IMG/VR virus record: IMGVR_UViG_3300037808_000364
Span: 32,001 to 96,000 of that record
DNA: 64,000 nt
Origin: a virus
Strand: one strand, 5' to 3'
Shown here: positions 1 through 64,000 of the stretch, one piece after another
Layout: the number at the start of each line of letters is the position of its first letter
How positions within the stretch are numbered: the first letter of the stretch is position 1
Made by a program: the position numbers and the translations under genes
Notes under the pieces: generated by a model
What the model was told of the DNA's origin: nothing
The model's database searches: none
The model's input: the letters and a program-made list of their open reading frames with translations, nothing else

Positions 1-3000
1 AAACTCACGACCCTCTTGACCAATCTGCCACTTGTTTCCAGATATTGAGAACTGATCAAATGTTAACAGGTTTTCAGCAGTACGCTGAATATAATCTTTT
101 CTGAATCCAGTTGGAAGGGTCAGTGGTTCAATCAAGTTCCAAGAGGCACTCTTACCAGCTACATCGGTGCCTCGACGGTATAGGAATACAGAGCCAGCAC
201 CAGATACATCCACCATGCCGGGATCAGCATTTCCAAAAGCGTCTACTCGATTCTGGTCAAACTCTGGAATAGTCATATGAGGAGCGGAGATAGCCATCAG
301 GTCACCCTTGACAGATACCTGACTTCCATATTCGTCGCCAGCACTTCTACCAGAAGCTACAATGAATGGAGAATCAACTGTCAGGTTAGCAGATGGAGCC
401 ACACTGGCGGCATCGTCACCTATAAACTTAACACCAGAGAATACCAAGTCTTGATCACAGTCTTCAGTACAGCAATCCCAATCAGTACCGCACATACCAT
501 AACCCCATTCCTCAAACGTTGGAGGAACAGAGATAGGGTCAATTGATCCGGTTTTTATGGTCATGGTAGCGTTATAAGCTACAGATGGCATGAGTTCCGT
601 GTATTTTCTCAATCCGTAGTAATTACCGCTGTATCCCAAGCCCCCACTAAAGTTAATAGCACCAGAGTTGGTGTATGTCTCTGTGGCTCGGAATATGCCT
701 CCATCGTTGCATGTGGCCGCACGCCACGTTGTACAATCCGTCCTGAGAATAGGATCAACAGCCTTGCTTGGGCTATTACCAGTACATGATCCATACCCAG
801 TTAAATCTACACCGCGAATTTCATTGGTGACATCTAGGGTTGCCACATGATCATCTGTTAGCTCAATACCAGTACCGTAGTTGTTGTTGTACCACAAGCC
901 AAATGCTGATCCAAAGTTACTGCTATAATTAGCAGTTACCAGATTCATGGTTCCGCTAGATAATGCTTCAACCGCAGGATTATGTAAGTAAAGAGGAACT
1001 TCAACGTTCATAACATTTGGAGCGTTAATGAACATTGGCATAGAACCAACAAAGCGACGTTTGGTAACTGTGTTGCCGCCGAGTAGGTTTAGATTGACAT
1101 CTCCACTAGCGTTGCTCGTGGTCAGATCTTGAATTGAGTTCCATAGAGTTAGAGGTGTAGTAGACTGAAGTCCGGTGCTTCCACTTGAAGACGCAAACGT
1201 GTTAAGTCTTAGGACTGGACCTGTAGGAGTTGTGGCTACATCCGCATTAAACATAGTAAGCGGCATACCAAAGAAGGTACCACTACCACCCAATGTAGTC
1301 AGAGGATCAAAGTCATCAGAGGTGTCGTGTCTACCTAGAATCTCCGGTAGTGCTAGAGACATAGAATTAGATAGACTTGAAGGAATCTCACCACTAATAT
1401 TTAGGGTGAACGTTTCCACTCCCGATTGATGAGGGGTGAATAGCGGAAGCGTTTCCGTAGAAACAAAAGCACCCTGAAGATTAAGCGTGAACCCACTAGG
1501 TGCCGTCGCAAATACATCGTACGGCAGTGGAATATTCATAGTAAGAGGTAGGGTTCCACTGCTATCCTGTGGAAATCCACCAACATTCAGATTAAGCTGA
1601 GATTCTGATGGGAAGGCACCGCTAGCATACAGGTTCATAGTGCCAGATACGTCAACATCGCAAACGTTCGCATCTTCCATTCTTACATGTGAGGAATGTA
1701 ATTCTATCTTAGAAGAATACGCTGGGCCTGATGGATAAACGAGGTCGTATTGTACGAACATATCGTTCACATCATCGGAGAAATATCTCTCCGAGAAATC
1801 TTTGACCCTTGGTTCTGACGGAAATAATGACCAAGCCTCTGTCTCATCGCAGATATCATCGTAGGTAAATGATGACTCTAGTTTTTGAATACAACCAGAG
1901 GGTTTCAGATAGTGAGACTTGCGGTTTACCAGTCCCCAGTTTGGCTCATCTGGAGTCCAGTAAGGGTCTTGATTCTTTGTGTATAGGCTGACAATCATAC
2001 GTGGGCCAGATGGAAGTACATCTCCACAACCAGACCACGAAATACCCATTCCCGTTTTGTGAGATACCACACTCTCTACAACAATAGCGTTTTCTGAGAA
2101 TGTATATCCACAAGGTATATTCTTTGTAATACGACGGTTAACGGCGTAGAAGTTGTTGGGAATATCACTTAGGTGGAACCGTAAGAAATCATTCTCTAAT
2201 TGCGTATGATACGATACTCCACTATCAATAGCAGAAGGAGTAGGAAGGTCCACAGAATTAGAATAACTGGTGCCGCTATGTTGAATATCAAAGATGATAT
2301 GTTCTGTATTCGGACGGAGCTGCCATTGGTCATAACCCATACCAAATTGACAGTGCTCAAAAGCACCCAAAGCCCAATCGTTGTATGTGTCTTCATTAAC
2401 TCTATCCCATAATTTGTAGCGGTCGTTAGTATACGACTCGCTCGGATCAAAGAATTTAACCCGACTGTTTTCTAGGAATTTTTCTGCCGTTACACCTTTA
2501 TATGTCTTGTCTGCGTTGGACTCTACAATGTTGGTACCAGACCCATAAAGCGTTTTAACTCCAGAACTCCAAGATGAAATTCCGAATTCACTAACGAGCA
2601 TGTTCATACCAACGCCAGAACCCGCAGACCATCCCAGTGTAAGGTCAGCATTTGTATCTGCCTTACGGAACGGTACGGAACTAGCACGTAGTACATTGAA
2701 AGGTGATAGAAATTCATTATCAGTGTAGAGTTTAAGACCACTACTCTGATGATCGTTGTACGTCAAGATGGCATTCAGCGGGAATTGGTACCCACTGTAA
2801 GGCACGGTGTCGGCAATAGAGATGATGTTGTTAGACGTATCTCTAGCGTATCCACATAGATACCCACCGCTATAACCAAGGGCGAAATCTAATTGAGACG
2901 GCGTGTCCCACTTAGAACAAATAACGCCACTTTGGAACAGGTCATACCCAACACCGGAAACGGTTGGGTCTGGCGTAAATCGAACGAAAACGGAAAATCC

Positions 3001-5994
3001 GCTAGCAGCACTAACATTCCCAAAGTTGATATTTTGCGTGTCTTGTGAGATTCTTACTGAACGATCAAAAGCGTCAGCAATCTTACCATAGAGAGGATTA
3101 CCCACAAAATTAACCGCACCACTAGCTAATGATGTCCAGTCAGAAGTTGTGTAACTACCACTATATCCGGGTAACTGACTTTGGAATAGGGTTCCGCTGG
3201 AATATCTCCAACCAACGTTGTGGTAGACTTCTGGCGTGGTAGCAAACAAACCACTAACCGTACCTAGGCCACTACCAAGCTCTGTGGATTGAACGTAGAG
3301 TCCATCAACATTATCAAAGCGGTAGTATCCAGATAGGAATGGGTAATCAATTATTGGGTTCTCAAATCCAAAGCCGAACATATCAGGGTCGTATGGGCCG
3401 CAAACCGTACCCTCTGACCCACGCCATCTTCTAGCGTAGTTACTCTTTATTGTACCATCCGAAGTATAAGAATGGATTCCACTGATTGAGGATAGAGGAC
3501 CGTAACCACTACCAGCATTTAGGATATCGTCTGTAGACCCCATAGATGTTGGGTATAGGGCCGCTTCCGATCTACCGTCTTGGACCTTCCCAAACTTTTT
3601 TCCGCCCTGAGTGAAGAGATTAAGGGCGTTTGAGGGTGCGTACCTTACACATAGTTCAGTGTAAGCAATGGAAGCACCGCTAGGAAGTGGGAAGATATCT
3701 AGATAGATCTTCTCTAGGTATGAACTCATTGAGTAGTCTTGAGATAACCCAAGGCGTACATCATCATCCAGAATCTGAAGAGGAACTTCATACCACGCAA
3801 ATTCTGTACCACTGACTACGGGGTATTGAGTAAGTGAATAATGGTCACCACCAGAATTACCGCTAGCTTCCCAGTAGTCTTCATGTTCAGATAAGCTACC
3901 ACCGGCCACTATGTAATCATCATCGTCAGAATAAAACCCTGAGATAACAGGGTGAGATCCAACACTCCCAACGTATTGATCGTTTAGGAATACGCCCGAT
4001 GGATTTTGTAGGAAACCGCCAGACGGAGAGGTGTCATGCAGGAGCTTATCTTCGCTGTAGCCAACAACATCAAGTACATAGTCTCTAGTTCCAAACGCTT
4101 TCTTAGCTAGAACTTTAAGTGTAATGGTGTCTACAGTGTAGAATATTGAGTCGTTTTTATGAACATTTTCCCTACGGTTTTCTGTGTTGAAAGCACCGCT
4201 GGGACTGAACCACATATTATTAGTAGACTGATCAAACTGATAGTTGAATGCTCCTTGAGTAATTTCGTCTACATTAGTGGAACATTCTCCAAAACGCAGC
4301 ATCAGCTTCCCTGAGTCAGCAACCCCACCCCCAGAAGCAGACTGAACTTTGATGAATCTTTGTGCTGTCGGAACCCCAAGGATTCTTACTAAGTCTTGAG
4401 CACCACATATATCTTCATTTGTAACACCTAGTGGGCTAGCAGCAGAATCAACATCGTCAACCCAAACAGTGTCTACGGACGGATAAATAGTAGTGTCAAA
4501 ATCATATTGAGGCATGAATTGGGCACGTATACATCTCTCTAGTCTTCTACCAGTAGATGGAACTTCCATGTAAGCTGGGAAGTAATCTTCGCGTCTAGGG
4601 CCGAATCCACCACTATTACAGATCTCAATTGCGGAAATTTTAAAACCGTTTGTGGGATTCAGAAACTTGACCTCTTGGGTCGATAGAGGAGCACCGTCTA
4701 GAGCCAAATAGTTGTTACCACTACCATCTGTCAGGATATCTGGTAGGATATAGTTTTCTTCAAACCCTTCACTGAAACCCTCTGTAAACGCATCGTCAAG
4801 AGATACAGCACGAACACTGAAGTGCAACTGATAACCGCTAACCATTTGCATGTGCGGTTTTGTTCTTCTATCCCAGTCATAATCATCTATCGCATTAGAT
4901 TCAGGAAGTGATGAATATGTGGAGAACTTAGATTGATCTACAGTGGAGTCGCCCTTCAGTGATATATCATTATACTTGACAATCAGATTTCCAGATGGGT
5001 CCAGCAGTTGAATATTGTAAACAGTGTAGAGAGGAGGTACGCTAGATTCATAGTTCTCTAACGGTGCAGCTACCCTCATTCTTAGGGCTGTGTAGTCTGG
5101 ACGTACGTTTAGATTAGTAAGATCGCACTTATACTGAAATAGACCCTCTGTATGAACCGTATCAGGGTTTATGTAAGAGGTTACGTCATCACTAAGGGTC
5201 ACGGAGTCACCGCCATCCTTAAGGATGCCCTCATATACACCCTCATCAATGAAGCTGTATAGACCTGAAGTTTCAGCTAGTGGACCTACAAATGAACCAA
5301 ACCCAGAAGCTACGGGTAAGTCAGCCTGAGGATATAGTTTTTCTTGGCACTTGAAATCACCAAACTCACCAGCAACCTTATCTATGTCTAAGACATTAAG
5401 ATTACCCTCAAGTGTGAGTAGTTCACTAAGAGCATAGTCTACCTTTATACCGTCATCCAGTTCACCCTCTGCGTCTAGCGATATGTCGATTGGGATGAAG
5501 GATGTAAGTCTACTCTCTACCTCAGACAAGAACGTAAGGGTCGCCTCCATAGCTGCTGCCGTGGAGATGATAGGGGCCGTCTCTGGACACGAACCGTCTA
5601 ACCTGATAGCATCTAATGCCTCAATCTGACGGTCCACAGCGTCTGTGCTGGATGTGTACTGAAGAGTAACGTCACAACCATTAATAGATACCACTGAGTA
5701 GTAGTAGGTTTGATAGTTGGCAGAGATCTCTGCTACCCACGTATCATCCAAACAAGTACAGTCGCATCCATTCAGCGTCACAGTGTAAAGAGGGCCAGAG
5801 CCAACAACAGCCGAAACAGTGTCCATACAGAATTCAGCTACAGGTGGAGATGTAAGCTCACCCTCAGCCTGTATGGTGGTACCCATATTAGCTTCAATGA
5901 TCATGTGAGCAGTAAACTCACCCCCAGCGGAACACGAAGCGTCCGTTGCTTTGAGGCAGCTACATTCTAAAGCTACGTGATGTTCACCTGACAT
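1..5994 (-). CDS. Large tail tip/hub-type structural protein (>=1998 aa, truncated at window edge) with LamG-like and FG-GAP-like segments
   Basis: ATG at 5994 (MSGEHHVALECSCLK...) after an AGGAAA RBS, just downstream of the tape measure stop. The frame is open where sampled, and the track lists no stop-terminated ORF in this frame. FG-GAP-like GDEYGSQVSVKGDLMAISAPH...GAGSVFLY near 170-340; LamG-like FSVFVRF...DFALGY...LKLYTD near 2720-3000. Confidence 0.8.
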   Translation of the reverse strand, partial: MSGEHHVALECSCLKATDASCSAGGEFTAHMIIEANMGTTIQAEGELTSPPVAEFCMDTVSAVVGSGPLYTVTLNGCDCTCLDDTWVAEISANYQTYYYSVVSINGCDVTLQYTSSTDAVDRQIEALDAIRLDGSCPETAPIISTAAAMEATLTFLSEVESRLTSFIPIDISLDAEGELDDGIKVDYALSELLTLEGNLNVLDIDKVAGEFGDFKCQEKLYPQADLPVASGFGSFVGPLAETSGLYSFIDEGVYEGILKDGGDSVTLSDDVTSYINPDTVHTEGLFQYKCDLTNLNVRPDYTALRMRVAAPLENYESSVPPLYTVYNIQLLDPSGNLIVKYNDISLKGDSTVDQSKFSTYSSLPESNAIDDYDWDRRTKPHMQMVSGYQLHFSVRAVSLDDAFTEGFSEGFEENYILPDILTDGSGNNYLALDGAPLSTQEVKFLNPTNGFKISAIEICNSGGFGPRREDYFPAYMEVPSTGRRLERCIRAQFMPQYDFDTTIYPSVDTVWVDDVDSAASPLGVTNEDICGAQDLVRILGVPTAQRFIKVQSASGGGVADSGKLMLRFGECSTNVDEITQGAFNYQFDQSTNNMWFSPSGAFNTENRRENVHKNDSIFYTVDTITLKVLAKKAFGTRDYVLDVVGYSEDKLLHDTSPSGGFLQNPSGVFLNDQYVGSVGSHPVISGFYSDDDDYIVAGGSLSEHEDYWEASGNSGGDHYSLTQYPVVSGTEFAWYEVPLQILDDDVRLGLSQDYSMSSYLEKIYLDIFPLPSGASIAYTELCVRYAPSNALNLFTQGGKKFGKVQDGRSEAALYPTSMGSTDDILNAGSGYGPLSSISGIHSYTSDGTIKSNYARRWRGSEGTVCGPYDPDMFGFGFENPIIDYPFLSGYYRFDNVDGLYVQSTELGSGLGTVSGLFATTPEVYHNVGWRYSSGTLFQSQLPGYSGSYTTSDWTSLASGAVNFVGNPLYGKIADAFDRSVRISQDTQNINFGNVSAASGFSVFVRFTPDPTVSGVGYDLFQSGVICSKWDTPSQLDFALGYSGGYLCGYARDTSNNIISIADTVPYSGYQFPLNAILTYNDHQSSGLKLYTDNEFLSPFNVLRASSVPFRKADTNADLTLGWSAGSGVGMNMLVSEFGISSWSSGVKTLYGSGTNIVESNADKTYKGVTAEKFLENSRVKFFDPSESYTNDRYKLWDRVNEDTYNDWALGAFEHCQFGMGYDQWQLRPNTEHIIFDIQHSGTSYSNSVDLPTPSAIDSGVSYHTQLENDFLRFHLSDIPNNFYAVNRRITKNIPCGYTFSENAIVVESVVSHKTGMGISWSGCGDVLPSGPRMIVSLYTKNQDPYWTPDEPNWGLVNRKSHYLKPSGCIQKLESSFTYDDICDETEAWSLFPSEPRVKDFSERYFSDDVNDMFVQYDLVYPSGPAYSSKIELHSSHVRMEDANVCDVDVSGTMNLYASGAFPSESQLNLNVGGFPQDSSGTLPLTMNIPLPYDVFATAPSGFTLNLQGAFVSTETLPLFTPHQSGVETFTLNISGEIPSSLSNSMSLALPEILGRHDTSDDFDPLTTLGGSGTFFGMPLTMFNADVATTPTGPVLRLNTFASSSGSTGLQSTTPLTLWNSIQDLTTSNASGDVNLNLLGGNTVTKRRFVGSMPMFINAPNVMNVEVPLYLHNPAVEALSSGTMNLVTANYSSNFGSAFGLWYNNNYGTGIELTDDHVATLDVTNEIRGVDLTGYGSCTGNSPSKAVDPILRTDCTTWRAATCNDGGIFRATETYTNSGAINFSGGLGYSGNYYGLRKYTELMPSVAYNATMTIKTGSIDPISVPPTFEEWGYGMCGTDWDCCTEDCDQDLVFSGVKFIGDDAASVAPSANLTVDSPFIVASGRSAGDEYGSQVSVKGDLMAISAPHMTIPEFDQNRVDAFGNADPGMVDVSGAGSVFLYRRGTDVAGKSASWNLIEPLTLPTGFRKDYIQRTAENLLTFDQFSISGNKWQIGQEGREF

Positions 5995-6009
5995 TCATTG
6001 TTTTCCTAT

Positions 6010-9000
6010 TTAAGCGAGTACCCCGCCCTTGCGTGTCAAATCACCACTACTGTTAAATTTGGACCTACCTATTTCTTTTCCAACTTCTGCTAACAACTCG
6101 TCCTTAATGTTTTGCTTCATAGACTCTAAGAAGCTACCGTTTACTAGGTTTACATTTACATTTGTGGTGTCCAGTTTAACGCTAAAGTTAGTGTTTGCCA
6201 GTTTGTCTACAGCACTAGAAAAATCAGAAAATACATTTCTAAGTGCTGGTATAGCATCTGTAAGCATGTTGCTAGACCCCTCAACTGGGCCTCCACCATT
6301 ACGACGTGCTCTACCTCCACCACGCATATAACCGGGACCACTTGCTCCTCCACCAGAGTTCATGGCTCTTAACATCTGTAAATTATTACCACGCTGAACT
6401 GCTGAACGATTTACCACAAACTCACCCGGTGTCAGCATAGCAGGAACAGTGTCAGTACCACGGGGCACAAACATTCCGTTGTTAGCATAGACCGTTCCAC
6501 CTTTAGCTAGTCCCTGATTCGCATTAGCTATATTACCCAACTCTTTAGTAAATACAACCTCACTAGCAATAATGGTAGCCTTATTGACAGCTATCTCAGA
6601 CACATCAAATTGAGCACCCTGTCCAGCTAAATCACCAAGCACCCCAGCTAGCTCTCTACCCTCAGCCTTGAACGCTTCTTGCTCGGGAGTTGTACCAGAC
6701 AAAGCACCGTTTCCTGTAATCCCGAACCTTTTGAGGGTTTCATCTTCCGCAGAACGTAGTTGTTTGTCAGACAACCCTTGCCCCTTCAAACTCTTAAACC
6801 CGGCACCTAGTGCAGACCCTGAGAACAAGCTCGTGAGTCCAGAAGAACCAGACCTTAGGGCCGCACCAGCACCAGCCGCAGCTTGACCCTCAATAAATCC
6901 CTGAACATCTCCACTAATCAGTTTCTCAAGTGAACTCTTTTCTTCTCTGTTCTTAGCTTGAACAATGGTTAACTCTTCTTTAAGAAGTGAGATCCTTTGT
7001 TTTGTGAAAGTTATAAGTGCAGCATTAGCACGTTGAGCCTCTGGACGTTGATCATTCTGAACCCCTTCTGGACCCGCAAAAATACCAGCACCACCAGTAG
7101 CAGAGCGTCCAGCAATGTCTCGAACAAACGCCCCCTGTTGTGAGTTAAACGTATTAGTAATCTCCGTAGCCACACGTCTAATATCGCCAGCACCTCCACC
7201 TTTAAGGCTAGCTCCAAGACCACCCAAGCCGCCGACGTTGTTAAACTGTGAAATTCTAGCTTGTGTTTGCTGTTGAGTTGTAAGTCTGGCACCACCAAAC
7301 GCTTCGAATGCCTTACCAGCTTCAATCTGAGTGTCAATAGCTTTATTTAGAGATTCAGCGGCAGTCGCTTCTACCTTCTCACGCTCTTGGTAGAGCTTAG
7401 ACATTGTGACGTTATGTTGTGACTGTAGCTTGGCCGCTTCAAAGAAACCGGAAGATAACGCTTGAGCGTCTGTACCAATTTTCTGGATTAGCTTAGAAAT
7501 ATCAGTAGTAGCCAGATCCTTTGGTTCTATAGCACTTACGTTCGAACTGATAAGATCTCTAATTTGCTTTCTGATTTCAGGGGAAGCATCTGCCGGAATA
7601 GCTTCTACCAACGCTTCTGTCAGCTTACCCTTAGAAGCTGCTGGGTTACCTCTGTTAACATCAAAGTTGCTTACAATACCACCTATGTTCTGTGAGAACC
7701 CAGAAGAAGCCCTAGCGACATCCGCCTGTCCACTTAGGGCAGCAGCTAACCCGCCACCGCCAGCACCTCCAGCAGTAGATAGTAGTTGTTTTTCAATAGC
7801 GTCAATAGCAGCACCGGAATCTACACCAATATTCTTACGTGCAGACTCTAACTGTATGATATAACCCTCTAGAGAACTAGAGCCAGTAGTTAGTCCAGCG
7901 GTAAACGCCTTCACAGCCGCATTAGCACCACCAAACGCAGAAGTGATTTTCAGAGAATCAAAGTTAGCTTTTCCAAGTTGTACCTGAGCATCTCTTAGCG
8001 TAATAGAGACCCTCGCAAGTTTCAACATCTCCTCTTGGGTTTCTTGATTAGCACCAGCTAACCCTAAGGCAGCTTCTTCAGCTTGTGCTAAACTAGCTCC
8101 TGAACTAATTAAAGTAGTTAGGGTTTTTGCTGACTCTATATTTATCTTAGCTTCTTGTGATTTCTTATTTTTACCTTCTTCTAACTGTGCAACCTCAGAC
8201 CTAGCTTCATTAGTACCACCTAGTACTGTAGACAGAGCAGCTTGAACATTAATCCCTCCACCGTCTAGTTTGAATGGGTTATTATCTTTAGAGAGGGTTT
8301 TATTAAGATCTGAGAGATTTGAAGTAGCAGTATCTGCTGCTGTAGTAGCACGAGACTGCCTAACCTGTTTTGCTAGACCGTCGAAGAAATTGTTGGTGCC
8401 AGAAAACGCATCGGTAGCTATTTGAGCAAATCCACTCACAGAGAACGCATCCGTAATACCTTTCGCAAACGCACCAGCCCCAGCGGCATCCGCAGCACCA
8501 GAAACATCACCCTTATCTTTTGCTTGTTCAGCCTGTCTTTGGGATAGTTCTTGTACATACCCACCTATGGCGTTGGCTATACCCTTTATAGATACGATAG
8601 CAGCAGCAGCACCTGTAACAGCTTTACCCCCAAATTTAGCTGCACCAGCTAATCGTCGTCTCCTATTGGCTAATTTCTCTTCTGACTGAGCGGCTTTCAA
8701 TGCTGCTTTTTGAGATCTAACCCTCGCTCTCTCTAGAGACTTCTCGCCAGCCTGCACCGCTTTCAGTGTTTTACTATGTCTTTTTTGTGACGCGGTTCGA
8801 TTTTCAGTTAAGTTTTCACCCTGCTTAATGACCTTACTAGAGTCTTTAAACGCCACCTTCATATTATTGACATGTTGCGTCTGAAATTGTATTTCCTTTG
8901 AAAGTGCTTGCTGTTCTTTTAGAAGTTCCTTTGTGGATTTACCCCTGAAGCCCGGATGTGAACGTCTCTCCGAACCCTGTTGAATATCTTTAGCAGCAGC

Positions 9001-12000
9001 GGATCTCTTATCTTTCAGCTCCTGTAGTCTATCTTCTCCTCGACCAATGGTAGCTTGTTCAGATTTTGCTACTTCAAACTGTGGAGCGAAATCTATCTCA
9101 GCTTTCTTTCTCTTCTTAAATTCAGCAAACGCCACCTCTTCTTGTTTCTGAATACCTACTATAGTTTTTTCTCTTTTCTTAGCTGTTTTTTCCGCAGATT
9201 GAGCTACAAGTTTCTCAGATTCAATAGCTTGTTCCGCTAGAGAAACACGCTTTTTTGACAACCCACTTTCAGATGAATCAGTTCCACTACTAGCTTCTGC
9301 ATTTTCACTTGTAGCAGATAACTCTGTAGCCTTGGTAGCATCTTGTTGTGCCTTCTTCATTTTACCAAATCCAACTGTACCCTCTTCTATGCCCTTACTA
9401 AACCCATCTATATACTTATTAGCAGCCTTTAGACCAAACAAAGCTACCCCAACAGCAGTAACAGCTTGAAAGAACTTCTCTGTAGCTACCGTAGCTTTAA
9501 ATGTAGAGTCGGACGCTTCTTTACTCTTATCTCCAAGAGATGATATAGCCGCTTGTACCGCAGGTATAACAATAGATAATCCAGTAAATCCAATACCACC
9601 ACCCTCAGTAACTCCTCCTCCACCTCTAAACCTTTGGACACCACCAACCGCTCCACCCTTAGCGAACTTAGCAACACCGCTCTTATTCATAGAGTTTAGA
9701 TTGCTCGCTCCGATTTTGGAAGCAGCACTCTTGTTTATGACAAACTCACCGGGAGTTAGTAGGGCTGGAACAGTGTCTGTACCTCCCCCTATACCACCAC
9801 CTTTGTTAGCTTTGGTAATTGTGAAGTCTGATTTTTTGAGGTCTTTAGCAATTTTGTTTACTAGTCTGCCATCACCCTGAACAGCGGTTGTCCTAGTCCT
9901 CTTAGCGTCTCCTCTTTTAAGAGGACCAAGATTATCATCTGGATCAAACAGTTTAGCTAATTTTTTCTTTGACCCCTTTGTTATGTTTGGAAAGTCAAAG
10001 TCTGCACGAATGCCGGATTGTCCGGAGTTGTCAGGACCAGTTTCTAGGTCTCCAGCAGCACCAATTACAGCCTCTAAGAGATACCCCTCAATAGTTGATT
10101 GTGCTCCCTTTAGAACATCTCTAACCCTGAAGTTATGTCCGTCTTCAAATTTTAAGGGTCCAATAGACAATGATTCGGCTAAGTTGGAATCAAAAATAGA
10201 CTGTGCCCCGGCATCAAGAGCCTTACTTGCTCCCTTGGCAAATTCTTGTTGCAACTCGCCCTGTACACTGTCTGGACTACCAATTCCAAATACTGAGAAT
10301 GGACCTCTTATCTGATAATCAAGCTCTTGCCCCTTTTTCCTTCTTACGTTTTCTTTCTTATAACTTTCCGTTAGTGCCTCTCTGCTCTGTGTTCCAATTT
10401 TGATTTTACCGGCGGTAAGAGATTTTTTCGAACGCGGAGGGAGGTCTAGCCCAAAACCTCTCTGTTGCGTGGAAGTAAGAGTAGCTGCATATCTTTTCAA
10501 GTCTTTGTCGTCAATCGATCCAGTTCTAGGACCAACTACTCTATTTATATGACGGTTAGCAGATCCAGACAGTTCAACAGCCCCCGAAGCTATATCTGAA
10601 CCAGTCTGCTGATCCAGAACTAACGCACCATACTGTCTAGGGTTTTTAACGTTAACAACTCCGCCCGCAGCAAATTTGTTATCATTCATAGCTGCTAGAG
10701 TGCCAGCACCCATTTTACCCACACTACTCTTACGTATAACAAACTCACCCGGAGTAAGCATAGCGGGTACAGTGTCCCCATTACCAACTCCCGGAACAAT
10801 ACCTCCGCTGGCGAACTTGCGAATAGGACCGCCCTGATTACGAGTCTGAAGACCACGTACGGCAGCACCAGCACCCCCAAGGAAGGAACCAAAACCCTGT
10901 GCGAATTTGAAAGCAGCGACGGCTCCCAGAAGTGGGATTAAGGGTTTGACCGTATCCGCAATTTTGATAAACGCACTGGCTAAACTAAGTGCAGTTCTGG
11001 TAAATACTTGAAAGGAAGTACTACTAGCTATACCACGTACGAGAGCTAAGAACTCTTCTTTAACCTTAGTGATCTGTACGGCGAGAGCCTGCTGTGCAGT
11101 TGCGGCATCTTTATCAAGAGAGGTCTGTCCAGACTTCGCTACGTTTAGGGCTTCCTGAGCAACCTTATATTGTTGTAGTAAGGGGATAACCTTACCAATT
11201 TGACGGAAGCCACCAAGTTCTTCTGCTATTGAGATAAACTTAGTATCACCGGCGGGTAGGTCAGCAAATGCTTTACCAAGAGCCTGAGCAGCTTTGAAGG
11301 GACCAATAAAACGACCCTCTGCGTTTGTCAGTTCTACTCCAAGCTCACGTAGATATTGGATGGTCTCCGGTCTCTGGACACGAGTGAAGATGGTACGTAA
11401 ACCAGTACTAATGGATTCAGCACTTTCACGAGTAGTCTGACGAACACTAGTGAACAAGGCTAACAGTTCTTCAAGAGAGCCACCGGCGGATTTGAACACA
11501 CCACCAAATCTACGTACAGCACCAATAAGGTCACCAGATTCTACGGCGAACGCACCAGCAACAGCGTTGATAGAGCCAAGCTGTCCTTCGAGGGCACCAA
11601 CACCCTGTTCAAACTGGCGGATTACAGCGATAGCACCTTCTGCCGTCTGAGTAATATCATCAAACGTGGGTGCTAGTGTACTTTTTGCGAGACTGGATAG
11701 GGCGACTTCTAGCTCTGCACCACGAATACCGGCCTGTGATAGAATTCTAGTAACAGCCAATAGGTCTCTACTAACAACACCTAAACCTGTAGCTAATCCA
11801 GTAATGGTATTTTCTAGACTGTCAAGTTGTTTAACGGTGGTTCCTGTTACCTGAGCTATCTTGACAATCTCACGTTGGAAGTCAATAGCTTCATCAACAG
11901 CACTAGCTAGACTGTTGGTAAATAGGCTTACGGCACGGCTTGCAACGGTGAAGGCAGCAAAACGCTTAACGGCCAGCCCAAAGCTCCTACCAAGAGCATC

Positions 12001-12192
12001 AGCGGCTCCTGTAGCTCTTTGAACTTCCTCTCTGACGTTTCTTACCGCTCTCTGTGCCTGTGCAGCACCACGTACCTCGACAGGTACCTCAATAGGGCGA
12101 CCGGATAGTTGATTCCGAATCTGCCCCAGTACCTGTCGAGAGTTGGTGGGTGCTTGTAGCTGTAGTTGTGCAGTCAGTACGAATCTAGACAT
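6010..12192 (-). CDS. Tail tape measure protein (2060 aa)
   Basis: TP901-type TMP core in the N-terminal region (ARESAESISTGLRTIFTR-like motif), Ala/Gly-rich helical composition, three DTVPA(M/L)LTPGEFV motifs, position after tail tube and chaperones. Confidence 0.93.
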   Translation of the reverse strand: MSRFVLTAQLQLQAPTNSRQVLGQIRNQLSGRPIEVPVEVRGAAQAQRAVRNVREEVQRATGAADALGRSFGLAVKRFAAFTVASRAVSLFTNSLASAVDEAIDFQREIVKIAQVTGTTVKQLDSLENTITGLATGLGVVSRDLLAVTRILSQAGIRGAELEVALSSLAKSTLAPTFDDITQTAEGAIAVIRQFEQGVGALEGQLGSINAVAGAFAVESGDLIGAVRRFGGVFKSAGGSLEELLALFTSVRQTTRESAESISTGLRTIFTRVQRPETIQYLRELGVELTNAEGRFIGPFKAAQALGKAFADLPAGDTKFISIAEELGGFRQIGKVIPLLQQYKVAQEALNVAKSGQTSLDKDAATAQQALAVQITKVKEEFLALVRGIASSTSFQVFTRTALSLASAFIKIADTVKPLIPLLGAVAAFKFAQGFGSFLGGAGAAVRGLQTRNQGGPIRKFASGGIVPGVGNGDTVPAMLTPGEFVIRKSSVGKMGAGTLAAMNDNKFAAGGVVNVKNPRQYGALVLDQQTGSDIASGAVELSGSANRHINRVVGPRTGSIDDKDLKRYAATLTSTQQRGFGLDLPPRSKKSLTAGKIKIGTQSREALTESYKKENVRRKKGQELDYQIRGPFSVFGIGSPDSVQGELQQEFAKGASKALDAGAQSIFDSNLAESLSIGPLKFEDGHNFRVRDVLKGAQSTIEGYLLEAVIGAAGDLETGPDNSGQSGIRADFDFPNITKGSKKKLAKLFDPDDNLGPLKRGDAKRTRTTAVQGDGRLVNKIAKDLKKSDFTITKANKGGGIGGGTDTVPALLTPGEFVINKSAASKIGASNLNSMNKSGVAKFAKGGAVGGVQRFRGGGGVTEGGGIGFTGLSIVIPAVQAAISSLGDKSKEASDSTFKATVATEKFFQAVTAVGVALFGLKAANKYIDGFSKGIEEGTVGFGKMKKAQQDATKATELSATSENAEASSGTDSSESGLSKKRVSLAEQAIESEKLVAQSAEKTAKKREKTIVGIQKQEEVAFAEFKKRKKAEIDFAPQFEVAKSEQATIGRGEDRLQELKDKRSAAAKDIQQGSERRSHPGFRGKSTKELLKEQQALSKEIQFQTQHVNNMKVAFKDSSKVIKQGENLTENRTASQKRHSKTLKAVQAGEKSLERARVRSQKAALKAAQSEEKLANRRRRLAGAAKFGGKAVTGAAAAIVSIKGIANAIGGYVQELSQRQAEQAKDKGDVSGAADAAGAGAFAKGITDAFSVSGFAQIATDAFSGTNNFFDGLAKQVRQSRATTAADTATSNLSDLNKTLSKDNNPFKLDGGGINVQAALSTVLGGTNEARSEVAQLEEGKNKKSQEAKINIESAKTLTTLISSGASLAQAEEAALGLAGANQETQEEMLKLARVSITLRDAQVQLGKANFDSLKITSAFGGANAAVKAFTAGLTTGSSSLEGYIIQLESARKNIGVDSGAAIDAIEKQLLSTAGGAGGGGLAAALSGQADVARASSGFSQNIGGIVSNFDVNRGNPAASKGKLTEALVEAIPADASPEIRKQIRDLISSNVSAIEPKDLATTDISKLIQKIGTDAQALSSGFFEAAKLQSQHNVTMSKLYQEREKVEATAAESLNKAIDTQIEAGKAFEAFGGARLTTQQQTQARISQFNNVGGLGGLGASLKGGGAGDIRRVATEITNTFNSQQGAFVRDIAGRSATGGAGIFAGPEGVQNDQRPEAQRANAALITFTKQRISLLKEELTIVQAKNREEKSSLEKLISGDVQGFIEGQAAAGAGAALRSGSSGLTSLFSGSALGAGFKSLKGQGLSDKQLRSAEDETLKRFGITGNGALSGTTPEQEAFKAEGRELAGVLGDLAGQGAQFDVSEIAVNKATIIASEVVFTKELGNIANANQGLAKGGTVYANNGMFVPRGTDTVPAMLTPGEFVVNRSAVQRGNNLQMLRAMNSGGGASGPGYMRGGGRARRNGGGPVEGSSNMLTDAIPALRNVFSDFSSAVDKLANTNFSVKLDTTNVNVNLVNGSFLESMKQNIKDELLAEVGKEIGRSKFNSSGDLTRKGGVLA

Positions 12193-12233
12193 TATTTACC
12201 TTTTGATTTGTAACTAATAGCACACTATCCAAA

Positions 12234-13088
12234 TTAGCTTTCCGTTGCTGGTTTCTTTGTTTTGGGTTTGGGTTTTGGTTTGTCCACAAGGTCATTCTCG
12301 TATTCAACAGTCTCATACTCACCGTCTTCAGTCAGTGGGTTACCATCCTTGTCAATGCGGTTCCCCTTGTCATCAAGATAGTAACCATTTTCATCAATCC
12401 TGCGACCCTCGGTATCAATGAGTTCTTCAGGATTATTAGGGTTAACCAGACTCAGGTCATCATTAACTAGGCTGTAATCCAGTAAGAACTTATTCTCTGG
12501 CAACTTTCTCTCAAAAGAAGAATCTAAGTTATAGAGCATTCGACTTAGACTGGTGGCAGCAGCAAAAGCTATCTCGTCTGAACCCTGGTTGTTATAGTCT
12601 TCAAAGTTTTCATAGACAGGTTTGCCATTTGCGTAGAAGGTACAGTGGGCGACTAAATAGTCAAACCGAGCATTGTCGGCCAAGTTGTCAGCCGTATTCT
12701 CTTCCATAGCTATCTTATCAGTTAAAAGATCTCGTAGCTCCAGTCGTTTCTTACGAATATTAATAGCGACATCTCTACCCTCTGACAGCTTGGGCTTTCG
12801 CTTGCCATTACCGTGAGCTAGTTTTTTCTCTAGATCAATAATGTCCTTCGAGAGGGTTTTCTCTTTCTTGTCTTTAGTCTCATCCCAAATACCCCTTTTC
12901 TCCATAACCATACTCACCTCTTTCTTGGTAAGTACGCCATCTTGAATTGCTTCGTTCCAAGTACGAGACTTATACCTCTCTGCTCGTTTTAGAACGTCAT
13001 TATTGGGTTGGGTAACATAGATGTCAACTTCTTTTTTGTTATCACCCTCTCCAATTTCTACCTTGCTTTCCACTTTCTTCTGAGTCAT
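12234..13088 (-). CDS. Putative tail assembly chaperone (284 aa)
   Basis: Immediately upstream of TMP; charged and helical with D-x-x-G repeats near the C-terminus; function inferred from position. Confidence 0.55.
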   Translation of the reverse strand: MTQKKVESKVEIGEGDNKKEVDIYVTQPNNDVLKRAERYKSRTWNEAIQDGVLTKKEVSMVMEKRGIWDETKDKKEKTLSKDIIDLEKKLAHGNGKRKPKLSEGRDVAINIRKKRLELRDLLTDKIAMEENTADNLADNARFDYLVAHCTFYANGKPVYENFEDYNNQGSDEIAFAAATSLSRMLYNLDSSFERKLPENKFLLDYSLVNDDLSLVNPNNPEELIDTEGRRIDENGYYLDDKGNRIDKDGNPLTEDGEYETVEYENDLVDKPKPKPKTKKPATES

Positions 13089-13450
13089 TAGTTTTCCTCG
13101 CCTTCTTTAGTTCTGACCGGTAGTACGGTCGAATATCGTAACCACTTAACCTCATATTGAGCCAACTCAGCATCAACATTACGGGCTTGTGTATTCCCCT
13201 TATCCAAAATTTCAGATCTTACCTTCTGAAATGTATCATACATCATCTTCTGTTCTGGTGACATCTCGCCGTCACCCGAGTTCCATAAGAAGGAAAAGTG
13301 TTCTTCAAGTGAGCTAAGTGCTCCAATCATTGTAGTTTCCACTTTCTTCTTCAAGATTTTAGACAGTCGCTCATTAGAGTCCTGTCTATACTTATCATCT
13401 CTTTGCACCCTGTATTCCGCCTGCTGTCTTATCAGGTCGTCATATCCCAT
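13088..13450 (-). CDS. Hypothetical protein, tail assembly region (120 aa)
   Basis: TAATG-coupled to the next gene; GGAG RBS. Confidence 0.6.
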   Translation of the reverse strand: MGYDDLIRQQAEYRVQRDDKYRQDSNERLSKILKKKVETTMIGALSSLEEHFSFLWNSGDGEMSPEQKMMYDTFQKVRSEILDKGNTQARNVDAELAQYEVKWLRYSTVLPVRTKEGEEN

Positions 13451-13452
13451 GT

Positions 13453-14487
13453 CTATCTCCCTCCAGTTCCCTTAAAATTGTCAAGCTGCTGTTTCCTAAT
13501 ATCCAGTTGTCTGTCCTGAAAATCTAGGTCAACCGCAACGCCTTTCTTTTTAGCCGTAGCTAGTCTTTGTTTTCTTACTATGTCGCTATGAATACCATTC
13601 ATAGAATGGATAGATTCTGCCTCTTTCTTTGAGTCTGTAACAATAAGGATTTCACTTGAGTTGGCGATCTTACTGTTAGAGCGTTTTTCCATCTCTGTTT
13701 TGATTTTTTCTGACTCTTGTTTTTGCCTCTGGAGGATAAACCAGCCGTCTAGCATGTCGTCATCGTTTATCACGTCTTCCGTGGGGCAATCCATTGACTC
13801 TTGTATGTTGTCATACATGTTTGACCAGATCAAGATTCCCTTTTGATCATTGGATAACTCACGGTCGTCTATGTTTTTAAAGAGGGCCGAGTGGTCTTTC
13901 ATTAGCCAGCACAGACGCCAAGGGTCGTTCCGTGCTAGTTCCCTCAGTTGTGTTTCATTTAGTAGCATCCTATTGTAGTCGTAGAACAGAGAAGAAACAT
14001 CAATGTTTTCACAGTCTAGCGGTTCAGAACCAACAAAGCAACATCTTTCGAAGAGAGCTAGTGACTTATCTTGTGAAGCGAGTCCCTCACAAGTTTTGCT
14101 AAACAGTTCGTTTTTCTCTGCTACCAACTCAGACTTCGAAGTCTCTCCCGCCCTGAGATACTTACGGATCATGTTTACACGACCCTCATCATTTTTACCC
14201 TCAAAGATGCCAACCTTTAGTTTGTCAAGATCTTTCTGAATACCCTCTATCTTCTCGTCTTTTTCCTCAGACCAGAGATCACGCTCCTTCATCCATTCCC
14301 ACATCTCTTCTTCTGTGAAGATGCTGTCCATCTGTGCTTGTTCGTATGACTCTTTGAAGACTTCGTTTGATAGAAACTCATCTTCAATAGTTGGAGTCAA
14401 AATCTTAACCAGAATACCCTCTAACTTAATGTAGTAGACCCCTGATCTCAGTCGTGACACAAAATACTCCCGCTCATAAGAGTTCAT
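13453..14487 (-). CDS. Hypothetical protein, possible tail assembly chaperone (344 aa)
   Basis: Long charged ORF between tail tube and TMP. Confidence 0.55.
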   Translation of the reverse strand: MNSYEREYFVSRLRSGVYYIKLEGILVKILTPTIEDEFLSNEVFKESYEQAQMDSIFTEEEMWEWMKERDLWSEEKDEKIEGIQKDLDKLKVGIFEGKNDEGRVNMIRKYLRAGETSKSELVAEKNELFSKTCEGLASQDKSLALFERCCFVGSEPLDCENIDVSSLFYDYNRMLLNETQLRELARNDPWRLCWLMKDHSALFKNIDDRELSNDQKGILIWSNMYDNIQESMDCPTEDVINDDDMLDGWFILQRQKQESEKIKTEMEKRSNSKIANSSEILIVTDSKKEAESIHSMNGIHSDIVRKQRLATAKKKGVAVDLDFQDRQLDIRKQQLDNFKGTGGR

Positions 14488-14498
14488 AATTAAACCTT

Positions 14499-14628
14499 AC
14501 AAGTGCGGGAGTAGTATGTATTCATTGATAATCCTTCCTTACATCTCGATCTCACTTGCTGTCCGAATAAAACGCTATCGCAAAACGAGATGTAGTTCCA
14601 CTGACAACAAAAACTTGCCAGCACCTGT
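14499..14628 (-). other. Structured intergenic element (multi-stem) between tail tube and next gene
   Basis: Complementary segments 14499-14506/14621-14628, 14540-14548/14586-14594 (9 bp perfect), 14601-14607/14615-14621. Confidence 0.5.
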
Positions 14629-14631
14629 TAC

Positions 14632-15828
14632 TTAGGGATTTGTATATCCACCGAAGACACCAGACGGGAATGTTCCAGCACCCGTGTCGTTAGCAAAACC
14701 GTTGGTGTCTACTCCAGCATTTAAAGAATCGAAGCCGAAATAACCATTCTGAAGGTCTTGAACGTCCAAGCTGTTAAAGTTAGAATAACTGTAGGTAATA
14801 CTTACGTTGCCACCACCAGCATCTCCACCGCCGTATGTCATACTAGCAAGACGATTCTTACTACCAAGGTCGAAGCCATAACCACAACGCATTGTCAGGA
14901 AGATAACTTCACTACCCGTATTATTACCAGAGTCGATAGTTCCGTAAAGCGTAGGATCACCAAACTCATAGGCAGACACGAAGTCACCAGAGGTAGTGAT
15001 AGCTTCGATTTCTGTACTTACTTCAATAGGAAAGTTGGCAGGACGGTAGTAAGGAGTCTTACGGCCAAGTTCCAGAACGTCTTCACGAGAGAAGTCTGTA
15101 CTTGTGGAGAAGTTTTGAACGTGGATAAGTGGTGTAGTTCCAGTTATGGCATTACCATATCCACTACCAACAACCCCAGTAATACTGGCTGGAAGAATTG
15201 ACGCTGAGAGCATAACATCCTCACGACGCTGAATACCACCAGAAGCAGAACCAGCAACACCAAAGGATCTTGGACTATCATTACCATCAAAGTCTGCAAC
15301 GGTAGCGTCGAGGATCTTTACGTTTCCGGCAGTAAGCCATTGTTTGTTGTTACCTACTAGTGTAACAGATTCTGTAGCATTTCCTTCAACGGGGACCGTA
15401 TAGGAAAGACTTGAAACAAACATACCAGAACAATAAACCTCAACTACCGCCTTACCAGAGTTAGAAGAAGAAGAAGCAATATTGTTAGCCGACTCGTCAA
15501 AAATACCAAGTCGAAGGTCACACTGTTCAGCAGCACGAGCCGCCAGACCACTATTAGCTGTTCCAGCAACTCCACTAGTAGCCATATGGTAAAGAAGTGG
15601 GTAACCGTCGAATACCTTTTCCAAGGTCACTTCAACGTCTGGAGTTCCTTCGATATTCTCGAAGATCTCAATCTGACCAAGCTCAAACGCCTGCTCTAGG
15701 TTGAAACTTGTATTAACACCTACGCTCTGAACGCCGTGGGCCATATCTCCAATAGCCAAGACATCATCACCTTGATTGGTGATTGCAACGCCCTGACAAG
15801 CGTAAAATATTCTATTGTTTGATGACAT
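14632..15828 (-). CDS. Major tail tube protein (398 aa)
   Basis: Beta-rich with internally repeated tube motifs (GVQSVGVNTSFNLEQAFELGQ / VQNFSTSTDFSREDVLELGR); strong AGGAGA RBS; own upstream late-promoter motif; position. Confidence 0.8.
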   Translation of the reverse strand: MSSNNRIFYACQGVAITNQGDDVLAIGDMAHGVQSVGVNTSFNLEQAFELGQIEIFENIEGTPDVEVTLEKVFDGYPLLYHMATSGVAGTANSGLAARAAEQCDLRLGIFDESANNIASSSSNSGKAVVEVYCSGMFVSSLSYTVPVEGNATESVTLVGNNKQWLTAGNVKILDATVADFDGNDSPRSFGVAGSASGGIQRREDVMLSASILPASITGVVGSGYGNAITGTTPLIHVQNFSTSTDFSREDVLELGRKTPYYRPANFPIEVSTEIEAITTSGDFVSAYEFGDPTLYGTIDSGNNTGSEVIFLTMRCGYGFDLGSKNRLASMTYGGGDAGGGNVSITYSYSNFNSLDVQDLQNGYFGFDSLNAGVDTNGFANDTGAGTFPSGVFGGYTNP

Positions 15829-15865
15829 CTATATCTCTCCTGTTAAAGTGGAAGATCTCTGTTAA

Positions 15866-15878
15866 ATTATACACAAAA
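15866..15878 (-). promoter_or_regulatory. Putative late promoter TTTTGTGTATAAT
   Basis: Same motif recurs upstream of several late genes, without a -35 box. Confidence 0.7.
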
Positions 15879-15881
15879 GCA

Positions 15882-16862
15882 CTAAATATTTGATTTTATG
15901 CCTTCTGTGGTGAATCGCACTACTCCACCGAACAATTCCGGTGTAGTTAGTTCCATTTCCTCAGACTTAGCCTGTTGTAGTCTGAATTTTCCTGCGTTGT
16001 ATGTTTCGATGAGATCTGGATACAATAGGGCACTGGGAACAGGCGAACCACCCGCATCTAGTGGGAAAACACCAGAAGAATCTAATTTATCTCCATCGAT
16101 AGAGTATACACATTTGTCACTTTGAAGTGAAACTATGTCTACCAGTTTATTCCTAGTGGACTCGTCCTCAGCTATACAATGGAACAAAACATCAGTATAA
16201 ACCCACTGACCGCCCCCAATCTGGTAACCCTTGAAACCCCTTTTGGGAAGTACTTCCACCGCTATAGCGGGGAGTTGAACCCTACTTTCTGGTGGTAAAT
16301 CCCATTTTCCTGTACTAACATCATAAAATCTACTGGTAGGATGATTGGTTCTAGACTGAACTTCTTTTAGCCACGGGATATTGTTTGCATAGACGACATT
16401 GATATACTTATAACTGAATTCTGCTTGAACTTTTGTGCCAGTAGGAAGGGCACTATCGAAGATAACCCTGCCATAGAAGTAGTCTACGTTGTGTGCGTAT
16501 GTACCAACTCCTGAAGAGGGTTCAAATGTGTCATTAATATAAACCCCGCTAATTCCGGGGAAGTTTGCATCACTGCCCACAATTGGTGCTGGCATATTTA
16601 CACCAGATACTCCACTCTGCCACACCCAGTTGCCTCTGAAACCCTCCCAGACCTGCCCAGAGACGAAGGCGTCGTTGGACGACATTCTTAACCTGCTCAT
16701 ATCCTGACCGTTAGGAGAGGTCTCAGCTAAGTCTACGTTGAAATAATTACCCTTCTCTAATAGTGCCCAATCCCAATACTCGACCAGTGCGTCCTGAATA
16801 CTATTACTCAGGGAATAGTCGTGTACAGAGTCAAATCCTTTGAGTGGGGAATAAATTGTCAT
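15882..16862 (-). CDS. Putative tail terminator/completion protein (326 aa)
   Basis: LPAIAVE motif and position directly before tail tube. Confidence 0.55.
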   Translation of the reverse strand: MTIYSPLKGFDSVHDYSLSNSIQDALVEYWDWALLEKGNYFNVDLAETSPNGQDMSRLRMSSNDAFVSGQVWEGFRGNWVWQSGVSGVNMPAPIVGSDANFPGISGVYINDTFEPSSGVGTYAHNVDYFYGRVIFDSALPTGTKVQAEFSYKYINVVYANNIPWLKEVQSRTNHPTSRFYDVSTGKWDLPPESRVQLPAIAVEVLPKRGFKGYQIGGGQWVYTDVLFHCIAEDESTRNKLVDIVSLQSDKCVYSIDGDKLDSSGVFPLDAGGSPVPSALLYPDLIETYNAGKFRLQQAKSEEMELTTPELFGGVVRFTTEGIKSNI

Positions 16863-17488
16863 TTGAAGACATCCTGCAGGATTGAAGAGAGTTCTTTATC
16901 TCTACCTTTAAGTGCTCTTGTTATGAAATTATCCTGTTGAGATCCAGAATATTGAGGAGGAATACGCCATACTCCACCCTTTTTCATAGTACCACCGCCC
17001 GATCTACCAGAGAAATCAGGAGTGTAAGAATAACCGTAAACAATAGTCTTGGTTCCTTCCATCAAGAGCCAGTTCAGCCAGTGAAGGGGGGAACTGTCTG
17101 TAACCACAAACCCACTAGGCAAATCTAGTAGAGTTCGAAAGTTGGAAGGTTGTATGTTGAAATCCACGCCTCCACGTAGTCTACTATCTATTGGTCTTAT
17201 CTTAACCTCTAGGGTAGACAATACCGCTTGGATAATTTCAGCCGACGCAATAGCACCCTGACCCATAGTTAACCCAAATTGTGCGTTTAGTTCACCGGCC
17301 ACACCCTCACTTTGTAAACTCGCAATCTCTGGTTGAGAAGTAATCCAGCCCTCTAGGGCCATCTTAATTCTCTCGGAAACCCTCTTACTACTTTTATTCA
17401 CGAGTTTATTCAACTCTTTAGCAATGGCTTCGTTGATCTTTTTCTCTATCTGAGAGTCAGAATCTACTAATTTGAGATTTATGGTCAT
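16859..17488 (-). CDS. Putative neck/tail-completion protein (~209 aa)
   Basis: More likely start is ATG 17488 (ATGA overlap with upstream stop) than 17509; LHWLNWLLMEG motif; position. Confidence 0.55.
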   Translation of the reverse strand: MTINLKLVDSDSQIEKKINEAIAKELNKLVNKSSKRVSERIKMALEGWITSQPEIASLQSEGVAGELNAQFGLTMGQGAIASAEIIQAVLSTLEVKIRPIDSRLRGGVDFNIQPSNFRTLLDLPSGFVVTDSSPLHWLNWLLMEGTKTIVYGYSYTPDFSGRSGGGTMKKGGVWRIPPQYSGSQQDNFITRALKGRDKELSSILQDVFK

Positions 17489-17970
17489 GCCGCCCTCTCC
17501 CAGAAACAACCAAAGTATCTATTTTGCCTAAGACCCATAGGCCACGGTTCACCGAACATGGTAAACTTGTATTCTCTTAGGGTCTCAATATTTTGGTGGA
17601 CAAGTAAGTGTTTAGCCCTCATTATCTTATCAAGATCAGTCGCAAAGAAAATGGTTTGTATGCTGTTGTCTGGGACAACTATGTTGTTACCAACCTTGAC
17701 CCAGTCTTTACTATTCCAATAAACCTTGAGCTTAATAGTCTCCGTGGTCTCCACCTCTTTGTACGTCTTATTTTCCCTTTTATAGTCACCAATATGTTGT
17801 CTGTGTGCATTTATAGATTTGTTCTGAGGAATGTTGTCAAACGTATTTGAAATCTCTTCTACGTTCTCTACAAATACCAATGTGCAATCGACACCGAAGA
17901 TATCGGTAATCGTAGAGTCAATGATATCATAGTACTTTGTGAAAACACTTTCTGGGATATTGATAGGCAT
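17485..17970 (-). CDS. Putative head closure protein (161 aa)
   Basis: Size, beta-rich composition and position in the neck cluster. Confidence 0.5.
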   Translation of the reverse strand: MPINIPESVFTKYYDIIDSTITDIFGVDCTLVFVENVEEISNTFDNIPQNKSINAHRQHIGDYKRENKTYKEVETTETIKLKVYWNSKDWVKVGNNIVVPDNSIQTIFFATDLDKIMRAKHLLVHQNIETLREYKFTMFGEPWPMGLRQNRYFGCFWERAA

Positions 17971-17981
17971 AGTAACCCCTA

Positions 17982-18185
17982 TTAAGATGCACCACCGCCA
18001 TAGTGTTCGTCGAACCTACCACTAAGCCTAATGTCCATGACACCGGAATCAACAAATGAGTTGACTTCAGGTGTTCGAACCTGTAAAGACCCAGAACCAG
18101 TTTCGGTCACCATGACAACGAGTGATCCATTCTGAATCCCACCGCCAGAAGATTTAGCTGGTTGAACTACGTATGGATGTGCCAT
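17982..18185 (-). CDS. Small hypothetical virion protein (67 aa)
   Basis: GGAG RBS; fills the gap in the operon; SG-rich like neighbours. Confidence 0.6.
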   Translation of the reverse strand: MAHPYVVQPAKSSGGGIQNGSLVVMVTETGSGSLQVRTPEVNSFVDSGVMDIRLSGRFDEHYGGGAS

Positions 18186-18231
18186 TTTTTACTCCAAAAG
18201 TATGATTATCTACGTTAAGTAGACAGAAAAG

Positions 18232-21200
18232 TTACATTAAAGTGGTTGTTGGTATTTTGTGCCAATGATAGGCACCGGCTTGTAGAATGCAAATCGCTAG
18301 ACCTCGATCTGTCCCGAAGTCGTAAGTAGCAACTACACCCTCTCCCACTGGGATAATATCTCCCGCAGAATTCACGAGAGTAGTGTTAGGATACGACGTT
18401 GCGGCGAGTGTGACAGCATGTGGAAATCTCAGCCAACCTTTTTCGTTTACGATTTCGTTCGTTGCGGAATTTAGTGAGGTCGTAGCACTTAGGGTTTGAG
18501 TCTTCAGTAAGCCAGCAGCCTGACTAGAGACAATGCCGTCTGAGGAGTGTAGATTTAACAGTAGTGCAGAGTCAGTCGTTGAGTCTGGAGTGATATTTAC
18601 GGTTGCCAGCAGGATATCAGAAATGGTTCTGTAGGTGTTGTTTAATTTGGCACCCACATGAAGATTTACAGGGTTCATTACGCCCTGAATAGCTTCTCCA
18701 ACGTCTAGTACGTAGTCTTCATCAGCATCGCTCCAATCAGCACTATAACCAGTGAGGAACTTGCTGTTTAGAATAATAGAATCGCTGCCACTACGATTTT
18801 GACCAGCTTGTCTACCCATTAGGATATTATTATAAGTACCACTAGCACCTAAGCCAGCCCTATATCCAATGGCTACGGTGTAGTCCATATCTTGCCCTTC
18901 TTTTAGGACTTGATACCCTATCCCTACACAGTGTGCTGTACCATTATATTGACCAGAGGTATTGTATTGAGATTGATAACCAATGTATACATTACCCAAA
19001 CCATCTTCAGTGAAATATCCAGCCGATGCTCCAAGGTTAACACTGTACTTAACGCCAGTAGATCCTACTCCCGCGTACTCTCCAATATTGACCATATGCT
19101 CGTTAGAGAAGTTGTTATCTTCTATCCACTTTCCTCCAGCATATTTTCCAATATTGATATTGTCTACACCAGAGTGATGATGACTACCAGCATAGTAACC
19201 CATGCTAATATCATACCCATCGACCGCACCATCTTGATATAATCCGGCCCAAGTACCTATTGATATATTGTTTACGGTTCTTCTACCCTGATTAGCTGTG
19301 AGATAGCTTCTTTGATGTCCCGCACCAACACCAATCCCGATATTGGCACTACCAGAGCAATGAACCAAACTTTTGTAACCTAAACCTATACTCAAGTTGG
19401 CGTGTGAGCCAACTCCACTCATAGCTAGATCGCCTATAGCTACTATGCCAGCCCACTGTTCTTGATCTGCTAGAGGTTCAGTCAACACATAGCTACCGAT
19501 AGCAACTATACCTGAATTTGTCGAGCTACTATCGTTAGCAGCAACATTAGCAATGTTTTCGCCAATAATAACACTACCCGGACCTCCACTATATCCTATT
19601 GATAGACCTTTGTTTATAACAATAGGCGAACTACCGCTAAAGGTAACAAATCCCCCATTGGAGATACCTAGGCGTGATAAGCTACCACTACCCGCTGGGT
19701 CCATGATGTAGTTACTGTTTTGTTGAATAAGACCACTAGTTGCACCGCCTAGCGTTATTAGATCAACCTGACCGGATGCGTAAGCGGCAATACCACTAAC
19801 ACCACTGACGGAAATGGGACCATTCTCATTTGACAAGAACCCTGTATTGGTGTCTATTCCTGCTTGAAGTACACCAGAAAGACCGCTGGCACCGATCCGG
19901 AATGTATTGCTGGCAGCATCATACTCAGCACGTACACCACTTACGCCGCTGATCGTTACCGTCTCAGTGCTTGTGATGATATCGTCTGCAACATCACCAT
20001 TGGTAACGTTGAATGTGTAGTTTGAAGAAGGGTCGTATCCAATAGAATAAAGGCCAGAGCTATTCGTACCATCTGTTAGGTCGGTGAAGTCTATATGTAT
20101 ACCACTAACTCCAGAGAACGCTATAACAGAGTCCTTCTCCATTAGCTTCAATGAGTTGTTACCAGCATCAACCCCACTAGCCATTGAGTAGAACTGGAAG
20201 TTTGAAGCTGTAATTTGGTTTTGAAGAACACCCGAAAGATTACCAGCATCAACTATTATTTGTCTGTTACCAGAATCAATTTGTGTATCTACGTGAATAC
20301 CGCTAAACAAAACGGTTTGACCAGTAGTAATCTCAACGCCAGAGTCAGCAGTGTCATCAATTTGACTGCGAAGATCAAAGCTGGAAAATCCACCACCAAC
20401 AGATACAGCAACGCCATTAAACTTCAGTGTTCCAGCGTCGTTATACAGGCGGTTAGTAGTAGTATTCATCCAATCTGCTGGAGTTATAGCTTCTAGTAGT
20501 AGACCACCACTAGGGTTCATACATCCACTGGTGATGACATCTCCACTGTTTGTGATGTGGTAGAACGTGGTAGCGTCACCAGATTGCAACTGCATATAAG
20601 GAGTAGAGCTACCAGACGCTGGATGACGTACGATAAACGCTGCGTCATCATTTTCCTTAGGTGTTACAAAGACGGTCGCTCCCGGAGAAGCATCCGATGG
20701 GTTACCAAACCCAACCTTACCACCATAAATATCTCCAACGATAGTATTACCTATGTTGATCTTACCGCTAGCCTCTGTTCCCAGAAAACTAGCCGCCGCT
20801 CCAGAACCAATGATCTCAATGTTTTCATTACCAGAGACGGCTACACCAGCGTTATTACCTATGTAGATATTGTTGGTACCACTAGCAGACTCAGCAGCGT
20901 CAGTACCAATACCTACTACGTCGATGAGATTAAGGCCAGATCGTCCAGCACGCTCACCTATAAAGTTAGACTGGTCTATACCTGAAGCATACATTAGGGT
21001 CTTATTACCTAGTGCCACAGAGTTTTGAACTCCAGACGCTTCTCTAGCGACTGAACTACCCAAACCAATCAACTCTTGTAGAGCCGCAGATCCACTAGCT
21101 GACTGAACACCTATAAGATAACAATTAGTAAGACCCGCTGATTCACTCGCAGAATCTCTACCAGCCGCAAATACGTCGGTTAGATTGGACGAGTTGTATG

Positions 21201-22977
21201 TGGAGCGGAGGTCTACAGCTACTACGTTAGTAAGTACTGACGCACCATTAGCTGAGTCCGTACCTACAGCTATTACATTAGCCAGCCCAGAGGCACCCTG
21301 AGCAACACCAACACCAATAGCTGAAACAGAACTTGAATCCAACAGTCCACTACCAGCACCACTACCTAAGACCTGAGAAGCGGCAACCCCTGTAGCAAAA
21401 GCGAGAGCTTGTGTTCCCACTCCTACGGAGTCATCAATATCATAACCGCCGTCGCCAGCATGGAGACCAGCAATGACAACTCCAGACATTAACTGGGAGT
21501 TGAATCCTGCGAAGTGACCAATAAGTACACCATCAGAAATACCACTAACACCAAAACCAGCATAGTCACCAACTCCTACTAAATGGTAGTTCTCAGTCGA
21601 ATTGCCCTCATCAGTACCAGCTTGTGTACCAATTCTAATTAAACCATCAGTGAATATCAGTTGGTTAAAATAACCAGATTGAGAACCGAGAGTACCACGG
21701 GCGTCTAAGTTATAATTAGGTGAATCCGTAGAGGCATCACCACCAACCAGTAGGCGATTATTGTTGTAATCAAAGAGAATACCGCTATCATACGTGACGC
21801 TACCACTGCCAGCATAAATAGCGACCATTCCTAATGTGAAGTTATTAGGGGTAATGTTAGCGGTCTGACCGTCCAGACCAACATTCTTCTGTAGAACAAA
21901 GTTTCCACTAGTAGTAAGAGCGGCTAGTGGAATATCGTCGATATTCAAAAGTCGGAACGAGGGGTCATCTGGAGAACATGGTGGAGTACCACAGTGGTTT
22001 ACCGTAGGACCAGCGAACACGGTCCCCGGAGTTTGTTTAGCCAGACCAATATATTGATCTACAATACCACTTAGTTCGATCACTCCGTTAGAGGCATTGC
22101 CCAATTCATTCCTTAGGAAAGGTTCAAGCTGCTTACCACCAGAAGCCGTAGCACCAGTGTGCGTAAGCTGACCACCAGAGAACATAATGCCAGATCCGCC
22201 CTCTACAATACCAGAAACCCTTATAATAGAGTAAGCTCTTTCACCACCGATATCTAGGGCATATTGGGGAGCCGTCTGACTTATACCTAGGCGGTTATTA
22301 ACATCATCCCAAACCATGTCATCTGTATGATTGATGATCTGCTCGTTACGCCAGAACGCAAGTCCACTATGCTTAGGTTCAGATATATCACCATCAAGAC
22401 CATAACCGTTATAAACAGAGGTTTTGCCGGGGTATGTAACGAAAACCTCTTTTAGACCTGTTGTCCAGCTAATAGGGCTACGTGCCGTTTCGTAGTCAGT
22501 TCCACTAACTCCACCGTGAAGCTGAGTAGCGTGACCCTGATGATCGGTAGGCATATAGAATGTTGTACCGGGATCTCCAGAGAACGTGTGCTCCATAACA
22601 CCTGCGTATGGACCATCAGTATATCCAACACCACTGATTGCAGCCGACCGTGTTAAGTAAAGAGGGTAAAAGTAACCACTTGTACCAGCGGTTGGACCGG
22701 AATCACTACTGCCATTAAGGAAGTAGGGTCCAGAGTTAATGGTAGAGCTACGAAAGGGATTACGTGTAAGAACACGATCACTACCGCTTTTCTCGTAAAT
22801 ACCAGAACCAATTTCATACTGGACACCATCTGTCATGGCGTAGAATACTACGTCACCAGAAGCGTAGAAATCACCAAACCCACTAAAACTACTGACGGCA
22901 CCGTCGAGTACGATAGACCCTGTGCCAGTTGTTCTAGATAGTTCTTTTACCCTATCTGCTAAGAAGAAAGTGGACAT
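18232..22977 (-). CDS. Fibre/appendage protein with YadA-head-like beta-roll repeats (1581 aa)
   Basis: N-terminal ADRVKE...TTGTG anchor; many (N/V)xx(I/V)GxxA repeats; SG-rich coiled segments. Confidence 0.75.
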   Translation of the reverse strand: MSTFFLADRVKELSRTTGTGSIVLDGAVSSFSGFGDFYASGDVVFYAMTDGVQYEIGSGIYEKSGSDRVLTRNPFRSSTINSGPYFLNGSSDSGPTAGTSGYFYPLYLTRSAAISGVGYTDGPYAGVMEHTFSGDPGTTFYMPTDHQGHATQLHGGVSGTDYETARSPISWTTGLKEVFVTYPGKTSVYNGYGLDGDISEPKHSGLAFWRNEQIINHTDDMVWDDVNNRLGISQTAPQYALDIGGERAYSIIRVSGIVEGGSGIMFSGGQLTHTGATASGGKQLEPFLRNELGNASNGVIELSGIVDQYIGLAKQTPGTVFAGPTVNHCGTPPCSPDDPSFRLLNIDDIPLAALTTSGNFVLQKNVGLDGQTANITPNNFTLGMVAIYAGSGSVTYDSGILFDYNNNRLLVGGDASTDSPNYNLDARGTLGSQSGYFNQLIFTDGLIRIGTQAGTDEGNSTENYHLVGVGDYAGFGVSGISDGVLIGHFAGFNSQLMSGVVIAGLHAGDGGYDIDDSVGVGTQALAFATGVAASQVLGSGAGSGLLDSSSVSAIGVGVAQGASGLANVIAVGTDSANGASVLTNVVAVDLRSTYNSSNLTDVFAAGRDSASESAGLTNCYLIGVQSASGSAALQELIGLGSSVAREASGVQNSVALGNKTLMYASGIDQSNFIGERAGRSGLNLIDVVGIGTDAAESASGTNNIYIGNNAGVAVSGNENIEIIGSGAAASFLGTEASGKINIGNTIVGDIYGGKVGFGNPSDASPGATVFVTPKENDDAAFIVRHPASGSSTPYMQLQSGDATTFYHITNSGDVITSGCMNPSGGLLLEAITPADWMNTTTNRLYNDAGTLKFNGVAVSVGGGFSSFDLRSQIDDTADSGVEITTGQTVLFSGIHVDTQIDSGNRQIIVDAGNLSGVLQNQITASNFQFYSMASGVDAGNNSLKLMEKDSVIAFSGVSGIHIDFTDLTDGTNSSGLYSIGYDPSSNYTFNVTNGDVADDIITSTETVTISGVSGVRAEYDAASNTFRIGASGLSGVLQAGIDTNTGFLSNENGPISVSGVSGIAAYASGQVDLITLGGATSGLIQQNSNYIMDPAGSGSLSRLGISNGGFVTFSGSSPIVINKGLSIGYSGGPGSVIIGENIANVAANDSSSTNSGIVAIGSYVLTEPLADQEQWAGIVAIGDLAMSGVGSHANLSIGLGYKSLVHCSGSANIGIGVGAGHQRSYLTANQGRRTVNNISIGTWAGLYQDGAVDGYDISMGYYAGSHHHSGVDNINIGKYAGGKWIEDNNFSNEHMVNIGEYAGVGSTGVKYSVNLGASAGYFTEDGLGNVYIGYQSQYNTSGQYNGTAHCVGIGYQVLKEGQDMDYTVAIGYRAGLGASGTYNNILMGRQAGQNRSGSDSIILNSKFLTGYSADWSDADEDYVLDVGEAIQGVMNPVNLHVGAKLNNTYRTISDILLATVNITPDSTTDSALLLNLHSSDGIVSSQAAGLLKTQTLSATTSLNSATNEIVNEKGWLRFPHAVTLAATSYPNTTLVNSAGDIIPVGEGVVATYDFGTDRGLAICILQAGAYHWHKIPTTTLM

Positions 22978-22994
22978 ATTTACCCTCTGTTATT

Positions 22995-23984
22995 TTAAAG
23001 CCCGATCATTGTAGGCGGAGTGCCGGAAGTTTCTGATGGTGAGTAGCCATATACGACCAAGTCACATCTTTCAGAATCTACATAGTCACCATTCTCATTT
23101 TTGATAACGTATGTTATAGTTCTCTTGGTTGACCCATCATCCGGGCCAGCGTTACCTTCGCGTAGAACAAGACCCACCGTGTTTACTGAGAAGTCTTCCT
23201 GACTACCGCTAGCCGTTGTGGCATTAGCAGAACCAATGGCAACATATGAGTTAGCATCGAAAACACCAGAGGTAAATGTCAACTTTAGCTTACCCTGAGC
23301 TAGACGTTCAATACTTTCAATATTGTGCCAAGATCTCACAACGGGGACATTCCCTACTCCACTAGCGTCAAAAGTACACCAAGCCTTGGCAACACCCTTA
23401 GCAGTATTTGGAATAATAGAATTATCCCTCATAAACTTGATATTACCAGAAGTGTTGATATCCTGCTCTGTAGCCGTGCCGTTGGTCTGAACAAATTGAA
23501 ACCCAACATTGGCAATACCAGATGTATTAATCCACCGTTGATCAGTAGCCATATTTCCAAGCAATGCGTTACCACGAGCAGCATCTACACCGAGACGGTT
23601 GTAGTACTGAGTATGAGTATCATTGCTCAGGTTAAGTAGATTATCATGATCGATACCTGCGTCTCCAAGCCACGGCTCAGTTTGTCGCTGAGTTCTCTTA
23701 GCCACGTCTGTAGCGTTGGGGAAAAACACCCCAGAATCGATAATCAGATCACCATAACTAGCACTAGAAGATGGAGAAGAAGAATCCGCACTACTAACCT
23801 TTACAGAGTTAAAGAACGGAAATTCCACCTCAGTGTCGCCACTAGCTACAACCTTATTGATAGAGAACGCAATGTCCTCCATATTATGACGCACATCATA
23901 TGCGGAAATACCCCCAGCGTTATTATCTGCAAGGTCTGCACTGATGCTCGCTATTAAATCGCCTGAACTTAATTGGCTAGGCAT
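22995..23984 (-). CDS. Short fibre-like structural protein (329 aa)
   Basis: N-terminus shared with 43483..45078; C-terminal AKAWCTFD...SWHNIESIERLAQG domain typical of fibre tips; DHDNL...DTHTQY motif. Confidence 0.65.
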   Translation of the reverse strand: MPSQLSSGDLIASISADLADNNAGGISAYDVRHNMEDIAFSINKVVASGDTEVEFPFFNSVKVSSADSSSPSSSASYGDLIIDSGVFFPNATDVAKRTQRQTEPWLGDAGIDHDNLLNLSNDTHTQYYNRLGVDAARGNALLGNMATDQRWINTSGIANVGFQFVQTNGTATEQDINTSGNIKFMRDNSIIPNTAKGVAKAWCTFDASGVGNVPVVRSWHNIESIERLAQGKLKLTFTSGVFDANSYVAIGSANATTASGSQEDFSVNTVGLVLREGNAGPDDGSTKRTITYVIKNENGDYVDSERCDLVVYGYSPSETSGTPPTMIGL

Positions 23985-23995
23985 TTATCTCTCCC

Positions 23996-24517
23996 TTAAT
24001 AATCGAAGAATCCGCCGGTGCCCCTGTGACCACCAGTGCTACTTCCTGAAACGTTGTCTGAACCGGGACTGTAAGGACCAAGGATAGCTTGTCCCGCAAT
24101 ACTACTACCTGCTCGATATTCCATTTCCGCCCTCTCGTACTTTTCGCACAAGTCTTTATAGAGAACGGTAAGGGTGTTAGTTACTCCACGTAGGTCAATA
24201 GCAGAGGGGCCATCTTTGATAGAGATAGCATTTCCTGACTCACTACGTATTTGACTACCCACGATGATACACGCCGCACGTAAGCAAATGAGAGTAATAA
24301 AAGCATGATCTTCTGTTTCCACGGTTGGGTCTGGACTTAGAGTGCAATTTTCAACATTTACACTGTAAGTCTTACCAAACTCGACAGTCATTTGTGTTAA
24401 CTGTGCAGCTACCAATATCGTTGTTTCAATACGATGGGGCGAAAAAGTATAACTATCGGAGTCGATATCATCTATGAGATATCGCACAATAGTGCTCATT
24501 TGACCTTGCCAAGACAT
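23996..24517 (-). CDS. Putative head-tail adaptor (173 aa)
   Basis: VRYLIDD N-terminal motif and helical pattern typical of gp15/gp6-type connectors. Confidence 0.6.
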   Translation of the reverse strand: MSWQGQMSTIVRYLIDDIDSDSYTFSPHRIETTILVAAQLTQMTVEFGKTYSVNVENCTLSPDPTVETEDHAFITLICLRAACIIVGSQIRSESGNAISIKDGPSAIDLRGVTNTLTVLYKDLCEKYERAEMEYRAGSSIAGQAILGPYSPGSDNVSGSSTGGHRGTGGFFDY

Positions 24518-24526
24518 ATTTTACCC

Positions 24527-24835
24527 CTATAGATTACATTCTACCCTAAAAGTAGACAAACTGGTAGAGTGAGTGGCTCCACTAAGAAGCCCCACTTTTC
24601 CCTGAATCTTGTAAGATCCAGCTACATCTAGATCCCCAGCTATAGTCGCATAGTACATTTTACCGTCCGTACCATCAGTATATAGCACCCCAGTACGACT
24701 TAGAACAGTGGAATCTGGCTTCCTGATAAAAATTGACAAACTAGTTGCTGTAGAAATATCAACCACCGTACCACAGTCTGTGACCGTAATAAGTAGCTTA
24801 GTTCCCACATCTTCTGCATGAATATTACAAGCCAT
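24527..24835 (-). CDS. BppU-N-like Ig-fold virion protein (102 aa)
   Basis: DVGT...VDIS.A...RKPD...TDG...Y...GDLDVAG.Y..Q pattern. Confidence 0.6.
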   Translation of the reverse strand: MACNIHAEDVGTKLLITVTDCGTVVDISTATSLSIFIRKPDSTVLSRTGVLYTDGTDGKMYYATIAGDLDVAGSYKIQGKVGLLSGATHSTSLSTFRVECNL

Positions 24836-24843
24836 TTTTCACC

Positions 24844-24993
24844 CTACGTAAAGTCTTTCTGGGTCTCAATCTTGAGTGTTTCATCTAGTACGGTTTTGAT
24901 AATACCCGAATATGCCACCTGATCACCATTTAGCATCATCTGCCATTGGGTAGATAGGGGTAATTCAGACCAAGTTGCTCCTCCGTAAATCAT
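24844..24993 (-). CDS. Small hypothetical protein (49 aa, MIYGGATWSELPLS...), below track cutoff
   Basis: ATG 24993 with AAGAGG RBS, TAG at 24844; fills the gap after a late-promoter motif. Confidence 0.6.
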   Translation of the reverse strand: MIYGGATWSELPLSTQWQMMLNGDQVAYSGIIKTVLDETLKIETQKDFT

Positions 24994-25038
24994 GATATAA
25001 CCCTCTTTCTCAAGGTTTTACTTTTACCACTCATAAGT

Positions 25039-25049
25039 AATATACACAA
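25039..25049 (-). promoter_or_regulatory. Putative late promoter variant TTGTGTATATT, preceded by a long hairpin (~25056-25112)
   Basis: Motif match; inverted repeat GGTTTGACCCTTA/TGAGGGTCTAACC with inner GGAGA/TCTCC. Confidence 0.55.
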
Positions 25050-25109
25050 TTTAGAGGTTTGACCCTTAAATAGGAGAAAGGTCTCCCTCTGAGGGTCTAA
25101 CCATCTCAT

Positions 25110-25424
25110 TTATACTGGGTCTATCACTACGGCGTCTAAGATAGCCTGAGTGCTAGCGGCGGTGCTCTCGGTAACAGCACTTACTGCTTGCTTTTTGTTG
25201 TATCCTGCTAATATCTGCTCGACGTAAAGTCTAATCCTTTTTGCCGTAAAATCCTCCTTAGTCACTGGATTAGGTATTGTCGCCTCTGCATCAGCAGGGT
25301 CTTCAACGGTTTCGGGTCGGTTGTACGCATCAGAAAATGCGTCGTGGATGATGCTCGTCACGCCATCGGGTACGTCCAATGATCGTGAGTAAGCTCCAAA
25401 AGTAAGTGTAATTCGTTCAGCCAT
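25110..25424 (-). CDS. Hypothetical protein, possible fibre chaperone (104 aa)
   Basis: GGAG RBS; follows the LamG protein; IPNPVTKEDF motif. Confidence 0.6.
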   Translation of the reverse strand: MAERITLTFGAYSRSLDVPDGVTSIIHDAFSDAYNRPETVEDPADAEATIPNPVTKEDFTAKRIRLYVEQILAGYNKKQAVSAVTESTAASTQAILDAVVIDPV

Positions 25425-25455
25425 TGTAATTCTCCAAAAGTTAAAAAGGTTGTTG

Positions 25456-28400
25456 TTAGTGAGTTTGTCCCATTAGCATTTTAACGGCGTCTCCAAAGAG
25501 ATTGGCTGTGATTATGGGGCAGTCGAAGTAGTTTCGTGTTGAGGCTAGGGCTTTTATTTCGTCGAGGGATAGGGCACGGTCCCAGACGTAAACGTCATCG
25601 ATATCACCATCAAAATACCTACTGGCTTGTGGTCCTGAATTATTGAAATTTATATTCCCAATATAATCGTTCCCATTTGCCACTACTCCACCAGAACAAG
25701 AGTGACTATCTATCGTCCCTACTTGAACTCCGTCCAAATACCGCGTGATATTAGAGGCGTCAACTACAGCCGCAACAAAAGACCAGGAACCTGTTGGAAC
25801 TACTGTTCCGTCATTAGTAGAATCGCCGCAAAGGGTGCTTCCGTCTCCAAATTGCACATCAATTGAGCCTGCCGGACTTGCCCTGAGGAACATGTAGTAA
25901 GATTCAGTGGCTGCACTGTTAGAGTTGCCGAATATGTATCCATTGTTGGTAAATGAATCTGGCCTAACCCACGCAGCTAACGTAAATGTAGAAGCCCCAT
26001 CCAGTATTTTTGCACCAAAGAGGGCATAGTCATCACTCCCATCAAAGTCCAACGCCCTCGTACCACCCTCACTCGTATCAGCAACCCAGTCGCCAGTCGT
26101 CATATTTGTAAGTGTTCCGACATTACCATTCCCGCTGAAATCCATAGCGTTCAGAGTTGCATTGCCCCAATCATCATAACTGGGTACTATTGATAGGACT
26201 GAGCCTTTAGTGTTTGGGACTTCAACTTCAGCTTCTGATGCGAGGAATGCGACTTCGGCAGCGGTGAGGGCACGGTCGAAGACGCGACAATCTTTCATAG
26301 AGCCACGGAAAGGGATTGTATTGATCCTCGACGCCCCAAAGTTATTGTATGTAGGACTTCCAGAAGTTACGGCGAATGTTCCAATAGAAGAGTCTGATCC
26401 AACAAGCACCCCATTGACATACAAATCGAACCTATCACTTTCAGTAGCCGTCACAGCTATATGTATCCAATCGGTGACAGTGTAGGCGTCTGTAGTTACT
26501 GCCGTTGAGCCTGACGCATGGACTAACCCCTGTATCCGGTTGGCAGTTCCCCCCTGGTTTACTATCAGCGATATGAAGACATCGTTCGTGTTGTATGCGA
26601 ACGCTCTGTATTCTGCGGCTGTGTCGTCGGCTTTACACCAAAGCGAAACTGATAGGTCTGTCACACCAGTGGGCAACGTCTGATCGGGGAAGTTCACATA
26701 GTCATCCACCCCGTCAAAAACGATCTCATCACTCTCACCGACATAAGCCCCATTGGTCAGAGTGCCATGGTTTCCGTTGCCGGATTCATCGCTGATATCG
26801 TTGTTGTAGAGGGTGTTAATCTGAGCCGTAGTGGACCCTGTTTGCATAATCCTGATGTCGTCCACTTCGCCGTCTACTCGGTTTGCAGAATGATTCGCTG
26901 CGTACTTCCCTATCAATAGTGGGTTCACCGTGTTGCCAATTGTTGCTGATGAGGTAGCTGATCCAAACTGAACCCCATCCATCCACCCAGACACTGCTGT
27001 GCCAACTCTAGTAATCAGAAAATGATACCATTGACCTGTATTCAATGCTGTAAGTGATACGAGATTGTCTTGCAGAACGAATGAACCATTTGAGGTCAGC
27101 GTAAATCCACGACCCGTCCCGAACTCCACCCAAAATCCAAAGTTTGCATTGGAATCTGTAGTTGTTGATATGACGTTTTGGTAGTTAATGTAAGAATTAA
27201 ATTTAACCCTGACAGATATGGTGAAATCACCAGCAAACGTCCAGTCGGTTTCGGGGACGGAGATGTGATCATCCGTACCATCGAATACGAACTTCCCATC
27301 CGTCACTCCCATACCGCCGTTATAAGTTCCATCATTCCCCATCGGACTCTGATCGGTCACGCCCGTTTTACCATCCAGTTGAAGGACAGTATCCGGCAGT
27401 ACACCTACATCGTGGCGGGACATGTTCAATGCAAGGACTTCGCCGCCGAGTAATCCGACTGGGCGATAACCTCTGACGCCTTTGTTGTACTGGAGGGCTA
27501 CTTCGCCTGCTGAGAGGGCACGGTCGAGGATTCGGATGTCGTCAAGTTCGCCGTCTAAATACCCGCCTCCGCCTCGGCTACCGTCGCCGATAAGTGAGTC
27601 TAAGGCGGCGTTGACACGTGATGTTTGACTCACTGAACCCTCTAATACTCCATTCACATATAAATCCCGCGTAACCCCATCGTAGACACAGCACACGTGA
27701 TACCACGTGTCCGCAACGGCCACCGTAGTGGAATAGGTAGCAGCGTAACCGTCTATTTCAAATCGGAATTTGTTGTTATTACTTAGCCATAGCAGTGAAC
27801 CAGAAAGACTATGCCACTGGTCAACGATTCCCTGATAGGAGGATGTGACGACATCAAACTTGACCCAGCATGACACTGAGAACGAACCAGTACCCGAGAT
27901 TACTTCCCCGCAGTCGATATAGTCATCCGTACCATTAAACACGAATTCCGTATCAGTAGAATTCGCCGCGATATCGGTCCCAGTGAACGTCCCGTAGTTC
28001 CCGTGGTTCGATAAATCGCGTTCGCCCGAATCGGCTTGCAGGTGCAGTACCGTATCGGCTATCTGGCGTGTCGGTAATGCTGGCTCGTAGCCGGGAACAC
28101 CTTCGTAGAGGGTGAGGACTTGTGCGGCGGTGATGGCTACATCAAACATTCGGAAGTCTCTGATGGAGCCGTTTAAGTAAAACCCTGTCCCATTTGACGC
28201 TGCACCAATTATACCCTCACCTGTGGGCACATAATACGTCTGAGACCCACTGGCTTCTTCCACTCCATCGATGTAGAGCTTAGAAGTCGTTCCGTTGTTT
28301 GTTGCGGCTATGTGGTATTCTGTACCGGCAGAAAGAATGGTTGTTCCATTTATGACGGAAATGTTGTTAAACAACACCCCTACTTTTCCAGAGGCCTCAA

Positions 28401-31400
28401 TTCTAATTTGATGTCCATTCCCCCCAGGAACCAAAGCGTAAGGCAGCACTAGCGAACCTATCGACGCAGGGGTGAGGTGCATTGAAATCGTTATTTCGCT
28501 TGCAGCAGTGGGGGCGGTCACCCGAACATAATCATCCGTCCCATCAAACACATACCGACGACCAACAACCCCCATCCCACCGTTGTATGCCGCTGGATCC
28601 TGCGTTCCACTCTGATCAACTAATCCCGTCTCGGGTCTCAGGTGCAAGACAGTCCCAGCGATATCTGGACGGGCAGTGGCGTTGAAGAGTTCTCGAATTT
28701 CAGTAACTGTGATGGCCCTTGGGATTATGCGAACGTCTTTGATGGAGCCTGTCCACCATCGGTCTAAGTGAGTGCCGCCAATTTCCAAGTCTCCCGAATT
28801 GGTTCCATAAGCTCCCGCCGCAACACCCGATGCAGTTGCAACCGAAACCGCATCTATATAGGTGGTCAAAGTAGCAGAAACAGCATCGTAAACTCCAGTG
28901 ACAAAATGCCATGCCCCGTCACTGACATCACCACCAGTTGCTGTAGACGTAGCTGAGGCTGCGTTACGTGTTTGCAATCCAATCGCTCCAGCCCCATCTA
29001 TCAACAACATCCACCACGGGTTAACCTGCCCCGCAGTCCCATACCCTTTTACTAAGATTGACGACGCGAAAGGTGGTAGTGCTGTTACCTTTATCCACGC
29101 ACTCGATGTGAAACTTTCACCTGATGCAAACTCACCAACATTTGGAACATTTATGTAGTCTCCCACACCTTCAAACAAGAATGCCTCATCAGTGACACCC
29201 ATCCCTCCTTGATATGTACCATCATTCCCATAGTTCGTCTGATCGGTCACGCCGGTAGAGGCCCTCAGATTGAGGACCGTGTCTTTGAGTTGACGTGTTT
29301 CTGAACAGATTGTCGTAAGAGGTGGAACAACTGGTGCAACTGGTGCAACTAGCAAGGAAGGGTCGAAATAGTTTCGTGTGCTTGCGAGTGCTTTGATTTC
29401 GTCGAGGGATAGGGCACGGTCCCAGACGTAAACGTCATCGAGGTCTGCGTTTGCATATTGTCCGGGAGTGTCGCCCCCTCCCAGCCATAAACCGGCATTC
29501 TGATTCGAAACGGTGTTCAAAGCGGAAGCAAGTAGTACCCCATCAACATACATATCGGTTCCACTGGAAACCCCGTTGCGGAACACAAAGCAAGCATGAT
29601 GCCAGATGTCGTCAGTGTAGGATGAGCCGCTACCTCTCCATGATCCTCCGGTCCAATCATAGAACCCTAGCTCATTACCATTAAAGAATATCCCATATGC
29701 TAATTTCTTAACAATGACGCCTCGATACCCCGCTCCAGCCCCCGCTGTCTTAAACCAAAACGTAACAGTAGGAGAATTAGAATCAGCAGTAGATGAATCA
29801 ACTATATCCACATAATCATTCGTCCCATCAAAATCCAAAGCCCGCGTACCGCCGCTATCCGTATCCGCAATCCAGTCGCCAGTCGTCATGTTTGTAAGTG
29901 TTCCGACATTCCCGCCGCCACTGAAGTCCAGAGCGTTCAGAGTTGCGTTTCCCCAATCGTCATAGCTCGGAACGATTGATAGGGCTGAGCCTTTAGTGTT
30001 TGGGACTTCAACTTCAACTTCTGAACCTAAAAATAGTCTCTCAGCTTCTACTAATGAACGGTCAAACCACCGGACATCCTCCATTGATCCTACTAGTCCA
30101 AACGACGTAGTTTTGTAGCTTCCAAAATACAGAGGAACAGTTCCCCAGTTTGTAGTAGTTGAAATATTAAGAACTACGTGAACCCTTTGATCCACAGGTA
30201 TAGCGTCGAATACGGCATCTCTATTCGGATTATAACCTATATTCACCCCATCTACGTACATACTGTAGTTGGCTCCATTTTGACTGGCAGACGCACTTCC
30301 GTCTAAACCAAGGCCAACGTAGTAAACACTGCTAGACACTAAACAAAACCCAGCAGTACTTGTTCGTGTGATCCACGCAGAGAACGCATAGCTTCCCCAT
30401 ACTGACGTGTTTGGTATGGTTATATTGTCAGTTCCCCCTTCAAATACAATGTCGTTGTTTTCTCCGACATAGACTCCGTTATTCATAGAAGCGTCGTTAC
30501 CGTTTCCGGATTCATCGCTGATGTCGTTGTTGTAGAGTGAGAGGACTTCAGCGGCGGAAAGGGCACGGTCTAGGATTCGGATGTCGTCTACAGTTCCTAT
30601 ATGTGCAGAATTCGTAGAGTTGTCATCTCCCACAGTGACTTGCCCTGTAGGCGTGATTGGGGCAGTCGGCGTCGACGAAAGCACTGAACTGCCGTCTTTG
30701 TAAATCGTTAATGTAGTGCCATCCCATGTGGCTACGATGTGTGTGTCTACTCCTGCTGTGTATGACGAAGCAGAGTCATTCCATGCTACGCCGCCAAACA
30801 GAACAGAGATCCGACCCGTCACGTTTCCACTAGAAGCGATTCCAAACCCATTCGATCCGCCATCACCAACATACAAAGCTAGTCGTCTGTTTGCCGACAG
30901 GTTGTCACTGTTGATTCGAGCAGCAAGTGTCCACGATGTGGGGGTGACGATAGGGCATGAGATATTGTCATCTGTCCCATCAAACACAAACTTGCCGTCT
31001 GTGACCCCCATACCGCCGTTATAAGTTCCATCATTACCCGCAGGACTCTGGTCTGCAATTCCAGTCTTGCCATCCAGTTGCAGTACAGTACCGGGCAACA
31101 CTCCAACATCGTGACGTGATGGATGCAGGGCCAAAACTTCGCCGCCGAGTAATCCAACTGGGCGATAACCTCTGACGCCTTTGTTGAATAGCAGGGCGAT
31201 TTCGCCTGCGGAGAGGGCACGGGAAATTATTCGTGCGTCGTCAATGGAGCCGTCAAATTGCTGAAGTCTTCCCGTACTCCAATAAATATCACCGATGGAT
31301 ATGTTGTCCAGCCCCGTTAGTGCTGACTGCGATGTTGTGTCGGTGGATATCAATGCCCCATCAACGTAGATCGACCGGGAGGCATTAGAGGTAAAGACGG

Positions 31401-33078
31401 CAGCAAGATGATACCAGACGCCTGTACTTAAAGCCCCTCCACTAGCTTGAGCACCGGACGTATCATAATGCTGTGCCACGATGTTGCCTGATTCATACGC
31501 CAAACTTAGGACGTTGGCGTTTGTGTTCCCGGCGTTTAACGTGATAATCCGTCTAATGCCAGACCAGCTATCAGCCTTCACCCATGCGGAAAACGTACAC
31601 CCAACGTCGGTGACTGCTGCCGGGCAGTCGACATAATCATCCGTCCCATTAAACACGAATTCAGTATCCGTGCTGTCCGCTGCAACATTGGTTCCCGTGA
31701 ACGTCCCATAGTTGCAGTGGTTGCTCAAATCCCGCTCACCACTTGCAGCCTCAAGATGCAGAACCGTACCAGGAATCTGTCTCACTGGTAGAGGGGGTTC
31801 ATAGCCGGGAACACCTTCGTAGAGGGATAAGACTTGTGCGGCGGTGAGTTCTACATTGAACACCCTAACTTCGCCTACAGCTCCCGTAAAATATCTCGCG
31901 GGGCTGTTGTTGCCGCCTATCGTAAGTGGACTCGATGGGTTCGATCCTATTGCACCCGGCCCACCTCCTGATTCAGTTAGGGCAACGCTCACCCCGTTCA
32001 CATAGATTGCATTCGTTGCACCGTCAGTGCCGTGAGTTATAACTACGTGGTTCCACACGTCCTTTGTAAGTTCTGCCGATGTAGTTACCGTGAACGCACT
32101 TGCACCGGTTCCGAACGCTAGTTTAGTCGAGGCTGTATCTACAATTTCCACCCACCACCCATAGCTTCCGCTATTCCACTTCGTAATCACGTCTCTGTAA
32201 GTCGCGGATTGAGTTGCTGGCTTGACCCAAAACGCTATTGACATATCAGTCAAAGCGTCAGCCACGTTGCCGCAGTCTATGTAATCACCAGTACCATCAA
32301 ACTCGTAACGACGCCCAACAACCGCAGCATCACCTTCATAGCTCCCCGGATCCTGCGTTCCCGACTGATCAACTAATCCCGTCTCAGGTCTCAGGTGTAA
32401 TACAGTCCCAGCGATATCTGGACGGGCAGTGGCGTTGTAGAGTTCTCGTATTTCGGTGAGGGTGATAGCTCGGGAGATGATTTGAGGATCTCTAACAGCC
32501 CCGTCAAGGAATCGATCTATTGTGCCCGATACAAACCCCGCACCAATGGTCACATTTGCTGTGGTGCTTTGGGGAGCGGTTGACTCGACTGCCGTAGCTA
32601 CCTGTTCGCCATCGACGTATAGCGTCCAATTAGCCCCGTCGTACACTCCAACTATGTGATACCACTGACCTGTACCGATGTTTAGATTATGAGTCCACAC
32701 AACCCCTTTAAATGCCGATCCAGTCCAAGTGAACCAACGAAGTTCACCAGTCGAGGTAAATCCAAGATGGAAACCTTCCGGTGCCGATAGACCTCCTTTA
32801 GCGACTATGACTGAGCGAGTATCGCCAGATGGAGGAGGAAGTGCATCCACTCTAACAAAAGCAGAAACGGTAAGATTGCCTGTGATGTCTAGCGAATCAT
32901 CGTTGCCACAATCTATGTAGTCGTTTGTACCATCGAATTCAAAAGCGTCATCAACAACGGAAGCTCCATTAGTGTACGTACCATCATTGCCGTAATTCGA
33001 CTGATCGGTCACGCCGGTAGCGGCCTGTAGACGGAGTACAGTGTCTTTGAGGTTACGTGTTTCTGATAAGATCGTCAA
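25456..33078 (-). CDS. Giant LamG/concanavalin-like repeat protein (2540 aa; 2 x 6 domains), putative glycan-binding appendage
   Basis: Twelve units of VLxL...DxSxxGNxGT...F(D/N/E)GxxDY...W.H...Y.DG...D.R...RAL; second half restarts near 29313 (TICSETRQLKDTVL vs TILSETRNLKDTVL). Confidence 0.9.
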   Translation of the reverse strand: MTILSETRNLKDTVLRLQAATGVTDQSNYGNDGTYTNGASVVDDAFEFDGTNDYIDCGNDDSLDITGNLTVSAFVRVDALPPPSGDTRSVIVAKGGLSAPEGFHLGFTSTGELRWFTWTGSAFKGVVWTHNLNIGTGQWYHIVGVYDGANWTLYVDGEQVATAVESTAPQSTTANVTIGAGFVSGTIDRFLDGAVRDPQIISRAITLTEIRELYNATARPDIAGTVLHLRPETGLVDQSGTQDPGSYEGDAAVVGRRYEFDGTGDYIDCGNVADALTDMSIAFWVKPATQSATYRDVITKWNSGSYGWWVEIVDTASTKLAFGTGASAFTVTTSAELTKDVWNHVVITHGTDGATNAIYVNGVSVALTESGGGPGAIGSNPSSPLTIGGNNSPARYFTGAVGEVRVFNVELTAAQVLSLYEGVPGYEPPLPVRQIPGTVLHLEAASGERDLSNHCNYGTFTGTNVAADSTDTEFVFNGTDDYVDCPAAVTDVGCTFSAWVKADSWSGIRRIITLNAGNTNANVLSLAYESGNIVAQHYDTSGAQASGGALSTGVWYHLAAVFTSNASRSIYVDGALISTDTTSQSALTGLDNISIGDIYWSTGRLQQFDGSIDDARIISRALSAGEIALLFNKGVRGYRPVGLLGGEVLALHPSRHDVGVLPGTVLQLDGKTGIADQSPAGNDGTYNGGMGVTDGKFVFDGTDDNISCPIVTPTSWTLAARINSDNLSANRRLALYVGDGGSNGFGIASSGNVTGRISVLFGGVAWNDSASSYTAGVDTHIVATWDGTTLTIYKDGSSVLSSTPTAPITPTGQVTVGDDNSTNSAHIGTVDDIRILDRALSAAEVLSLYNNDISDESGNGNDASMNNGVYVGENNDIVFEGGTDNITIPNTSVWGSYAFSAWITRTSTAGFCLVSSSVYYVGLGLDGSASASQNGANYSMYVDGVNIGYNPNRDAVFDAIPVDQRVHVVLNISTTTNWGTVPLYFGSYKTTSFGLVGSMEDVRWFDRSLVEAERLFLGSEVEVEVPNTKGSALSIVPSYDDWGNATLNALDFSGGGNVGTLTNMTTGDWIADTDSGGTRALDFDGTNDYVDIVDSSTADSNSPTVTFWFKTAGAGAGYRGVIVKKLAYGIFFNGNELGFYDWTGGSWRGSGSSYTDDIWHHACFVFRNGVSSGTDMYVDGVLLASALNTVSNQNAGLWLGGGDTPGQYANADLDDVYVWDRALSLDEIKALASTRNYFDPSLLVAPVAPVVPPLTTICSETRQLKDTVLNLRASTGVTDQTNYGNDGTYQGGMGVTDEAFLFEGVGDYINVPNVGEFASGESFTSSAWIKVTALPPFASSILVKGYGTAGQVNPWWMLLIDGAGAIGLQTRNAASATSTATGGDVSDGAWHFVTGVYDAVSATLTTYIDAVSVATASGVAAGAYGTNSGDLEIGGTHLDRWWTGSIKDVRIIPRAITVTEIRELFNATARPDIAGTVLHLRPETGLVDQSGTQDPAAYNGGMGVVGRRYVFDGTDDYVRVTAPTAASEITISMHLTPASIGSLVLPYALVPGGNGHQIRIEASGKVGVLFNNISVINGTTILSAGTEYHIAATNNGTTSKLYIDGVEEASGSQTYYVPTGEGIIGAASNGTGFYLNGSIRDFRMFDVAITAAQVLTLYEGVPGYEPALPTRQIADTVLHLQADSGERDLSNHGNYGTFTGTDIAANSTDTEFVFNGTDDYIDCGEVISGTGSFSVSCWVKFDVVTSSYQGIVDQWHSLSGSLLWLSNNNKFRFEIDGYAATYSTTVAVADTWYHVCCVYDGVTRDLYVNGVLEGSVSQTSRVNAALDSLIGDGSRGGGGYLDGELDDIRILDRALSAGEVALQYNKGVRGYRPVGLLGGEVLALNMSRHDVGVLPDTVLQLDGKTGVTDQSPMGNDGTYNGGMGVTDGKFVFDGTDDHISVPETDWTFAGDFTISVRVKFNSYINYQNVISTTTDSNANFGFWVEFGTGRGFTLTSNGSFVLQDNLVSLTALNTGQWYHFLITRVGTAVSGWMDGVQFGSATSSATIGNTVNPLLIGKYAANHSANRVDGEVDDIRIMQTGSTTAQINTLYNNDISDESGNGNHGTLTNGAYVGESDEIVFDGVDDYVNFPDQTLPTGVTDLSVSLWCKADDTAAEYRAFAYNTNDVFISLIVNQGGTANRIQGLVHASGSTAVTTDAYTVTDWIHIAVTATESDRFDLYVNGVLVGSDSSIGTFAVTSGSPTYNNFGASRINTIPFRGSMKDCRVFDRALTAAEVAFLASEAEVEVPNTKGSVLSIVPSYDDWGNATLNAMDFSGNGNVGTLTNMTTGDWVADTSEGGTRALDFDGSDDYALFGAKILDGASTFTLAAWVRPDSFTNNGYIFGNSNSAATESYYMFLRASPAGSIDVQFGDGSTLCGDSTNDGTVVPTGSWSFVAAVVDASNITRYLDGVQVGTIDSHSCSGGVVANGNDYIGNINFNNSGPQASRYFDGDIDDVYVWDRALSLDEIKALASTRNYFDCPIITANLFGDAVKMLMGQTH
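25556..29441. repeat. 46-bp identical direct repeat (25556-25601 and 29396-29441) marking the internal duplication
   Basis: ATTTCGTCGAGGGATAGGGCACGGTCCCAGACGTAAACGTCATCGA occurs twice, 3840 bp apart; 27437-27487 and 31136-31186 also match at 50/51. Confidence 0.9.
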
Positions 33079-33080
33079 TG

Positions 33081-33953
33081 TTACGCTCCATTCCCATCTA
33101 CACTGGCGAGAAGTTCATCTGCCCTAGTTTGCCATTCAGCAGCAGTAGTGCCCTCAAATGATGACAAATTGACCATCACGTTATGGTGTTTTTCTGACAC
33201 GGGAAAAAAGATAGCATTCGCCGCTCCAGTTTCGCTGGTGTATGTCGCTTTCGCCGCTGTTGTCGCAGCCTGAAATGTGGCATTAGCCGCATCTAAAGCG
33301 ATCCGCGAGGCTTCCTCTTCAGTGGCGAGGGCAGAATTTGCTACCCCAGTCTGACTTGTATACGTATCATTTGCGACGGTTGTAGCAGCTTGAAATATAA
33401 CACTGGCCGCATCAACAGTAGTCTGCGAGATTGCCTCTGTGTCACGTACAATCCACGCGATCTCAAAGTCAAGGGCCGTAGTAGTATCGGGGACACCCTC
33501 CTTGTTGGCTGGAGATACATGAGTAATCCCAAGGGCGAGGATTGCTGCCAGTTGATCCGCTGACCATGCTGCACCAAGTTCCGTGATCGTCGCCTGTCGG
33601 TCTGCCTGATACAGTTGAAGCTGACTATTGCCTAAAGCGTTCTGGGCGAGTTTTAATTCCCCCAAACCCGCAGCACCTACGGCGTCTCCCGCAGCCCGTG
33701 CCGCCTCTTTATCGGCAATGGCTCCGTCCAGAGTGTCAGCAAATGCACGTCGTGCAACAAGTCCCTCTGCCTCTCCCAAAGCAGCGGACAGCCTATCTCC
33801 TATCAATGATAGGGAGTACCGCGTCTGGTCTTCTACTACAATGGTCTTGGCGTGAGCCGCAGTAGCGACCGCAGCAAAATCACCTGCGTCGGCAGTCGCC
33901 GTGAGGTCGTATTCAGTAATTAGATTAACTAATTGATGTTGTTCCATATTCAT
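33081..33953 (-). CDS. Ala-rich hypothetical protein with internal ~30-aa duplication (290 aa)
   Basis: DAASVIFQAATTVANDTYTSQTGVAN / DAANATFQAATTAAKATYTSETGAAN; GGAG RBS. Confidence 0.7.
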   Translation of the reverse strand: MNMEQHQLVNLITEYDLTATADAGDFAAVATAAHAKTIVVEDQTRYSLSLIGDRLSAALGEAEGLVARRAFADTLDGAIADKEAARAAGDAVGAAGLGELKLAQNALGNSQLQLYQADRQATITELGAAWSADQLAAILALGITHVSPANKEGVPDTTTALDFEIAWIVRDTEAISQTTVDAASVIFQAATTVANDTYTSQTGVANSALATEEEASRIALDAANATFQAATTAAKATYTSETGAANAIFFPVSEKHHNVMVNLSSFEGTTAAEWQTRADELLASVDGNGA

Positions 33954-33967
33954 ATCTAAATCTCCAG

Positions 33968-36900
33968 TTAAGCGGCAACGTCAGTTGCAGCGAGATACAT
34001 AACGGCTCCATCATATCGCCACGTAACGATACGAATGGCTGAGACGGCATCAGAACTCCATGTGGGTTCTGTTCCCATCCATTTGAAAGTGCCTGCACTG
34101 ACTGCCCATGTAATATCACGGGATGTCGTCGCATGTTGTTCTATGATTAGTGTCCCGGCTGCAGATCCACTTGGAACCGTGAGCGTTACCGTCGTATCAC
34201 CAGTTGTCGAGGTTAGGTCCAACGTCTGGTGATTGTTATCGTCCAGTGTGATTGTCTGCGTTGTGCCAGTTGGCAGTGAAGTGACTTCGGTAGCCTGGTG
34301 GATGGCTTGGATTTCGCCAGTTGCAAATCTCAATTCTCCGGTCTTGTCGGAAGCAGTGCCGTTCCCTAGTGCGACGATGCCCGAGGATATCTCTGTAAAC
34401 GCGGTAACGATTGACCCGGACGCCTGTGCCGTACTCGACCAGCCAATCCTCGCACCGGTCGTCGTAATAATTCGATCATTACCAAGCACAGTCGCGTCGG
34501 CGTTGTTCGCCCTGACTGTGATCCGGCCTGAGACGTTTTTGAATCCGTACCAGTCTTTCCCGTCGGGCCGGTCAAAGTACAATCCGCCGCCAACGTGCAA
34601 GCCTTTGGTGAATTGGAATCGGTCAGTCGATTCATCCCAGTGCAGTAACGGACTGCCAGTGACGTTGACTTGTAGCAAATTGATGTCCGCGTCTGTGCCG
34701 TCGCCTACGGTCATTAGGCCGGTCGGTGAGACTAGCAGCACGTCATTGCTGCCGTTGTTGAATACTCCGAGTGAAGCAGTCTGGCCGACAGAACCTGTTG
34801 CAGTGATTGGGATCGTTCCGATAGCATCGGCAACCGCCGAGATTCCATACTCAGCATCAAACACGCCTGTCGTCTTGTGAAACCCTCCGCGTCGAGTGTT
34901 GTTTGTTGAGAACACGACATTGTGAGCAGAGAAGCTACCAAAGATCATGGCGTCTTCGGTGGACCCTAATTGTGTGGAACTCCAGTATTCAAGTGCTCCA
35001 CAAAAACCGGAAATCGATTGCCCTAGACATCTCCACCCAGCCCAGCCGCCGGAAGTGTGTGATCTTATCTCTGCGGCATATTCGTATGCAGTCAGCGAGT
35101 TGTTGACATTCAGTTGCCCGACAAAGTTTCCGTCTGTGGCATCGACTGTACCTACGTCATCGACGCTGAAGACACTGGAAGCATCAGTCTGAAGATCCAA
35201 CAGCAGCGAAGTGCCGGGAGATGCGGTATCAGTCTTTGATACCAGCAACCCCGTATCATCGCCGCTGGTCAACTTGTTCGTGGTGTAAGCAAGCGTGTTA
35301 GCAACCTCATTTCCGGTTGCTGCAGATAGTGTCCAGCTTGAAGCAACCGCACCTACGGTAAGAGTCAGTGACGGGTCAATTCTCGCTTCACCTGCTAACG
35401 ATGCAATTTGATACCCAATTGCGATTGTGTTCGCCACTGCGGTGACGTCGTATCCTATTCCTACCGATTTCTCACCTAATGATAATGAGTAGCCGATCCC
35501 TGTAGCACGTCCATTAGTGCATGTACCAAATGCTCCTACTATTGTATTTGATCCAAAGGGATGCCCTGTTGTGCCTTTCCCAATGATTGTTTCACCGCCA
35601 CCTGTTGTTGTGGCTCCCGCTCCTACAACTACTGTTCCAGTTGTCCCTGAAGAAGCAGAAGCACCATCACCGAATACTTCATTGTTTGTGCTGCCCTGAT
35701 TATTACTGAAGTCGCCTATCTCAGTAATGCGGGCCGCGTCACCAGCAGTGACACCGTCCGGAACCCATTCGGTGATATTGGCTGTCTGCCCTGCTGCTCC
35801 TGTGAAGGTTGCGACAACATCGGTGATTGCCGAAGCCGTCACCTGAATTCCATAGCCGTCCTGAGCAATAGTGGCAACTACCGTGGTCGTGTCTTTACCG
35901 ATGTCGATGCCGCCGGATGTGTTGCGTCCTATCCATTCATCCGGGGTATTGATATCTGCATCAGTGCAAAACTGCACGTTCACACTTTTGTTGAATCGTA
36001 CCTTCTCACCTAGCCCTACTAAATTCTGACTTGAGGCATCTCTGACTTCAAACCCGTAATTTATACTAGCGGATGATCCAAACCAGTGGAATGATCCCTG
36101 TTGAATCTTGAGTCTGTCGGCTGTCACTAGTCCGTTGTCGTCAATTGATGCTTTAGAAGCCCCGCCAACTTGACAGTCAAGCAGCAACGAAGTTCCGGGA
36201 CTCGCAGTGTCAGTCTTACTAATCAGCAGGCCAGTATCGTCGCCTGAAGTCAACTTGTTGGTCGTGTAGCTGAGCGTGTTGGCTATCTCGTTACCTGTTG
36301 CGTCACCCATTGTGGACGTTGCAGAGATGTAACTAGCATTAAGTCCGGCCAGCGTAAGATTTCCGTCAATCGCTCCGGCTGCTCCCGTACCTAGTCCCAT
36401 TGATCCGGCAGCCAATCGGCTGATAGCTACGTCTAAGGTGACTGCTGACGTGAAAAGGTTGGCGTTGTCCGAAAATCCGAACGGCTTATCCATCGCGGTC
36501 CCTACGCCATTGTTTCCCGCGAAAAAAGAAGGGAACACGGCTCCTAACACTACGCCGTTTCCTACACTGCCTGCCATCCCTCTGCCACGAATGAACCCAT
36601 CATTACTCAACTTGATAGTGGTGTCGCCGTTCGAGTCGTAAATCCGGACCTTATCCCCAGCAGAACCTCCATCGCTTGTGATGTTGAGGAAGTTCCCAGT
36701 CTGACCAGCCGCAAGATTCGCAGTAATCGGAACGTCGGTGATTGCACTTGCATTAACCGTCAACGATTGTTCAATGTTCGTGAAGTCTTCGAGGTTGATC
36801 CCATTGTTACCCGCGTACAACCATGTCCCGAACTGGTTCGCACTGAATACGTTTGACTCCTTCACCTGTATTTGTGCGTAATGTGTGCCAGCGTCCCCCG

Positions 36901-39781
36901 ACTTCCCTGCAACAAGTCGGGCCGTCTTACTCGTTCCCGTGGAGGTCAATATGAAATGTTTAGTGGTCTCATGGATACCGTTGGAACCAAGAAAGAGGTT
37001 GTCGCCCCCGGAGCCTCCGTCGTTGTTGATGTCGAGAATGTGCCCGGTGTGACCACTGGCAAGAGTTATCGTTGCGGGAATGTCCGCTGCATCAGTAGCA
37101 GTTAAGGCCGTCGTCCTTGCAGTGATGTTACCTGTCACGGCTACGCCATCTGTTGAATTCCCAAGTGTCAACAGTCCATCAGGTACTATGGAAATAGGGG
37201 CAGACGATGATGGCGTCGAAATCGTGATTCCGGCTGATGAGCCTCCAGTTATCGAGAACCATCCGTTACCAAGAATCGTAGACGAACCTGTTACGTCAAA
37301 ATTGCCCGTGACTTTTGAGCGTCCTGCCGATGGCTGAGATACCCCGCCTATATGTGCTTGGCCGTTCGCAAAAAACCTATGACTTCCAGCAATCTCCGTT
37401 GCTCCGTCTGCTTCCACCTTAAACACATCACCCGCCGACGTGCCTGTTGTTGAGATCTGAAAAGCATTCGCCGATTGTGCTGCTGCTAGTTCGAGGCTTA
37501 GTGGGATGTCGGTGGCTGCGGGTGCTGTTACGTCGAGCAGACCGGCTTGGAATGTGCCGAGGGTGGTGCCGTTCCAGACCTTGACAGCATTCGCCGCATC
37601 ACGGGAAAGCCTTGTGTCGTCCGCGTCTGTGGAATTTACAGTAGACGACCAGCTTACCGAACCCCCAGAACCAAGTCGCATGCCCCCCACAAATCCGAGC
37701 GAGTTTGCACCGCCTCCACCTCCATCGGAAAAATGGACTTGACTCCCGACCGTAAAAAACCCGACTGTCGGACTTGCTGAAAAAGAAATCGCCGGAAGAG
37801 TTTTGGATCCTGCGGCATGGAGTACAGCACCCGCGAATGTGGCAGCTTCTGCCTCGATATGATGATCTCCAAACACCTGAAATCCACCAGATTGACCATA
37901 TCGGTTGAGCGACATGACGATATCGCCAGCACCGGATCGTGCCGAGTCCCCCTGAACGAACAAGGCTGGCTCAGAGGAATCGCCCCGGATCGTTGCTCTG
38001 GCCCCGTCTGCATTAGTAGTGCCAACGTACAGTCGCCCCCCACTAGCTACCCTTAACAAATCGCCCGCCGACGTGCCTGCCGATGAGATCTGAAAAGCAT
38101 TGGCTGATTGTGCTGCTGCGAGTTCGAGTGATAACGGAACGTCCGTGGCTGCGGCACTGACGATGTCCAGCATGGCATCTGGTGTGGTGTCATTAATGCC
38201 GAGCTTGCCCTCCCCGGTGAGCCGCATATGCTCATCTTGCCCCACATTAAAAAGCATGTAGTTTGATGCGTTCGTGCCCCCATTGTAGTACGATATCGCC
38301 CCCCTAGAGCCGTAAGCCCCGTTGGCAAAATACAGATGGCATAACTCAGTCGTGTCGGATCGAATCCTAATTACGGGAGCATCTCCCGCTTCTCCTTCGA
38401 GGGACAATATAGTCCCATCCCACGTAGGCCCGTCTGTCTGTACATCTCCAGAGCCATCACGATATAAGATACCACTATCAGACCCACTAGATAGATTAAC
38501 ACCACTAACCGTTATACCGCTAGTAGTGACAGATCCACGGTCTGTGACACCCTGTAGATCAAACGTTGTATTTGCCCAACCAGACACAGAAACCGCAGAG
38601 TGATCTTGGCTGTCTACATATGTCTGGAAGTATCCGCTAACAGCAGTATCTCCAGAGGCAATGGTATCGGAGGCCCATCCACTAACAGCCGTAGCTTCGC
38701 CTCCGCCTCCGCCTCCGCCTCCGCCAGCAGTACTCTGGAATGTACCATCTTGGAATCGAATACCGCTAGTAAGATAGAGTTCATCCATCCTACCACTACC
38801 GTTAACGTCTAACTCATATAGAGGATTATCATTCAGGATACCTATTTTACCACCGCTATCTATGACAGAGAGGATAGTGTCATCATATAGACTCCATCTC
38901 TGTAAGTCAGTAATGGGTGCTGGGGGGCCAGTGACTACAAGACTAGGGTTAGCACTAGATGTAGTTTCTATATAAACGCCAGTTAAAGAGCTAGCACGAA
39001 AAACCGTGTTGGTATCGTGATAGACAGTAAACCCTATACCGTCTGAAATAGAAGCATAGTTATTCGTATTACTAACCATGCCAGCAGACCCGTCTTTAGC
39101 AAAGACATAGGCAAAGGTAGGAGGAGCTGTTTGGCTAGTAGGATTAGATTTGAGACCCAGCTTCCACATGGGAGAAGCATTACCATCAAAATGTAGAGCG
39201 GCAGTTTGTTCTGTCCCATCTTCTTTATATGCGTGGAAGAAGTTGCCAGCGTCACCGTTAGGTCTAATTAGGGTCAAAAATCCACTAGATACAATATCTC
39301 CAGACGACGAAATATCATCAACGCCGAATAAACTACCTACGACAGTAAGGTCTCCACTAACGAGAACGTCGTTGCCAAAAACCGCATCTCCTGAGTTAGA
39401 CAGGGTGTTAGAAATAATACCAGAAGAGTTTAGCTCTAATGTACTAATATCAACAACGTAAGTGCCACTGGCTTCGTTCTGTATAATAGCCTTGTCTGCG
39501 GGTAGGGTACAGAAAACCGTAGAAACACCCTCAAGATTGATCTTAGCTCCACCAGCAGAACTATCAAAAACCACATCTCGCGATAGAGTATCTCCACTAA
39601 GGGTGTAAACCCCCTGCCCAACTTCCCAACGCACGCCGTTTTCAATACAGTAATACGTAGTGTTGCCGTCCCCAATACCCGTTTGAAAGGATTGAAATCC
39701 GCCAAAAGCAGAGTCGAATACAACTACACCACTACCTGTAGTAAGTGAGGATTCTTTTACTCTATCTGATATGATTAACAT
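33968..39781 (-). CDS. Long fibre protein (1937 aa), mosaic with internal repeats
   Basis: N-terminal SDRVKE...TTGSG anchor paralogous to 18232..22977; G(K/R)xGI...P...LD(V/I) fibre motifs; repeated TD(V/I)PLSLELAAAQSANAFQIS and ATGNExANTLxYTTNKLTSGDDTGLL blocks. Confidence 0.8.
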   Translation of the reverse strand: MLIISDRVKESSLTTGSGVVVFDSAFGGFQSFQTGIGDGNTTYYCIENGVRWEVGQGVYTLSGDTLSRDVVFDSSAGGAKINLEGVSTVFCTLPADKAIIQNEASGTYVVDISTLELNSSGIISNTLSNSGDAVFGNDVLVSGDLTVVGSLFGVDDISSSGDIVSSGFLTLIRPNGDAGNFFHAYKEDGTEQTAALHFDGNASPMWKLGLKSNPTSQTAPPTFAYVFAKDGSAGMVSNTNNYASISDGIGFTVYHDTNTVFRASSLTGVYIETTSSANPSLVVTGPPAPITDLQRWSLYDDTILSVIDSGGKIGILNDNPLYELDVNGSGRMDELYLTSGIRFQDGTFQSTAGGGGGGGGGEATAVSGWASDTIASGDTAVSGYFQTYVDSQDHSAVSVSGWANTTFDLQGVTDRGSVTTSGITVSGVNLSSGSDSGILYRDGSGDVQTDGPTWDGTILSLEGEAGDAPVIRIRSDTTELCHLYFANGAYGSRGAISYYNGGTNASNYMLFNVGQDEHMRLTGEGKLGINDTTPDAMLDIVSAAATDVPLSLELAAAQSANAFQISSAGTSAGDLLRVASGGRLYVGTTNADGARATIRGDSSEPALFVQGDSARSGAGDIVMSLNRYGQSGGFQVFGDHHIEAEAATFAGAVLHAAGSKTLPAISFSASPTVGFFTVGSQVHFSDGGGGGANSLGFVGGMRLGSGGSVSWSSTVNSTDADDTRLSRDAANAVKVWNGTTLGTFQAGLLDVTAPAATDIPLSLELAAAQSANAFQISTTGTSAGDVFKVEADGATEIAGSHRFFANGQAHIGGVSQPSAGRSKVTGNFDVTGSSTILGNGWFSITGGSSAGITISTPSSSAPISIVPDGLLTLGNSTDGVAVTGNITARTTALTATDAADIPATITLASGHTGHILDINNDGGSGGDNLFLGSNGIHETTKHFILTSTGTSKTARLVAGKSGDAGTHYAQIQVKESNVFSANQFGTWLYAGNNGINLEDFTNIEQSLTVNASAITDVPITANLAAGQTGNFLNITSDGGSAGDKVRIYDSNGDTTIKLSNDGFIRGRGMAGSVGNGVVLGAVFPSFFAGNNGVGTAMDKPFGFSDNANLFTSAVTLDVAISRLAAGSMGLGTGAAGAIDGNLTLAGLNASYISATSTMGDATGNEIANTLSYTTNKLTSGDDTGLLISKTDTASPGTSLLLDCQVGGASKASIDDNGLVTADRLKIQQGSFHWFGSSASINYGFEVRDASSQNLVGLGEKVRFNKSVNVQFCTDADINTPDEWIGRNTSGGIDIGKDTTTVVATIAQDGYGIQVTASAITDVVATFTGAAGQTANITEWVPDGVTAGDAARITEIGDFSNNQGSTNNEVFGDGASASSGTTGTVVVGAGATTTGGGETIIGKGTTGHPFGSNTIVGAFGTCTNGRATGIGYSLSLGEKSVGIGYDVTAVANTIAIGYQIASLAGEARIDPSLTLTVGAVASSWTLSAATGNEVANTLAYTTNKLTSGDDTGLLVSKTDTASPGTSLLLDLQTDASSVFSVDDVGTVDATDGNFVGQLNVNNSLTAYEYAAEIRSHTSGGWAGWRCLGQSISGFCGALEYWSSTQLGSTEDAMIFGSFSAHNVVFSTNNTRRGGFHKTTGVFDAEYGISAVADAIGTIPITATGSVGQTASLGVFNNGSNDVLLVSPTGLMTVGDGTDADINLLQVNVTGSPLLHWDESTDRFQFTKGLHVGGGLYFDRPDGKDWYGFKNVSGRITVRANNADATVLGNDRIITTTGARIGWSSTAQASGSIVTAFTEISSGIVALGNGTASDKTGELRFATGEIQAIHQATEVTSLPTGTTQTITLDDNNHQTLDLTSTTGDTTVTLTVPSGSAAGTLIIEQHATTSRDITWAVSAGTFKWMGTEPTWSSDAVSAIRIVTWRYDGAVMYLAATDVAA

Positions 39782-39912
39782 AGTGTTTACCTGTACTATT
39801 AAAGGATTTTGTTATCCTGTCTGTGCCAAGACGGAACCGCTAGCTGTAGCAGTGTATGATTCCCTGATTCTGTCCGATATAATGAGCGTACTACACTTCT
39901 GTATTAGAAAAG

Positions 39913-40803
39913 TTAATTATGGTCGGGCCATATCTCTAACGTGTCTTCTGAATCTAGATGTATATAGAACGTATTAAGCACAGATAGGCCAGACTTCTGC
40001 CATGTACCGCCAGAGCCAACATTCTTTCTGTACCACCAAAATTTGAAATCTATAGGTCCGCTAAGAGTTGTTGAAACGAACTTAGCGGAAAAAGTGCCCG
40101 GTGTTCTTATTACAGACTCTTGATAATCAAACTCCTCCCACTGGTCGAGTATTTTACTTGATATAGTGTATGAGCCAGAGAAAATACCATTTGTAGATGC
40201 TGTTATTGTTGCGGGGGTTGGGCATAGACCAAAAGACAGGGAAGCTCCGTCGTCGCTATAACTAGTTGTATCTACTACAAATCCCTCGCCTTTTACGTAT
40301 GGATACGCATAGCTGATAAGTCTAATCAAGCCATAATTACCTAAACCATTATTAGTTATCCTAGTCATTGTGATTTCATTTGAACCCGGATAACCAACTG
40401 TTGTGACAGAGGGATCAAAAGTGTTTTGAGAATGTCCTCTATTCGGACAAATTAAGAGAGGGTCATCGTCATCTATAGTCGTGACCGCCGCCGTGTTCGA
40501 GATATAAATAGCACCAGAAAAACCGTCAGTAAGATATACAGAACCTAACGGCGTTCCATTCATATGAACAATAAAACCATCGTCGGGAGAATTGTTAGTG
40601 TTACAAACCTGAACAACTAAAATATTCTTCTTAGGAGCTTGAGCTAACCCATCTCTCCATCCGGGAAAGTATGGACACGCATTAATAAGTGCGGAACTGC
40701 CGCCTCCTCCGCCTCCTCCGCCTCCTCCGCCTCCTCCGCCTCCGCCTCCGCCTCCTCCTTCGTCGTTACCGCAGTGACAGTGACAATCTGGTGGTCTTCC
40801 CAT
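39913..40803 (-). CDS. Hypothetical virion protein with N-terminal CHCHC motif and 20-Gly linker (296 aa)
   Basis: AGGAG RBS; translation as in track. Confidence 0.7.
   Translation of the reverse strand: MGRPPDCHCHCGNDEGGGGGGGGGGGGGGGGGGGGSSALINACPYFPGWRDGLAQAPKKNILVVQVCNTNNSPDDGFIVHMNGTPLGSVYLTDGFSGAIYISNTAAVTTIDDDDPLLICPNRGHSQNTFDPSVTTVGYPGSNEITMTRITNNGLGNYGLIRLISYAYPYVKGEGFVVDTTSYSDDGASLSFGLCPTPATITASTNGIFSGSYTISSKILDQWEEFDYQESVIRTPGTFSAKFVSTTLSGPIDFKFWWYRKNVGSGGTWQKSGLSVLNTFYIHLDSEDTLEIWPDHN
40699..40758 (-). repeat. GGA/GGC codon tandem repeat encoding 20 Gly
   Basis: (GCCTCCTCC)n and (GCCTCC)n on + strand; a similar 9-Gly tract lies at 38699-38725. Confidence 0.9.
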
Positions 40804-40815
40804 CTTTATCTCCTA

Positions 40816-43473
40816 TTAAGGACATCCTACCCAAGTCGGTCTGAACTCAGATTTCATTCGAATAGCAACTACATAGGTGCCCGCTGGAACACCCGTCAAT
40901 GACGAATCCCTATTGGTAATATACACATCATTACCAGTATTTGTACCGTCTTCGTAGATACTCATTTTACCACTAGCGGGAGAAACCATCGTTCCGCCAG
41001 TAATGGCGGTATCCATTAAGCCCTCTATATTATTAGCGGTATTTCCGGAACCGTAGAAGTTACCGTTACAGTCCATGCTGGCTACCATAACATCGTCACA
41101 GAACCAAGATTGGACGAAGTCGTTGGGATTGCTGCCGTGGACAGATGAGTGTCTACGGACCTCCAGAGGAGCCTCTGGTGATAGACGTGGCATACCAATA
41201 GAGATGTTTGGAATGTCAGTCCTACCAGCTATCGTGTTCATAATGTTAACACGATTAGACAGAGCACCGCCATTGTACATCAGACGGTTATTGTCATCTA
41301 TACCACAAACAATCTCTACATTTCCGCTACCACCTTCTCCACCTGAGAAGGTTCCTCGTAGTGCGTGCTCCCCAATACCAATAGAATTAGCATAGGTTCC
41401 ATCTAAACCAGCGTTAGAACCAATGAATACAGAATCGGAAGCGGAATCTGCGTTTTTAGCGGCGTTGGTTCCAATACCAATAGTGTTATCTAAATTGTCA
41501 CAATCATAACCAGCCCTATAGCCAACAAATACTGCCGCCATATCCATTCCCAAGCTAGGATTAGATACAGTAGCGTTGGCACCAGCCTCAGAACCAATTA
41601 TAACAGCGTGTTTCCACCCACTAGCCCCGTAAGCAACATCACAACCAATAAGAACAGATCTACTCATCCCGGCGGCATTGACATTAAGCTCATTCTCTGG
41701 GTTGGAAATAAGGACATTACAATTCTCTGCTATTGTACTAGCTCCACTACCAACGTAATCAGCAAGACCTTGTAGAGATATCTTACCAACCTTATTGGAG
41801 GCAGTCCCGTCTACTTGAGCGGCAATAAACGTATTGTCCGTTCTGATCTCTGTAGTGATATTTCCAGCTAAATCAAGGCCCGAATAGTCTAAGACAATAT
41901 AGTTCTCATTATTTTGCACTATAACGTTAGTACCAGAAACCCCGTTGAGGGGAATAAGGTTAAACTCAGAGATACCAGATAGTGAAGTACCATCTTGGAA
42001 CCTAATAGCACCCTTTAGTTTAAAGTCAGCATTTAATTCAGCAAATGGGGTCGTTCCTGTTGGAGCCTGATATGTAGGAGTGTGAGCAAAGGAACCTCTG
42101 GGGTCTAGAGTAAATAAATCCTCTGATAGACCATCTCCGTTTGAAAACCTGAATACTAAGTCGTTGATACCCTGATTACTTCCGGCACGGGCGTAGTCTA
42201 TAGTGTTGAGTACTGTTGTATATCTAACGAATGGATTATCAAACTCAAAACTGGTTTTGAACTCACTTTGAGATTGTTCCAGAACGGAGAAAGTACCTCC
42301 TACCACTGATAGATATTTCGATCCGGTAACCTTACCAAGCAACAAAGGTGTAGTACCTTTACCTAGGGCGAACGTTCCATCTTCAGGAATTTCGCTTTGG
42401 TATAGCTCACGGCCAATCAGGATAGCGTCATCCATCCCTCCGAACTCTGAGCCACCACCGTTAAAGTTACTATCGCCCACGATGACGTTTCTGTTACCAT
42501 CGGTGTATCCCACTAGACTATCACAGCCTACCACAGTATTATTGGAGCTTACGGGTTCCATTCCACTGCCAGCGTGGTAGCCGACTAGAGTATTACAGTC
42601 AGCAGATCCAGTCTCAGACAGTAGATATCCAGCACCCCATCCATAGTATGTGTTGTTAGACTTGGTAGCATCTGCCTGTCTAACCTTAGGGGTGTGCCAA
42701 CCTCCATATGTATTACCATTATTACCGTAAATCAATCCACCACTAGCAACCGTGGGTTCCAGATCTTGACTTAGAACAAGATTGGTCTCAAAACCGCTAT
42801 CATCCTTAAAATACAAAGCCTGACTACGGCTACCAACGGTGTAAGGTTTGACGTAAATCTTACCAAAATCAGAATTATTACTTGGTGCTGAAGCCTGCTC
42901 ATGCATGGAGATTGTGCCGCTGTCAGCAACAGTCTCGCACATATAAGCTACGGTTAAGGGTGCATGTGGGTCAAAATGTCTGGTCTCGTGAGTCCGTGTA
43001 ATACCAATCCCAATAAACCCACGTTCAGACATTGAAAGGTGGGAGAATTCCATTCCAGTTGTTCCACTGGGGCGGATAAGAGAGAAGTCTACAACGGTTC
43101 TATCGGTACCGTTGGGATCAACACAAGTTTCATCATACCCACCATACCCATCCCCAGCGATAAAAGCATTATCAAACTCTGGATCGTAGGTGATATGTAA
43201 ACCGGAAGCACGTCCATTTCCATTACCCAGTAACTCTACTGAACTACGAACGAAACGTGAGGGTCCACTTGAGAAACGGATATCTGAATTACCAGTAGAC
43301 TGAACATTAAATATGGTCTCTGGTAAAATAGGGTCTCCGTCAGAAGCGTACGTGGCGTTAGTAATTCCAACGAGGCCAGACTGACTAGCCTGACCACCAT
43401 TTCTTAAAACAGTAACGGATTCTCTTATTACAGATTGACCATTATCTATATGTAAGGATAGCCTGTCTTTCAT
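40816..43473 (-). CDS. Fibre/appendage protein with beta-roll repeats (885 aa)
   Basis: Repeated N(T/V)xxGxxAG motifs. Confidence 0.7.
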   Translation of the reverse strand: MKDRLSLHIDNGQSVIRESVTVLRNGGQASQSGLVGITNATYASDGDPILPETIFNVQSTGNSDIRFSSGPSRFVRSSVELLGNGNGRASGLHITYDPEFDNAFIAGDGYGGYDETCVDPNGTDRTVVDFSLIRPSGTTGMEFSHLSMSERGFIGIGITRTHETRHFDPHAPLTVAYMCETVADSGTISMHEQASAPSNNSDFGKIYVKPYTVGSRSQALYFKDDSGFETNLVLSQDLEPTVASGGLIYGNNGNTYGGWHTPKVRQADATKSNNTYYGWGAGYLLSETGSADCNTLVGYHAGSGMEPVSSNNTVVGCDSLVGYTDGNRNVIVGDSNFNGGGSEFGGMDDAILIGRELYQSEIPEDGTFALGKGTTPLLLGKVTGSKYLSVVGGTFSVLEQSQSEFKTSFEFDNPFVRYTTVLNTIDYARAGSNQGINDLVFRFSNGDGLSEDLFTLDPRGSFAHTPTYQAPTGTTPFAELNADFKLKGAIRFQDGTSLSGISEFNLIPLNGVSGTNVIVQNNENYIVLDYSGLDLAGNITTEIRTDNTFIAAQVDGTASNKVGKISLQGLADYVGSGASTIAENCNVLISNPENELNVNAAGMSRSVLIGCDVAYGASGWKHAVIIGSEAGANATVSNPSLGMDMAAVFVGYRAGYDCDNLDNTIGIGTNAAKNADSASDSVFIGSNAGLDGTYANSIGIGEHALRGTFSGGEGGSGNVEIVCGIDDNNRLMYNGGALSNRVNIMNTIAGRTDIPNISIGMPRLSPEAPLEVRRHSSVHGSNPNDFVQSWFCDDVMVASMDCNGNFYGSGNTANNIEGLMDTAITGGTMVSPASGKMSIYEDGTNTGNDVYITNRDSSLTGVPAGTYVVAIRMKSEFRPTWVGCP

Positions 43474-43482
43474 TATTTATCC

Positions 43483-45078
43483 TTATGATTTATCTAATTC
43501 GTCGTGATATATGACGCTAAAGCCACGGACGGTACTAGCATTCTTAATTCTGCTAGCAAATTTTTGAATTACTTTGACTCCAGAGTCGACAGTTCCGTGC
43601 ATCACAGTAGAGTCATATCCAGATGGATTACCGTTTATGATATCTGTACCAGAACGAGCGATGAAGTTTACATCACCAAGTGTTGGGTACTGGTTTACGA
43701 AGTGGGGTTCTTGACCCACGACCACTCTTTGACCAGAAGCCTCGTAGGGTTCTATGAAGACCCCCATACAGCCACTTTCAATAGCCATACCTGTGCTGTA
43801 ACGTCCAAGGAGCCTTTGACCTATGAAAGCTGTATTGTCGATAGCTTCGATAGATATGTTACTTTCCCACCTAGACTTGGTAAAGGCGTTGGATACAGGA
43901 AGGCAATTTATAGTAGGGTCTGGAAACCTGTACAGTAAGTGATAATCCCTACGATAGATAGACCCACTAGAGTGTACCTCAAGCCCGGCACCGTCTAACC
44001 CTTCATCGTTAAGATACCCACAAAGGGCGTCGTTATGAAATCCATCATCTGTGGGATCACAAAAACCGCTAGTGGCTAGGTGTAAAGTTTTACACTCATA
44101 TATGCATTCGGTAATGGTATTGTATTCAACGTCATTAGCAAATAACTGACCGCTAATAACGACATCGTTGAAGTAGCCGTCCCACTTAAGCTGAGGATGC
44201 CCTAGGGCATATCTAGAATCTCGATTAGGTACCAAATCCCCGTATACGGTCATCTTCCCGTCAGCGACCCCTTGTGCCGCACCTGATGGAGCACCACCTA
44301 CACCAACGGTTTCTCCGGAGAAATTAATAAATTCATTGATGGATTTCCAAGATGCTTGACTTCTACCTAAATGAGACTCTCCACTAGCAGTAGGGGAAAT
44401 ATCGCCTGAAACCTGAAGCATACCAAAACCGTGTAAAGAGCTGGTACCTACAGCAAGTTGATGGCTTCCAGCTAATAAGTTTCCGTATAACAGGGGTGAG
44501 TCACCCGAAGTAATAGGTTCGCCACCCGCATCACAGAAATCCCCTGAAGATACAGGGAAAGACCCAAGTACAAACTTGTAATCCACCGTGGGTCCAAGAT
44601 ACCAACCAGCACCATGACCAATACCAATATTGTAATCACCATAACGATTATGGTGGAAGGTATGATCACCGACCCCTACATTCCCATCTCCGGTAACGTT
44701 GCCTACTAACGCTTGATATCCAGCAGCAGTATTGCCGCTTCCGTAAATATTACAGCTTAGGGCGTAGCTACCTAGTGCGGTATTCTGAGAACCGTTGTAA
44801 TTATTGCGTAGAGAAGCATATCCAAAAGAGGTATTGTCTACACTAGAACGTCCAACGAAAGACATCTGGCTTAAAGCCAAGTCTCCACCTTTTGTAGTGC
44901 GAGTATCTGGAGACGCAAAATTAGCAGTACTTAGGGTAGTCCCTTCCATGAAATTGGGTACGGAGTCTACCAAGTCTGTTAAGCTGGTTCTGAGATCTAA
45001 AGGCGAAATCTCTTGCGTCGAATTATCAGGTAGTGAAATACTTATAGACGCCAAGTATTCTGATCTTGTGAGAATCAT
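43483..45078 (-). CDS. Fibre/appendage protein (531 aa)
   Basis: NTAxGxxAL repeats; N-terminal LPDN...ISPLDLR anchor shared with 22995..23984. Confidence 0.7.
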   Translation of the reverse strand: MILTRSEYLASISISLPDNSTQEISPLDLRTSLTDLVDSVPNFMEGTTLSTANFASPDTRTTKGGDLALSQMSFVGRSSVDNTSFGYASLRNNYNGSQNTALGSYALSCNIYGSGNTAAGYQALVGNVTGDGNVGVGDHTFHHNRYGDYNIGIGHGAGWYLGPTVDYKFVLGSFPVSSGDFCDAGGEPITSGDSPLLYGNLLAGSHQLAVGTSSLHGFGMLQVSGDISPTASGESHLGRSQASWKSINEFINFSGETVGVGGAPSGAAQGVADGKMTVYGDLVPNRDSRYALGHPQLKWDGYFNDVVISGQLFANDVEYNTITECIYECKTLHLATSGFCDPTDDGFHNDALCGYLNDEGLDGAGLEVHSSGSIYRRDYHLLYRFPDPTINCLPVSNAFTKSRWESNISIEAIDNTAFIGQRLLGRYSTGMAIESGCMGVFIEPYEASGQRVVVGQEPHFVNQYPTLGDVNFIARSGTDIINGNPSGYDSTVMHGTVDSGVKVIQKFASRIKNASTVRGFSVIYHDELDKS

Positions 45079-45089
45079 GGGCTATGCCC

Positions 45090-45554
45090 CTACTTAAATT
45101 TGATTTGAAGCTGACTAGCGTCAAACTTTGGAGCATCCCCTTGATAAACCACTCTAGGGTTGCCTAATTCAGAATACATTAGAAGATTACCACTTCCGTA
45201 TTCGCCAGAGTCGACGATGGCTATACCAGAAACCCAACCCCAATCAAGGAGTGCGGTTCCAAAAATGAAGGTGGAAGAGTTCTTAATCAGGCCACTTCCG
45301 GCGTTATGATCGTTGATGTCGTAAGACCAGAAGGCGTCACCAAGAGTAGATGGATCTCCCAAGTCGTATCTAGAATAACCAGTACCACTACCGTTAATCC
45401 CTGTAGGAAGTTCGGGAATGGTTACGCCGGTATCAGAATCAACTGGAGTCCCACTGCATAGAGCAATAGCTACATTTGATGGTTTAGGGAACGATCCCCC
45501 TCTAAACACATGGTGGAGCAATCCAGACTCCATGTAATCGGACAAAGCTGTCAT
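45090..45554 (-). CDS. Conserved phage structural protein (154 aa)
   Basis: LSDY.E..LL...IAL....P...DWG.V....I.D....GNLL pattern common in phage virion proteins. Confidence 0.7.
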   Translation of the reverse strand: MTALSDYMESGLLHHVFRGGSFPKPSNVAIALCSGTPVDSDTGVTIPELPTGINGSGTGYSRYDLGDPSTLGDAFWSYDINDHNAGSGLIKNSSTFIFGTALLDWGWVSGIAIVDSGEYGSGNLLMYSELGNPRVVYQGDAPKFDASQLQIKFK

Positions 45555-45610
45555 TATGTAATATCCCCTTAAAGAGAGTCCTATTTGGGCATAAAAGACG
45601 TTTACACCCT

Positions 45611-45623
45611 ATTATACACAAAA
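45611..45623 (-). promoter_or_regulatory. Putative late promoter TTTTGTGTATAAT
   Basis: Motif overlaps the U-tract of the MCP terminator. Confidence 0.7.
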
Positions 45624-45660
45624 AAAGAGTCACCCCCGGTTAAATGGAGATGACTCTTTC
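45620..45660 (-). terminator. Rho-independent terminator after MCP
   Basis: Minus strand: AAAGAGTCATCTCC-loop-GGGGGTGACTCTTT followed by TTTT. Confidence 0.85.
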
Positions 45661-45684
45661 GTAGGTGGAGTTAATCCGCCCTGA

Positions 45685-46692
45685 TTAGAATGAGCCTAGG
45701 ATAATGCGTCGATTATCGAGCACACCAAAGCCCAGTTCAGCCCAGCCGTAGTATCCAACACGTTGGCTACGGTGCAGGGTTGGGTCTTCGAAGACTTGCA
45801 GTTCTTGCTTCATTGGCATAATGAAGCTGTCTGTAGAGCCTTGATCCAGACCAACAACCAGTTCGAGGTCAGCCGCCTGAACAGCACCACCAAGACCAGT
45901 TGTGAAGAAATCCTGATATTCTTGGCCTTCACCAAATTCATCAAGATCGTGCAGGTTCACGCCGTAGATACGGGTGATAGGAGCACCACCTTCGCTCGCG
46001 GTGTAGATCTCACGACGAGTTACTTCGTCAATCTGATCCAGACCCCAGTTACGTACATCTTCCAGTGCTTCTGGAGAAACATACATATCTGTCAGTCGAC
46101 CACGGTTTGCAGAACCGGTGTTTCCACCAGCGTTACGACGCATAGTTGTCTGCATAAGAGAAACAAGTCTCTTACTGAACAGACCAGCAGTAGCATCGCC
46201 ATCGTAAACCAAGATGTTACGGTCAACAGCAGCAGCCAGAAGGGTATGCCAACCGTCATCGTTGATTTTCTTAACAAATCCAGCTTGCATTACCTGAGAG
46301 GCACGAGCAGCAACGTCCCAACGAGCTTCACGAGCATAACGCAGCAAGTAGTCAATACTTGACGTGATACCGTAAGTCGGGATCGTCACGTAGTCACTTT
46401 CAACTGAACGCTCAGGAATGCGACCATGTCCGGGATTAGTGAAAGCAACGTGCTCTCCTTCAAGACCCGGTGAAATCATGTCAAGAGGATACTCCGTAGA
46501 GGCTCCCGGCTCGACACTGATTGTCTCGAAGATATCTCCGAGAATATTACCAACAAGAACACCTTTACGCAAAGGAAGTTCGAGTGCTTTTGCCATTTGA
46601 CGTTGAGCAGCTTGAGCAACGTCTTGATCTTGGTTGCCAGTCTTTTTATACAGACTGATAAACTGATCGTCTGGTCTTTCTGTGAACGACAT
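45685..46692 (-). CDS. Major capsid protein (335 aa, HK97 fold inferred)
   Basis: Follows protease/scaffold and decoration genes; AAGGAG RBS; biased codon usage; terminator downstream; G.IPE E-loop and C-terminal G.YGWAELGFGVLD motifs. Confidence 0.9.
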   Translation of the reverse strand: MSFTERPDDQFISLYKKTGNQDQDVAQAAQRQMAKALELPLRKGVLVGNILGDIFETISVEPGASTEYPLDMISPGLEGEHVAFTNPGHGRIPERSVESDYVTIPTYGITSSIDYLLRYAREARWDVAARASQVMQAGFVKKINDDGWHTLLAAAVDRNILVYDGDATAGLFSKRLVSLMQTTMRRNAGGNTGSANRGRLTDMYVSPEALEDVRNWGLDQIDEVTRREIYTASEGGAPITRIYGVNLHDLDEFGEGQEYQDFFTTGLGGAVQAADLELVVGLDQGSTDSFIMPMKQELQVFEDPTLHRSQRVGYYGWAELGFGVLDNRRIILGSF

Positions 46693-46707
46693 ATTCAGTC
46701 TCCTTTA

Positions 46708-47196
46708 TTAGTTAGCACCGTGGTTAGGAAGGTTAACATAAACTTTGGCATAGCCATCAGCATCCTTAGCGGACATGAATCGGCCAATAGCCAAGTTTCC
46801 AGAAGCCGTTGCATCAGCAGCTACATTGGCGATTTCGCCAGATGTTTCTGATGCGAAAGCTACATCTCCGGGAGAAGGACTTCCGGTGACATTGCTGGTT
46901 ACAACCCAGCCACGCTTGAGGATCGTTACCTTTCCACCTTTCTGAACTTCATTCTTGTAGAAATTCAAGTGTGTTCGAGTAAGATCTTTGTTAACAACGT
47001 CATTCAAAAGAATCCCTACGGGAACGTCTGTAGTAGAAGCGGCCTGATATGAAACGGTGTTGTCACCTTGATCCATAGCAGCACCAGAAGCACTTAAAAC
47101 GTCCAGACAAGCTACACCACCACGAGTGGCTACACCTGCTGTGTAGAAGTAACTGATGTCAGTTGATTCTTCATATCTATCTGCTTTGAGAGCCAT
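46708..47196 (-). CDS. Capsid decoration/cement protein (162 aa)
   Basis: Between scaffold and MCP; PVGILLNDV...GGKVTIL..G...PSPGD...IGRF pattern. Confidence 0.75.
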   Translation of the reverse strand: MALKADRYEESTDISYFYTAGVATRGGVACLDVLSASGAAMDQGDNTVSYQAASTTDVPVGILLNDVVNKDLTRTHLNFYKNEVQKGGKVTILKRGWVVTSNVTGSPSPGDVAFASETSGEIANVAADATASGNLAIGRFMSAKDADGYAKVYVNLPNHGAN

Positions 47197-47213
47197 ATTA
47201 GTTTCTCCTTTAT

Positions 47214-48710
47214 TTACTTAGAAGTTAATACGTGAGTACCAAACCATTCTGAAATGCTAGCCTGAGCCTTTACAGCCTCATCTTCACTATCGTTGCCAAC
47301 ATTCAGTTCTGCTTCTGAAGATTCCACATCGTCAAGAGCGTCAGTTGCCGCTTCTTCTGATGCTTCTGCGTCTTCATCTGCTTTAGCGTCTTTTTTCTTG
47401 TCTTTTTTCTTGTCATCCTTGTCGTCCTTGTCGTCGTCTCCCTTCTTTTTGAAGTTGTCAAAATTAGCTTTGTTCTTAACCATCGCTACGATGGAATCAA
47501 AAGCGTCATCATCAAGAGCGTCGAAAGAACCAAGAGTTTCGCTGACTTCATCTTCATTCAGTCCAGCTTCAACAAGAGCAGCTTTACGCTTTTCTGCTTT
47601 CTCTTTTTGCTTCATTTCGGTCATATGTTGCTCCGCTGTAGTCAGAGCCTCTTTAGAAGTTGCAAGAGCATCTTCCAGTTCAGCAACACGAGCTTGTGTT
47701 GACTTAATCGTTTCGCTTAGTTCGTCAATAGACGCCTGAGCCTGCTTTGCAGCAGCTTCATACGCTTCAACTTTCGTAGCAAATTCCGTGTCTTTCGCTT
47801 CTTCAATTTTGGCTTTCACAACTTCGATCTGAGACTTAGCTTTTGCAAGCTCCGCCTTAGTTTCAGAAAGCTGATCTTCCAGTAACGTCTGATCTGACAT
47901 ATTAACTTCTCCTATTGAAAGTTTTGAATCAGTATTCTTCACGTGAAAAGATGCCGTACTCTTACTGTTTAGTATTACACTTCTGGGATTAGCGGGCTTA
48001 GATACCAATCCTTTTCCAGAGAACGCAATATTAGACAAAGCACGACCTATTTTGTATCCCTCATATTCACCAGTTCCACCGTAAGCCCTAAGATGTTTGG
48101 TTAAGAATGCAGAAGCCTCATCTCGTGTGAGGATTTTCTTAACACCGTTGGGATCGATCAAAGCGTAATCAAATCCAGCGAAGAGGCACTCCATAGAGAC
48201 GTACCACTTGCCCCCTGGGATCTCAATGAGAATCTTATCCATACGCTCGCGATTTTCTTCCTCGGCCCAACTATTATAAAGGACCGCTTGAGTGATAATA
48301 TCAAACTCTTGCGGCCTATTAGCTTCGTCTTCGTCACTTGAAACAGCTTGTCCATCTTTGGTTAAAATGTAGCTGCCAGTTATGTGCCCAATGATATCAT
48401 TCTCATTGTGCATAAAGTTGAATTGTTTGTCTTCAGGTGTATTTCTAGCTGCCCAAGTGTTTTCGGGAGTAAAAATATCATCGTTCTTATTCCATCCCGT
48501 GGAAACAAGAACCGCTTCAAGATAAAAAAGGTCACGCTGATCTTTGTTCTCAGCTATGACCTTAGTAAGCACTTCCGGGTTGGAAATAATAGATTTCGTA
48601 TTCTCCATAGTATCTGAATGGAGAGATACGGGCGAACAATAGGCTACACTAGCCGTACTCTTGACCAGTTCGCCAATACCGTCAGCAATTTCCCGTTGAA
48701 ATATCTTCAT
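47214..48710 (-). CDS. Prohead protease-scaffold fusion (498 aa)
   Basis: N-terminal GWNKNDD.F, FNFMH...IIGH and VSMEC motifs (HK97/herpes-type His/Ser); C-terminal acidic coiled coil. Confidence 0.8.
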   Translation of the reverse strand: MKIFQREIADGIGELVKSTASVAYCSPVSLHSDTMENTKSIISNPEVLTKVIAENKDQRDLFYLEAVLVSTGWNKNDDIFTPENTWAARNTPEDKQFNFMHNENDIIGHITGSYILTKDGQAVSSDEDEANRPQEFDIITQAVLYNSWAEEENRERMDKILIEIPGGKWYVSMECLFAGFDYALIDPNGVKKILTRDEASAFLTKHLRAYGGTGEYEGYKIGRALSNIAFSGKGLVSKPANPRSVILNSKSTASFHVKNTDSKLSIGEVNMSDQTLLEDQLSETKAELAKAKSQIEVVKAKIEEAKDTEFATKVEAYEAAAKQAQASIDELSETIKSTQARVAELEDALATSKEALTTAEQHMTEMKQKEKAEKRKAALVEAGLNEDEVSETLGSFDALDDDAFDSIVAMVKNKANFDNFKKKGDDDKDDKDDKKKDKKKDAKADEDAEASEEAATDALDDVESSEAELNVGNDSEDEAVKAQASISEWFGTHVLTSK

Positions 48711-48728
48711 ATGTTTTTACCTCATCAC

Positions 48729-48741
48729 ATTATACACAAAA
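48729..48741 (-). promoter_or_regulatory. Putative late promoter TTTTGTGTATAAT
   Basis: Motif ~20 nt upstream of the protease start. Confidence 0.7.
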
Positions 48742-48788
48742 GAGAAAAATTTTTACGAAAAAGGTCAATTTTCACTGAATTAACATGG

Positions 48789-50816
48789 CTAAGACTTTAG
48801 GCAGTAACCAATATACAGCCCAACAATAGAGCTATCATATTCCTGCATAGAGTTATTTTCCAGTGAAATACCAGCATTTTCTACCTGTGTAAGAAGAACC
48901 TGTGGTGCTGGAGCGTTAGCAGCTAAGACCTTTTGTATTACTTGGTTGTTCACCTTGGTCATTATGGGGATATTCGAGAGTACACGTAGTTTGATATCCG
49001 CAATCTCTTGCACTTGTGCCTTAGTTAACTGTCTCTTATTTTTCTTTCCTACGTAGGCCAAATACCCATTAGCAATATCGTCTAATGAATGGTAGGTGTT
49101 GAAAGCCCATGCTGACAACTCTGCAACCCCCGGCTTGCTTTTTGGCGTGTCTACACGTTTCTTACGTTTGTTAGTATCCATCTTATTCTGTGGCCTACCA
49201 CCCTGAGGTGCCGCTGGTTTAGGTTTATTCTTTTCTTTCTCCACGGCAACTTTCTCAGTAATCTCACCCTGACGGTCAATCTTCTCCATATCTTTTTCGT
49301 GAAGATCGTCAGATTCAGGCTGATGGAATGGGCCAGCTTTTGGTGGCATTTTGTCCTTATCTCTAGCTTTGTCTTCACGTTGTAGACGTACCTTTTCAAC
49401 TCCGGGTACTTCTTTGAATCTCTCAAGAACCGTTTCATTGGAGATAATATCTCGGTCTGCTAGTTGAATAAGAAGGTTTTTCTCCGCCGCTTCGTCAGAT
49501 AAACTCATCTGGTCATATACAATAGTAGCTGGCTTACGGAAACCCATAGCCTTACGGACGTATTCTACTTCCTTCTCCCAAAACCCTGTTAAATGATCTC
49601 TACCATACTGTAGACGTTCTGTCAGAGTTTTTAGAGATATGAAGTTATTAGTGAATCCGCCACCATTGCCAGCTAGACCAGTTAATGTTGGGGGAACACC
49701 TAGACCAGCAAATATACTATTCAAAACCGCTTGGTACTTCTCAGACCCTAGGAATTTGTATACTTGAGAGTTACTTTCCGTGAAAGAAAGTTCTGGACCC
49801 CAAACTAGCTCCATAGTCCCTCCTCCAGTGTTTGAGGCAAGGATATTTCTGAGCTTGTTAATACCAGCTTTTGTTGGTAAAACCTTATGTTCAAAGTTTC
49901 CAAGCGTCCAAACCCTAATATTGGAGATTGCACCATCCAAAGCAGCAAGGTCGGCCAGCTTCATTTTCTCAAGCATGACGATGTCATCGAGAATAGCGTA
50001 GACCATTGGATGTGCCCAGTCTTGCCAGTCATCCTTTTTGTAGTAGCCGACACACAGCTTCTCAGGGTCTAGCTCAATCTTTTGCTGATTCTCGTTAATA
50101 GCTCTTTTTACTTCTGGAGGTAGAGATTCCAGAACATTCATTGGTAAAGAGTTATTCTTCTTGAAATTATCAAGGAAAGCATCGGCGGAGAGTTGGTAGT
50201 TTCTTTTTCCTAGAAAGAGGTTGATATTACCGTCTTTCATATCCAAAGCGAGTGGATTGAGGAAATTATAACGCCAAGGCAGGCTATTCTTCTGAACCTT
50301 GGGTGTCTCGACAGCGATGTCGGCGGCTAGCGTTTTAAGGTATTTCTGTACCTTTGGGGTGATGTCTGCGTAGGACTTGTAGACAAACACATTACCAGTT
50401 CGGTATAGATTGTTGAGGTAGCGTTCTGAACGCTCTTTACCATCAATCCTCTTAAACCACTGTTGATAGAACTTCTCTACGCTTTTGTTTTCGTGTACAA
50501 GACTTATGCCCTGACAACCGAAATCCCCCATCAAATCAATAACGTTACGGACTATACCCACCTTATCGTAGGCATCCATACACATCTTGATAATGCGTTT
50601 CTGCTTTCTGGGAATCTGCTCCTCTGGCCTGAAGGAGTAATAATCACTACTGGTAAAACTGGGTTTAACGGAGCGGTTTGGCTCTACGTCAAGAAAATCC
50701 CTATGATAAGCTCTGGAAACACCATCGTAGGCTTCGTGTACGCCCGCAAATTCTTCGAATGCTTTAGCTTTGCCGGTAGCGTCACCGTCACTCCACGTTG
50801 ATACATAGTTAGCCAT
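48789..50816 (-). CDS. Portal protein (675 aa)
   Basis: Directly after TerL; GIVRNVIDLMGDF, LYRTGNVF, GLGVPPTL, ISNETVLE and GGRP motifs. Confidence 0.85.
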   Translation of the reverse strand: MANYVSTWSDGDATGKAKAFEEFAGVHEAYDGVSRAYHRDFLDVEPNRSVKPSFTSSDYYSFRPEEQIPRKQKRIIKMCMDAYDKVGIVRNVIDLMGDFGCQGISLVHENKSVEKFYQQWFKRIDGKERSERYLNNLYRTGNVFVYKSYADITPKVQKYLKTLAADIAVETPKVQKNSLPWRYNFLNPLALDMKDGNINLFLGKRNYQLSADAFLDNFKKNNSLPMNVLESLPPEVKRAINENQQKIELDPEKLCVGYYKKDDWQDWAHPMVYAILDDIVMLEKMKLADLAALDGAISNIRVWTLGNFEHKVLPTKAGINKLRNILASNTGGGTMELVWGPELSFTESNSQVYKFLGSEKYQAVLNSIFAGLGVPPTLTGLAGNGGGFTNNFISLKTLTERLQYGRDHLTGFWEKEVEYVRKAMGFRKPATIVYDQMSLSDEAAEKNLLIQLADRDIISNETVLERFKEVPGVEKVRLQREDKARDKDKMPPKAGPFHQPESDDLHEKDMEKIDRQGEITEKVAVEKEKNKPKPAAPQGGRPQNKMDTNKRKKRVDTPKSKPGVAELSAWAFNTYHSLDDIANGYLAYVGKKNKRQLTKAQVQEIADIKLRVLSNIPIMTKVNNQVIQKVLAANAPAPQVLLTQVENAGISLENNSMQEYDSSIVGLYIGYCLKS

Positions 50817-50861
50817 CTATCATCCCCTGTTGTAGTCAGACTGTAATTGAATTACTATCTA

Positions 50862-50874
50862 ACTATACACAAAA
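50862..50874 (-). promoter_or_regulatory. Putative late promoter TTTTGTGTATAGT
   Basis: Motif variant upstream of portal. Confidence 0.65.
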
Positions 50875-50876
50875 GA

Positions 50877-52877
50877 TTAATAAATGTCCGACATATTATC
50901 AGTAAACCATGAAGGTCCGGTAAATAACTTACCCTTAGCGTTCTTATCTTGGTCTACAGTGGCAAAACCGCCGTAGAACTCATAAGCCTCTTGGTCTGGG
51001 GTTCGGGCTATAATACGAGCGGCCATGTTAGCCATTATGAGTGAAGAATAACGGTCTTTCCTCAGCTTACCCTTCTTGCCAGTATCTATGACCGTCTCAG
51101 GAGTATCCCACTTACCACGCCCAGATGGGGTCTCTGTCATCTTAATCATAGTCAACTCATCTTTGAGATCCTCAATTTCGAGAACACACTGCTCTAGGGT
51201 GTCGTAGTGACGCTCCTTCATATTGTCCTCTATACTGGAGAGGCCGAGGCTTACGGCGTCAAACATTGGGAATAATATAATTTTGTCTTCCATGTCTTTT
51301 CGGAGACCGTGATTAGCTTCTGACAACCAATCATAGTTAGCAAACTGGCACATCTCTAGAATGTGTAGTCCTCTCTCACCGTCAGTATCCTTCTCTTTGT
51401 CTTCATCTATAACTTCCCAGATAGGAATCTCTCCAGATTTGACCTTATCCTTATCATGTAGGGCTTCCATTACGGCTATACCCCCACCCTGTGCATCTAG
51501 GGCTATATGAACACATGGGAAGATTGTCATTAGATCTCTTATTCTTCTGGCACAGTAGGAGTAGAAATCAGTTTCGCTGGAGTATCCGCTCTTAAGACGC
51601 TCCCTATGTTGCTCCCTATTAGTGGTCCAACAGTGAACAATCCTACGTTGACTACCGTTTATCTCAATAACCACAATGCTAAAGTTGTCAACCTCAGAAG
51701 CGGGGTCTACCCCATACACATACCTACACATAGGGTCTCCCATCAACTTAGCCTGAAAACAGATGGGTTCCTGTTTTTGGTCAAGAATAGGGGGTCTATC
51801 ATGATAGTCGTCTGTAACCACACATGACTCGATCAGGGTACGCTTGAAGAAGCCCTGAGAATCGCGTGTAAAGCACGCTCCGAACTCCATCTGATATATT
51901 CCAGCGTGGACCGTAGCCTTCGACCTAGCGACCTGTGAGGCGTCCATGAAGCCCTCTGGGAGTAGCTCATAGGGCACCCTCATAATAGAATAATCTTCCC
52001 ACTCAAAGTCTTTAGGAGGATCTTCCCCTCCAAAGACATCGCGTAGCTTGTCCTTTCGACCCTTACTCTTTATGATAGTCTTCCACTTCTTCCAGTATTC
52101 AGCAAAATGGTTAAAGTCATAATAGGCCGTACCAGAGAGGATAATCTGGTTATTTTTGTTTCCCAGTGCATTCTCTTCTTCATCCCCCACATCCATGCCT
52201 AACTCTATAGCCCTCTTCCTCATAGCAATTCTACGAACATTTTCCACGGGATTAGCAACAACCGCAGCAAACCCTGCCACAACCGTTTCAAAAATTTCTC
52301 TGGGTATGGAAGCAAATTCATCAGAAACGATATCGTTAGCACGCTGACCACGAATTTTAGTACCATCACCAAGTGGTAAACAAGTAATACGAGATTGGTT
52401 GATACGCATAACACAACGGTCTACATCACGTCTCGGCCCACTATTGGAATCGCACATACTTCTCAGTACGGGGGCGTTACTCCAGATAGTTTCCATATAC
52501 TCAAACAAAACCTTAGACTGTCGGAAGGCAGCACCCACAACGACAACCTTACGGCTTGGCATCAATAATGCCCTCATCATAACATAAAGAGATAGTATGA
52601 AAGATTTACCAAATCCACGACTAGCGATCAACATTGGAAATCGCCTATTCCACATCTCACACAAAAACAACGCTTGAGAGGGGAGAATATCAATATTGAA
52701 AATATGCTTACATATGAATGAAAAATACTCTGGTCTAGACATTAACCAGATTAGCTTGTAATTACAATCATCATCTCTAAAATTTATGAGATCCATTGGG
52801 TTGAAGAGATTCTCTGTGGAGATATCATCTAAGTTCAACCAAGCATCGTTTATGTTTTTTAACTTTACATTACTCAT
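50877..52877 (-). CDS. terL: Terminase large subunit (666 aa)
   Basis: Walker A ASRGFGKS, RGQRA, Walker B IVSDEF, coupling motif SGT, RNase H-like YGVDPA, IALD and KDRYSS. Confidence 0.95.
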   Translation of the reverse strand: MSNVKLKNINDAWLNLDDISTENLFNPMDLINFRDDDCNYKLIWLMSRPEYFSFICKHIFNIDILPSQALFLCEMWNRRFPMLIASRGFGKSFILSLYVMMRALLMPSRKVVVVGAAFRQSKVLFEYMETIWSNAPVLRSMCDSNSGPRRDVDRCVMRINQSRITCLPLGDGTKIRGQRANDIVSDEFASIPREIFETVVAGFAAVVANPVENVRRIAMRKRAIELGMDVGDEEENALGNKNNQIILSGTAYYDFNHFAEYWKKWKTIIKSKGRKDKLRDVFGGEDPPKDFEWEDYSIMRVPYELLPEGFMDASQVARSKATVHAGIYQMEFGACFTRDSQGFFKRTLIESCVVTDDYHDRPPILDQKQEPICFQAKLMGDPMCRYVYGVDPASEVDNFSIVVIEINGSQRRIVHCWTTNREQHRERLKSGYSSETDFYSYCARRIRDLMTIFPCVHIALDAQGGGIAVMEALHDKDKVKSGEIPIWEVIDEDKEKDTDGERGLHILEMCQFANYDWLSEANHGLRKDMEDKIILFPMFDAVSLGLSSIEDNMKERHYDTLEQCVLEIEDLKDELTMIKMTETPSGRGKWDTPETVIDTGKKGKLRKDRYSSLIMANMAARIIARTPDQEAYEFYGGFATVDQDKNAKGKLFTGPSWFTDNMSDIY

Positions 52878-52884
52878 CTGTAAC

Positions 52885-53541
52885 CTACTGTTTGAGACTG
52901 TCTATCGTTGGATATAGGTCGGAATTTATTACATGGTCTGCGAATCCGTGATACACCGTCTCTTCTGAGTTGAGGTACCAATCGCCGTCTTTGAATTTCC
53001 TTTTGAGTAAGTTTTTAACCTTCTCATGTGTTGGCTCTGTGTATTTTGCTTTGATATATGGACTTTCCAACATATGGTCTGCGTAGATGTCCATCATGTA
53101 CTCCGCCTCTCTTTTTTCAAAGCTAGCTGCCTTTTGTACGTTTTGATAAGTACCGTCATAACCGCTACTGCCATAGTGGCACATAAAGTAGGAGTTGGGC
53201 ATCATAACACGCCTATCTGCTGCCTGTAAAATAATACTACTCATGGACTCTGCTTGCCCATAAACGAGAATAGTAACAAATGACTGACATATAGATATAG
53301 CATCAAAGATAGCCATACCATCAGCCCATTCACCACCAATACTGTGCATATGTATGAGAATGGGTTTTTTGTTCTGACTATCTAACAGACGGATATTCTT
53401 ATAGAAGGTACTTGCCATTCTATAGTCTACCCCCGGATCTTCATCCGTGTTTCCGACGTAGCTGTGTAGATATATCTCCCTATTACGAAAATCAATACCG
53501 TATGAATTGATGTCAGATATTGGATCTACATTTAGACTCAC
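52885..53541 (-). CDS. clpP: ClpP-like serine protease (218 aa)
   Basis: REIYL, HSIGG, GMAIFDAI, GQAESM (Ser), MCH (His), DWYL (Asp), GFADHV. Confidence 0.88.
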   Translation of the reverse strand: MSLNVDPISDINSYGIDFRNREIYLHSYVGNTDEDPGVDYRMASTFYKNIRLLDSQNKKPILIHMHSIGGEWADGMAIFDAISICQSFVTILVYGQAESMSSIILQAADRRVMMPNSYFMCHYGSSGYDGTYQNVQKAASFEKREAEYMMDIYADHMLESPYIKAKYTEPTHEKVKNLLKRKFKDGDWYLNSEETVYHGFADHVINSDLYPTIDSLKQ

Positions 53542-54047
53542 TTTTTTCTCCCTACTGAATAGTATTCGTTCACACGCTTTAGGATACTATTGATGGTGAG
53601 CTTCGCGTTTTTACGGTTTCCACAAAAGATAACGTGGATATTATCGTACATCTGAAACTCTATTAACATCTTGAGCATGTATTTGTTCGTGATAACAATT
53701 GAATCCCACTTTTTCTTGGGAATATCAGAGCTTTCTGGAAAGTCCATAACGTCTTCCAAGGTAAACTCCAGAATGATAAATCTAAAAGGAAACTCCTTTA
53801 TCCTTTTGATCTCATCCATGAACCTATGCTTATCTTTCCCTAAGTTAATAGCCAACTCAGAGATACTACCCTTACGCTCTATACATAATTTGTCCTCAAG
53901 CCCTACTAGGGAATAGTCACCAGTGTCTAGTTTACGAACAACCATACCCTCACATGAGGTATAGCGTCCATTGAATTTCTCGAAGGTATAACCCTCTTGT
54001 TCCCGCGTGTCCTTAATGACCGTATATGGGGGTGCTTTACTTGGCAT
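53538..54047 (-). CDS. ERCC4-family nuclease (169 aa)
   Basis: DTREQ...GDYS...IERK signature. Confidence 0.9.
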   Translation of the reverse strand: MPSKAPPYTVIKDTREQEGYTFEKFNGRYTSCEGMVVRKLDTGDYSLVGLEDKLCIERKGSISELAINLGKDKHRFMDEIKRIKEFPFRFIILEFTLEDVMDFPESSDIPKKKWDSIVITNKYMLKMLIEFQMYDNIHVIFCGNRKNAKLTINSILKRVNEYYSVGRKK

Positions 54048-54315
54048 TTTTCCTTACTATCTCCATGAATAATGGTTCGTACATGTGTTCACAGTCCTTG
54101 ATCTCCGCATGACAATCCCAACATAGGGTAATCCCATTGTAGGTGTCATATCTCAACGCTGAGGCGGTAGACCACTTCTTTATATGGTGAGCTTGAATAC
54201 TTCTCTTACGACCACACTTTTTCTTACCTTTGGGCATTTGACATCTGAATTTGTCCCGTTTATAGACTCGCATACGCCACTCTTTGTATACAGGGTCTTC
54301 ATAATTCCTTTTCAC
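54037..54315 (-). CDS. HNH endonuclease (92 aa), possibly packaging-associated
   Basis: RD..RCQ...CG...AHHI...NGITLC..CH. Confidence 0.9.
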   Translation of the reverse strand: MKRNYEDPVYKEWRMRVYKRDKFRCQMPKGKKKCGRKRSIQAHHIKKWSTASALRYDTYNGITLCWDCHAEIKDCEHMYEPLFMEIVRKNAK

Positions 54316-54562
54316 CTTTGCAAAATACCTTTGTAATCTTGATGTCGTGTTGAACTCTTTTGAGCAACTGTGCCGTTTCTAACGATTCTTCTTGTCTTAA
54401 TAACATCTCAGAGAACTTACAAAACATGAAATAGCAAGCATCGTCCGGATTGTCAGCCTCTATGAAGATAATAGGATATAGACAGTTAAACTCCCTAAGA
54501 CGAAACCGCTTGAGTTGCCCTAAAGCGGTTGTCATATCTAGTTTGACGGTGTAGATCTTCAT
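54299..54562 (-). CDS. Hypothetical protein (87 aa)
   Basis: ATGA-coupled to gmd. Confidence 0.65.
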   Translation of the reverse strand: MKIYTVKLDMTTALGQLKRFRLREFNCLYPIIFIEADNPDDACYFMFCKFSEMLLRQEESLETAQLLKRVQHDIKITKVFCKGEKEL

Positions 54563-55713
54563 TTTAGATCACTATTCACCATCATTATTATAAGGTCTTC
54601 GAAGGAATGTTTAGGGGTCCAACCAAGTTCTTTCTTAGCCTTGTCGTTTTTACCCTTTAGGTAATCCACTTCTGCTGGCCTGTAAAACTCAGGGTCTTGT
54701 ACAACTAGGTTACTCCAGTCATCAATTCCCACGGATGAAAAGGCCACGTCTAGGAACTCGCGAATCGTATGAGTCTCGCCGGTGCAGACAACATAGTCCT
54801 GTGGACTGTCCTTTTGCAGCATCATCCACATCGCTTCCACGTAATCTCCTGCGTACCCCCAATCTCGAAATGCTTCCAAGTTACCTAGACGCAGCTTAGG
54901 AAAACGGCTATTGTTCGGACCATAAATGTAGTCCGATTCGGGTAACCCCTGAACCATAGGATCGTCTTCTGGATTTACTTCGTTTTTCCATTTTGCATAT
55001 TCTCCTATCCACTTGGTGATCTTACGAGTGACAAAGTCCTCACCCCTACGTGGTCCCTCATGATTGAATAATATACCCGCACTGGCGTGCATACCATAAG
55101 CCTCCCTAAATAGCCTAGTCATGTGGTGTGCCGCACACTTGGCGATGGCATAGGGGCTTTGCGGCATGAATTTGGTATCTTCATCTTGATATTTTACCTC
55201 TATTGGAGGAGGAGGGTTTCTACGTGCCTCATGTTCTTCTGGAGACATTGCGTCGTACATTATGCCTGAGGTAATTGGTGGAAGGTAATCCTCACCCTCA
55301 TATGTAATATCATAGCTTTTACCATACATCTCACTCGAACTAGCCTGATAGAACCTAGCCTGAATCCTAACGTCTACCATCGACTGTAGAATATTAAGAC
55401 AACCCTTACCGGTGATATCCCAAGTCAAAGCTGGCTGTTTAAACGAGATAGCTACGTGACTCTGAGCGGCTAAATTGTAGATTTCATCTACATCTTCGTA
55501 TTTCTTAAGTATAGATAAAACACTATGAGTGTCCGTGATGTCGCCCTGAACCAACTCGAACCTTGGATTCGTAAGGATATGTTTGATTCTTTGTGTATTG
55601 TCCGTACTGGCTCGCCGTGCTACCCCAACTACAGTATAACCCTTAAGTAATAGTAAATCAGAGAGGTGACTCCCATCCTGACCCGTAACGCCGAAAATGA
55701 TTGCGGTTTTCAT
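54559..55713 (-). CDS. gmd: GDP-mannose 4,6-dehydratase (~384 aa)
   Basis: GVTGQDGS, YNLAAQSHV, FYQASSSE, SPYAIAK (YxxxK), GILFNHE, FVTRKIT, LGNL...RDWG, RPAEVD. Likely start ATG 55713 (TGATG overlap), not 55773. Confidence 0.95.
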   Translation of the reverse strand: MKTAIIFGVTGQDGSHLSDLLLLKGYTVVGVARRASTDNTQRIKHILTNPRFELVQGDITDTHSVLSILKKYEDVDEIYNLAAQSHVAISFKQPALTWDITGKGCLNILQSMVDVRIQARFYQASSSEMYGKSYDITYEGEDYLPPITSGIMYDAMSPEEHEARRNPPPPIEVKYQDEDTKFMPQSPYAIAKCAAHHMTRLFREAYGMHASAGILFNHEGPRRGEDFVTRKITKWIGEYAKWKNEVNPEDDPMVQGLPESDYIYGPNNSRFPKLRLGNLEAFRDWGYAGDYVEAMWMMLQKDSPQDYVVCTGETHTIREFLDVAFSSVGIDDWSNLVVQDPEFYRPAEVDYLKGKNDKAKKELGWTPKHSFEDLIIMMVNSDLK

Positions 55714-55970
55714 CAGCAACTCCCCCTTTCGCCCAAACCTGCTCCGCCTACGGCAAAGGTTATTTCTTTCCATCTGTTGGGTGGGGAGAATATATCAGTA
55801 GGTAGTTCTTCGTCGCCGCCCTCCTCGGTAGAACGATCAGGTGTTTCCTTGTCAAACACGAGATTCAGGTGATCTTTGATGATTTTTAATTGCCTATGGC
55901 TTAGGGTCACATCCTCATTAGATAGCTCAAAAAACCCCTGTAACCAATAAGTGAAGTCCTTAGGTGTCAT
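55713..55970 (-). CDS. Hypothetical protein (85 aa)
   Basis: MTP.DF.YWLQGFFE motif typical of small phage proteins; coupled to gmd. Confidence 0.7.
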   Translation of the reverse strand: MTPKDFTYWLQGFFELSNEDVTLSHRQLKIIKDHLNLVFDKETPDRSTEEGGDEELPTDIFSPPNRWKEITFAVGGAGLGERGSC

Positions 55971-55975
55971 ATGTA

Positions 55976-56785
55976 TTAGTCCTTTACAGTTTCCGGTGTT
56001 AAGAATGGTTGATCTACCATTTCATCAGTGTATTTGTGAAATTCAGAAAGGCGGTCTTTCTCTTTCTCCATAGCTAGACGCATTTTCTCCATCTCTATTC
56101 CGTAACCCTTAGCTATATCAGGGTTCGAAACCAAGTGTGCTAACCAGCTAGTCCAGTTTTGCTTGCTGTCTTCAAGACGTTTGACCCTCTGTTCACGAGT
56201 AGCCTTCATATCTTTCATCATTGAGTTCTTCTTAGCCTGAAGCTCGCGGTAGTCCTTATTCAGAGATTCTTGAGAGGCCCGTAGAGACGCTATCTGTCTC
56301 TCCATGTTAAATAGCTCATCTCTGTCTATCTGATCGGCATCACGCGACCTCTCGACCCTCACAAGCTCCTCTAGGACACTGATCTGCTCCAAGTTCTCCT
56401 TGTTGCCCTTGAGTGCCCTGTTCATCAGGATATCCATCTTGATAAGGTCAATAACCTGCAACTCTTCAGTGGGCAGTACCTCGTCTTTGAATTGAGAGAT
56501 AATACGTACCCAGTGGAATTTGAACATTTTCAGTTCATCGTCTGTAAACTGTTGCTGAATCTCAGACCAGTAGGGTCTTGAAAGTAGATTATAGTGTGCA
56601 GTCTCTTCGTCGTCTGATTTTAACCACGAGGGAGCATTGAAATCTCCACTCGCCACCTTCCGCTTGATAAACTCAATAACGCTGGATGGGTCGCGATCTA
56701 GCTGCTCACCAATCAACTCGGGAGCGTCGTGTAGATGAGATTTAATGTAATTCTCTTCTTTTTTGGATATTCTACCCTTCTTCAT
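55976..56785 (-). CDS. Coiled-coil protein with N-terminal HTH-like segment, possible terminase small subunit (269 aa)
   Basis: KKGRISK.E..YI...IGEQLDR N-terminus; long helices; located in the operon upstream of TerL. Function is inferred. Confidence 0.45.
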   Translation of the reverse strand: MKKGRISKKEENYIKSHLHDAPELIGEQLDRDPSSVIEFIKRKVASGDFNAPSWLKSDDEETAHYNLLSRPYWSEIQQQFTDDELKMFKFHWVRIISQFKDEVLPTEELQVIDLIKMDILMNRALKGNKENLEQISVLEELVRVERSRDADQIDRDELFNMERQIASLRASQESLNKDYRELQAKKNSMMKDMKATREQRVKRLEDSKQNWTSWLAHLVSNPDIAKGYGIEMEKMRLAMEKEKDRLSEFHKYTDEMVDQPFLTPETVKD

Positions 56786-57287
56786 AATAACCGTGTTCCT
56801 CTAGGAGTTGTTTTACTATTTCAACAACTTCCTCACGCCTCTGTTTACTGATGTAGACATCATTAATGAGTTTAAGGTAATCCATCCTTACGTTGGCTGG
56901 CATATACTGATCAACAATACCAGTCATGGAGTCCATATCCAGTTGTTCATAAGAATTGGAGAATTTACCCTCTTCGTCAATAATACTGTTTTCATAGTCG
57001 AGTTGTGCTGGTTGAACTAGTTTTTTTCTAGCCTCACTTGTAGCACCCGTAAAATAGTTGTCCCTTACAAAGGTCTTAAGGCGATTCGATAGATTCACAC
57101 TTAGGAAGTTCTCAAGGGGTTTGCTGGGGTCATACCTATTTAGGGCTTCGATACAGATAATAAACGCTTCTTGTTTAATATCATCAGTTGTATACCCGTA
57201 GAAAGTATACTTGGGAGCTATCCTGTCTACCACGGTATTGATCTGATCAACTACCTCGGTCTCTGTCATTCCTTCCGGTACGTTCAT
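56772..57287 (-). CDS. Sigma70 region-2-like phage transcription factor (171 aa)
   Basis: DDIKQEAFI...EAL.RYDPSKP.ENF....L.NRL matches sigma region 2.2-2.4. Confidence 0.7.
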   Translation of the reverse strand: MNVPEGMTETEVVDQINTVVDRIAPKYTFYGYTTDDIKQEAFIICIEALNRYDPSKPLENFLSVNLSNRLKTFVRDNYFTGATSEARKKLVQPAQLDYENSIIDEEGKFSNSYEQLDMDSMTGIVDQYMPANVRMDYLKLINDVYISKQRREEVVEIVKQLLEEHGYYEEG

Positions 57288-57290
57288 GTC

Positions 57291-57944
57291 CTAATCCTCT
57301 GTTTTTACTGTTTGCCAAGACGTTCCGTTGAATAATTCCAACTTTTTGGAAACTTTGTTAAAAATAAGCGTACCCTGTCTTGGTCTTTTGGGTCGCCTAG
57401 TGAGCGGGGAGAGTTCCACACGTTCGTAGTGCGGTGATCGCTCGGCATCGTGGCGGCTTAACTGCTCAAGCAGTTCTGAAGCGGACAGTTCATCTACGTG
57501 ACCGTCTTTATAGCCGATGTAAGAGTCTTCTTCGAGGCAAATCAGAGCATCCGATGTCAGGACGCTACACGTATAACTTGGGAGAAGAGATAAATCACTT
57601 GGTTGGTAAGCAAATATAAGTACCTTTTGGTCATGACCGTACTTATAATTCTGACCCTCTATAAGTTGCTTGGTTTGTAGGGTCAGGATACCGTCTAGGG
57701 TCTCAAACTGACCAATATAATGGGAAGTATTAGCAATATTTCCTATAGAGTAGACACTTACACCAAAGAAGAAGGGTTCGCCCTCTCCTACAGATTTGGT
57801 AAGACATGGCAGGTTCGCACTTTCTATGGAAATTTTAAGATGATCATTTATTTCACAGTCTTCAGCACAACAATCCCCTATGGTAAAATAATCTGAGTTC
57901 CAAGTGCCAAAGCAAAACGAATCATGCGGTATCTTGATTTTCAT
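57291..57944 (-). CDS. Hypothetical protein (217 aa)
   Basis: C-terminal GTLIFN....LELFNGTSW motif seen in fibre-type proteins. Confidence 0.65.
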   Translation of the reverse strand: MKIKIPHDSFCFGTWNSDYFTIGDCCAEDCEINDHLKISIESANLPCLTKSVGEGEPFFFGVSVYSIGNIANTSHYIGQFETLDGILTLQTKQLIEGQNYKYGHDQKVLIFAYQPSDLSLLPSYTCSVLTSDALICLEEDSYIGYKDGHVDELSASELLEQLSRHDAERSPHYERVELSPLTRRPKRPRQGTLIFNKVSKKLELFNGTSWQTVKTED

Positions 57945-58089
57945 CCGGTTCCTTTTCCTTGGGTTTTAACAAGACCCCTAGGGCCTTATCGTCTTGTTCT
58001 AGTTCTTTGGAGATTTCCAGCTTCAATTCTGCGGTAGCCTTGCAACAAAGTTCTACCTCACAATCTTGTGGTTCTTTTTTACTGTTCAT
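57922..58089 (-). CDS. Small acidic protein (55 aa, MNSKKEPQDCEVELCCKATAEL...), below track cutoff
   Basis: ATG 58089 to TGA 57922; first ORF after the TTTGAGTATAAT motif at 58128-58139. Confidence 0.55.
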   Translation of the reverse strand: MNSKKEPQDCEVELCCKATAELKLEISKELEQDDKALGVLLKPKEKEPDENQDTA

Positions 58090-58163
58090 TCTTGCCCCAT
58101 GCGTTAAAGTTGTCTGTTCTCTACTCTATTATACTCAAATTAGACAACTTTGACAAAAAGGTT

Positions 58164-58192
58164 TTGTTAAAACCGTCAATTTTGACTAGAAT
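58164..58192 (+). promoter_or_regulatory. Sigma70-like promoter TTGTTA-N17-TAGAAT
   Basis: Correct spacing; located at the strand switch. Confidence 0.5.
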
Positions 58193-58196
58193 AGAG

Positions 58197-58509
58197 TGTG
58201 GCAATGGCTGTAAAGTGTCACAAATTTGCATGAAATTGGTAAAAAAACGTAATTGGGTACAGTTTAGCGTTCTGACCCACATGCAAATCAGAGGATTATC
58301 GGTGGGTGAACAAGCACCCCAAGGTGAGGCAACTACAAAATTCTGGGCAACGTGTGACCAACCGACCCAGACCTGTAAAGCAGCTTAGGCTGAAGCCCAA
58401 AGAGATTTAGTAACAGTAACACCAACTAGCACTAAAGTCCTCACTGTCCTCTAACACAGCTCCAAGTACCTTTACAGGTACAAATGGTCTTGGTACGCCC
58501 TGACGGGCG
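58197..58509 (+). ncRNA. Candidate structured non-coding RNA / long leader
   Basis: Many complementary segments, including 58224-32/58280-88 (9 bp) and 58371-80/58470-79 (10 bp). Confidence 0.5.
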
Positions 58510-58529
58510 ATAATTAACAGGAAGAAAAG

Positions 58530-59309
58530 ATGGAAACAAAAACTTGTAAGGATTGTAACCAAATGAAACCCCTAGATGAATTTGGTATTGTGTCAAAAAA
58601 ACGTAGGGATAAATATGGCAATCCTTATCGCCGTGGTATATGTAGAGAGTGTCATTCCGCAGGGACGAGATCTTACTACAAAGAAAATTCAGAACAGTGT
58701 AAGGTAGCAATGAAACGTTGGTACAAAGAAAACAGAGAGAGATCATTAGAGCGTAGAAAGCAATGGTATAAAGAGAATAGAGAAGAAAGTCTAGAATACC
58801 AAAAGAGGTGGCGAAAAGAAAATCCAGAAAAGGCACGGGCACAATGTAAACGCTGGAGAGAAGAAAACAAGGAAAAGATGTACGAAATTAGCAGAAGGTA
58901 CTACTTGAATAACAAGCAGAAAGTTCATGCCTACACAACCAAATATGCCCGTGAACACGTACAGGTACGAATAGCGAAAAGCCTACGAAGCCGTCTTTCG
59001 CATGCTGTAAAAAATGCTGAGACTAAGAAGGTCGGATCAACGATGGGACTGGCTGGTTGTACTCTAAGTAAATTGAAACAACATCTTGAGGGCCAGTTTC
59101 AGGAGGGCATGACTTGGGACAACTACGGCTTTTACGGCTGGCATATAGATCACATAAAGCCATGTGCAGCGTTCGACATGACGAACGAGGAAGAACAGAG
59201 GGCCTGTTTTCATTATACCAACTTGCAGCCGCTGTGGGCCGCAGAGAATTTGTCCAAAAATGACACTTGGGAGGAAGTAGAAAGTGGATTTGATGAATTT
59301 CGAATTTGA
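58530..59309 (+). CDS. HNH/endonuclease VII-like homing nuclease (259 aa)
   Basis: N-terminal CxxC pairs, WYKENRE repeats, C-terminal HLE.QF..GMTWDNYG..WHIDHIKP...YTNLQPLWA.EN..K. Confidence 0.88.
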   Translation: METKTCKDCNQMKPLDEFGIVSKKRRDKYGNPYRRGICRECHSAGTRSYYKENSEQCKVAMKRWYKENRERSLERRKQWYKENREESLEYQKRWRKENPEKARAQCKRWREENKEKMYEISRRYYLNNKQKVHAYTTKYAREHVQVRIAKSLRSRLSHAVKNAETKKVGSTMGLAGCTLSKLKQHLEGQFQEGMTWDNYGFYGWHIDHIKPCAAFDMTNEEEQRACFHYTNLQPLWAAENLSKNDTWEEVESGFDEFRI

Positions 59310-59670
59310 AGAGAGACTGGAACAAGCCGTAGACGCTAACACGCTGTTCTACGATGAGGAGAGCGATAATATATCCAAGAAGCTGATATATCTCATGTGG
59401 GGACATTCTAGGGACCGTCTGGAGACTATCCTTATACCGACGGATCTTTATCCGGAGTTTGATATTTGGGGAGAGACTAGATATGGTAAGACTACAGGGG
59501 CATATTTGGGCATTGAGTATATAAGAGATCGCAGGCTTGATCTTGAAAATGTTCAGGGTCTTATTAAGGAGTATGGAATGTCTATGCCAGTTAAGCACTC
59601 CGGGATGCTGCCTAAAAAACAGTTGGTTATGGGGATTTATAGGGACAAGACGATTCTGGGGGCTGTGTAA
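59284..59670 (+). CDS. Small paralog of the MCP A-domain (125-128 aa)
   Basis: Colinear motif matches to the C-terminal half of the MCP (see findings); overlaps both flanking genes; ATG 59293 is an alternative start. Confidence 0.65.
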   Translation: MDLMNFEFEERLEQAVDANTLFYDEESDNISKKLIYLMWGHSRDRLETILIPTDLYPEFDIWGETRYGKTTGAYLGIEYIRDRRLDLENVQGLIKEYGMSMPVKHSGMLPKKQLVMGIYRDKTILGAV

Positions 59671-60509
59671 TGGATACGAGGAAATGTAAAGAATGCGAAG
59701 AAACCCTACCTATTGAGAATTTCGGTAAGGATTACAGGGGGTGTACGAGGACTCGTTGTATGCCGTGTTATAAGGTAGTAAAAAAGAAGCAAAAGAAAGA
59801 GTGGTATGAAAAAAATAAGGAGGCCGTTGCTAAGGAAAATGAGAGGTATCGTAGAAGCGTGGGTATAAAACCTAGGGTTAAAAGGGGTCCGAATGGTTAC
59901 GAAACCTCAGTGTGTCGTGTGTGTGATATAGTCATTCCTCAGGACGAACTCTCCCCTAGTCAAAAGGGGCTAAAAACGTCAATTTGTAAACCCTGCTCAA
60001 GAGAGAGGGGCAAGAATAGGTATAAGGAAAACCCTAAGGTGAGAGAATACCACCGTCAGAGGTATCTCAATAACCGAGAGGAAGCCATTAGGTATTCCGC
60101 CCAGTGGAAGAAAGACAATCCTGAGAAACGTAGGGAGCATAAGAGAAAGTACCGTCAAAAAATAAATGAGAGAATCAGAAGACAACAGAGTAAGAGGGTT
60201 TCAGAAGCCCTTAAATCCATAGGGTGTAGAAAAAAATACTCTGTTTTGAAGTATTTAGGTTGTACTGCTGTCGAATTGATTAAACATCTTGAGGGTCAGT
60301 TTCAAGATGGTATGAATTGGGACAATTACGGGGTAAATGAAGAGAACTGGAAACTAGCGTGGCAGATAGATCATATCAAACCACTTAATAGCTTCGATCT
60401 GAGTCAGGAATCCGAGCAGATGGCTTGTTTTAACTATACCAATTTACAACCTTTGTGGGCCGAGGAAAATCTGAGAAAATCGGATAGCTACGACGAGGAG
60501 AATGACTAG
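59670..60509 (+). CDS. HNH/endonuclease VII-like homing nuclease, paralog (279 aa)
   Basis: Two Zn-finger-like units; same C-terminal WQIDHIKP...YTNLQPLWAEEN. Confidence 0.88.
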   Translation: MDTRKCKECEETLPIENFGKDYRGCTRTRCMPCYKVVKKKQKKEWYEKNKEAVAKENERYRRSVGIKPRVKRGPNGYETSVCRVCDIVIPQDELSPSQKGLKTSICKPCSRERGKNRYKENPKVREYHRQRYLNNREEAIRYSAQWKKDNPEKRREHKRKYRQKINERIRRQQSKRVSEALKSIGCRKKYSVLKYLGCTAVELIKHLEGQFQDGMNWDNYGVNEENWKLAWQIDHIKPLNSFDLSQESEQMACFNYTNLQPLWAEENLRKSDSYDEEND

Positions 60510-60664
60510 GGTTTATACTTATGGATTGGGTAATACATCCAGAAAAGTGCGGGGCGTTGCGACTGAACGACCCCTGCCTTTTTGGCAGTCCGACCACCTT
60601 TTTCAATCGGTACTATAACTGGCACCCCTTTCTCAAAAACTTGTAAAAAAGAGTTAAAGTACTG

Positions 60665-60693
60665 TTGACATTCTAGACGATAAGTATTATAAT
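60665..60693 (+). promoter_or_regulatory. Consensus sigma70 early promoter TTGACA-N17-TATAAT
   Basis: Perfect consensus; ATG 60700 lies 6 nt after the -10 box. Confidence 0.9.
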
Positions 60694-60699
60694 ACCCGT

Positions 60700-60891
60700 A
60701 TGACAAACAACAACACAGCACAGGAAAGCACGATGAACGAAGTAGCCGCAGCAGTCCAGAACATCATTGACACCAAATTCATCTCCTCTGGATTCGTTAT
60801 TCAGTTGACCATCGTCAACGAGTTGTCAGCAGCAGGGTTTGCAGTATCTCAGGAAAACATCGACAAAATTCAGGAAATGATTAACATCTAG
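60700..60891 (+). CDS. Early hypothetical protein (63 aa), paralog of 63419..63613
   Basis: Shared MTNNNT...MNE...FVI.LTI.N.L...G..V.Q.NIDKI. Confidence 0.75.
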   Translation: MTNNNTAQESTMNEVAAAVQNIIDTKFISSGFVIQLTIVNELSAAGFAVSQENIDKIQEMINI

Positions 60892-60893
60892 CC

Positions 60894-60921
60894 TTGTATC
60901 CTGTCGATAACTTGTTATAAT
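60894..60921 (+). promoter_or_regulatory. Early promoter TTGTAT-N16-TATAAT with extended -10
   Basis: TGnTATAAT; CGATAA in spacer as in sibling promoters. Confidence 0.75.
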
Positions 60922-60957
60922 ACACTCTCACAACAAACAACACACGAAAGCAAAACA

Positions 60958-61152
60958 ATGTTTACTACTCTCACCGAAATGTTCGACGCAGCTTACGACG
61001 GATCAATTGCAGGACGCACCGTATCCGCTGAACTCGCAGCAATGTTTGAGTGTTATGGAGGATGCTGGGTTGTTGAAGATTGGGACGGATTGGAAATCGA
61101 AATCAACATATCAACCCGAACCATCTTGGGAACCACCAAGTGGGGATGTTGA
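60958..61152 (+). CDS. Early hypothetical protein (64 aa)
   Basis: Own promoter and A/C-rich leader. Confidence 0.7.
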   Translation: MFTTLTEMFDAAYDGSIAGRTVSAELAAMFECYGGCWVVEDWDGLEIEINISTRTILGTTKWGC

Positions 61153-61165
61153 ATAGATACACTAT

Positions 61166-61311
61166 GGGGATGTGGCAACTAGTAGTCATGTTGCACCGGA
61201 AGGAATTCCGGCTTTATCTTTGGGCCTAACTTTCTAGAAGTGAAAGCCCTATCTGAGATTGATCATCTTAGACAATGATGAATGTGGGTGCGACTCCCAC
61301 CATCCCCAGCA
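61166..61311 (+). ncRNA. tRNA-like RNA lacking a canonical anticodon loop
   Basis: Acceptor stem GGGGATG/CATCCCC, D-like arm, T-arm GTGGG-TGCGACT-CCCAC, three internal hairpins. Confidence 0.65.
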
Positions 61312-61426
61312 TACAACGTAGGGCAACGTGCCTGAATAACGAGGCGTCTACTCAAATCCTCAACGCCTACAAGCCCGCAAGGGTGGAGATTGTAGTGGGG
61401 TATTAACTAACCAACTAAGGGATACC

Positions 61427-61777
61427 ATGACAAAGATCAAATCGTTTATTGATAACTTTCTGTTTCGCAAACTTAATCGGTTGAAGGGTGATGGTAAGAT
61501 GATAGCAACACAAATACCAATCAAGAGTAATCAGGATTACAGGGGAGATGCTCGCTTGTATAGGCTGAGTGAGCCAATGATGAACTACAACGGTGAGGCT
61601 TGTGGGTATGTACTAGTGAGTGCGTGCGATGTACCCTACAGTGGACCTGAGACATACATCTTCAGGGCCAATGCCAATGGTGACATTACTGATTGGTCTG
61701 AGCTTGAGGGTTCATTCAGAGGTGGGCTTGATCACGCTCAGGCTCTAGCTGATGCAGGCTATGACGTGCTGTCCTAG
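61427..61777 (+). CDS. Hypothetical phage protein (116 aa; may start at a later Met)
   Basis: ARLYRLS.P...YV.VSA...GPETYIF...G...DH..AL...GY pattern. Confidence 0.75.
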   Translation: MTKIKSFIDNFLFRKLNRLKGDGKMIATQIPIKSNQDYRGDARLYRLSEPMMNYNGEACGYVLVSACDVPYSGPETYIFRANANGDITDWSELEGSFRGGLDHAQALADAGYDVLS

Positions 61778-61825
61778 CCCATGCAATCGCCTACGCCCGC
61801 ACAGGGGCAAGTACGCCAGATGATG

Positions 61826-61903
61826 TAAGCCCTTGCACAGTAAGGGTTTACGTCTAGCGGCGGGGGCCGCGAGCGGCCTAACCCCTTTGGTAGTAACGAC
61901 TTA
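61826..61903. repeat. Paired 25-bp imperfect palindromes with 28-bp GC-rich spacer (copy 1)
   Basis: TAAGCCCTT-N7-AAGGGTTTA (61826-50); TAACCCCTT-N7-AACGACTTA (61879-903). Confidence 0.85.
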
Positions 61904-61955
61904 GGGCAATATCCGATTATCTTTTAAAACTTTCTAGATAGTGTGGCCTTTGGGG

Positions 61956-61984
61956 TTGTAATTTGTCGATAATATGTATATAAT
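61956..61984 (+). promoter_or_regulatory. Early promoter TTGTAA-N17-TATAAT, ATG 6 nt downstream
   Basis: Near-identical to 63384-63412, including upstream GTGGCCTTTGGGG. Confidence 0.85.
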
Positions 61985-61990
61985 ACTTAC

Positions 61991-62212
61991 ATGACAAACA
62001 CAAACACAAACAACGAAAGAAACGACATGAGCAACATGCGATTGGCCGCAAGAACAATTATCCGTGAGTTTGCTGAGATGGAGTTGAACATGTACTATGT
62101 CGAAGAAGATATTCTGAACTATGCCGAAGGCGAGTTTGAAACGGCACTGTGGATGGCATTGGAAGAATACATTGCAGTAAATGGAGAATGGGATGGATAT
62201 TCTGCAGAATAA
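61991..62212 (+). CDS. Early acidic hypothetical protein (73 aa)
   Basis: Follows promoter; strongly acidic. Confidence 0.7.
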   Translation: MTNTNTNNERNDMSNMRLAARTIIREFAEMELNMYYVEEDILNYAEGEFETALWMALEEYIAVNGEWDGYSAE

Positions 62213-62261
62213 CTGTTGACAACTGTGGTCAAATGACAACCAACAACACAAAGGGAAAACA

Positions 62262-62414
62262 ATGAGAATGGTTCTGGTTCTGGGTTTGGGTGGAATTGGC
62301 GGAGCTACTCGCCGCATCGTAAAACGTCTTACGGTCGTTGAGTTCCAAAACTACAAACTGCAGAACAATGAGGAATTTGACTTTTCTCAGTTTAAAACCC
62401 TGAACAGGGGTTGA
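62262..62414 (+). CDS. Small hypothetical protein (50 aa, MRMVLVLGLGG...), below track cutoff
   Basis: A/C-rich leader and AAGGGA RBS like neighbours. Confidence 0.55.
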   Translation: MRMVLVLGLGGIGGATRRIVKRLTVVEFQNYKLQNNEEFDFSQFKTLNRG

Positions 62415-62439
62415 CTTTTGGGCAGATTTCTGCTATAAT
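62411..62439 (+). promoter_or_regulatory. Early promoter TTGACT-N17-TATAAT, extended -10
   Basis: Consensus match. Confidence 0.85.
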
Positions 62440-62475
62440 ACACACTCACAAGTTAAGTTTTTGAAAGTAAGTAAG

Positions 62476-62691
62476 ATGAAGAAAAAAGCAAGTCAACTAG
62501 TTCCCGGCGACGTAGTCGCAGGTTTCCACGGCAACCGCCGCGTTCTCAATGTTCCTTTCGCTGCTCGGCAGCATGGACAGAAGAAGGCTTCTATCCTTCT
62601 TCAAAATGTAGAGACTGGCGTTAAGTCTCATGTTCTTTGGGGTTTCCACACAACCATCTCAATGGTTTCAATTGTAGGAGTTGAAGTATGA
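62476..62691 (+). CDS. Early basic hypothetical protein (71 aa), duplicate of 63668..63883
   Basis: 67/71 aa identical to the second copy; start set at ATG 62476 by comparison. Confidence 0.85.
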   Translation: MKKKASQLVPGDVVAGFHGNRRVLNVPFAARQHGQKKASILLQNVETGVKSHVLWGFHTTISMVSIVGVEV

Positions 62692-62945
62692 CTGAATCGT
62701 GGCGAGACACAAGCGTGGAAGACGCAAACGAAAAAGCCGATAAGGCACTAGGGGTGGAATTTACCAACGACTTACGGATTCTACTGGAAAAGTACGGTGC
62801 GGCGATCCACATTGCCGAAAATCCACGGACTCAAAAAGAAGAAGTGAATTTTTACAGTCCTTCCAGATATGTGGATGGCGAACGAACAAAAGCCAATTTG
62901 GATGTGACTTTCCCAGATAATACCGCACCCTACGACTTGACGTAG
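62688..62945 (+). CDS. Hypothetical protein (85 aa)
   Basis: ATGA-coupled; AGGAG RBS. Confidence 0.7.
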   Translation: MTESWRDTSVEDANEKADKALGVEFTNDLRILLEKYGAAIHIAENPRTQKEEVNFYSPSRYVDGERTKANLDVTFPDNTAPYDLT

Positions 62946-62965
62946 ATTTCACATTCTGGTACAAT
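62937..62965 (+). promoter_or_regulatory. Early promoter TTGACG-N17-TACAAT, extended -10
   Basis: Consensus match. Confidence 0.8.
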
Positions 62966-63001
62966 ACACACTTACAAGTTTTTGAGTTTTGGAGAGAGAA
63001 A

Positions 63002-63247
63002 ATGAGAGTTTCAGATTTGGTTGTTGCGGTTGGAATGATGAATCCACACAGGGTCGAAACGCGATCAGACGCCATTCAGGTCATCAGCAACGATTTTCAG
63101 GTAAACAGCTTTATTGAACAGTTTGGGGATGTTGTTATCGAATTCGATGAAAACGCTAATGTGTGGCGTGTTCCTGAGTTCGCTGGGGTCATCGCAAGGC
63201 ACAACGAAGCAAAGACGCGAGATTGTCAAAGATGGGGAAGTGAATAA
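63002..63247 (+). CDS. Early hypothetical protein (81 aa)
   Basis: GGAG RBS; own promoter. Confidence 0.75.
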   Translation: MRVSDLVVAVGMMNPHRVETRSDAIQVISNDFQVNSFIEQFGDVVIEFDENANVWRVPEFAGVIARHNEAKTRDCQRWGSE

Positions 63248-63253
63248 TCGACA

Positions 63254-63331
63254 TAAACCCTTGTCCTCAAACGACTTAGGTCGCTGAGGCCCGGCCCCCG
63301 GCAACTTAAACCCTTGCCACCAAAGGACTTA
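63254..63331. repeat. Paired 25-bp imperfect palindromes with 28-bp GC-rich spacer (copy 2)
   Basis: TAAACCCTT-N7-AACGACTTA (63254-78); TAAACCCTT-N7-AAGGACTTA (63307-31). Confidence 0.85.
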
Positions 63332-63383
63332 CAGCGACTTTTAGCAACTTTGGAATTCTTTCCAGATATAGTGGCCTTTGGGG

Positions 63384-63412
63384 TTGTAAATTGACGATAA
63401 TATGTATATAAT
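63384..63412 (+). promoter_or_regulatory. Early promoter TTGTAA-N17-TATAAT, ATG 6 nt downstream
   Basis: Repeat of 61956-61984. Confidence 0.85.
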
Positions 63413-63418
63413 ACTGAT

Positions 63419-63613
63419 ATGACAAACAACAACACACAAGGCAAAACAATGAACGAAATCGCAGTAATAGTAGCAGAACGAGTAGACGGCATTGATTCAG
63501 AATTCGTGATTGAACTCACCATTATCAATCAACTGAAATTCGACGGCGTTTCAGTAACTCAGAAAAACATCGACAAAATTAGAGGAATTATGTTCGATAT
63601 GGCTTCCAATTAG
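63419..63613 (+). CDS. Early hypothetical protein (64 aa), paralog of 60700..60891
   Basis: Sequence similarity to the first copy. Confidence 0.75.
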   Translation: MTNNNTQGKTMNEIAVIVAERVDGIDSEFVIELTIINQLKFDGVSVTQKNIDKIRGIMFDMASN

Positions 63614-63632
63614 TAGACGTTTCTGCTACAAT
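63604..63632 (+). promoter_or_regulatory. Early promoter TTCCAA-N17-TACAAT, extended -10
   Basis: TTTCTGCTACAATACAC resembles 62427-62443. Confidence 0.65.
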
Positions 63633-63667
63633 ACACTCTCACAGTAAACAACTCGAAAGTAAGTAAA

Positions 63668-63883
63668 ATGAAGAAAAAAGCAAATCAACTAGTTCCCGGA
63701 GACGTGGTCGCAGGTTTCCACGGCAATCGTCGTGTTCTCAATGTTCCTTTTGCCGCTCGGCAACATGGACAGAAGAAGGCTTCAATTCTTCTCCAAAATG
63801 TCGAGACTGGCGTCAAGTCTCACGTTCTCTGGGGTTTTCACACTTCAATCTCAATGGTTTCAATTGTAGGGGTTTCTGAATAA
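63668..63883 (+). CDS. Early basic hypothetical protein (71 aa), duplicate of 62476..62691
   Basis: Near-identical protein. Confidence 0.85.
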   Translation: MKKKANQLVPGDVVAGFHGNRRVLNVPFAARQHGQKKASILLQNVETGVKSHVLWGFHTSISMVSIVGVSE

Positions 63884-64000
63884 TGGTAGCACTTTTTAAC
63901 ACGTTTTACGATAAGTGGGACGGTTTGCACATGGCTTGCGATTCGCTCATGGTGGATATGGAAAATCCAGACGCTGTGTTTTGTTCAATGGACAGCTTCG

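Follow-up and report, generated by a model that had tools for sequence, protein, structure and literature searches.

Why does a marine phage carry, apart from its head genes, a short gene whose product resembles the C-terminal half of its own major capsid protein (MCP)? The gene lies in the window, by which we mean the whole 64,000-nucleotide stretch of DNA analysed here. The source is an uncultured marine phage, and its record is a 112-kb IMG/VR phage entry with an estimated completeness of 67%. The two genes under comparison are the following.

45685-46692, minus strand: MCP gene, 335 aa, assigned to an HK97-fold lineage related to phage G gp27 by tblastn, PDB profile, hhalign and gene neighbourhood

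59284-59670, plus strand: gene for a predicted free-standing A-domain protein, 128 aa, from reading of the ORF, orthologues and profile homology to the MCP

The larger gene was compared with known head proteins. Its product matched the major head protein gp27 of Bacillus phage G by tblastn (E 4e-6), and the MCP profile matched PDB entry 6wkk (E 1.1e-7). Direct comparison of the MCP with gp27 by hhalign gave 95.5% over 199 columns. The neighbouring genes form a head module with a protease, the large terminase, minor head proteins and a probable portal. Searches of Pfam and PHROG with the MCP returned no match. By its profile matches and its neighbourhood, the protein is an HK97-type capsid protein. 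It is extremely abundant in marine metagenomes, where it forms more than 4,600 clusters at 90% identity. The best 120 MCP relatives from these clusters were all at least 81% identical, and a search for more diverse sequences to add to the MCP alignment yielded none below 81%. AlphaFold2, run on the MCP with 27 near-identical sequences, gave an unusable model (pLDDT 31.9).

Pairwise BLASTP of the small protein against the MCP covered 29 aa only, at an E value of 0.002, and paired LEQAVD..ISKKLIYLM with LAAAVD..FSKRLVSLM. A profile of four close homologues matched the MCP at E 0.0019. Both values fail correction for all comparable protein pairs, and the non-significance of the BLASTP match over all protein pairs of the window speaks for a chance resemblance between two unrelated proteins. 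Larger profiles gave a different result. An HMM search of 1.84 billion representatives returned about 20 further small proteins (68-159 aa, most of them 106-159 aa) and no full-length capsid protein; the small-protein family comprises about 20 clusters at 50% identity. When a profile of 21 family sequences was compared with the MCP profile using hhalign, the two aligned over 106 columns, small-protein residues 2-119 with MCP residues 141-283, at 97% probability and a P value of 8.6e-11. As controls, 30 column shuffles of the family alignment scored 10.4-21.6, compared to 70.5 for the real alignment, and the reversed family profile scored 19.3 against the MCP.

The family HMM was also run on six-frame translations of 13 related genomes (the genome of the window, G001, G005 and ten further large relatives). 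The MCP was the sole match outside the family in 13/13. In the window's genome the match covered 45844-46266 at E 3.9e-5; the E values were 3e-6 in G001, 5.7e-8 in G005 and 1e-5 to 7.4e-5 in the ten large relatives. tblastn seeded with a distant family member matched the MCP gene directly (5e-7). Identity between the small protein and the MCP is about 21-23%, and the family consensus is nearer to the MCP than any single member, as seen in AVDxNxxVYD, NITKKLIYLM, YGV, LVxG and LGAV. Collectively, these profile comparisons indicate that the small protein is a true remote homologue of the C-terminal half of the MCP. A profile comparison of the small-protein family with phage G gp27 gave no match (P 0.17), suggesting that the origin of the family lies in this MCP lineage rather than in HK97 proteins generally. 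In a maximum-likelihood tree, a single long branch with full support united the MCP A-domains, and the small proteins made up the rest.

The HK97 layout runs from the N-arm and E-loop through the P-domain and spine helix into the A-domain, continues with a late P-domain hairpin and ends with a C-terminal return to the A-domain. We mapped the MCP domains by alignment to gp27 together with this layout, with the domain borders of HK97 gp5. Three stretches of the MCP gene matter for the comparison.

45844-46266, minus strand: MCP residues 143-283, the end of the spine helix and the main A-domain segment, homologous by profile to small-protein residues 2-119 (hhalign P 8.6e-11)

45715-45843, minus strand: MCP residues 284-326, the late P-domain hairpin, without a counterpart in the small protein; its excision extends the alignment to both C-termini

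45688-45714, minus strand: MCP residues 327-335, the C-terminal strand NRRIILGSF, homologous to the C-terminal RDKTILGAV of the small protein

MCP residues 284-326 align to residues 238-273 of gp27. With MCP residues 1-142 and 284-326 cut out, the score increased from 66.9 to 75.1 (P 8.4e-13), and the alignment ran through from end to end, pairing ILGAV with ILGSF. Both A-domain segments are thereby covered colinearly, including the C-terminal strand that follows the excised hairpin. Profile P values of 8.6e-11 and 8.4e-13, shuffles that score far lower and an MCP match in 13/13 genomes refute a chance resemblance of the motif pairs, which we regard as practically negligible.

On the domain map, the small protein extends over the last turns of the spine helix, the A-domain core and the C-terminal strand. 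The missing N-terminal part, residues 1-142, holds the N-arm, the E-loop, the first P-domain elements and most of the spine helix, and the missing internal part, residues 284-326, is the 43-residue late P-domain hairpin. Two more segments of the A-domain itself are gone, at about residues 184-195 and 219-240. Compared with HK97-fold MCPs, the small protein is thus without N-arm, E-loop, P-domain hairpin and most of the spine helix, and it therefore cannot build a shell; the combination of N-arm, E-loop, spine helix and P-domain that marks a shell-forming MCP is not found in it. Read from these alignments, the product of the small gene is a trimmed, free-standing axial (A) domain of the phage lineage's own HK97-fold MCP. 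The gene goes back to an old copy of an MCP gene that lost 142 N-terminal residues, the 43-residue hairpin and two A-domain loops. Phage G gp27 (PDB 6wkk), the closest relative with a solved structure, is in turn homologous to the window's MCP, the A-domain part of which is the homologue of the small protein.

These results bear on several claims of the initial annotation, which had aligned the small protein colinearly with the MCP C-terminal half through a list of motif pairs. Every listed pair but one lies in the single alignment, which has the P value of 8.6e-11 and a score of 70.5 against shuffles of at most 21.6. The exception is the pairing of YLGI with IYGV: the IYG of the MCP pairs instead with RYG at residues 66-68, and YLG falls within KTTGAYLG, an insertion particular to the sub-lineage of the window protein. 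The parts described as absent, about 150 and about 45 aa, are indeed absent, but their sizes are 142 and 43 aa. A clean domain excision had been proposed, and the alignment does reach both C-termini after the cuts (P 8.4e-13). The proposal that the A-domain is what is left agrees with the deletions on the HK97 layout, but the last turns of the spine helix are kept as well and two A-domain segments are gone.

Structure prediction and structure searches were run on the small protein. AlphaFold2 with an alignment of four sequences only gave an unusable model (pLDDT 38.6). The ESM Atlas held no model of the small protein, and its feature matches there, at 0.85-0.86, were at chance level. A PDB profile search with the small-protein family returned only matches to KH/STAR domains (E 0.05-0.1, 37 residues), which were judged to be chance.

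The signals around the small gene and its immediate neighbours are listed below.

58164-58192, plus strand: candidate sigma-70-like promoter at the strand switch, 9/12 matches, by consensus match only

58530-59309, plus strand: HNH/endonuclease VII-like homing endonuclease gene, 259 aa, directly upstream (phrog_1035 at 6.6e-16)

59270-59274, plus strand: ribosome-binding site GGAGG, seen in the sequence itself 9 nt upstream of the GTG

59670-60509, plus strand: second, paralogous HNH endonuclease gene, 279 aa, directly downstream (phrog_1035 at 5.1e-15)

The start codon of the small gene (59284-59670, plus strand) is the GTG at 59284, and relatives have an ATG, TTG or GTG at the same position. 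An alternative ATG at 59293 gives a 125-aa form, which is the gene call on record in the source collection. The 5' end of the gene overlaps the stop (59307-59309) of the upstream HNH gene, and its TAA has one base in common with the ATG of the downstream HNH gene (TAATG overlap). The N-terminus of the window's small protein is acidic and leaderless. The protein is soluble-looking.

The initial annotation had placed the gene outside the structural operon, which agrees with its position across the strand switch. There it lies amid small ORFs and sigma-70-like promoters; among the resident genes of the rightward unit, it comes first in this phage type. On the leftward side, the genes at the strand switch encode a 217-aa protein, a gp55-like small sigma factor and a 269-aa protein. 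The -10 region of the promoter candidate is conserved in relatives, and a conserved leader of ~330 nt lies between the promoter-like site and the first gene. Judged from the consensus match and this arrangement, the candidate at 58164-58192 is likely the start of the rightward unit that holds the small gene, and the region is probably the start of an early transcription unit. An Rfam search of 57500-62500 gave no match. Compared with HK97-fold MCPs, the small gene differs in lying outside the head operon and in being missing from most relatives.

The HNH genes on both sides raise the question of whether the small gene has any function, or is a hitch-hiking piece of the MCP gene that homing-endonuclease traffic has carried along and that drifts. 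HNH genes flank the small gene here and in most relatives, and they belong to two unrelated types overall, which speaks for this explanation. The two flanking HNH proteins of the window share 35% identity. In relatives, the upstream HNH gene is present, absent or a remnant, and the downstream one is missing in L003/L004. Around the small gene there is no HNH gene in L007, L008 and L012, one in L003/L004, L013 and L015, three in L005 and a remnant of 40 aa in L009-L011. An HNH gene is found at the locus without the small gene in L016, L022, L077-79 and others. All four combinations occur (both, small gene only, HNH only and neither), so that the small gene and the HNH genes do not form one unit, which argues against hitch-hiking. 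The presence of HNH genes at the locus in relatives without the small gene suggests that they are invaders of a hot spot rather than partners. The small gene as cargo of its flanking HNH endonucleases was also considered and rejected, since the two vary independently.

The distribution of the small gene was then established in relatives. Of the viral contigs recovered via the sigma gene, 1/76 had the small gene nearby. A family HMM search of the whole records of ten large relatives, three of them at least 94% complete, found the small gene in 0/10. In L092, L095 and L096 the gene occupies a second slot, in the order HNH gene of the other type, 86-aa zinc-ribbon ORF, small gene and FmdB-like gene, and this module runs on to a RecA-like gene. 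Both slots are rich in homing endonucleases. Small genes of one slot share 72-76% identity with those of the other, and they grouped together in the tree, suggesting that the gene moved between slots.

The complete relative G001 (130.8 kb) carries two decayed copies. The first is a frameshifted family member adjoining the 269-aa gene. The second, in the second slot, consists of 32 residues that are 56-63% identical to the MCP spine helix; it adjoins the same HNH type, and the FmdB-like gene begins exactly where it ends. A search of viral contigs found no relative of the 83-aa MCP-remnant ORF of G001. Both the spine-helix remnant beside its HNH gene and the frameshifted copy are what a drifting, endonuclease-borne fragment would leave. 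The decay of both copies in a complete relative suggests that the gene is dispensable. The small gene is thus a rare, mobile accessory gene, and it is kept under selection, as the following comparisons show.

All 14 distinct related loci, drawn from 20 locus records of which several had identical sequences, carried the reading frame intact and at similar length, as did the window. By the Nei-Gojobori method, dN/dS of the small gene was 0.15-0.5 in most pairs and below 1 in all but one, and that one pair, at 0.87-1.0, is a further point in favour of drift. The marks of a pseudogene (frameshifts or stops, variable truncation, dN/dS near 1) do not describe the small gene. Its frame is intact and its length conserved down to 26% identity, conservation extends to its termini and motifs, most pairs have a dN/dS below 0.5, and the deletions fall exactly at domain boundaries. 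These observations, together with the independent occurrence of the small gene and the HNH genes, make a functionless hitch-hiker improbable. The small gene is a real, working gene. The earlier argument that it is not a decaying fragment is borne out by the ORF intact at 14 distinct loci, the ~20 clusters and dN/dS below 1 in all but one pair; homologues under purifying selection were found, most pairs lying at 0.15-0.5.

Selection on the small gene was compared with that on its neighbours. In the same genome pairs, dN/dS was 0.31-0.87 for the small gene compared to 0.03-0.12 for the directly adjacent genes, a 3-10 times higher value, and protein identity fell to 66-76% in the small gene compared to 84-100% in the neighbours. 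Orthologues were 36-93% identical to the small protein (the closest pair 88% by tblastn), while in the same phages the MCP was at least 89% identical. This suggests that the small protein is not tracking the MCP. The small gene is under purifying selection and its protein evolves fast, as do genes in conflict or weakly constrained accessory genes.

What the small protein does was approached through its family, which was found only on phage or metagenome contigs. The lengths and termini of members are conserved down to 26% identity. The motifs IPTDxYPEFD and RDxRLN are strongly conserved in the family and have no counterpart in the MCP. Searches with the 21 family members against Pfam, PHROGs and NCBIfam found no family apart from Tat-signal matches. 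A word-based search of longer proteins gave no fusion containing the small protein, scans of viral contigs with the close-family profile gave no matches, and the profile of the Tat subfamily found no member in 185,579 species genomes. Among the 21 aligned members, two distant ones, P0143 and P0145, scored 19.1 and 18.5 against the Tat-signal model TIGR01409 (cut-off 16.7) and have N-termini with an RRxFLK-type leader. A third, P0147, starts with RRGFLQ, a motif seen by eye only and unmatched by the model. The window's small protein gave no twin-arginine match to TIGR01409 or PF10518, and other members have unrelated N-terminal extensions that vary from member to member. One homologous family therefore holds both leaderless and Tat-leader forms. 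The Tat-type leaders point to export or membrane anchoring of the members that carry them.

These features are what would be expected if the A-domain core had been exapted, that is, reused as a small and stable alpha/beta scaffold in a role that has nothing to do with capsid mimicry, for example an envelope or periplasmic role in the members with Tat leaders. The likeness to the MCP would then be a mere trace of origin. The family's own conserved motifs, an identity to the MCP of only about 21-23%, two members above the TIGR01409 cut-off and the variable N-terminal extensions all speak for such reuse, as does a precedent for the fold: in PMC11476376, Pyrococcus furiosus PF0899/DUF1884 and dodecins are described as stand-alone cellular A-domain-like folds. 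PF0899 and dodecins resemble the present case in having an A-domain-like core as an independent small protein. Their likeness is structural only, whereas the small-protein family has sequence homology to one phage MCP lineage. Against reuse, no family, fold or neighbour indicates any particular other function, the window's own protein is leaderless, and fast evolution and a place among probably early accessory genes better fit conflict than a housekeeping gene. We consider an unrelated job for the domain possible, although somewhat unlikely.

The reading to which we lean, tentatively and with less than even confidence, is that the small protein is a putative soluble mimic of the A-domain of unassembled MCP, with a host capsid sensor as its partner. 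The idea of an assembly-incompetent capsid decoy in the initial annotation is partly supported: the homology, the deletion pattern, the position and the working gene agree with it, and the fold, early expression and decoy activity are predictions. Bacterial immune systems read capsid proteins as one of their main molecular patterns. The Gol peptide of T4 gp23 is the trigger read by Lit. The MCP is the trigger of CapRel(SJ46), as summarised in PMC13728456. For Avs7, Avs8 and Avs10, a 2026 preprint reports binding to the MCP A-domain, on its penton/hexon-forming face (bioRxiv 10.64898/2026.01.04.697583). Among the capsid sensors Lit, CapRel(SJ46) and Avs7/8/10, several are reported to read the MCP part that is kept in the small protein. 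In those sensor systems the trigger is the real MCP, whereas here the MCP domain stands alone. The mimic would engage a partner that normally recognises the A-domain of unassembled MCP, most likely a host immune sensor of the MCP of the Avs7/8/10-like, CapRel-like or Lit-like kind, and the sensor would be blocked or occupied before the real MCP appears.

Homology to the MCP, an intact and selected gene, its accessory and mobile spread and its fast evolution all favour mimicry of the unassembled A-domain, as do the reported A-domain contact of Avs7, Avs8 and Avs10 and the position of the gene past the strand switch. Other observations fit it poorly. An identity of 21-23% to the MCP and the loss of two A-domain segments make faithful surface mimicry doubtful, and the small protein varies while the MCP stays nearly constant. 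The Tat leaders in some family members misfit a cytoplasmic decoy, and a binder of an immune sensor could equally trigger that sensor. The decayed copies in G001 and the dispensability of the gene also count against mimicry. Searches of the literature found no phage-encoded stand-alone MCP domain acting on capsid sensors.

A lone A-domain could alternatively act on the capsid itself, by docking on the MCP at the capsomer-forming face. Assembly would be poisoned or tuned in a co-infecting relative, in a capsid-hijacking satellite or in the phage itself. The small protein is a homologue of the domain at the centre of capsomers, and a near-invariant MCP in a very abundant phage group would let one poison act on many competitors. 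Satellites use small proteins of this kind of action: SaPI CpmB, P4 Sid and PLE TcaP redirect the capsid assembly of their helpers, and acting on the coat protein as they do is one possible role here. CpmB, Sid and TcaP are not derived from coat proteins, and they are encoded by satellites rather than by phages. A poison of this kind would also poison the phage's own, almost identical MCP. The absence of the gene from most relatives speaks against a core role in assembly, and the great divergence from the MCP also argues against docking. We therefore regard interference with or control of assembly as unlikely.

A second MCP-derived gene within one phage is known from T4, in which gp24 is the vertex protein, a paralogue of gp23 that keeps the whole fold and is part of the virion. 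The small gene is like gp24 in being a second MCP-derived gene, and differs from it in encoding one domain only and in being an accessory gene. A full-text literature search found no paper on stand-alone phage A-domain genes, and this kind of gene is undescribed in the papers and family libraries that we searched. One may imagine a broad, undescribed class of phage capsid pieces, in which single-domain MCP copies, free-standing or Tat-tagged and of independent origins in HK97/phage G-like, T4-like and P22-like lineages, would neutralise or pre-empt receptors of the A-domain capsomer face (Avs7/8/10-type, CapRel-type). We hold the existence of such a class to be doubtful.

For a gene that encodes only the A-domain and is selected, fast-evolving and mobile, a role as counter-measure or assembly weapon naturally suggests itself. 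Should its function prove to be unrelated, it would still stand as a well-documented exaptation of a domain taken from a structural gene. It also offers a clean instance from nature of an HK97 A-domain that persists as a protein in its own right, which bears on the origin of the fold.

The MCP (major capsid protein, window 45685-46692, minus strand) belongs to an unusually abundant and conserved family, which forms more than 4,600 clusters when grouped at 90% identity and is found on at least 568 viral contigs. Neither Pfam nor PHROG holds a model for this family, and its nearest characterised relative is gp27 of phage G. Two sites of the complete 130.8-kb relative genome G001 bear on the small gene, a free-standing homolog of the MCP A-domain:

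L090 9989-10270 (a locus of G001): small-family copy with a frameshift, immediately following the homolog of the 269-aa gene, one of the leftward genes near the strand switch
L180 1501-1752, minus strand; G001 112072-112173: 83-codon ORF in the slot of the A-domain gene

At the first site, 65 codons are followed by a stop and the similarity resumes in a different frame, which shows that the small gene can be lost. At the second, the 83-codon ORF replaces the A-domain gene that precedes an FmdB-like gene in the related loci L092, L095 and L096. The last 32 residues of this ORF share 56-63% identity with the MCP spine helix, and the ORF runs exactly up to the start codon of the following gene. 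Relatives were sought among viral contigs and none were found. Either a capsid-piece gene has been truncated here, or the ORF represents a second type of capsid-piece mini-gene.

The strand-switch region of the window carries the following features:

56772-57287, minus strand: gene for a 171-aa protein (phrog_351 match, 1e-4)
58193-58529: untranslated stretch of ~330 nt that separates the first rightward gene from the promoter-like site upstream of it
58530-59309 and 59670-60509: free-standing HNH endonuclease genes

The 171-aa protein resembles sigma factors in their N-terminal region only, and it may be a late sigma factor of the gp55 type. It is 43-95% identical across 76 viral contigs, on which the 269-aa gene always comes next. 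The DNA of the untranslated stretch is strongly conserved among relatives, whereas the flanking proteins there are only 33-44% identical, and it contains the inverted pair CCTGTAAAG ... CTTTACAGG. The stretch, for which a search of window 57500-62500 against Rfam gave no matches, probably corresponds to a small RNA or a structured leader. HNH genes of at least two families have a hot spot beside the putative sigma-factor gene (also in loci L005, L016, L022, L036, L054 and L077-L086), with zero to three copies per genome, together with remnants. The two copies in the window are paralogs (35% identical).

Further rightward lies a group of small ORFs:

60665-60693: sigma-70 promoter of perfect consensus (TTGACA, 17 nt, TATAAT), directly upstream of the next feature
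60700-60891: 63-aa early ORF
63419-63583: second copy of this ORF, 55% identical, ~2.7 kb downstream

The perfect consensus suggests early transcription of the small-ORF region by the host polymerase. A further copy of the 63-aa ORF is present in the related locus L004.

Follow-up and report, generated by a model that had tools for sequence, protein, structure and literature searches.

The genome of an uncultured marine phage carries a single-copy, tRNA-shaped RNA gene of 146 bases (61166-61311, plus strand) which, judging from its sequence and that of one homologue, is very probably a selected, non-decoding derivative of tRNA-Leu. All positions are given in the window, that is, the whole stretch of 64,000 nucleotides that was analyzed; the viral record from which it comes is 112 kb long, with an estimated completeness of 67%, and the window spans its positions 32001-96000. 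An earlier note, made from the letters of the window, had proposed a non-decoding tRNA-shaped RNA at this place. The acceptor stem, D-like arm, T arm, internal hairpins and A-GCA tail that it described are all present on the plus strand, and the minimum-free-energy fold agrees with them. The interpretation given in the note is borne out in part: the anticodon arm is 16 nt long and has no 7-nt loop in either of two homologous copies, and the pairing is under selection.

Table 1. Features of the RNA gene and its immediate surroundings (window coordinates).
Feature	Position	Strand	Description
Likely promoter of the RNA-containing transcription unit	60894-60922	+	TTGTAT, 17-nt spacer, TGn-TATAAT (extended -10)
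5' leader, 13 nt	61153-61165	+	ATAGATACACTAT; U at position -1; identical in L136
Acceptor stem, 5' strand	61166-61172	+	GGGGAUG; pairs with 61301-07
Linker between acceptor 5' strand and D-like arm		+	UG (TG in DNA); read from the sequence
Remodelled D arm	61175-61194	+	5-bp stem GCAAC/GUUGC, 10-nt loop
Anticodon-arm remnant, 16 nt	61196-61211	+	Stem CCGGA/UCCGG, loop of 4 to 6 nt (not 7)
Expanded variable arm, 70 nt	61213-61282	+	Branched
Base helix of variable arm	61213-18 / 61277-82	+	6 bp; encloses both extra hairpins
Hairpin A of variable arm	61222-49	+	Internal loops; CUA-containing loop
Hairpin B of variable arm	61252-72	+	Loop YUGAUCA
T arm	61284-61300	+	GUGGG-UGCGACU-CCCAC; abuts acceptor 3' strand
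Acceptor stem, 3' strand, and tail	61301-61311	+	CAUCCCC, discriminator A (61308), GCA trailer; CCA not encoded
Downstream segment, nearly invariant between the two phages	61312-61413	+	1 difference in ~105 nt relative to L136

The minimum-free-energy structure is a five-way junction that reproduces every helix in Table 1, with an energy of -53.2 kcal/mol (z = -3.35) that was equalled by 1 of 200 shuffled sequences. Its top half is that of a tRNA: the 7-bp acceptor stem stacks on a 5-bp T arm with a 7-nt loop, in which U54, C56 and A58 are retained together with the G53-C61 pair, and position 55 is G. The third acceptor pair is G3-C70, so the earlier note was right that G3-U70 is lacking. A decoding tRNA would have an anticodon arm with a 5-bp stem, a 7-nt loop, U33 and a purine at position 37; here the arm measures 16 nt in both homologues. 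Because the defining 7-nt loop is absent, we do not file the RNA as a tRNA, despite the support for its descent from one. In the window copy this arm reads CCGGAA-GGAA-TTCCGG and folds as 6 bp capped by GGAA, and it had been described as a GNRA hairpin in place of the anticodon arm. The hairpin exists, but it does not replace anything: this is the anticodon stem inherited from the ancestor, and the tRNA-Leu of related phages has it too, (C/U)CGGA...UCCGG. The GNRA loop, for its part, is present in the window and not conserved, since the homologue in contig L136 has GUAAU(U) at this place, with an A-C mismatch or a bulge. Similarly, the two extra hairpins that had been noticed are real, but they are not separate elements; both belong to a branched class II variable arm, a three-way-junction domain of hairpins A and B and an enclosing 6-bp base helix that had been missed.

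Standard tools do not report this gene. At their usual thresholds, no tRNA, tmRNA or Y RNA was called: ARAGORN found 0 tRNAs and 0 tmRNAs in the window or the whole 112-kb record, and Rfam at gathering scores had no match to the RNA and no tRNA, tmRNA or Y RNA anywhere in the record. At relaxed E-values, Rfam returned noise-level matches only, centered on the T arm; the tRNA model (RF00005) gave 9.4 bits against a cut-off of 29, and the T arm was the sole part matched. The note had also held that recognition as a standard or intron-containing tRNA would count against its reading. With introns allowed, ARAGORN reported nothing at default settings, and Rfam placed no intron family at the RNA; only when the threshold was lowered did ARAGORN, again with introns allowed, draw a tRNA-Val(GAC) with a 70-nt intron and a poor anticodon stem. 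Its tmRNA search with a lowered threshold yielded a minus-strand artefact only. A selenocysteine tRNA was also considered and ruled out, as there was no match. We also searched with a descriptor consisting of a T arm with a tRNA-type loop and, immediately after it, a strand able to pair at every base with a 7-mer located 60-260 nt upstream. Its matches in the 112-kb genome were the RNA element, a longer register of the same element that begins at a GGGGATG repeat further upstream, and a single chance match of 244 nt on the opposite strand; DNA of related phages, 1.06 Mb in all, had zero matches.

A metagenome scan anchored on the protein encoded downstream of the RNA identified three contigs in which this protein is 87% identical. 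Two of the three, L134 and L136, which are identical to each other here, contain a homologue of the RNA that is also 146 nt long (3730-3875) and scores 137 bits against R1, a covariance model built from the window RNA only. The RNA is 80% identical between the two phages: 29 of its 146 positions differ, 21 of them paired, and 43 of the 46 base pairs are kept. Six pairs have changed on both sides and six on one side in a compatible manner, in several helices, whereas three are broken. The double changes comprise one in the acceptor stem (U6-A67 to A6-U67 in L136) and five in the variable arm, where one lies in the base helix (U-A to C-G), three lie in hairpin A (G-C to A-U, C-G to A-U and A-U to G-C) and one lies in hairpin B (U-A to C-G). 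The acceptor stem also shows a one-sided change, from G2-C71 to G2-U71 in L136. Of the broken pairs, one is in the upper anticodon stem and two are in hairpin B, one of these beside its loop. The D-arm stem is identical in both copies, and the T arm is the same apart from the last base of its loop.

When the same substitutions were placed at random 100,000 times, six or more double changes arose with P = 6e-5 and 43 or more kept pairs with P = 0.0016; these values come from one independent comparison of two sequences, as there is one independent homologue, and the structure tested was folded from one of them. Sliding the 3' partners by 1-3 columns lowered pairing from 96.7% to 39-54%, and nearly all double changes vanished. 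The consensus structure lies no more than 3.4 kcal/mol above the minimum free energy in each of the two sequences. Covariation, whose absence the earlier note would have taken as evidence against its proposal, is thus present, and the conserved pairing argues for a selected structure and against chance, a terminator or a decaying pseudogene. The insertion in the variable arm and the shortening of the anticodon arm are common to both copies, which means that the fold was still being selected once the ability to decode had gone; chance and neutral pseudogene decay are therefore excluded as main explanations. A scan of the window had listed the hairpin at 61196-211 as an intrinsic terminator; in L136 the loop and the top of the stem differ and the U-run 3' of the hairpin is weakened to CUCCAUCUUU, so this reading fails. 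Where the two phages have homologous DNA, its identity is mostly 87-92%, and the flanks of the RNA are 97-99% identical. The RNA is thus a fast-evolving piece between slow flanks, which reflects either an older recombination block or pressure to change with the fold kept.

The source of this RNA can be recognized in the tRNAs of related phages. The complete relatives G001 and G002 encode four tRNAs each, including an 85-nt tRNA-Leu(UAA). In global alignments of the RNA core with 20 phage tRNAs, these tRNA-Leu(UAA) genes came first, with 57-61 of 85 core positions identical, and the runners-up were other tRNA-Leu genes. Under the models R1 and R2, each arm of a real class II tRNA falls on its counterpart in the RNA; in R1, the GGAA hairpin corresponds to the anticodon arm and the 6-bp helix to the variable arm of class II tRNAs. 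R1 assigns 41 bits to T4 tRNA-Ser, 28.5 bits to T4 tRNA-Leu, and 34 and 28 bits to the tRNA-Leu(UAA) of the relatives. Particular stretches of sequence are held in common, too. The 5' block GAUGUGGC occurs in both the RNA and the tRNA-Leu(UAA) of G002; the D loop of the L136 copy, UAGCAGAC (UAG-CAGAC), equals that of the relatives' tRNA-Leu(UAA), UAGGCAGAC, minus one G; the anticodon stem (U/C)CGGA...UCCGG is shared with the relatives' tRNA-Leu; and the T arm GUGGG...CCCAC is shared with the tRNA-Leu of G001. The tRNA-Leu genes of the relatives have A73 and do not encode CCA, as in the RNA, and because these are real tRNAs, the absence of CCA is normal for the lineage and not a defect.

What was retained from the tRNA is A73, the T arm and the stems of the acceptor (7 bp) and the anticodon arm. 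In comparison with tRNA-Leu, the D arm has been remodelled (with a 5-bp stem), one G of the D-loop GG has been lost, G has taken the place of U55, the anticodon arm lacks one base, and an expansion of about 58 nt has turned the loop of the variable arm into two hairpins. From these sequence relationships we conclude that the RNA is a descendant of a class II, leucine-type phage tRNA.

This phage falls within an extensive aquatic lineage of uncultured phages, represented in IMG/VR by more than 590 contigs with terminases at 70-77% identity; complete genomes of this lineage are 167-174 kb long. We found no cultured relatives of the phage, and BLAST of the region against cultured phages gave no relatives, only matches of the T arm and acceptor to phage tRNA-Leu genes. 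In the window, the minus strand carries structural genes up to ~57.9 kb, and the plus strand from ~58.1 kb carries small ORFs and many near-consensus sigma-70 promoters; this density of promoters fits the early expression that the earlier note had suggested for the RNA. The RNA gene is located between a 64-aa ORF (60958-61152) and a small-protein gene (61427 or 61499 to 61777), which is a member of a widespread small phage protein family; protein cluster P0001, encoded on 18 contigs, is 91% identical to its product. We found neither a promoter nor a terminator belonging to the RNA itself, and its position is inside an early-type operon. The transcription unit is probably driven by the promoter at 60894-60922, whose sequence block, GTCGATAACTTGTTATAATACACT, is identical in L136; the consensus promoter scan missed it because its -35 hexamer matches at only 3 of 6 positions. 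The 64-aa ORF is replaced in L136 by an unrelated 66-aa ORF, and homology resumes just 5' of the leader. On the 3' side, the segment at 61312-61413 may share a transcript with the RNA; its predicted fold is not significant (z = +0.48), and it has no Rfam match. An HDV-like theta ribozyme was considered for this conserved flank and rejected, as Rfam did not match it and visual inspection showed no convincing P1 helix. Upstream of the RNA, at a distance of 0.7-2.6 kb, are two genes for HNH/EndoVII-like homing endonucleases. Searches of Pfam and PHROGs with about 36 proteins of the record revealed no tRNA-processing, RNA-repair or aminoacyl-transfer enzyme; one match to a HAD/PNKP phosphatase among these proteins was below threshold.

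The RNA has a narrow phyletic distribution. No homologue was found by nhmmer, ARAGORN, the descriptor, R1 or R2 in 80 terminase-anchored relatives. Because 5 long relatives, including 2 complete ones, and 39 further related records lack it, the RNA is a dispensable accessory of a narrow sub-lineage. The flanking proteins encoded at 60700-60891 and 61499-61777 were likewise not found in relatives with terminases at 75% identity, and 51 loci anchored on the downstream gene family contained real tRNAs only and no homologue of the RNA. Exact-pattern scans of IMG/VR with four patterns derived from the RNA and one from its flank had 0 matches. The pattern GTGGGTGCGACNCCCAC had 62 matches in IMG/VR, all of them ordinary tRNAs, tmRNA-like 3' ends or unrelated long tRNA-like genes. 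A pattern scan of a species-genome collection had 13 matches, which is about the chance expectation, and none of these matched R1.

An acceptor/T-arm stack preceded by U-1 and beginning with G+1 is a substrate of RNase P, and a CCA-less end at A73 is a substrate of RNase Z and the CCA-adding enzyme. We propose that a sigma-70-type promoter near 60894-60922 would drive transcription of the RNA together with small early genes, and that the RNA would be excised by RNase P between U-1 and G+1, with the acceptor/T-arm stack serving as the substrate. Its 3' end would be formed by the pathway of CCA-less tRNAs, in which RNase Z cleavage is combined with CCA addition after A73, just as for the real tRNAs of this lineage. 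The excised molecule of ~143-146 nt would then persist as a tRNA look-alike with tRNA-like stability, its top half providing for processing and stability and its variable-arm domain acting as the working part that binds a partner. Taken together, the identity of the RNA as a non-decoding tRNA-Leu derivative and this processing scheme form a combination that we regard as likely. The variable-arm domain carries five of the six double compensations and for this reason is more than filler, which in turn leads us to favor a stable look-alike with a partner-binding domain. As to what such a molecule might do, our model is tentative: it may be a bait or sponge for a tRNA-binding host factor, or a tRNA scaffold with a domain for protein binding. 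A bolder version, which we offer as a speculation that is more likely wrong than right by a wide measure, is that non-decoding leucine-tRNA look-alikes are a recurrent, independently evolved phage tool, and that the anticodon-like hairpins of this one (UUCUAGR and YUGAUCA) bait a host defense protein that cleaves or binds tRNA, while the top half serves processing and stability. Such hairpin bait would account for the faster divergence of the RNA in comparison with its flanks, with every helix kept.

The evidence can be read in other ways. The gene might be mRNA punctuation only, a tRNA-shaped RNase P and RNase Z site between the upstream small ORF and the downstream gene that sets their stabilities, with the excised RNA having no job of its own. 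The location inside an operon, without a dedicated promoter or terminator, the high conservation of the 13-nt leader and the 3' flank, and the exchange of the upstream cassette up to the leader are all what one would expect of such a site. Processing, however, requires only the acceptor/T-arm stack and the elbow, and a 70-nt variable-arm domain with five of the six double compensations would be superfluous for a pure processing site; we therefore consider punctuation unlikely to be the whole explanation. The RNA could also serve as an aminoacyl carrier outside the ribosome, charged by LeuRS or SerRS, neither of which reads the anticodon, and either feed a non-ribosomal reaction or tie up the synthetase. 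Class II ancestry and A73 suit this role. For leucine identity in E. coli, A73 is required, whereas the anticodon and the variable arm are dispensable, and truncated tRNA-Leu without the anticodon and variable arms is still charged (PMC9976931); by analogy, charging of the phage RNA by LeuRS is possible in principle. On the other hand, G18G19, G18:U55 and G19-C56 are listed as important for E. coli leucylation (PMC9976931), and in comparison with this set, under rules that may differ in the host, the RNA has A73 and C56, whereas both homologues have lost one G of the GG and have G at position 55. Because these changes hit elements that the LeuRS of E. coli needs, the elbow may be insufficiently tRNA-like for some tRNA-binding proteins. 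In addition, no aminoacyl-transferase gene was present among the ~36 proteins scanned, and a role as a carrier seems to us quite improbable.

Three further explanations are less probable still. A decaying tRNA-Leu pseudogene, carrying a junk insertion and without a function today, would be expected to be missing from most relatives, as this gene is, to have lost the canonical loop length, GG and U55, and to be less conserved (80% identity) than its flanks. Yet the copies share the insertion and the short loop, and have since then accumulated six double and six single pair-preserving changes against three disruptive ones; neutral decay does not produce such a record, and we give the pseudogene very little credence. 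A working decoder would need either that the insertion is spliced out as an intron or that one of the variable-arm hairpins, UUCUAGR or YUGAUCA, acts as the anticodon arm. Both loops can indeed be drawn as 7-nt loops with U33, and the tRNA-Val(GAC) model of ARAGORN posits an intron of just this kind, but the model appears below the threshold only and with a poor anticodon stem, neither a group I intron nor a bulge-helix-bulge motif is present, and removal of the insert still leaves a 16-nt arm. Of the two hairpin loops, YUGAUCA carries a C at position 37. Under the standard code the large structural genes are uninterrupted reading frames, and no suppressor tRNA is therefore needed. Taken together, these points make decoding highly improbable. 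Least credible of all is a reduced or unusual tmRNA, even though relatives of the phage encode permuted tmRNAs, tmRNA-like 3' ends in IMG/VR contain the same T-arm sequence, GUGGGUGCGACNCCCAC, and Rfam has a weak tmRNA_permuted match to the RNA (11.8 bits, E = 5.9). With a cut-off of 47 bits, this match is noise; ARAGORN finds no tmRNA at default settings; the acceptor stem has G3-C70 instead of G3-U70; there is no plausible tag reading frame; and the covariation backs an unpermuted pairing of the acceptor with its upstream strand.

The tRNA-like stable RNAs of phages T4 and T5 have been unexplained since the 1970s. The selected, non-decoding tRNA-Leu derivative described here has a traceable origin, in the tRNA-Leu(UAA) of its own lineage; its structure has been kept by selection since the anticodon loop was shortened, i.e., after decoding was lost; and its architecture, an anticodon-arm stump combined with a branched 70-nt variable-arm domain, is a distinct one. 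With a single instance and one homologue behind it, the finding is a moderate one. Should such look-alikes prove to be decoys or scaffolds directed against host tRNA-binding factors, they would represent a new class of RNA-based phage counter-measure.

Among known RNAs, the class II tRNA-Leu (RF00005; the genes of G001 and G002) has its variable arm at the same position as the phage RNA, but that arm is ~15 nt long as opposed to 70 nt and branched. The tmRNA, including the permuted tmRNA of the lineage (RF04321), likewise combines a tRNA-like top half with the absence of an anticodon; in contrast to it, the phage RNA is 146 nt long, has no G3-U70, tag frame or pseudoknots, and keeps the D and anticodon stems, and its T arm also occurs in phage tRNAs. 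YrlA (RF02553) is another non-coding RNA with a tRNA-like module, and a Y-RNA-like molecule was among the suggestions of the earlier note. In YrlA, however, Ro binds to the stem that the 5' and 3' ends build, and the tRNA-like part lies in the interior, whereas the ends of the phage RNA form the acceptor stem; in the record, which is ~67% complete, neither a YrlA match nor a Ro/TROVE gene was found, and the suggestion is not supported.

The closest known cases are RNA1 and RNA2 of phage T5 (NC_005859, 30501-30644 and 32959-33083), annotated as 'tRNA-like stable RNA with unknown functions', and RNA C of phage T4 (species 1 RNA; NC_000866, 70908-71046), a 139-nt small stable RNA with no assigned function. 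The T5 RNAs resemble the phage RNA in being phage-encoded and 125-144 nt long (144 nt for RNA1); their termini pair to give an acceptor-like stem on which a T arm is stacked, additional hairpins occupy the interior, and a usable anticodon is missing. RNA1 also has a leucine-type D arm, and homing-endonuclease genes lie near the RNA in T5 as they do in this phage. T4 RNA C shares the canonical T arm beside the terminal stem and the internal hairpins, but has no leucine-type D arm. None of this reflects a specific sequence relationship in the case of T5 RNA1, which scores 13.7 bits against R1, below ordinary tRNAs, and T4 RNA C, at 14.1 bits, is also below ordinary tRNAs. The T5 RNAs lie within a tRNA cluster and so does T4 RNA C in its own genome, whereas the record of this phage, again ~67% complete, contains no tRNA. 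The place of the insertion differs as well: T5 RNA1 has a large insert at the site of the anticodon arm and keeps GG and a canonical T loop, whereas the phage RNA retains its anticodon stem as a stump and has an expanded variable arm. Nonetheless, the common plan of these stable RNAs, namely a phage-encoded molecule of ~120-145 nt with an acceptor-like stem and T arm and without a usable anticodon, is also that of the RNA described here, which is a further variant of that kind.

The tRNA-Leu-derived, non-decoding RNA of the window (61166-61311, plus strand) carries G at position 55, where tRNAs normally have U. Among the 62 IMG/VR matches to the pattern GTGGGTGCGACNCCCAC (L152-L213), the T loop UGCGA, likewise with G in place of the usual U55, is a common feature of tmRNA-like 3' ends (...CGCCTCC-ACCA) and is also present throughout entire phage tRNA arrays, for example in L193. 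Thus, judging from these sequences, G55 by itself is no mark of a non-functional RNA.

Unusual tRNA-shaped genes were found in other phage contigs as well (see table). The three in L167, a 373-kb jumbo-phage contig, lie among normal tRNA genes. In all three, the acceptor stem and T arm are perfect and the D-loop region holds about 60 nt of inserted sequence; two copies have clearly related inserts, and two have an intact anticodon arm (UCU and UUU). ARAGORN detects none of these three long genes. Separately, the tRNA of L110 has an isoleucine-type anticodon, which is unusual with a long variable arm.

Features located in the window and in the compared loci
Feature	Locus	Coordinates	Strand	Remarks
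tRNA-shaped genes (three)	L167	3331-3453, 3684-3810, 6797-6930		123-134 nt; IMG/VR contig 3300003310_000099
Class II tRNA (long variable arm)	L110	1462-1550		89 nt; anticodon UAU; 154-kb phage contig
HNH/EndoVII-like homing-endonuclease genes	window	58530-59309, 59670-60509		two paralogues
43-aa ORF	window	61275-61406		runs through segment 61312-61413
Permuted tmRNA	L149	2266-2571	+	complete relative G001
Permuted tmRNA	L148	1290-1484	-	complete relative G002
Conserved element AAAGACGUAAYUGGGURCAGUCUUGCGUUCCUGACCCA	L150, L151	670-740, 530-600	-

Each of the two complete relatives carries a gene for a permuted (two-piece) tmRNA, which Rfam RF04321 matches at 91 bits in G001 and 81.7 bits in G002; ARAGORN gives the tags AKPSFALAA and GVENYAMAA, respectively. 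These tmRNAs adjoin tRNA genes, and CCA is encoded neither in them nor in the tRNAs beside them. A permuted tmRNA on a phage may also be a clue to the host group. The conserved element of L150 and L151 is located downstream of the relatives' tRNA-Leu(UAA), at about 45-80 nt, and its sequence allows an H-type pseudoknot in which ACGUAA would pair with UUGCGU and GGGU with ACCC.

The flanks of the RNA were compared with L136, a related contig carrying the one homologue found. Directly 3' of the RNA, segment 61312-61413 shows 1 difference in about 105 positions; elsewhere, the identity of the two phages is 87-92%. The fold predicted for this segment is not significant (z = +0.48) and an Rfam search with it returned no match. 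The loop of a hairpin (AGGCGU/ACGCCU) could form a pseudoknot with downstream GGAGAUUGUAG. On the 5' side, homology is lost right after the common promoter and 5' UTR and returns at the leader of the RNA; in between, the small ORF at 60958-61152 has as its counterpart an unrelated 66-aa ORF (L136:3496-3696), a clean cassette swap. An 8-nt direct repeat, GGGGATGT, has one copy in the final part of the upstream ORF (61142-61149) and the other at the 5' end of the RNA (61166-61173); its absence from L136 makes chance or a recombination scar the probable explanation.

To both homing-endonuclease genes of the window, the match in L134/L136 is weak and partial (about 74-75% over roughly 115-145 nt). 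Such genes likewise adjoin the tRNA-like RNAs of two known phages, T4 (segB) and T5 (hegA, hegC, and hegD).
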